From NCBI GenBank assembly GCA_041156905.1, contig JBEBDM010000019.1, positions 1-26,802 on the forward strand: 26,802 bases of DNA. The letters run 5' to 3'. A program made the position numbers and the translations under genes. The notes under the pieces are model-generated. The model was not told the DNA's origin, searched no databases, and worked only from the letters and a program-made list of their open reading frames with translations. This document shows, piece by piece, positions 1 through 26,802 of this stretch (position 1 is the first letter of the stretch; each line of letters begins with the position of its first letter). The stretch comes from Actinomycetota bacterium. GTDB taxonomy: Bacteria > Actinomycetota > Acidimicrobiia > Acidimicrobiales > Ilumatobacteraceae.

Positions 1-1021
1 CCGGTGCGGGGCCGTCGACGAGTTCGAGCCCGGCTTCCTCGTAGTAGTTGCGGACGTCGTGACAGGCCGCGACGGGGTTCCCGCCAGGGATGCCGGCCTC
101 GAGCCACGGGGTGCCGGTGGCAATGGCGTGCAGCGCAGCCAGCACGTCGGGGACACCATCAGCGTCGACCGAGCGACCCACTGCGGTGAGGCCGCGTCGG
201 GCGAGGCTCCGGTCGTACGCCTTCCGCATCCCGCGCGCCTCGTCGACCGCGGCGGGGAGCGTCGGGTCGTAGCGCGGCGGGATGGCGCACGAAACAGGGG
301 AGTCGTCCGACTCGATCACCTCGGGGTGGTCGACGAGGACGGGACCGCTCGGCGCATCGAGCAGGGCCAGGGCGCGTGTGATGACGTCGGTCTGGAACGC
401 CGGGTCATTCGGCTTCCCGAGCGGACGGCCGAGGGGGAACTCACAGTGCAGGGCTCTCGGTGGCGAGACCTTCTCGCACATCGGCCGGATGGAGGAGAGC
501 ACGACGGTGGCGATCCCGGCGGCTTCGAAGACATGGGCGAGCACACTCACGGTGCGCGTACAGAGAGGTCAAACGGGAGTGAGGAGGACGACATCGACTC
601 CGTCGTCGCGGAGCGCTGCGGCCGCCCGGGGTCCGCTGTCGAGACGGATGGTGGCGACGTCATCGGGCTGGTTGCCGGCGAAGGAGACGTGCCGTGGTGC
701 GACCGAGCCGATGATTCCCTGCGCGGCGAGTTCCTCGAGGCGGTCGATCGGATAGACGACGTTGAGGTCGAGCAGGAAGCCGGTGTGGTCGAAGTTCGGG
801 CTCCAGTGACCCATCACGAGATCACGGCGCTCCCTGTCGATCAGCCGGAACTCGGTGTCGACGGCGGAGAACGCGCCGCCATCGGAGGGGTGGAGCGCAG
901 CGGAGGTCACGATGGCGACGCGCGACTCGGAGAGAGGCCGGGGAGTGACCCAGGCAAGGGTGTCGAAGGTCGGGGCGGGAAGGCCCGCCGCGAACTGCCG
1001 CATCGTGTCGTCGCCGCTCAT
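1..1021 (-). CDS. PrdB/GrdB-like (glycine/betaine/sarcosine/D-proline reductase selenoprotein B family) selenoprotein with UxxC motif; 3' end runs off the window; at least 340 aa; in-frame TGA at 569-571 read as Sec151
   Basis: ORF 569..1021 has family motifs (RVAIVTSAALH, GHWSPNFDHTG..DLNVVYPIDRLEEL, DGVDVVLLTPV) and ends at TGA. I translated past it by hand: U-PLC-TRTVSVLAHVFEAAGIATVVL...PPRALHCEFPLGRPLGKPNDPAFQTDVITRALALLDAP..., with no stop for 189 codons down to position 2. This matches the C-terminal half of PrdB/GrdB proteins as I recall them. Confidence 0.88.
541..557 (-). promoter_or_regulatory. Candidate bacterial SECIS hairpin
   Basis: Minus strand reads TGA + 11 nt (CCTCTCTGTAC) + GCGCAC-CGTGA-GTGTGC: a 6-bp stem (one G-U pair) with a GU-containing 5-nt loop. 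Spacing and size match the minimal E. coli fdhF SECIS (17-nt stem-loop 11 nt after UGA). Confidence 0.65.
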
Positions 1022-1034
1022 GGCGCGACCCTAG

Positions 1035-1472
1035 TCAGACGCGGTCGGAGTCGGGATCGTCGGAGGGTGCGGCGGAGGGGGACTCTCCCGACCACGTGAG
1101 GCCGGCCTTCGCGGCGGCGCGCTCCACTGCCTCGAGCAGGTCGTGCACCGAGCCGTGGCAGGCCTCGAGTTCGTCGGGGTCGAGGAGGATCACGACCCCG
1201 CCGTCATCGGTCTCGGCGACCACGGCCGGAGCGACGCCAGAGAGAGCCGCCCGGACCTGATCGGGTTGGTCGTCGAGGTGCACCGTGTCGAAGCGCACGT
1301 GCAGCGAGTCTCGGCACTCACGCCACTCGGCCTTGGGGGAGAACAGACCGTGGGTGATGTCGCAGAGTGCGCAGTGGCGGCGGCCGAGGCGGGCACCGAT
1401 CCAGTAGGCGACCTCGCCGCGCAGGGTTCCCACGGCGTCGTAGACACCGACGAGTCGGGTGATCGCGGACAT
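1035..1472 (-). CDS. Conserved hypothetical protein with CxxC motif (HCALCDITHG), 145 aa, possibly thioredoxin-like or metal-binding
   Basis: C-terminal part of ORF 1035..2096; ATG at 1472 gives MSAITRLVGVYDAVGTLRGEVAYWIGARLGRRHCALCDITHG. The VY[DN]A..G...CxLCx[IL]TxG pattern resembles an uncharacterised family I recall from Actinobacteria. The upstream part of the ORF overlaps a better + strand gene. Confidence 0.7.
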   Translation of the reverse strand: MSAITRLVGVYDAVGTLRGEVAYWIGARLGRRHCALCDITHGLFSPKAEWRECRDSLHVRFDTVHLDDQPDQVRAALSGVAPAVVAETDDGGVVILLDPDELEACHGSVHDLLEAVERAAAKAGLTWSGESPSAAPSDDPDSDRV

Positions 1473-1526
1473 GCGGCATCTTCGCGCTGTCGGCGGCACG
1501 GCGCATCGCGGTGGTAGACAACGGCC

Positions 1527-2084
1527 ATGGGTGAGATCCTCCGGCGTCTGCGTCCCTCCGATCTCGATGCAGCCGGTCTCGCGCTGCGCGAGGCGATCGC
1601 GGGAGGACCTCGCGCATCGGGTCCGTTCCCGCTGGTCGATCCCGACGAAGCACTCAACGGCCCGTTCGGAGTGATGCTCCACGCCCCGGCCGTGGGCGGT
1701 GCCTTGTCGTCGCTCGGTGAGGCGATCCGATTCGGGTCCTCGCTCAGCCCCCGGGTACGCGAGATCGCGATCCTCGCCGTGGGCGCGACCCGTCGATCCG
1801 CGTACGAGATCTGGGCGCACGAACGAGTCGCCGCAGCCATGGGCTTCTCGCCCGAGGAGATCGCCGCGCTCGTCGACGGCTCCTGGCGCTCTGACGACGA
1901 GATCGAGTCGGTGGTCCACGAATCCGCCGTCGTGCTCGCGGGAGGTGGCGAGCTCCCGCCCGTACTCGCCACCCGGTTGGTCACAGCCCTCGGTGAATCG
2001 GGAGCCGTCGAGCTCGTGACCCTCGTTGGCTACTACTGCACCCTGGCCATGCTCCTCCAGGCCTTCCAGATCCCCACCCCCTGA
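1527..2084 (+). CDS. Carboxymuconolactone decarboxylase (CMD/AhpD-like) family protein, 185 aa
   Basis: Motifs LNGPFGVMLHAP, LSPRVREIAILAVG, YEIWAHERVA..G..PEEI and ELVTLVGYY are typical of the family. No AhpD CxxC. Confidence 0.85.
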   Translation: MGEILRRLRPSDLDAAGLALREAIAGGPRASGPFPLVDPDEALNGPFGVMLHAPAVGGALSSLGEAIRFGSSLSPRVREIAILAVGATRRSAYEIWAHERVAAAMGFSPEEIAALVDGSWRSDDEIESVVHESAVVLAGGGELPPVLATRLVTALGESGAVELVTLVGYYCTLAMLLQAFQIPTP

Positions 2085-2146
2085 CCCCCACCCCACCGAT
2101 CTCGGCGCAGATCGTCCCGGATTTCGGAACTATGCGTACCGAGATC
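2085..2146 (+). repeat. Dispersed palindromic (REP/MITE-like) repeat, copy 1 (core 2098-2146)
   Basis: CCCCCACCCCACC + GATCTCGGCGCAGATCGTCCCGGATTTCGGAACTATGCGTACCGAGATC; near-identical to the copies at 2851-2899 (inverted) and 16912-16960. Confidence 0.9.
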
Positions 2147-2178
2147 TTGGGTCGACCGGTTGGGTTATGGTGCGGCGC

Positions 2179-2832
2179 GTGAGCCACGCGCCCATCCCGG
2201 ACGGTGTCGACCCGCGCAGCGCCGAGTTGTTGCGCCGTGCCTATTCGCTCGACAACGTCTCGGATGGTCAGGAGCTCTACAGGGAGTGGGCCGAGACGTA
2301 CGACACGACGATGCTCGACGGGCTCGGGTATGTCTCACCCCGACTCGTGGTCGGTCTCGCCGCGGAGATGCGCGACCGGATCGTCGGCCCCGTGCTCGAC
2401 ATCGGTTGCGGGACCGGACTGCTCGGCTCGGAACTGCGTGCGGAGGGGTTCACCGACGTCGACGGGATCGACCTGTCGCCCGCGATGTTGGAGGTCGCCG
2501 CGCGTCGCGGCGCGTACAGGACCCTGCTCGAGGCCGACCTGACGGCCGTCCTCCCGATGGCCGACGCGGCCTACGGAGGTGCGGTGTGTGCCGGCACCTT
2601 CACGAGCGGCCACGTCGATGCATCCTGTCTCGACGAGATCGTGCGAGTACTGGCTCCGGGCGCGGTGCTGGTGTGCACCGTCCACCATTCCGTCTGGCAC
2701 GAACTCGGCTTCGATGTGGGCTTCGAACGGTTGTCGCGCTCTGGCGCTCTCACCGAGTTGACGCGACGCGAGGTCGGCTTCTACGACAACACGTCGGCCG
2801 ACGGATTCCTCTTGGCCCTGAGACGGCACTGA
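2179..2832 (+). CDS. Class I SAM-dependent methyltransferase, 217 aa
   Basis: Motif I VLDIGCGTGLLG, then GIDLSPAML and ELYREWAETYD. Start moved to GTG 2179 because a TATGGT -10 lies 7 nt upstream and the longer ORF start reads through the repeat. Confidence 0.88.
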   Translation: MSHAPIPDGVDPRSAELLRRAYSLDNVSDGQELYREWAETYDTTMLDGLGYVSPRLVVGLAAEMRDRIVGPVLDIGCGTGLLGSELRAEGFTDVDGIDLSPAMLEVAARRGAYRTLLEADLTAVLPMADAAYGGAVCAGTFTSGHVDASCLDEIVRVLAPGAVLVCTVHHSVWHELGFDVGFERLSRSGALTELTRREVGFYDNTSADGFLLALRRH

Positions 2833-2843
2833 CCCATCACGAG

Positions 2844-2927
2844 CCCCACGGATCTCGGTACGCATCGTCCCGGAATCCGGGACGATCTGCGCCGAGATCG
2901 GTGGGGTGGGGTGAGGTGGGGGTGGGG
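2844..2927 (-). repeat. Dispersed palindromic repeat, copy 2 (core 2851-2899, inverted relative to copy 1) with long G-run flank
   Basis: Reverse complement of the core is GATCTCGGCGCAGATCGTCCCGGATTCCGGGACGATGCGTACCGAGATC. It has a perfect 10-bp inner stem, and the outer arms extend to 2844-2906. It lies between convergent genes. Confidence 0.9.
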
Positions 2928-3685
<758 letters not shown>

Positions 3686-3686
<1 letters not shown>

Positions 3687-5728
3687 CAGCGGGCCTCCTG
3701 CGCCTTCTTGCGGACCTTCTGGTTCACGAGCACGGCCAGGAAGAGCACCGCGCCGAGGAAGATGTACTTGTTGTCGGTGTTCCAGCGAGCACCGGGGATA
3801 CCGGTGGCGAGCATCGCCGAGATCATCGCACCGAACGATGCGCCGATCACCGAGCCGTAGCCACCGGTGAGGAGGCAGCCACCCACGACGGCGGCGATGA
3901 TGTACTCGAACTCCTCGCCGACGCCCTGGCTCGCCGCCACCGACGTGTAGCGCAGTGCCGTCATCAGACCGACGAGGCAACCGACGAGCGACACCATCAT
4001 GAACAGACCGACCTTGGTGCGGTCGACGGGCACGCCGACAGCGCGGGCGGCGTCCTTGTTGCCGCCGACGGCGAAGATCCAGTTGCCCCAGCGAGTGCGG
4101 GCGAGCACGTAGGCGGCCACCATCGTGACGCCGGCCCACCACACGATGCTCACTCGCACCGGAGCGCCCGACCACGTGAGGCGGATCGCCATGGCGAGGA
4201 TCGCGATGGCCACACCGGTGAACACGATGTTGCGACCACGGCGATCGGCCTTCGACTCCGCGGCAGTGCGCTTGGTCATCATCGCCTCGATGAGCGAGTT
4301 ACCGAGCACGAGGGCGGCGGCGATCGCCATCGTGGCGAGGAAGCCGGAGCGGAAGCGATCGCTGCCGGCATCATGACGAACCAGCAGGCCCGTCCAGAGG
4401 ATGACGAGCGCAGCGAACGTACCGAGCAGCAACTGGGCCCGGCCCGACTCGCGACGTGCAGCGCCCTTGGCGGTGAGCAGGGCGAGGATGCCGAGTCCGC
4501 CGAGGCCGACCTGGACGGCGGAACGGAAACCCTGCTCGGTGCAGAGCTGGAGGAACGCGAGCACGGCGACGAGGCCCACGAGGCCGCCGACCACCGAGGT
4601 GGCGACGAGCATCGGCCACGCCCAGCGCGAGCGACGGGCTCCGCCGACCTGCGAGCGCATCCGGGCGAGACCGGCGCGGGCGACGGCCACGGTTCCGGCC
4701 GCTGCGGCGACCACGCCGATGGCGACCTTGATGCCGTGGGCGGGGATGCTCAGGAGCACCCGCGTCTCCTGCTTGTCGAGGAAGCGGGTGATCAGCCAGG
4801 CGAGGACGGTGGCGGCGACACCGCCAGCGAACGAACGAGTCGCGGTCGACGACCACCAAGCGCCCGAGAGCGACTTGGTTTCGTAGCGCCAGCGGGCGAG
4901 GCCCACCGTGGCGACGATCGCTCCGCCGAGGGAGACGACGGCGGCGAGCAGGTTGGCGCCGACACCGTCGGTGTTGTGGACGAGGAGGATGCCGGCCACG
5001 GTGGCGACGACGCCGATGACGAGGACGGGCAGGGCGGCGCCGTGGGCCTTCTCGCGGCGCACGAGCGACTGCTCGAGGAGGCCGACCACGACGAGTGCGG
5101 CGGCGACGAGGCCGCCGACCACGAGGATCGTGTCGCGCATGCTGAACGACTCGAGCACGTGGGTCGAGGCGAACACCTTGCGGAACGGCTCGAAGTCGCG
5201 CACCTCGTCGATGTTCTCGACGAGGACCTTGTCGACCATCCGCTTGGAGAAGACGAGGTTCGCGCCGCGCAGGACGAAGAAGGTGGCGAGTGTGACGATG
5301 AAGCTCGGTAGCCCCGTCTTGTTGACGAAGGTGCCGTTGAGCCAGCCGATCAGGGCGGCGGCCAGGAAGGCCACGGGGATGGCGAGCCACATGGTGGCGC
5401 CGTCTCCCATGAACTTCTGGGCGTAGAGGCCGACGAGGATGCCGGTCGATCCGGTCATGACACCGGCGGAGAGGTCGAACTCGCCGCCGATCATCAGCAG
5501 GGCGACTGCGACGGACATGATGCCCAACGGCGCTGCGCCGTCGAGCCACGACGCCGAGGTGGGCGCCGTCGAGAACTTCTCGCTGGTCGCCCAGAAGAGC
5601 GCCCAGACCATGATGGTGCCGATGAGGGCGCCGATCTCGGGTGAGATCAGCATGCGCTGCATGGGCCCGCGGAACGAGATCCGTTCGTCGCGCGAAGCGC
5701 CCCCTTGGACGGTGGCGTTGTCCGCCAT
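3686..5728 (-). CDS. Sugar ABC transporter permease (RbsC/BPD_transp_2 type) with about 330-aa hydrophobic insertion, 680 aa
   Basis: N-terminal motifs [10 protein letters not shown] and [12 protein letters not shown]; C-terminal motifs [23 protein letters not shown] and [21 protein letters not shown]. One continuous ORF. Confidence 0.9.
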
Positions 5729-5772
5729 CCGAGTCCCCCCTTGTGAATGAATGAGATCAATGGGTGACGACT

Positions 5773-5800
5773 GCGGGCCGGGGATTTCTCCCCGGCCCGC
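5773..5800 (-). terminator. Intra-operonic stem-loop after the substrate-binding protein gene
   Basis: Perfect 12-bp stem GCGGGCCGGGGA / TCCCCGGCCCGC with a GAAA loop on the transcribed strand and no U-tract. More likely an mRNA stabiliser or partial terminator than a full terminator. Confidence 0.6.
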
Positions 5801-5845
5801 CAGCGTCGCGTTCCCGTCGTCAGGACGACGGGTCAGTTGCTGTGA

Positions 5846-6838
5846 TCAGCGGGTACCGCCGGCGACGAGCGTCTTCACGTTGGCGACGTTGTCGGCCGTG
5901 ACGAAGCCCGGGCCGGTGTACACCGGCAGACCGCCGCCAACGGTGTTGGCGTTGGTGGCGTTGAGGTACAGGAAGACCACCGAGAGGTAGCCCTGGAGGT
6001 ACTGCTGCTGGTCGATCGTGAAGGCGATCTCACCGGCCTCGATGGCGTCGAGCAGGTCGGTCGAGAGGTCGACCGCACCGATCATGACCTCACGGCCGAG
6101 CTCCTTGGCCGCAGCGTTCGCCAGGACGGCACCGATGGGGCCGGTGGCGAAGATCGCGTCGATCGCCGGGTCGGCGTCGAGGGCGGCCTTGATCTCGCTC
6201 TGCGAGGTGGTCGGGTCAGCGTCGCCCGAGGTGTTGATCTTCACGACCTCGCCACCGAGGGTGTCGGCGGCACCGTCGCAGCGGGCCTCGAGGCCCACGT
6301 TCGACTGCTCCTGCATGACGCAGAGGACCTTGACCTTGCCGGCAGCGGCGAACTTCTCGCCCGCGCCCTGACCAGCGACGAACTCGTCCTGGCCGACGTG
6401 GGTGATGGCGCCGAGGCCCTTGAACAGGTCGGAACCCGAGTTCATGGTGATGACCGGGATGCCGGCGGCGACAGCGGCCTTGACCGAGGCCTCGAGGGCG
6501 CCCGGATCGGCGAGCGAGACGGCGATGCCGTCGACACCCGCGGCAACCGCGTCGTCGATCATCTTGGCCTGGGCGGCACCGTCGTTGTTGCCACCCTGGT
6601 ACTGCACGGTGATGCCGAGATCGGCACCGGCCGCCTCAGCGCCCTTCTGGGCGACCGACCAGAACACGCCACCGTCGCCGTGGGTGATGACGGCGATGGT
6701 CACGTCTTCGCCCTCGGTCACTTCGACGCTGTCGGTGGCAGCGGTGGTGCTGCCGGTCTCATCACTGCTGTCGCTGCAGGCCGTCGCGAGCAGCGCGAAG
6801 GCTGCGAGCGGGGCGAGCACGAAACGGCTCTTCTTCAT
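5846..6838 (-). CDS. Sugar ABC transporter substrate-binding lipoprotein (probably inositol-binding), 330 aa
   Basis: SD-like GAGGGG before ATG 6838; basic N-terminus and lipobox LLATA-C; Peripla_BP motifs THG..FWSVAQKGA, HVGQDEFVAG and FTIDQQQYLQGY. Confidence 0.9.
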   Translation of the reverse strand: MKKSRFVLAPLAAFALLATACSDSSDETGSTTAATDSVEVTEGEDVTIAVITHGDGGVFWSVAQKGAEAAGADLGITVQYQGGNNDGAAQAKMIDDAVAAGVDGIAVSLADPGALEASVKAAVAAGIPVITMNSGSDLFKGLGAITHVGQDEFVAGQGAGEKFAAAGKVKVLCVMQEQSNVGLEARCDGAADTLGGEVVKINTSGDADPTTSQSEIKAALDADPAIDAIFATGPIGAVLANAAAKELGREVMIGAVDLSTDLLDAIEAGEIAFTIDQQQYLQGYLSVVFLYLNATNANTVGGGLPVYTGPGFVTADNVANVKTLVAGGTR

Positions 6839-6897
6839 TTGTTTCCCCTCTGGGTTGTGGACAGGTGCCGGAATCCCGGCGGTTTCGCTGGAGCGGT

Positions 6898-7773
6898 TCA
6901 CGCTGCCAGAGACTTCAGGTACTCGATGCTCTGACGAACACCGAGGACCGGACCCTCGCCGAGCGGCGGCTCGCCGTCGGTGAGAGCAACATCTTGTTCG
7001 AGGACGTACCACCCCGGATAGCCCCGGGTCTCGAGTGCCGCGATCGTAGCCGCAATCGGGACGTCGCCGTTCCCGGCAGCCGGGAACAATCCGGCCTGGG
7101 TGGCGGTCATCAGGGTCAGTTCGCCGGCCCGCATCCGGCCAGCGACGGCCATGTCGACGTCCTTGATGTGCACCAGACCGACGCGATCGGAGTGCTTTTC
7201 GGCGATTTCGACCGGATTCGCCCCACCGATGTAGAGGTGACCGGTGTCGAGGGTGAACTTGACGGGCGAGTTGTCGAGGAAACGCTGGAACTCCTCGTCG
7301 AGCTCGAGAAGAGTGTTGACGTGGGGGTGGACGACCTGCACGAGCCCGTGCTCGGCGGCGATCTCGTCGACGATCAGGAGGTTCTCGAACACCGTGGCCC
7401 ACTCAGCCGACGAGATCTCGAGGTGCTCCCACGACTCATGGCTCGAGACGAGGGCGGACACGAAGTGCTGGCCACCACCGGCGACCAGCGTCTCGGCGGC
7501 GCTGCGGGCCTCAGCGACGAGCTGGTCGGCCTTGTCGGCACGGTGCATGATCAGCGGCACGAAGCCACCGATCATCCGCATGCCGTACTCGTCGAGCATC
7601 GTGCGGAGCGCGGTCGGCTCGGTGGGCAGCCAGCCGAGGGCGCCGAGTTCGGTGGCGGTGATGCCGAGTTCGCGCATCTCGCCGAGGACGCGACGCGGAT
7701 CGAGCTGCATGCCCCAGCCAGGGGCCTCGCAGATTCCCCACGAGATCGGTGCGGCGGCGATTCGGTCGAGCAT
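6898..7773 (-). CDS. iolE: Sugar phosphate isomerase/epimerase TIM-barrel protein, probable myo-inosose-2 dehydratase (IolE/MocC-like), 291 aa
   Basis: AAAPISWGICEAPGWG, VHPHVNT, LDTGHL, VHIKD and WYVLEQD metal-binding motifs. iol context, and no other iolE candidate in the window. Confidence 0.68.
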   Translation of the reverse strand: MLDRIAAAPISWGICEAPGWGMQLDPRRVLGEMRELGITATELGALGWLPTEPTALRTMLDEYGMRMIGGFVPLIMHRADKADQLVAEARSAAETLVAGGGQHFVSALVSSHESWEHLEISSAEWATVFENLLIVDEIAAEHGLVQVVHPHVNTLLELDEEFQRFLDNSPVKFTLDTGHLYIGGANPVEIAEKHSDRVGLVHIKDVDMAVAGRMRAGELTLMTATQAGLFPAAGNGDVPIAATIAALETRGYPGWYVLEQDVALTDGEPPLGEGPVLGVRQSIEYLKSLAA

Positions 7774-7852
7774 TCCTTGTCCTTGACGTCGGGTCGGGGG
7801 AGACAGGTCGGGCGGCAGGTGAACAGCGGGTGACTGCCGTCACGCGTCCGTA

Positions 7853-7881
7853 TGTTTACTCGTCAAACAAATCGTCGTCAA
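7853..7881 (-). promoter_or_regulatory. Candidate sigma70-type promoter for the iolE-ABC operon, overlapped by a TGTTT-N7-AAACA inverted repeat
   Basis: Minus strand TTGACG (7881-7876), 17 nt, TAAACA (7858-7853; imperfect -10). AT-rich island in GC-rich DNA. Inverted repeat at 7853-7869. Confidence 0.45.
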
Positions 7882-7886
7882 GGCGT

Positions 7887-7898
7887 ATGTCCTGACAT
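7887..7898. promoter_or_regulatory. Candidate IolR operator ATGTCCTGACAT
   Basis: Palindrome ATGTC-N2-GACAT. The inner TGTCCTGACA fits the Corynebacterium glutamicum IolR consensus KGWCHTRACA as I recall it. A similar site lies upstream of iolR. Confidence 0.6.
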
Positions 7899-7946
7899 TT
7901 CGTCTCTGGTCAGTTCCGCCTAGCCCGCCCGGCCCGACCAGCCCGG

Positions 7947-9176
7947 TCAGCGGGTCGGGACGACGGTCGGGTCGAGGAAGACCCGCTCGGCCGCCAGGAT
8001 CGTGCCCCCGAGGGCGCCGGCGGTGAAGCCCAGCGTGGTGAGTTCGACCGTGCACCGGCGGAAGGCATCGGTCAGCGAGTGCGCCTCCATCGTCCGGCGA
8101 GCCTCGGGCATGACCCATTCGGCGATCTGCGGGAGGAAGCCACCGAGCACGATGACCTCGGGGTTGAAGGCGTCGACGACGTTGGCGAGTCCGATGCCGA
8201 GCCAGTGGCCGTACTTCTGGAGCCCCTTGAGGGCGAGCGGGTGCTGGGCGCGGGCCCGGGCGATGACGGGAGCGACCTTTGCCTCGGGGCTGAGTCGGCG
8301 GTCGCGCATCAGGCCGGGCGCGAGGTCGGGCACCGCGTCCACGAGCAGTGCGCGCAGGCCGATCGTCGTCTCCCAACAACCCTTGCTCCCACACGCGCAC
8401 GGCGAACCCTTCGGCTGCACCGTCATGTGGCCCACCTCACCGGCCGACCCGGAGACACCGCGGAACAACTCACCGTCGACCACCACGCCGGCACCGACAC
8501 CGTTGACCGCGAGCAGGTACACGAGGTGTGCCGAGCCGGCCGACGCACCCATGCGGTATTCGGCGATGGCGGCGAGGTTCGCCTCGTTGTCGAACCACAC
8601 GGGAATCTCGCTGCCGAACTCGGCGGTGAGTCGCGGGCCGAGGGGCGCATCGGTCCATCCGAGGTTGGGGGCGCGGCGCACGATGCCCGCGGCCACGTCG
8701 ACGATGCCCGGGATCGCGACAGTGAGCCCGGCGACTCGCATCCCGGCAGCCTCGGCGGCATCGACCGCTTGGCGCGTCTCGCGGGCGATGACGGGGAACA
8801 GGTCGGGGAAGGCGGTGGAGGTCTTGGTGATCGGCTTCCGACGCTGGTGGACGATCCGGCCCGACAGGTCGCTGACGAGCACCGACACGAATCCGACGTC
8901 GAGTTCGACACCAATGGTCGCCACCGACGCCCCGTCGAGGCGGACGAGCGTCGCGGGCCGGCCCACTCGCTGGTCCTCCTCGGGACCCGCCTCGTCGACC
9001 AGGCCACGCTCGATCAGGTCGGCGACGAGGCTCGAGACGGTGGCTCTCGTGAGACCGGTGACGGCAGCGATCCCAGCCCGGCTGCGTGGCCCGTCGGTGG
9101 CGAGGAGACGGAGCACGAGCGACAGGTTGTGACGACGCACGTGCAGGTGCTCGACGGGTCGCGTCATCCGGCTCAC
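7947..9176 (-). CDS. ROK family transcriptional regulator, about 409 aa
   Basis: N-terminal HTH (SRAGIAAVTGLTRATVSSLVADL), DNEANLAAIAE, GVGAGVVVDGELFRG.SG.AGEVGH and Zn motif CACGSKGCWE. Start is GTG 9176 (TACCCT 8 nt upstream) or ATG 9167. Confidence 0.92.
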   Translation of the reverse strand: MSRMTRPVEHLHVRRHNLSLVLRLLATDGPRSRAGIAAVTGLTRATVSSLVADLIERGLVDEAGPEEDQRVGRPATLVRLDGASVATIGVELDVGFVSVLVSDLSGRIVHQRRKPITKTSTAFPDLFPVIARETRQAVDAAEAAGMRVAGLTVAIPGIVDVAAGIVRRAPNLGWTDAPLGPRLTAEFGSEIPVWFDNEANLAAIAEYRMGASAGSAHLVYLLAVNGVGAGVVVDGELFRGVSGSAGEVGHMTVQPKGSPCACGSKGCWETTIGLRALLVDAVPDLAPGLMRDRRLSPEAKVAPVIARARAQHPLALKGLQKYGHWLGIGLANVVDAFNPEVIVLGGFLPQIAEWVMPEARRTMEAHSLTDAFRRCTVELTTLGFTAGALGGTILAAERVFLDPTVVPTR

Positions 9177-9228
9177 GGGTCGGGAGGGTAGCGACCGGGG
9201 AGACGGCTTCGTGAGTACGTTGGCGCGC

Positions 9229-9930
9229 ATGTCGTCCGTCAGTGCTCGCCGCGTCGCAGCCGGTGTCGTCGGGTTGGCGTGCGTGATCGGGGCCGTGCTG
9301 ATCGTGTGGGGCAGGTCCGAGGACGGTCCGTCGGATTCGAGTGTCGCCCTGCGTTCGTCGGTGCGGGTGACCGCGTTCGGATGCTCGCGAGTGGGGCGCA
9401 TCGGGGTGGGCGCAGCGGTCGGTGACGGACTCGTCGCGACGGTCGCACACGTCGTCGCGGGCTCGACGGAGATCACCGTGATGACGCCGGACGGGGAAGA
9501 GGTGCCGGCTGCCGTGGTCGCGATCGACCGTGAGCGCGATCTGGCCGTTCTCGACGTCGACCTCGCGCTACCGGTCCTCGAACTCGGAACGCCGGTGGCA
9601 CGATCCGGGGGCAGCTACGTGGTGTGGCGTGAGGATGCGGCCGTGGTCGTCGACGCCGAACTCACCCGGCTCGTGTCGTTGACGGCGCCCACGATCGACC
9701 ACGACGAGACGGCGGTGCGCAAGGGGATCCAGATCGCTGCAGAGGTGGTGAGCGGCGACTCGGGGAGCATCGTGGTGAGTGGTGGTCGTGCTGTGGCGAT
9801 GGTGTTCGCGCGCAGTACTCAGTCGGCCGATCGTGGGTGGGCCACGGATGTCGCCGAACTGTCCCCGCTGCTGGCGTCGCTCGACGGCGTCGCGAAACCC
9901 GCTCCGGTCGATGTCGGTGCCTGTACCTGA
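9229..9930 (+). CDS. Trypsin-like (S1) serine protease, MarP-like domain with a single N-terminal anchor, 233 aa
   Basis: Triad motifs TVAHVVAG, RDLAVL and GDSG; hydrophobic N-terminus; Cys near both ends (FGC, GAC). TACGTT lies 7 nt before ATG 9229. Confidence 0.82.
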   Translation: MSSVSARRVAAGVVGLACVIGAVLIVWGRSEDGPSDSSVALRSSVRVTAFGCSRVGRIGVGAAVGDGLVATVAHVVAGSTEITVMTPDGEEVPAAVVAIDRERDLAVLDVDLALPVLELGTPVARSGGSYVVWREDAAVVVDAELTRLVSLTAPTIDHDETAVRKGIQIAAEVVSGDSGSIVVSGGRAVAMVFARSTQSADRGWATDVAELSPLLASLDGVAKPAPVDVGACT

Positions 9931-9976
9931 GACGCGTGCGGGCGCAACCTTTCGCCCCCACCCGTAGGCTCGATGC

Positions 9977-10909
9977 ATGACATCCCCCGCCATCGTCGCC
10001 GAGGGGCTCGTGAAGAGCTTCGGCGACGTCCACGCCCTGCGCGGCGTCTCCTTCGAGGTCGGCACCGGAACCGTGCTGGGCCTGCTCGGCCCGAACGGTG
10101 CCGGCAAGACCACCGCTGTCCGCGTGCTCACCACCATCCTCGTGCCCGACGAGGGTCGGGCCATGGTCGCCGGTCACGACGTCGTCGCCTCGCCGCAGAG
10201 CGTGCGCCGCAGCATCGGTCTCGCCGGCCAGTACGCAGCCGTCGACGAGAACCTCACCGGTCGCGAGAACCTGGTCCTCATCGGTCGCCTCAACCATATG
10301 TCGACGGTCTCGTCGCGTCAGCGGGCGGTCGAGTTGCTCGACCAGTTCCATCTCTCCGACGCTGCCGGCCGTCCGGTGCGCACGTACTCCGGCGGCATGC
10401 GTCGTCGTCTCGACCTCGCTGCTGCTCTCGTGACGCACCCGCCCGTGCTCCTCCTCGACGAGCCGACGACGGGCCTCGACCCGGCCAGTCGCCAGGACCT
10501 GTGGGACGTCATCAGTTCGCTCGTCGCCGACGGCACCACCGTGCTGCTGACGACCCAGTACCTCGAGGAGGCCGATCGCCTCGCCGATCGCATCGTGGTG
10601 ATCGACCACGGGACGGTCGCTGCCGAGGGCACGTCGACCGAACTGAAGGCGCGGATCGGTGGACTCAGCGCGGTGCTGAGCCTCGCTGATGCAGCGACGG
10701 CCGCCCGGGTCATCGCCTCGCTCACCGACCTCCATGCCGTCGTCGGGAGTGACGACGCGACCGTGATCGTTCCGGCCCGCCATGGTGCGGCGACGGTGCG
10801 CGACGTCCTCAACCGGGTCGATGCACAGGGCATCGAGATCGTGCGACTCGACATGCACGAACCCACACTCGACGAGGTCTTCCTGAGCCTCACGGGGAGC
10901 CGGTCATGA
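9977..10909 (+). CDS. DrrA-family ABC exporter ATP-binding protein, 310 aa
   Basis: GPNGAGKTT, YSGGMRRRLDLA, LLDEPTTGLDP and C-terminal PTLDEVFLSLTG. Confidence 0.93.
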   Translation: MTSPAIVAEGLVKSFGDVHALRGVSFEVGTGTVLGLLGPNGAGKTTAVRVLTTILVPDEGRAMVAGHDVVASPQSVRRSIGLAGQYAAVDENLTGRENLVLIGRLNHMSTVSSRQRAVELLDQFHLSDAAGRPVRTYSGGMRRRLDLAAALVTHPPVLLLDEPTTGLDPASRQDLWDVISSLVADGTTVLLTTQYLEEADRLADRIVVIDHGTVAAEGTSTELKARIGGLSAVLSLADAATAARVIASLTDLHAVVGSDDATVIVPARHGAATVRDVLNRVDAQGIEIVRLDMHEPTLDEVFLSLTGSRS

Positions 10910-11688
10910 GTGCCACCGACAAGGGCTCGGGCTTCGCCTGGGCGATCCGCGACACGATCGCGATGATGGGCCGCAACCTCACGGCGATGCGGCGTGTGCC
11001 GCAGGTGCTCGTGTTCTCGCTCATCCAGCCGGTGATCTTCGTGCTGATGTTCCGCTACGTGTTCGGCGGGGCGATCAAGGTCCCGGGTCGCGACTACGTC
11101 GACTACCTGATGCCCGGCATCTTCGTGCAGACGATGACCTTCGGTGCGATCAACACCGCCATCGGCTTGGCCGACGACAAGGGCAAGGGGCTGCTCGAGC
11201 GGCTGCAGTCGCTTCCGATGTCGCGCTACGCCGTGCTCAGTGGTCGCGTGTTGGCCGACTCGATCCGCAACCTCGTGATCGTCGTGTTGATGATGGTCAT
11301 CGGCTTCCTCGTCGGGTTCGACACACACACCAACGTGCTGATGGTCGTGTCGGGTGTGCTCGTGATGGTCGGCTTCGGCTTCGCCCTCTCGTGGCTGTTC
11401 GCCCTTATCGGTCTCTCGGTGACCAACGGCGAGGCTGCCCAGGCGGCGGGCTTCCCGATCCTCGCCCCGCTCACGTTCGCGTCGAACCTGTTCGTCGATC
11501 CGTCGACGATGCCGGGCTGGCTGCAGGGGTGGGCACGGAACCAACCGGTGAGCGTCACCGCTGATGCCGTGCGTGCATGCATGCTCGGCGGACCGACGGC
11601 GTCGAAGGTGATCCCGGCGCTCCTGTGGAGCATCGGATTCGGTGTCGTTCTCGGGCCGCTCGCGGTCCGTCGCTACCGCCGGAGCTGA
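10906..11688 (+). CDS. DrrB-family ABC-2 type permease, 260 aa
   Basis: RVPQVLVFSLIQPVIF, YVDYLMPGI, ERLQSLPMSR and QPVSVTADAVR; ATGA overlap with the ATPase gene. Confidence 0.92.
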   Translation: MSATDKGSGFAWAIRDTIAMMGRNLTAMRRVPQVLVFSLIQPVIFVLMFRYVFGGAIKVPGRDYVDYLMPGIFVQTMTFGAINTAIGLADDKGKGLLERLQSLPMSRYAVLSGRVLADSIRNLVIVVLMMVIGFLVGFDTHTNVLMVVSGVLVMVGFGFALSWLFALIGLSVTNGEAAQAAGFPILAPLTFASNLFVDPSTMPGWLQGWARNQPVSVTADAVRACMLGGPTASKVIPALLWSIGFGVVLGPLAVRRYRRS

Positions 11689-11725
11689 TCACGGCTCCGT
11701 GCCCCGTCAGCGCGGGCACGGACGT

Positions 11726-12427
11726 TCACACCGCTGGCTCGAGCCAATGCGCCATGAAGCGCTCGCACCACTCGTGGATCGAGCGCTCGTGGCGCTCCGC
11801 GTCGGCGACCTGCTGGTCGAGGAGGTGCACCCCGGGTCGCCCGTGCAGGTACGAGTTGCCGGCATACCAGTTCGGGATCATGTCCTCGCGTGCATCGGGA
11901 TGGAACTGGAGCCCGTAGGCGCGTTCTCCGATCCGGAACGCCTGCACCTCGAAGTGCTCGCTCGACGCGAGCAACTCGGCGCCGGGTGGGACGGTGAGGC
12001 ACGCGGCGTAGTGCGACTGGAACACGTGGTCGAGTCCGGCGAACAGTTCGCGGCCGGCCTCGGTGGGGATGATCGGGTAGAAGCCGAACTCGGCGATCCC
12101 GTCGGGGCGACCGGCGTTCCCGCATCCGACCGCCTCGGCGAGTGCCTGGGCACCGAAGCAGATCCCGAGGTACGGCGTGCGTGTCTCGAGGGCGCTCGAG
12201 GCGAGGCGGATCTCTGCGGCGACGTCGGGCCGCGTGTCGGCCTCGTGGGTGCTCACGGTGTTACCGCCGATGATGATCGCATCGACCTCCGACGCCGAGG
12301 CTGGCAATGCGTCACCCTCGGGTGGGCATCGGAACTCGACCGTGTGGCCCTGCGACCGCAGGATGTCGGCGAGGCGCGACTCGGTCCATTCCCGGACGTG
12401 CTGGAGATAGAGGACGTGGGCCATCAC
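11726..12427 (-). CDS. Class I glutamine amidotransferase-like protein (stand-alone GATase1), about 233 aa
   Basis: Nucleophile elbow YLGICFGAQAL, FQSH and GLQFHPD. Start is GTG 12427 or ATG 12424. Confidence 0.88.
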   Translation of the reverse strand: MMAHVLYLQHVREWTESRLADILRSQGHTVEFRCPPEGDALPASASEVDAIIIGGNTVSTHEADTRPDVAAEIRLASSALETRTPYLGICFGAQALAEAVGCGNAGRPDGIAEFGFYPIIPTEAGRELFAGLDHVFQSHYAACLTVPPGAELLASSEHFEVQAFRIGERAYGLQFHPDAREDMIPNWYAGNSYLHGRPGVHLLDQQVADAERHERSIHEWCERFMAHWLEPAV

Positions 12428-12500
12428 GGCTCACGGTATTCCGTCGACGGACTACCGTGTCGGCTCGTCGTCCTCGGGAGCGACGACAGGGGGGAATGTC

Positions 12501-13430
12501 ATGAAGGTCGGGTTCATCGGTCTTGGCAACATGGGCGGTGCGGCTGCGCGCAACCTGATGCGCGCGGGCTTCGAGGTGTGGGTGCACGACATCCGTCGCG
12601 AGGCAGGCACCTCGCTGGAGGAGGCCGGGGCCCACTGGTCGGACTCGCCGCGCGAGATGATCGACGCGGTCGACTGTGTGTTGTCGATGGTGTTCGGGCC
12701 GGCGCAGATCGAACAGGTCGTGCGCGGTCCGGGCGGCCTGCTCGAGGGCGACTGCCAGGGCAAGGCGTGGATCGACCTGACGACGAGCACGCCAGCCCTG
12801 ATGCGGGCCCTCGCCGACGAGTTCCGCGCTGCGGGTGGTCGTCCGGTCGACTCGCCGGTGACGGGCTCGATCGACTCGTGCATCCGAGGCGACATGATCC
12901 TCTTCGTCGGTGGTGACGATGCCGACGTCGCTCACGTCCGGTCGGTGCTCGATGCGGTCGGTGTCGTGCGCCGTGTCGGTGGATACGGCAACGGCTACGT
13001 GGCCAAGCTCGTCAACAACCAGCTGTGGTTCGTCCACGCGGCAGCGATCGGCGAGGCGATGGTGGCCGCCAAGTTGGCCGGGCTCGAACCCGACGTGTGG
13101 TGGGAGGCGATGAAGGGTGGTGCCGCCGACAGTTTCGTGATGCAGCACGACGTGCCCTCGATCTTCGCCGGCCACTACGACCCGTCGTTCCGTCTGGCGC
13201 TGTGCCTCAAGGACCTCGGCCTCGTCGACCAACTCCTCACCGAGGTCGGCAGCCGTGCGGAACTGACCCAGGCGACCCACGCCCGCTTCCGCGAGGCGGC
13301 CGAGCGGTACGGCGATGGTGCGGGCGAGATGACCGTGTGCAAGGTCCTCGAGGACGACGCCGGGGTCGAGCTCCGGGTCGCCGGCGACTGGACGGCTCCG
13401 TGGGAGGTCCGCCACCCCGGCGATGCCTGA
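12501..13430 (+). CDS. NAD(P)-dependent beta-hydroxyacid dehydrogenase (3-hydroxyisobutyrate/6PGD-like) family protein, 309 aa
   Basis: GFIGLGNMG Rossmann motif, VDSPVTG, catalytic K in AKLVNN and F.L.LC.KDL; SD-like GGGGGA upstream. Confidence 0.88.
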   Translation: MKVGFIGLGNMGGAAARNLMRAGFEVWVHDIRREAGTSLEEAGAHWSDSPREMIDAVDCVLSMVFGPAQIEQVVRGPGGLLEGDCQGKAWIDLTTSTPALMRALADEFRAAGGRPVDSPVTGSIDSCIRGDMILFVGGDDADVAHVRSVLDAVGVVRRVGGYGNGYVAKLVNNQLWFVHAAAIGEAMVAAKLAGLEPDVWWEAMKGGAADSFVMQHDVPSIFAGHYDPSFRLALCLKDLGLVDQLLTEVGSRAELTQATHARFREAAERYGDGAGEMTVCKVLEDDAGVELRVAGDWTAPWEVRHPGDA

Positions 13431-13475
13431 GCGTCGTTCGGCGTTGAGCAATGGCACGGTGCCCCTCGCCCGACG

Positions 13476-15173
13476 TCACTCGACGGGACACGCCTCGAAC
13501 GGTGAACGGGGTGTGTGCGGCACGCGGTACAGCGTGTAGGTCGTGTTGTGCCACACGCGCTCGAGGCCATACTGCGCGGCCTCTTCCTCGTGGATCGCGG
13601 GCTCGTTGTAGTCGACGTCGTCGTTGTCGAGCACGAGCCAGTCGGCGCGCTGCAACAGCCACGGGATCGACCCGCCCTGAACGGCGCGCCGACCCGTGTA
13701 GAGGTTCATCGAACGGGCCTGCGAGAACATCACGATGTCGTCTCCGCGCGTGCAGCGGAGAACGGCCTCGAACATCGCCTGTGAATCGGGTGACTCCGGC
13801 CCGCGGAGGACGTAGTCGTACGCGCGGTGGTACTCCACGGCCCGCCCGAGGTCGGCGAGGTTCACCGAGAGCGGGAGCAGCAGCACGGCCGTGGCGACGG
13901 CCCCTCCGAGGGAGCGTCGGAGGGGTCGGGGAGAGGTTGTCGGTGTCGCGTCCCACGCCGTGAACGCCTGGACGGCGAAGAACACCATCACGACGAGGGT
14001 CGTGTACAGGTAGCGGAACTCGTGGAACGGCTGGGTGCCCACTGCGTACGCCGTCAGGACGACGAACACGAGGAGGTGCAGGTCGCGGGTCCGGTGCCGG
14101 TAGAGGCTGACGATCGCCCCGACGACGGCGAGCCCGACGAAGACGAGCACGAGTGCAGAACCGAGCTGCTCGCTCCCGAAGGCGACGATCGGCTTGTTGC
14201 CGAACTGCTTGAGCCCGAAGGCCTCGGCGATGACCCCCTTGTACCAGCGGGCGTTCTCGCCGAGCATTCCGCGGCCACCGGTGGCAGGTCGGTCGACGAC
14301 GAGGGTCGACGGCAGCATCGCCTGGAGGGCGAGCACGGCTCCGGCGGCGACGAGGTATGGCAGCACGACGAGGCGATACGGGATGGCGCGCCAACCCTGC
14401 TCGCGGATGTCGGTGCGGCGTCGCCAGACCTCGACAAGGTGCAGCGACAGCAGTGCCGGTGCGAGAGCGATGGTCTCGTGTCGGATCGAGAAACACCACG
14501 CCATCAACAGGCCCATGACGACGAGACGGCGACGGTTGGCGGTGTCGAGGAGACCGTGTGTGCGCGTGCGCTCCATCCAGACGAAGGCGAGCAGCACGAA
14601 GGCGAGCGACGGGATGTCGGAGGTGACGGACTCGGCCCACTTCCAGAACGTCGGCGACGAGGCGAGGAATGTGGTCGCCGCTGTCGCGACCACGACACCC
14701 GATCGGCGGCGGAGGAGGTGGTGGAAGGCGACGAGGACCCCGCAGTAGCAGGCGACGATGACGGCCTTCAGGGCGAACCAGTTCAGCCCGAACAGCGCGT
14801 AGACCGGAGCGAGCAGGATCGGGAAACCCCACGGGTAGACGACCGGCGTCCACGTGTGCGAGACAGAGTTGTCGAGGGCGAAGCGCGTGTCGGAGATGAG
14901 CCGTCCGATGTCGCCCTTCACGAGGGCCTTGGCCTGGTGGACGTAGAGCGAGAAGTCGTCCCCCCAGCCATGGCCCGTCTCCTGGAGGGAGGTGAGCGTG
15001 GCGACCGTCAGCAGGACGATCATCACGAGGGGAACGTGCCGCCAGGCGTCGCCGCCGGAGGGCGCGTCGACCGCGGTGTCCTCGGTCGCGACCTCACCCG
15101 TCGTGAGGTCGCCGGATTCCGCCCGACGCAGTGCGTCGGCTCCCGAGTCTGGCCCGTCGTCCTCGTTCGTCAC
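13476..15173 (-). CDS. Multi-pass membrane glycosyltransferase of GT-C type (ArnT/PMT_2-like), about 565 aa
   Basis: GDDFSLY acidic motif in the first loop, [19 protein letters not shown] and many TM segments. Start set at GTG 15173 (TACCTT 7 nt upstream); the longer ORF overlaps the divergent LLM gene. Confidence 0.72.
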
Positions 15174-15210
15174 GGCCCTGAAGGTACCCCATGTCGCTAG
15201 CGTGCGGAGC

Positions 15211-16227
15211 GTGTCACTGTCTCTCTCGGTCCTCGATCTCTCGGTGCTGTCCGAGGGTCGTTCGTCGTCCGACGCATTGGCTGCCACAACGGTCCTCGCA
15301 CAGACAGCCGACCGTCTCGGTTGCAGCCGCTTCTGGGTGGCCGAGCACCACAACATGCCGAGCGTGGCGTGCACTGCCCCGCCCGTGCTGATCGCCCATC
15401 TCGCGGCGAGCACGTCGCGTATCCGTGTGGGTTCGGGCGGGGTCATGCTCCCCAACCACGCGCCGCTCGCGGTGGCCGAGCAGTTCGCGATGCTCGAGGC
15501 GCTGCATCCCGGCCGGATCGATCTCGGCGTCGGCCGTGCGCCGGGCACCGACGGCTCGACGGCCCGCGCTCTCCGGCGTGGAACGGTGGGCGACGTCGAT
15601 GACTTCCCCAACGACCTCGTCGACGTGATGGGCCTGCTCGGCGACGTGCGCACCGGTGACGGACTGTGGCGTTCGTTCCGGGCGACACCTCTTGCGACGA
15701 GTTCGCCCGACGTGTTCCTCCTCGGTTCGTCCGACTACGGCGCCCGGCTCGCGGCTCATCTCGGGCTGCCGTACTCGTACGCGCACCACTTCGACATGGC
15801 CGGTGGCGACAACCGCTTCACGATCAACGTCGCTGCTCTCTACCGACAGCAGTTCCGTCCGTCGGAGCGGTGGCCCGAACCGCACTTCATCCTGACCGCG
15901 ACGGCGCTCGCCGCCGACACGGCCGAGGAGGCCGAGTGGCACGCGTTGCCGGGTCGCATCACCGCCCTCGGCCGTCGGACGGGTCGGTTCACGCCACTCC
16001 CGAGTCCGGAGGACGCGGCACGGCATCCCGAGGTCGAGTCGGCGCGGGCATTGCCGACGGGTCGGCTCGTCGGTGACGCCGCCACGGTGTGGGCGGGGCT
16101 CGAGGAACTCGCCGCGCTCACTTCCGCCGACGAGGTGATGGTGACGAGCGTGGCCTACGACACAGCGGCCCGTGTGCGGAGCATCGAGGTGCTCGCCGAG
16201 CGTGCCGGACTGGTGACCGCCGCCTGA
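15211..16227 (+). CDS. LLM-class flavin-dependent oxidoreductase (luciferase-like, YhbW type), 338 aa
   Basis: [50 protein letters not shown] and LLGSS; TAGCGT lies 7 nt before GTG 15211. Confidence 0.92.
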
Positions 16228-16261
16228 ACAGGCGACCCGCGGAAGTGGCTAGCGTCCGGTC

Positions 16262-16900
16262 ATGCCGAGACTCAGCGAAGTACGCAAGGACGATGCCCAC
16301 CCGTTCGCCCAGCGGATGTACGAGTACCTGTTCGGCGACCGCGACCCGGTCGACGAACCCGGGACGGCGAGCGGGACGCCGGGTGACTGGTGGACGGTGT
16401 TCGCACTCGTCCCCGACGCCTTCGACCACACGACGGCCGGCTTCCAGTTCTATCGATCGGAGAAGCGCACCCTCCCGGTTCGCCTGCGCGAACTCGGTCA
16501 GACGAGGGCCGGGTGGACCGTGGGCAGCCGCTTCGTGTTCAGCCAGCACTGCAAGGCGATGCGCGACGCCGGGTTCACCGACGAGCAGGTGGCGGCCCTT
16601 CCGTCGTGGAGCGTGCACGACCTGTGGGAGCCGGCCGAGCGCGCCGTGCTCGCCTACACCGACTGCCTCACCCTCCAGCAGGGTCGCGTGCCCGACGGCG
16701 TGTTCGACGAACTCAAGAAGCACCTGACCGACGTCCAGATCCTCGAGTTCACCTACATCACGTGCACCTACGCGATGCACGCCGTGATGAGCCGCGCCCT
16801 GCAGCTCGAGTACGACAACGTCCCCGATCCCGTGCAGGAACTCCCCGACCTCGACGGTCGCTTCGCCGGCCTCGAGACCCAGCACCAACGCCCGTCCTGA
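16262..16900 (+). CDS. Carboxymuconolactone decarboxylase (CMD) family protein, 212 aa
   Basis: LRELGQTRAGW..GS.FVFSQHCK..R.AG, ERAVLAYTD and ILEFTY; TAGCGT lies 6 nt before the ATG. Confidence 0.82.
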   Translation: MPRLSEVRKDDAHPFAQRMYEYLFGDRDPVDEPGTASGTPGDWWTVFALVPDAFDHTTAGFQFYRSEKRTLPVRLRELGQTRAGWTVGSRFVFSQHCKAMRDAGFTDEQVAALPSWSVHDLWEPAERAVLAYTDCLTLQQGRVPDGVFDELKKHLTDVQILEFTYITCTYAMHAVMSRALQLEYDNVPDPVQELPDLDGRFAGLETQHQRPS

Positions 16901-16965
16901 CCAACCCCACCGATCTCGGCGCAGATCGTCCCGGATTCCGGGACTATGCGTACCGAGATCGTGGG
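16901..16965 (+). repeat. Dispersed palindromic repeat, copy 3 (core 16912-16960)
   Basis: CCAACCCCACC + GATCTCGGCGCAGATCGTCCCGGATTCCGGGACTATGCGTACCGAGATC + GTGGG; lies between convergent genes. Confidence 0.9.
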
Positions 16966-16968
16966 AGG

Positions 16969-17772
16969 TCAGGGGGAAACGGTGTCGGCCTCGCTCGGGA
17001 GCGGCGGGTCGCCGGCGCCCTGCACCGACTGATCGACGTCGATGCAGTTGCCGGTGAGCAGACCAGCGCCGTCGGAGAGGCAGAAGACGATCGCGTTCGC
17101 GACCTCCCACGGCTTCACGAGACGGCCCATCGGACGCTTCGGTTCGGCGAGCTCGAGCCAGTTCTCCGGCGAGCCGTCCTGCTCGACCTGGGTGTGGTGC
17201 TCGCTCTCGGTGTCCATCCAACCGGGGTTGACCTGGTTGACGCGGATGCCGTGACGCATGAGACCGAAGGCGAGGTTCTTGGTCATGATCGAGAGCGCAC
17301 CCTTCGACATGCAGTACGAGGTGAGCTTGGTCTGGCCACCGTGTCCGCTCGTGCTGCCGACGCTGACGATGCTGCCGCCGTGTCCGTGCTCGACCATCAC
17401 GCGGGCGACGGCCTGGATGAGGAAGTAGGGCGCCTTCACGTTGACGTCGAACTGCGAGTCGAAGTGCTCGGGCGTGTCGGTGAAGAGAGTGGCACGGGTG
17501 GTGGTGGCGGCGACGTTGACGAGACCGTGGACCGTCCCGAAGCGGGCGACCGTCGCGTCGACCACGCCCTGGAGCGAAGCGATGTCGCGGACGTCGGCCT
17601 TCACGAAGATGCTCGGCGTGCCGGCGGCCGTGAGTTCTGCAGCGAGTGCCTCACCACGGTCGGCCGAGCGTCCGGCGAGCACGAGGCCTGTGCTCGTGCC
17701 GGTGGCGTGGAGCGCACGCGCCGTCGCTTCGCCGAGCCCCTGAGTGCCGCCGCTGATGATGGTGACCGACAT
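16969..17772 (-). CDS. Short-chain dehydrogenase/reductase (SDR), last gene of the iol operon, 267 aa
   Basis: SGGTQGLG Rossmann motif, catalytic S..YCMSK and VNQVNPGWMDT; SD GAGG upstream of ATG 17772. Confidence 0.9.
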   Translation of the reverse strand: MSVTIISGGTQGLGEATARALHATGTSTGLVLAGRSADRGEALAAELTAAGTPSIFVKADVRDIASLQGVVDATVARFGTVHGLVNVAATTTRATLFTDTPEHFDSQFDVNVKAPYFLIQAVARVMVEHGHGGSIVSVGSTSGHGGQTKLTSYCMSKGALSIMTKNLAFGLMRHGIRVNQVNPGWMDTESEHHTQVEQDGSPENWLELAEPKRPMGRLVKPWEVANAIVFCLSDGAGLLTGNCIDVDQSVQGAGDPPLPSEADTVSP

Positions 17773-17821
17773 GTGTGTGCTTCCTCTGTGAAGTCGTGAG
17801 TGGTGACGTGGCTGTGGCGAC

Positions 17822-19654
17822 TCAGACGAGCCGCTGCGACTGCTTGCCGGCGACCATCGCGGCCTTGGCGGCCCGGACGGTGTCGTAGTCGCTCGTCTCG
17901 GGGACGCCGACCTCCCAGAACGTGCCGCCCTCGGTCCAGTCGCTCGGGCTCGTGCGCATCGCAATGACGTACGTGCGCTCGCTGGCGCGTGCACGCTCGA
18001 TCGCGGCCTCGAGCTCGGCGATGGTCGAGACGTTCTCGGTGGCGCAGCCCATGCTCGCGGCGTGTGCGGCGAAGTCGACGTACACGAGTTCCTTGTGGTT
18101 CGTGTCGGCGAGGAGGTTGTTGTAGCCGCGACCGCCCTGGTTGACCTGCAGGCGGTGGATCACGGCGAAGCCGCCGTTGTCGCAAACGATGACGATCAGC
18201 TTGTGACCGCTGAGAACCGACGAGTACAGGTCGGAGTTCATCATCATGTACGAACCGTCGCCGACGAAGACGATGACCTCGCGCTCGGGCATGGCCATCT
18301 TCGCCCCCCACGCGCCGGAGATCTCGTAGCCCATGCACGAGAAGCCGTACTCGCAGTCGAAGCTGTCGAGGCCCTTGGCCCGCCAGCCGTTGTTGAGCTC
18401 ACCGGGGAAACCGCCAGCGGCGGTGAGGGCGTAGTCGGAGGGGAGGGCCGTGCGGTCGACGGCGCCCACGACCTGTGCGTAGGTGGGCAGCCCGCCCTCG
18501 CTCGGTGCGGCGATCTTGTCGATGTAGGCGTGGTAGCCCTCGGTCTCGCGAGCGGCACGCTCGACCCACTCGTCGGGACCGGCCCAGCCGGTGAGGAGCG
18601 GGGTGAGTTCGCGCAACGCCTCACGGGCGTCGGCCACGACGGGCAGGCTGCGGTGCTTGCGGGCGTCGAAGCCGGCGGCGTTGACACCGACGAACTGCGC
18701 ACTCGGCGAGAACGCGGTCCACGAACCAGTGGTGAAGTCCTGGAGACGCGTGCCCACGGCGATCACCACGTCGGCCTCGGCAGCGAGCGCGTTGGCCGAG
18801 GTGCAGCCAGTGACGCCGACCGGACCCGCGTTGAGCGGATGGCTGGCGAGCAACGAGGCCTTGCCGGCCACCGTCTCGACGACCGGGACGTGGTGTGCCT
18901 CGGCGAAGGCCTGTAGCTCGGCCTCGGCGCCCGAGTAGTGCACGCCGCCACCGCAGATGATCAGCGGTCGCCGAGCACCACGGATCGCCTCGGCAGCGCG
19001 CTGGAGCTGTGCGACATCGGCACGCGGACGCGGCGCCGAGTGCATCGTCACCGCGAAGAACTCGTCGGGGAAGTCGAACGCCTCCGCCTGGACGTCCTGA
19101 GGGAGGCAGATCGTGGCAGGCCCGCGCGTCGCCGGGTCGAGCATGGTGGCCACGGCGTGCGGGAGCGACGAGATGATCTGCTGCGGGCGCGTGATGCGGT
19201 CCCAGTAGCGGCTCACCGGTTTGAAGGCGTCGTTCACCGTGAGCCCCGGATCGCCGTAGTGCTCGACCTGCTGCAGCACAGGGTCGGGAACGCGACTCTG
19301 GAACGTGTCGCCCGCGAGCAACAACAGCGGGAGTCGGTTGGAGTGCGCGACACCCGCCGCCGTCACCATGTTCAGGGCGCCCGGTCCGATCGACGAGGTG
19401 GCCACCATGATCTGCCGACCACGAGTCGCCTTCGCGAACCCGACGGCAGCCAGCGCCATGCCCTGCTCGTTCTGGCCGCGCCACACCGGCAGCGCCTCAC
19501 GCTCCTGCTCGAGGGCGTGACCGAGCGAAGTCACGTTGCCGTGCCCGAAGATCCCGTACACGCCGGGGAACAGCGGCACGTCGGCGCCGTTGGCATCGGT
19601 GGTGCGCTGGGCGATCAGGTACTTCACGATGGCCTGTGCGGTGGTGAGCCTCAT
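17822..19654 (-). CDS. iolD: 3D-(3,5/4)-trihydroxycyclohexane-1,2-dione acylhydrolase (ThDP-dependent), 610 aa
   Basis: RLTTAQAIVKYL, IFGHGNV, QNEQGMA, SSIGPGA.NMVTAA, PDPVLQQVE, CEYGFSCMGYE and ThDP motif GDGSY...DN.GF. Confidence 0.96.
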   Translation of the reverse strand: MRLTTAQAIVKYLIAQRTTDANGADVPLFPGVYGIFGHGNVTSLGHALEQEREALPVWRGQNEQGMALAAVGFAKATRGRQIMVATSSIGPGALNMVTAAGVAHSNRLPLLLLAGDTFQSRVPDPVLQQVEHYGDPGLTVNDAFKPVSRYWDRITRPQQIISSLPHAVATMLDPATRGPATICLPQDVQAEAFDFPDEFFAVTMHSAPRPRADVAQLQRAAEAIRGARRPLIICGGGVHYSGAEAELQAFAEAHHVPVVETVAGKASLLASHPLNAGPVGVTGCTSANALAAEADVVIAVGTRLQDFTTGSWTAFSPSAQFVGVNAAGFDARKHRSLPVVADAREALRELTPLLTGWAGPDEWVERAARETEGYHAYIDKIAAPSEGGLPTYAQVVGAVDRTALPSDYALTAAGGFPGELNNGWRAKGLDSFDCEYGFSCMGYEISGAWGAKMAMPEREVIVFVGDGSYMMMNSDLYSSVLSGHKLIVIVCDNGGFAVIHRLQVNQGGRGYNNLLADTNHKELVYVDFAAHAASMGCATENVSTIAELEAAIERARASERTYVIAMRTSPSDWTEGGTFWEVGVPETSDYDTVRAAKAAMVAGKQSQRLV

Positions 19655-19705
19655 GTCGGTCTCCGTTCGGGTGTGTGGTCGTGATGTGGTGCGAAGGCTC
19701 GGAGG

Positions 19706-20905
19706 TCAATCCTGGCGGAGGGAGACGACGTTCTCCCACGCACCCGACTGCCACGAGCGGAGCACGGCGTCCTGGACGTTGATGACCTCGAGCGCCTCGG
19801 TGAAGCCCACCGAGTGCGTGCGGCCGAGTGCGACCGACGTGAGGAACTCGTGGTCCTCGATGCACACGAGCTCCTCGAAGCCGATGCCGTTGGCGGAGCC
19901 GGGCACGAACGCGCCGTGGTGCGGGAAGGCGTCGCCACCGTTCACGTGCACGTAGCCGTTGTGGAGCACGCCGGCCGGCTTCGAGTCGTCCTTGAGGAAC
20001 ACGTGCATCGTGTTCATCTGCTCGAAGTTCCAGCGGATGCTGCCCTTGGTACCGAACACCTCGAAGGAGTTCTGGCTCTCCGGGCCCACCATCGAACGAC
20101 AGGCCTCGAAGGTTCCGCGGGCACCGTGCTCGAAGGTGCACATCATGCCGATGTAGTCCTCGTTGGTGACCTCGCCCGTCGGGTCGCCCGGCTTGCCGCG
20201 GTCGTAGTGGGTGCCCTCGCCGGTGGGCAGGGGACGCTGCTTGATGTAGGTCTCGCCCGTCCCGACGACCTTCGTGATCCGGCCGGCCGTGCCACCGATC
20301 AGGTAGTGGGCGAGGTCGACGGCGTGCGAGAGGATGTCGGTGCTCACACCGTGGCCCGCCTCGTCGACGAGGAAGCGCCACGAGAGCAGGCCCATCGGGT
20401 CGCTGGCGTAGGTGCTGAAGAAGCGACCCTCGTAGTGCATGATCGTGCCGAGGTGGCCGCCATCGATGAGCGACTTGGCGTACTGCACGAGCGGCGCCCA
20501 GCGGTAGTTGTACCCGACCCCGGTGATGACCCCGGCCCGACGTGCGGCCTGCTCGGCGGCGACGGTCTGCGCGGGGGTACCGCCAACGGGCTTCTCGCAG
20601 AAGACGTGCTTGCCGTTCGCGGCAGCGGCCTCGACGATCTCGACGTGGAGCATGTTCGGAGCGGTGACGAAGACGACGTCGACGTCGGGGTGGGTGACCA
20701 CCTCGTGCCAGTCGGCCGTCGCCTCGCGGAAGCCGAAGTCGTTGACCGCAGCCACACGACGCGACTCGAGCACGTCGCTCACCACGACCATGTCGGGCTG
20801 GTACTCACGCTTCGGGAAGTGGGCGGGGGCGCGACGGCAGCCACGGCTGTGCGACTGGCCCATCCAGCCGAAGCCGACGACGCCGATTCCGAGACGACGA
20901 GTCAT
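19706..20905 (-). CDS. Gfo/Idh/MocA family oxidoreductase (second inositol/cyclitol dehydrogenase), 399 aa
   Basis: GVVGFGWMG..H, HVFCEKP, GYNYR, DILSHAVD and FEVFGTKGS; SD AGGAG upstream of ATG 20905. Confidence 0.88.
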   Translation of the reverse strand: MTRRLGIGVVGFGWMGQSHSRGCRRAPAHFPKREYQPDMVVVSDVLESRRVAAVNDFGFREATADWHEVVTHPDVDVVFVTAPNMLHVEIVEAAAANGKHVFCEKPVGGTPAQTVAAEQAARRAGVITGVGYNYRWAPLVQYAKSLIDGGHLGTIMHYEGRFFSTYASDPMGLLSWRFLVDEAGHGVSTDILSHAVDLAHYLIGGTAGRITKVVGTGETYIKQRPLPTGEGTHYDRGKPGDPTGEVTNEDYIGMMCTFEHGARGTFEACRSMVGPESQNSFEVFGTKGSIRWNFEQMNTMHVFLKDDSKPAGVLHNGYVHVNGGDAFPHHGAFVPGSANGIGFEELVCIEDHEFLTSVALGRTHSVGFTEALEVINVQDAVLRSWQSGAWENVVSLRQD

Positions 20906-20967
20906 GGTGTTCTCTCCTGTGTGCGGTTGTGGTGAGTGGATCTGGGGACGGATGTGGGTGATGACGG

Positions 20968-21861
20968 TCAGCGGGGCCGGACGATGCGGGCAGCGCGAGC
21001 GATCGCGCCCTCGACATCGCCGTCGGCGGGGAACAGCAACGAACGTCCGACGACGAGGCCGCGCACGTTGGGAACTTCCATCGCCCGCTCCCACGAAGCG
21101 TAGGTCGCCTCCGGGTCGGGCCCGGGCGTCCCACCGAGGATGAGCGCCGGCAGCGTGGTGCACGAGAGCATCCGCTCGGGGTTCGAGCTCGCCGGCACCT
21201 TGAGCCAGGTGGCCGTGCTGGTGGAGCCGAGGCCGCTGCCGATCGCGACGGCCCGCAGGAGGGCGTCCTCGTCGGCGAGCAGCTTCGCCGCCCCGGTGAT
21301 GGGGTCGTGGTGGTACGGCAACGGCTCGACCATGATCGGCAGGCCGTGCGCCGCGCACTCGTCGACGGCGCGGGCACAGGCCTCGAGCGTGGGTGCGGTG
21401 CCATGGTCGTCATCGGCGATGCGCAGGAGCACCTTGCCGCCGTCGAGACCGTTGGCGGCGAGGCTCGCGCCGCTGTAAGCGGTCATGCGATCGTCGAGTT
21501 CCCACTGGGCGCCGATGATTCCGCCGCGGTTCATCGTGCCGAACACGAGTCGGTTGTCGAGCACGTCGAGTGCGGCGAGGTCCTCCGCGACGTCGGCGCT
21601 CACCAGTACACCGTCAACCTCAGGGTTGGCGAGGGCGACGAGGAGCGCCTCCAGCACCCGGCGACGGTCGGCCATCGCGAACGCGTCGCCGGGAACGCCG
21701 AGAGCGCCGCGCGCCATGTGATCGGCGGCGACGATGAACAGGCGGCCGTCGCGCAGCAGGGGACGGCGGCGACGGTTGCGCAGGGTCTCCAGCGGCAGCG
21801 TGGGCTGCTCGGCGCGCGTCGCGATCAGCGCGCGCCAGCGGTCGTCATCCAAGTACTGCAT
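20968..21861 (-). CDS. Class I TIM-barrel aldolase (DhnA/Cgl0159-like), probable 2-deoxy-5-keto-gluconate-6-phosphate aldolase, 297 aa
   Basis: IVAADH.ARG, GTMNRGG, DGGKVLLR, IMVEP, WLKVP (candidate Schiff-base Lys), LILGG and VVGRSLL. Overlaps the iolC stop; SD AGGAG before ATG 21861. Confidence 0.8.
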   Translation of the reverse strand: MQYLDDDRWRALIATRAEQPTLPLETLRNRRRRPLLRDGRLFIVAADHMARGALGVPGDAFAMADRRRVLEALLVALANPEVDGVLVSADVAEDLAALDVLDNRLVFGTMNRGGIIGAQWELDDRMTAYSGASLAANGLDGGKVLLRIADDDHGTAPTLEACARAVDECAAHGLPIMVEPLPYHHDPITGAAKLLADEDALLRAVAIGSGLGSTSTATWLKVPASSNPERMLSCTTLPALILGGTPGPDPEATYASWERAMEVPNVRGLVVGRSLLFPADGDVEGAIARAARIVRPR

Positions 21862-22801
21862 CGATCTCCTCGAGATAGGGCATGTCATCGGCGCACATCA
21901 GGCGCGCGGCGACGAGAGCGCCAGCGATGTTGCCGGCGCGGGCGCAGCGGGGGAGGTCCCAGCCGGAGAGCAGGCCGTGACAGAAGGCGCCACCGAATGC
22001 GTCGCCGGCACCGAGGCCGCACACGACATCGACCGGGTAGGGGGCGATCTGCTCGCGCACTCCATCGGCAGTGGCGACGAGCACACCGTCGCCGCCCATC
22101 TTCACGACGGCGGCCTCGAGGCCGAGTGCGAGGAGCGCATCGGCGGCGCGGTGCGGATCGCTCTCACCGACGGCGATCTGGCACTCGGTGCGGTTGCCGA
22201 TCGCCATCGTCACGTGGGGGAGCACCTGGGCGAGTTCGGCCGTGGCGTCGGCGGGGTCGCGCCAGAACTGCGCACGCCAGTCGAGGTCGAGGATCGTGTG
22301 GGTGCGGCGCTCGCGCCAGGCGAGCAACTGGTGGATCGTGCCGCGGCTCGGTTCGGCCGACAGGCACGAGGTGGGGAACCACAGGATCGGGACGTCGCGC
22401 ACGACCTGGGCGTCGATGTCGGACGCCTCGATGTTCATGTCGGGGCCCTTGGGCTCGCGGTAGAAGATGATCTCCGGCTCGCCCGGGTCTTGCATCGTGG
22501 CGAACGCGAGCGGTGTGCGGAGAACGGGGTCGTTCTGGATCCATCGCGTGTCGACGCCGAAGGTCTCCTCGAGCGCGTGGCGGACGTAGCCGCCCATCGG
22601 GTCGTTCCCGAGTCGCGTGAAGATGGCCGCATGGTGGCCGAGGCGCGAAGTCGCGACGGCGACGTTGGTGGCCGTGCCACCGATCGACTTGCGGAACGTG
22701 CGGACCTCGTTGAGGTGCACGCCGATCTGCTCGGCGTAGAGGTCGACGCTGATGCGCCCCACCGTGAGCAGTTCGAGCGGTCGGTCGAGAGGGCTCGTCA
22801 T
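21845..22801 (-). CDS. iolC: 5-dehydro-2-deoxygluconokinase (PfkB family), 318 aa
   Basis: GRISVDLY, IGGTATNVAVA, IIFYREP, LDLDWR and PfkB signature CGLGAGDAFGG; ATGA overlap with iolB. Confidence 0.93.
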   Translation of the reverse strand: MTSPLDRPLELLTVGRISVDLYAEQIGVHLNEVRTFRKSIGGTATNVAVATSRLGHHAAIFTRLGNDPMGGYVRHALEETFGVDTRWIQNDPVLRTPLAFATMQDPGEPEIIFYREPKGPDMNIEASDIDAQVVRDVPILWFPTSCLSAEPSRGTIHQLLAWRERRTHTILDLDWRAQFWRDPADATAELAQVLPHVTMAIGNRTECQIAVGESDPHRAADALLALGLEAAVVKMGGDGVLVATADGVREQIAPYPVDVVCGLGAGDAFGGAFCHGLLSGWDLPRCARAGNIAGALVAARLMCADDMPYLEEIDAVLG

Positions 22802-23706
22802 CGGGTCACTCCGTTCATGTCGGTCATCGGGACACGCGGATCGGTGGGCATGTCGCTCCACGAGTCGCGCACCCAGTGGTGCGTGGGGTCGTCGCAGAAG
22901 GCCATCGAGCGCTCACCGCCGGGGCCTGCGAGGACGTTGAGGTAGTACATCGTGTAGCCGGGAGCAGCGACGCAGGGACCGTGGTAGCCGCGTGGCACGA
23001 CGTAGACGTCGCCGTCACCGATCGTGATGTTGTCGTCGATGACGAGATCGGGAGCCACCGAGTCGCCGGTGTACGTCCGGTGCAGTCCGAAACCCTCGGG
23101 TGCGTACTCCGTCGTCCCGGCGGTGCCGATGCGGAAGTAGTACACCTCCTCGTTGTTCACGGGGCACTCGGGCGAGTCGTCGTGCTTGTGCGGCGGGTAG
23201 CTGCTCCAGTTGCCATCAGGAGTGAGCAGTTCGACGCACATCAGCTTGTCGGCGTGCGCCCACGCCTCCGGGCTGGCGAAGTTGGTGACCTGACGAGTCG
23301 CAGGGCCTGCGCCGCGGATCTCGATCCGTACGTCGGAGGACGGGCCGTAGCGCGGCGGGAGCGAGGCGTCGCAAAGCGCCGAGGGGAGGGCGATCTCGCC
23401 GCCGCTCGCGCTGCTCACCGTGTACTCGGTGTCGCGACCGACGTAGGCGAAGTCGCTCACCCTGGCGAACACGGAGGTGCGTCCGTGGAGGGTGAAGGCC
23501 TGGCCCGCCGCCACGACCGAGACGTCGGTTGCCGAGAGTGGCAGTACGAACAACTCGGTGTCACCGCTGTGCAGGGTGCGCGTCTCGCCCGGCGAGAGCG
23601 AGATCACGTGCAGCCCGCAGTACTTCCAGCCCGCATCGGCGGGAGTGACGTACACCGGGTCGCTGCCGTGTGCAGCGGTGCCTGAGGGGATGTGACGGCG
23701 GGCCAT
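22798..23706 (-). CDS. iolB: 5-deoxy-glucuronate isomerase, 302 aa
   Basis: AGWKYCG, GNWSSYPPHKHD, EEVYYF, VPRGYHGPC and GYTMYYLNVLAG. Confidence 0.95.
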   Translation of the reverse strand: MARRHIPSGTAAHGSDPVYVTPADAGWKYCGLHVISLSPGETRTLHSGDTELFVLPLSATDVSVVAAGQAFTLHGRTSVFARVSDFAYVGRDTEYTVSSASGGEIALPSALCDASLPPRYGPSSDVRIEIRGAGPATRQVTNFASPEAWAHADKLMCVELLTPDGNWSSYPPHKHDDSPECPVNNEEVYYFRIGTAGTTEYAPEGFGLHRTYTGDSVAPDLVIDDNITIGDGDVYVVPRGYHGPCVAAPGYTMYYLNVLAGPGGERSMAFCDDPTHHWVRDSWSDMPTDPRVPMTDMNGVTR

Positions 23707-23715
23707 GGCGATCGG

Positions 23716-24705
23716 TCAGAGACGGACGAGTCGTCCGCTCTCGATCGAGGCGTAGGCGGCGTCGGCGAGCTGCAGCGCACGCAGGCCGTCGAGGCCACCG
23801 ACCGAGGGCTCACGCCCACCGTTGACGGCAGCGACGAACTCGGCGACCTCGGCGCGGTAAGCGGGCATGTAGCGCTCGAGGAAGAAGTTCATCAGCGGGG
23901 CACGGTGGTAGCCGTCGGCCCCGGCGATCTCCGCGGTGTTCTCGTAGATGTTCTCGGCGCGGGCCATGCCCTTCGAGCCGTGGACCTCGATGCGCTGGTC
24001 GTAGCCGTAGGTGGCACGACGCGAGTTGTTGATCTGGCACATCTTGCCGCTGGCGGTGCGCAGAGTGACGGCCGCGCTGTCGATGTCAGGCACGCCGGCG
24101 ATCGCCGGATCGACGAGCACCGAGCCGATCGCGAAGACCTCGGTGGGCTCCTCACCGAGGAGGAAGCGGGCCATGTCGAAGTCGTGGATCGTCATGTCGC
24201 GCAGCAATCCACCCGAGCGGGCCATGTACTCGAGCGGCGGCGGACCGGGATCGCGCGAGGTGATGACGACCATCTCGACCTCACCGATGTCGCCGGCGTC
24301 GATGCGATCGCGCACGGCCTTGAAGTTCGGGTCGAAGCGACGGTTGAACGCCACCATCAGGGTCGTCTTGGTGGAGGCCACGACGTCGAGGCACTCGGCG
24401 ACGCGGGCGGCGTCGAGATCGACGGGCTTCTCGCAGAAGATCGCCTTGCCGGCCTGCGCCGAACGGATGATCAGGTCGGCGTGCATGTCGGTGGGCGTCG
24501 TGATGAACACCGCATCGATGTCGCTGCTGGCGAGGATCTCGTCGATCGACGCGACCTGCGCACCGTGTGCCGCGGCGAGGCTGCTGGCCGCGTCGGGGAA
24601 GGCGTCGGCGACGGCGGTGAGGACAGCGCCCTCGGTGGCGCCGATGGCACTGGCGTGCACCTTGCCGATGCGGCCGGCGCCCATGAGTCCGATGCGAAGT
24701 GTCAT
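23716..24705 (-). CDS. iolG: myo-inositol 2-dehydrogenase, 329 aa
   Basis: GAGRIGKVH, AIFCEKP, FNRRFDP, ITSRDP, DMTIHDFDMARF and NSRRATYGYDQRIE; SD AGGAG upstream of ATG 24705. Confidence 0.93.
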   Translation of the reverse strand: MTLRIGLMGAGRIGKVHASAIGATEGAVLTAVADAFPDAASSLAAAHGAQVASIDEILASSDIDAVFITTPTDMHADLIIRSAQAGKAIFCEKPVDLDAARVAECLDVVASTKTTLMVAFNRRFDPNFKAVRDRIDAGDIGEVEMVVITSRDPGPPPLEYMARSGGLLRDMTIHDFDMARFLLGEEPTEVFAIGSVLVDPAIAGVPDIDSAAVTLRTASGKMCQINNSRRATYGYDQRIEVHGSKGMARAENIYENTAEIAGADGYHRAPLMNFFLERYMPAYRAEVAEFVAAVNGGREPSVGGLDGLRALQLADAAYASIESGRLVRL

Positions 24706-24775
24706 TGAGTGTCTCCTGGTGATGGATGAGAGGTGTCGAGGGATTCGAGGTGTTGCTGGGTGATCGTGCTGGCGG

Positions 24776-25975
24776 TCAGTGGCTGGCTCGCCGGATGTCG
24801 TGGGCGTCGAGGACCGCCGTGAGTTCGGCCGGTGTCGCCCGCCGGGTGAGCGCGTCCTCGACGAGGTCGCGCTGGGACGGCGGGGTGAGGCCGCCCATCG
24901 GTGGGTCGGAGTCGAGGTTGGTCGGAAAGGCGTAGCACTCCGTGGCGGCGGTGAGAGCGTGCTCGAGCGCCTCGCTATCGAGCACCGGCTGACCGTTCGT
25001 TGCATCGGTGAGGGCGAGGAATGCGGGGTAGGTGGCCTCGGCGATGCGTCGGGTGTCGATGGTCTCCATCGTGCGGCCCATCGCGGACGAGACCTGCAGC
25101 AGGTTGGCCATGCGACGGATGTGCGTGGTGTGGTTGGTGCCCGCGGCGTGCAGCAGGGCGGGGTTGAACCACACCAGATCGCCCTCGTCGAGCGGCAGCT
25201 GGATGTGGTGCTCGTCGAAGTGGGCGATGATCTCGGGGTTGCGCCACGCGAGATAACCGAGCGGATAGCGCTGCGTACCGGGCAGGTAGATGGTGGGCCC
25301 CGACTCCACGGGCATGTCGCAGTGGGCGACAGCGCCCTGGAGCGTGAGTGCGGGCGAGAGGTGGTGCACGTGCAGCGGGTACTGCGCGGCCTGCTCATCG
25401 GTCATGAAGCCGAGGTGGTAGTCGCGGTGCGGCATCTGCGCCTGCCCGCCGGGGTTCACCCGGTTGACCTGCGAGCTGATCTGGTACGCAGGTCCGAGCC
25501 AGGCGAGTGCGCCGAGGGCGAGCATGTCGTTCGCGTAGTAGCGGACGAAGGCCTCGGGCTCGTGGACGGCGAGCTTCTCGAACGCGTTCCACACGCGATC
25601 GTTCGCACCGGGCTTGGCGAAGTGATCGCCCTGCGCGCTCCCGGCAGCGCGCTGTATGTCGATCAGTTCCTCGAAGGCGCGGCTGACGGGCCGCAGCACC
25701 TCGTGGTGGAACGCTCCCTTGATCACGAAGATGCCGGCGCCGTCGGCGAGCACGGCAGCCAGTTCGTCGAGGAGCGTGAGCGGGCCGTGTGCGGCGATGT
25801 GGGCACGCACGGCGACGGCGTCGTAGACGGGGACACCGAGCTGGACGTCGACGGCGTGTGCTGGCCGTGGGCTCGGGAGCGCCATCGCGGCGCGCAGGTC
25901 GTCGAGGCGCACTGCGTTGGGGTCGAGTCGTGCCCAACGGGAGGCGGCGCGAGCGGAGTGTGTGGTGTCGGACAT
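24776..25975 (-). CDS. Phytanoyl-CoA dioxygenase (PhyH) family Fe(II)/2-oxoglutarate dioxygenase, 399 aa
   Basis: HxD in AQMPHRDYHLG, SGPTIYLPGTQ, GDLVWFNPALLHAAG and distal Arg in IRRMANL. Confidence 0.85.
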   Translation of the reverse strand: MSDTTHSARAASRWARLDPNAVRLDDLRAAMALPSPRPAHAVDVQLGVPVYDAVAVRAHIAAHGPLTLLDELAAVLADGAGIFVIKGAFHHEVLRPVSRAFEELIDIQRAAGSAQGDHFAKPGANDRVWNAFEKLAVHEPEAFVRYYANDMLALGALAWLGPAYQISSQVNRVNPGGQAQMPHRDYHLGFMTDEQAAQYPLHVHHLSPALTLQGAVAHCDMPVESGPTIYLPGTQRYPLGYLAWRNPEIIAHFDEHHIQLPLDEGDLVWFNPALLHAAGTNHTTHIRRMANLLQVSSAMGRTMETIDTRRIAEATYPAFLALTDATNGQPVLDSEALEHALTAATECYAFPTNLDSDPPMGGLTPPSQRDLVEDALTRRATPAELTAVLDAHDIRRASH

Positions 25976-25983
25976 CGTTCCCC

Positions 25984-26724
25984 TCAGCTCTCGACGACGG
26001 TGCTCTCCACCGAGTAGTGCTCGGCGTGGTACACGGTGCGGGCGATCTCGACGCGACGGCCGGTGACGTCCTGCATCACGCGGTGCATGGTCACGAGCGG
26101 ATCGCCCTTGGACATCCCGAGGTGCTGGGCCTCGGTGCGGTCAGCGGCCTTCGCGCCGTGGCGCTGGAAGGCGAGGTGCGGGCGGATGCCGGCCTCGCGC
26201 AGCAGGTCGTACAGGCCGCGGTGGGTGAGTTGCTCGGTGGTGAGCGAACCGGCTGCCTCGACGGTGAGCCAGTTGTGCATCAGGGCGAGCGGTTGGGCTC
26301 CCGCCGAACGAACGCGCACCAGATGGACCACCTCGGAGCGCAGCGGCAGGTGGAGCGCCTCGGCGACCTCCTCGTCGGCGGGCACGCGCTCGATGGCGAC
26401 GACCTCCGTGCGCGGCTCGATGCCGTCGGCGGCGAGGTCATCCCAGAGGCTCGAGAGGGCGAACTTGCGGCGGACCTGATCGTCGACGACCTGCGTGCCG
26501 ACACCGCGCCGACGCACGAGCAGGCCGGCGTCGACGAGGTCGTGGATGGCGCGGCGCACGGTGGGCCGCGAGAGATGCCACTGCTGGGCGAGTGCGATCT
26601 CGTTCTCCAGGAACGACCCCTTGGGCAGCCGGCCGTCGTGCACGGCGGCGCGCAACTGCGCGGCGAGCTGGTGGTACAGCGGCACCGGGCTGGAGCGGTC
26701 GATGGCAAGGTCGAGGTCGAGCAC
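25984..26724 (-). CDS. iolR: GntR (HutC subfamily) transcriptional regulator, actinobacterial IolR type, 246 aa
   Basis: DRSSPVPLYHQL, LENEIALA...LSRPTVRRA...RRRGVGTQV and a C-terminal UTRA domain; heads the iol operon. Confidence 0.82.
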   Translation of the reverse strand: MLDLDLAIDRSSPVPLYHQLAAQLRAAVHDGRLPKGSFLENEIALAQQWHLSRPTVRRAIHDLVDAGLLVRRRGVGTQVVDDQVRRKFALSSLWDDLAADGIEPRTEVVAIERVPADEEVAEALHLPLRSEVVHLVRVRSAGAQPLALMHNWLTVEAAGSLTTEQLTHRGLYDLLREAGIRPHLAFQRHGAKAADRTEAQHLGMSKGDPLVTMHRVMQDVTGRRVEIARTVYHAEHYSVESTVVES

Positions 26725-26735
26725 CGTTTGTCAGT

Positions 26736-26747
26736 ATGTCAGAACAA
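26736..26747. promoter_or_regulatory. Candidate IolR autoregulatory operator ATGTCAGAACAA
   Basis: 10/12 identical to the reverse complement of 7887-7898 (ATGTCAGGACAT), about 12 nt upstream of the iolR start. A second TGTCAG half-site lies at 26729-26734. Confidence 0.55.
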
Positions 26748-26786
26748 AGTCAACCCCGTCCACTGCGCTCCCTCCCGCGCACCCGA

Positions 26787-26802
26787 CCCCCACCCCACCG
26801 AT
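26787..26802 (+). repeat. Start of a fourth copy of the palindromic repeat, cut by the window end
   Basis: CCCCCACCCCACCGAT is identical to 2085-2100. Only 16 nt are visible. Confidence 0.65.

Follow-up and report, generated by a model that had tools for sequence, protein, structure and literature searches.

The stretch analysed here, referred to as the window, is an entire contig of 26,802 nucleotides (C19) belonging to an Acidimicrobiia MAG of 2.4 Mb in 388 contigs that is 85% complete. At one end of the window, the minus strand carries an open reading frame that starts with an ATG at 1021-1019, runs for 150 sense codons and reaches a TGA at 571-569 in the context LLTPV-TGA-PLC, past which the same frame stays open for another 189 codons, to base 2. 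The residues around the UGA read ...VVLLTPV-TGA-PLCTRTVSVLAHVFEAAG.... Contig C27 of that assembly begins with the same 121 bases as the window (1-121 in both) and supplies the last 44 codons and a stop, bringing the protein to a total of 384 aa. The C-terminus encoded by C27 reads ...GGRAMEDWFF...WFYMVPGHR, with GGRAMEDWFFAQTEAGRTMLAARAAMRDAGVKFPIWFYMVPGHR as the stretch that this extension encodes directly before the stop, and a ribD gene (deaminase domain plus RibD_C) starts about 12 nt past the stop of the selenoprotein gene. The features of the locus are as follows.

1..1021, minus strand: predicted PrdB-like selenoprotein gene, codons 1-340 of about 384 (TGA=U translation, contig overlap, PrdB/GRDB model matches, orthologues)
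1019..1021, minus strand: ATG start codon (AGGG about 8 nt upstream; orthologues share the start, MNGDQAMRA...)
569..571, minus strand: UGA codon 151, almost certainly read as selenocysteine (TGA in 80/80 loci; Cys in 50/59 unsplit homologues)
560..562, minus strand: TGT codon for Cys154, the putative resolving cysteine of the UxxC pair (invariant in 68/68 aligned sequences)
541..557, minus strand: SECIS-type hairpin GCGCAC-CGUGA-GUGUGC (pairing, compensatory change, frozen synonymous sites)
537..561, minus strand: possible extension of the hairpin at its lower end by two pairs, G-C and Y-G, across a 2x2 internal loop (weakly supported RNAalifold consensus)
1..310, minus strand: portion, within the window, of the additional helical domain at the C-terminus (whole domain: residues ~240-384; the PrdB model ends near residue 220)
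1038-1472, minus strand: ORF for a CxxC protein, which stops 13 nt before the selenoprotein ATG
1527-2084, plus strand: divergent CMD/AhpD-like gene (PF02627, CMD family)

Long open frames are common in DNA of 69% G+C, and the opposite strand is likewise open here, for 365 codons, so the open frame alone is no evidence for a continuous gene. The G+C content per codon position follows the same pattern on the two sides of the TGA (0.72/0.49/0.85 and 0.75/0.53/0.85). What raises a single gene above chance is conservation on both sides, together with a TGA at the same codon in every related locus. Among 5.8 billion proteins searched, the matches fell into two classes, the first consisting of full-length homologues of 380-400 aa with 45-57% identity, which are unsplit and whose Cys forms align end to end, and the second of closer relatives with 73-81% identity, which are present only as C-terminal fragments of 225-228 aa. 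In the two closer relatives that were retrieved, an ORF of 150 aa precedes one of 227 aa, both in one frame, and U151 falls within TPVUPLCTRT.

Scanning one genome for each species gave 80 loci with 65-81% identity over residues 1-340, all of them in Acidimicrobiia MAGs (Ilumatobacteraceae, Acidimicrobiaceae, Microthrix, Iamiaceae). Codon 151 is TGA in 80/80 of these species-level loci, and the sequence is conserved as protein both before and after it. The same holds at greater distance, since all 30 full-length matches in the 27 gene-bearing genomes of a co-occurrence sample (60 genomes from other genera of the same family) contain exactly one TGA, at the same codon, second copies and identities down to 37% included. 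These comparisons confirm that the two apparent ORFs are parts of a single gene for a predicted 384-residue selenoprotein. The initial annotation had proposed one gene of at least 340 aa with U151-x-x-C154, which agrees with the continuous frame, the length of 384 aa and the unsplit Cys homologues; the peptides that it quoted, TRTVSVLAHVFEAAGIATVVL and EFPLGRPLGKPNDPAFQ, are found in the TGA=U translation, and the gene is missed by standard annotation as it had foreseen, public gene calls splitting it into ORFs of 150 and 227 aa.

Position 151 is occupied by Cys in 50 of the 59 unsplit homologues, by Gly in 7 and by Ala in 2, while Cys154 is invariant (68/68 aligned sequences) and Cys245 nearly so. 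In a maximum-likelihood tree the Sec forms cluster and adjoin one Cys clade, and the nine Gly/Ala forms make up a single well-supported clade, so the fold can persist without a redox residue at this position. Homologues with Cys or an aligned TGA at 151, to which the initial annotation had looked for support, are thus plentiful; the non-Cys residues that it had named as counter-evidence do occur, as the Gly/Ala minority, but are outweighed by the 80 TGA and 50 Cys cases. Another of its concerns, a sequencing error at the TGA, is excluded by the recurrence of the same in-frame codon in 80/80 species and in diverged paralogues.

This recurrence bears equally on the broader reading of the TGA as a true stop, under which the locus would hold two genes (150 aa and ~183-227 aa), a gene inactivated by a nonsense mutation or an artefact of sequencing. 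Gene callers do annotate two ORFs in every public record seen, a GTG six codons past the TGA would offer a plausible start for the second, and a tRNA-Sec was not found in this MAG. Yet neither error nor recent pseudogene formation is compatible with 80/80 species and diverged paralogues, homologues with Cys are each encoded as one polypeptide, a hairpin 11 nt downstream coincides exactly with a run of frozen synonymous sites, and the gene occurs only in selA-positive genomes, with the exception of one 78%-complete MAG. We regard a true stop as hardly tenable and conclude from the sequence comparisons that codon 151 is almost certainly decoded as selenocysteine.

The hairpin starts 11 nt past the UGA and is small, measuring 17 nt, with a 6-bp helix and a 5-nt loop. 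In an alignment of 35 sequences (A2), hand-picked so as to include hairpin variants, the hairpin cells are 100% paired, and the same 10-12 of the 35 sequences replace a G.U pair with G-C and the neighbouring C-G pair with U-A, a compensatory change that, being single, may reflect one event. RNAalifold independently predicts the same helix; the lower extension corresponds to A2 pairs 11-35 and 12-34, where it reports no two-sided change. Five of the six hairpin codons show no variation in their third position across the 80 species (entropy 0 bits) and the sixth, the covarying Arg codon, reaches 0.61 bits, with flanking codons mostly at 0.7-1.96 bits, and homologues of the Cys form do not have the helix. 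Folded over 76 nt, the region is not stabler than shuffled sequence (z +1.76), so the case for the hairpin is a comparative one, and an Rfam search of the hairpin region gave no relevant family match. The minimal SECIS of E. coli fdhF is said, after Liu et al. in 1998, to consist of an upper stem-loop of 17 nt that begins 11 nt past the UGA. The element described here is like the fdhF type in its 17-nt hairpin, its distance of 11 nt from the UGA and the G and U in its 5-nt loop, and differs in having another sequence and no evident bulged U; binding by SelB is predicted.

The machinery for selenocysteine insertion is largely present in the MAG, with selD at 313 bits, selA at 390 bits and selB at 274 bits, all above curated cut-offs, and with selA adjoining selB on contig C122. 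The initial annotation had made its reading depend on selA, selB, selC and selD; three of these are in place, but selC was not found in this incomplete assembly. ARAGORN reported 41 tRNAs in the 85%-complete, 388-contig MAG, none with a UCA anticodon; a search of the MAG with RF01852 gave ordinary tRNAs only, below the cut-off; Rfam models applied around selAB and selD detected no tRNA-Sec; and BLAST of relatives' selC against the MAG returned only short T-arm matches. Three of four tested relatives that carry the gene have a tRNA-Sec at 64-67 bits. In the 60-genome family sample, selA is present in 26 of the 27 gene-bearing genomes, the exception being the 78%-complete MAG, and the gene is found in 0 of the 9 other selA-negative genomes; the sampled genomes are related rather than independent, and this co-occurrence is taken as supportive, with no statistical test attached. 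Among these nine is the 99%-complete genome of the same genus, which has neither the gene nor selA. A Sec-containing formate dehydrogenase was considered as a further selenoprotein of this genome and rejected, the matches having no internal stops and lying well below the cut-off.

The PrdB/GrdB homology recognised in the initial annotation is borne out by profile searches. TIGR04483 (PrdB) matches with an E value of 2.7e-36, residues 27-221 aligning to model positions 24-218 of 238, and because this alignment is near-ungapped, U151 can be placed at U151 of Clostridioides difficile PrdB. The window protein scores 125.2 bits and a full-length orthologue 134.1 bits, against a cut-off of 300. TIGR01918 gives 44.5 and 40.3 bits against a cut-off of 65.45 and matches at model positions ~199-399 only; likewise, the GrdF, GrdH and GrdB models match in their C-terminal halves only. 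Pfam GRDB (PF07355) covers residues 8-148 with 26.7 bits (26.6 in the genome search), above its gathering threshold of 22.

An AlphaFold2 model of a full-length orthologue with 81% identity (pLDDT 95.3, pTM 0.93) has an alpha/beta core of Rossmann type at about residues 1-240 and, with high confidence, an all-helical C-terminal domain at 257-384. In this model a loop joining strand 144-148 to helix 154-167 contains U151, and Cys154 is the first residue of the helix. The C-terminal domain has no Pfam or NCBIfam match. Searched for exhaustively, it turned up in 211 clusters (50% identity level), as the C-terminus of full-length proteins of this family (~380-420 aa) or in split-gene fragments, with one exception, a 1019-aa hit without any Pfam domain that is probably a spurious ORF; matches in the ESM Atlas are unnamed clusters of 176-208 aa only, probably split-gene fragments as well. 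By sequence the protein has no relative in the PDB, which contains no structure of PrdB or GrdB either; Foldseek hits in the PDB and among Swiss-Prot models did not rise above noise (TM below 0.3). With VIA-align, residues 28-237 resembled LacI/PBP and SDR folds in a generic, Rossmann-like way (Z up to 8.6), and the C-terminal domain matched nothing.

These scores bear on whether the protein might be a genuine B subunit of D-proline reductase, or of glycine, sarcosine or betaine reductase, paired with a pyruvoyl PrdA/GrdE protein from another locus of the genome. PrdB is the best model match, surveys label the family "proline reductase PrdB", the position of the Sec equals that of C. difficile PrdB U151, and the incompleteness of the MAG leaves room for a partner. 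On the other side, the protein misses the equivalog cut-offs by a wide margin (125-134 bits where 300 are required, and 40-44 where TIGR01918 requires 65), possesses an extra domain of 145 residues and is missing the N-terminal half of GrdB. Searches with PF09338 (PrdA/GrdE) and TIGR04480 (PrdA), for which the 14 control genomes contained no positive control, gave no match in this genome or in four larger relatives, and no prd or grd gene is found among the neighbours at the 80 loci. The protein is thus not a PrdB equivalog (TIGR04483) by score, partner or size (~240 residues), nor a glycine/sarcosine/betaine reductase protein B (TIGR01918) by score or architecture (~430 residues), and we consider a genuine B subunit highly unlikely. 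The initial annotation had seen no prdA or grdE partner nearby, and the genome-wide searches, subject to the same missing control, extend that observation to the whole assembly and the four relatives. Quite probably, the protein acts without a PrdA/GrdE-type partner; as the searches turned up no pyruvoyl partner, it is unlikely to reduce D-proline in the manner of PrdAB, and it is probably not a D-proline reductase.

A local partnership was considered as well. Under the reading offered by the initial annotation, the selenoprotein, the upstream CxxC protein and the divergent CMD/AhpD-like gene would form a three-gene thiol/selenol redox module, which draws on the CxxC ORF terminating 13 nt before the ATG and on the neighbour at 1527-2084 being a CMD-family protein (PF02627). 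Neighbourhoods were compared by all-against-all clustering of ORFs within ~4.5 kb, by tBLASTn of the window neighbours and by an analysis of the nearest two genes. The CxxC ORF occurs within a 12-kb locus in only 6/79 related loci, at varying distance and orientation, and the CMD gene in 0/79; no neighbour family is shared by more than 11/80 loci in the nearest-gene analysis or by more than 17 of 80 within 4.5 kb, where position and orientation also vary. As these analyses found no conserved partner, the module is rejected, and we grant it very little probability.

Genes for acyl-CoA synthetase, enoyl-CoA hydratase and CoA-transferase are occasional neighbours, a weak hint of a substrate class. 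One Cys-form locus, of gammaproteobacterial type, lies among genes for acyl-CoA synthetase, CoA-transferase, SDR and PEP-utilising enzymes, and a second has unrelated neighbours; a substrate call from Cys-form gene context was accordingly dropped, two disagreeing loci being too thin a basis.

Taken as a whole, the evidence makes it highly probable that the locus encodes a UGA-recoded selenoprotein of 384 aa with a PrdB-like core that works as a stand-alone redox enzyme. In the proposed scheme, SelB-dependent recoding, steered by the 17-nt mRNA hairpin 11 nt downstream, would read UGA 151 as selenocysteine, which is the part of the scheme that the comparative evidence bears out, and the protein would operate as a stand-alone reductase or oxidoreductase without a pyruvoyl subunit or conserved operon partner. 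By analogy with PrdB, whose mechanism is summarised in PMC11229817, the Sec151 selenolate may serve as nucleophile or redox centre, attacking the substrate or accepting and donating electrons; Cys154, at the N-terminus of its helix, may then resolve the intermediate into a selenenylsulfide, which a cellular dithiol system could re-reduce, as has been proposed for the PrdB Sec in D-proline reductase. On this analogy, the UxxC motif is likely a catalytic redox pair.

The UGA might instead be decoded in a protein that is non-catalytic or structural, with Sec and Cys serving, for example, in metal or selenium binding. A whole clade retains the fold with Gly or Ala at 151, no substrate or partner can be named, and the nearly invariant Cys245 could form a metal site with Cys154. 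Yet costly Sec machinery and a frozen SECIS are kept family-wide, which points to chemistry in which Sec outperforms Cys, and U151-P-L-C154 sits at a helix N-terminus in the AlphaFold2 model. Redox-active pairs are typically arranged like this, with the UxxC motif at the start of a helix. In C. difficile PrdB, where the Sec is also residue 151, the U151C variant is inactive (PMC11229817). A non-catalytic role therefore appears improbable beside that of a redox enzyme. A more specific proposal, which we hold to be rather doubtful, is that the extended PrdB-like protein is a self-sufficient single-subunit selenoenzyme whose C-terminal helical domain replaces the pyruvoyl partner, with selenolate-driven reductive cleavage of C-N, C-S or other C-X bonds in a small alpha-substituted acid or acyl-CoA. 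If true, this would place Stickland-type chemistry in aerobic freshwater and marine Acidimicrobiia, with an enzyme class for which no assay has ever been done.

The locus calls for an annotation fix, as public records across the family show the gene as two "hypothetical" ORFs of 150 and ~227 aa; because it is recorded in this way, counts of selenium use among the abundant Acidimicrobiia of aquatic habitats are too low. The family has ranked among the commonest selenoprotein families of surface water since the 2005 survey, and it is named after an enzyme of clostridial fermentation, the obligatory partner of which did not turn up in any of the five genomes searched. The conserved minimal SECIS, Cys154, Cys245, the private C-terminal domain and the loss of gene and selA together in a sister species give assays a footing.

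Compared with GrdB, GrdF and GrdH, residues 9-222 align with the C-terminal half of those proteins (~200-425 of 435), the Sec region included, whereas the N-terminal 200 residues of GrdB are missing here and no GrdE-type (PF09338) gene was found. Compared with PrdB of C. difficile and Acetoanaerobium sticklandii, the core is homologous over nearly the whole model and Sec 151 lies in a UxxC motif, but the protein has ~145 extra C-terminal residues and scores 125-134 bits against the cut-off of 300, neither PrdA nor PrdC nor any other prd gene turned up, and its host belongs to a lineage that does not live by Stickland fermentation.

The closest counterparts are found in marine catalogues. In 2005, the Sargasso Sea selenoproteome of Zhang, Fomenko and Gladyshev (PMC1088965) listed 42 "Proline reductase PrdB" UxxC selenoproteins as the third most abundant family, and the GOS marine analysis of Zhang and Gladyshev in 2008 (PMC2398784) counted 235 PrdB selenoproteins; later reviews retain the family as "D-proline reductase". 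The 2005 supplement (PMC1088965) includes AACY01584242, near-identical around UPLCTRTV, in which VVLLTPVuPLCTRTV...PPRALHCEFPLGRPLGKPGD... is likewise followed by the C-terminal extension. Compared by eye, the marine group and the protein described here have in common the UxxC motif, pfam07355 homology and the LLTPVuPLCTRTV and PPRALHCEFPLGRPLGKPGD blocks. The surveys merge all PrdB-like sequences, so that the extended, partner-less subfamily is not separated, and they name no organism, whereas the copy described here comes from an Acidimicrobiia (Ilumatobacteraceae-like) MAG; one orthologous locus (L086) appears to be marine by the label of its run, ERR599092. The family is thus not new, and the protein is a further member of a predicted UxxC selenoprotein family catalogued since 2005 and 2008.

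The first 121 bases of the window are identical to bases 1-121 of a second contig of the same genome, and this overlap of exactly 121 bases, lying at the window start, allows the two contigs to be joined. On that second contig, a ribD gene with deaminase and RibD_C domains begins about 12 nt past the stop codon of the PrdB-like selenoprotein gene. The join and the two genes on the other side of the selenoprotein gene are as follows.

L002 (G000:C27), 1-1301: contig stretch paired with window 1-121
Window 1038-1472, (-): 145-aa ORF with an HCALCDITHG (CxxC) motif, without a Pfam family
Window 1527-2084, (+), divergent: carboxymuconolactone decarboxylase (CMD)/AhpD-like gene (PF02627, E 1e-10)

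The CxxC ORF lies upstream of the selenoprotein gene, with 13 nt between its end and the start codon of that gene. Of the 79 related loci, only 6 contain the ORF inside the 12-kb locus, which makes a role as dedicated partner of the selenoprotein unlikely. The CMD/AhpD-like gene was found near the selenoprotein gene in none of these 79 loci.

Within alignment A3, Gly or Ala replaces Sec/Cys151 in a monophyletic clade of full-length proteins (TPLGPMCTRTVC), comprising P0004, P0005, P0006, P0008, P0009, P0020, P0022, P0070 and P0082, all of which keep Cys154.

A whole-genome search of G000, the window's genome, which carries selAB and selD, found no Sec-containing formate dehydrogenase. Both selA and the selenoprotein gene are absent from G013, the 99%-complete genome from the same genus, and this shared absence suggests a joint loss, within that genus, of the Sec trait and the PrdB-like selenoprotein.

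Two MAG records, L021 and L025, bear the titles “Bifidobacterium sp.” and “Bifidobacterium breve”, and each holds an orthologue 74-77% identical to the Acidimicrobiia-type gene. The tree places L025 within the Acidimicrobiia Sec clade, and both Bifidobacterium labels look wrong.

Four genomes of the family (G024, G026, G028 and G039) each encode two PrdB-like copies, every copy bearing a single in-frame TGA and sharing 37-57% identity with the window gene; several Sec-containing paralogue lines of the PrdB-like gene therefore exist.
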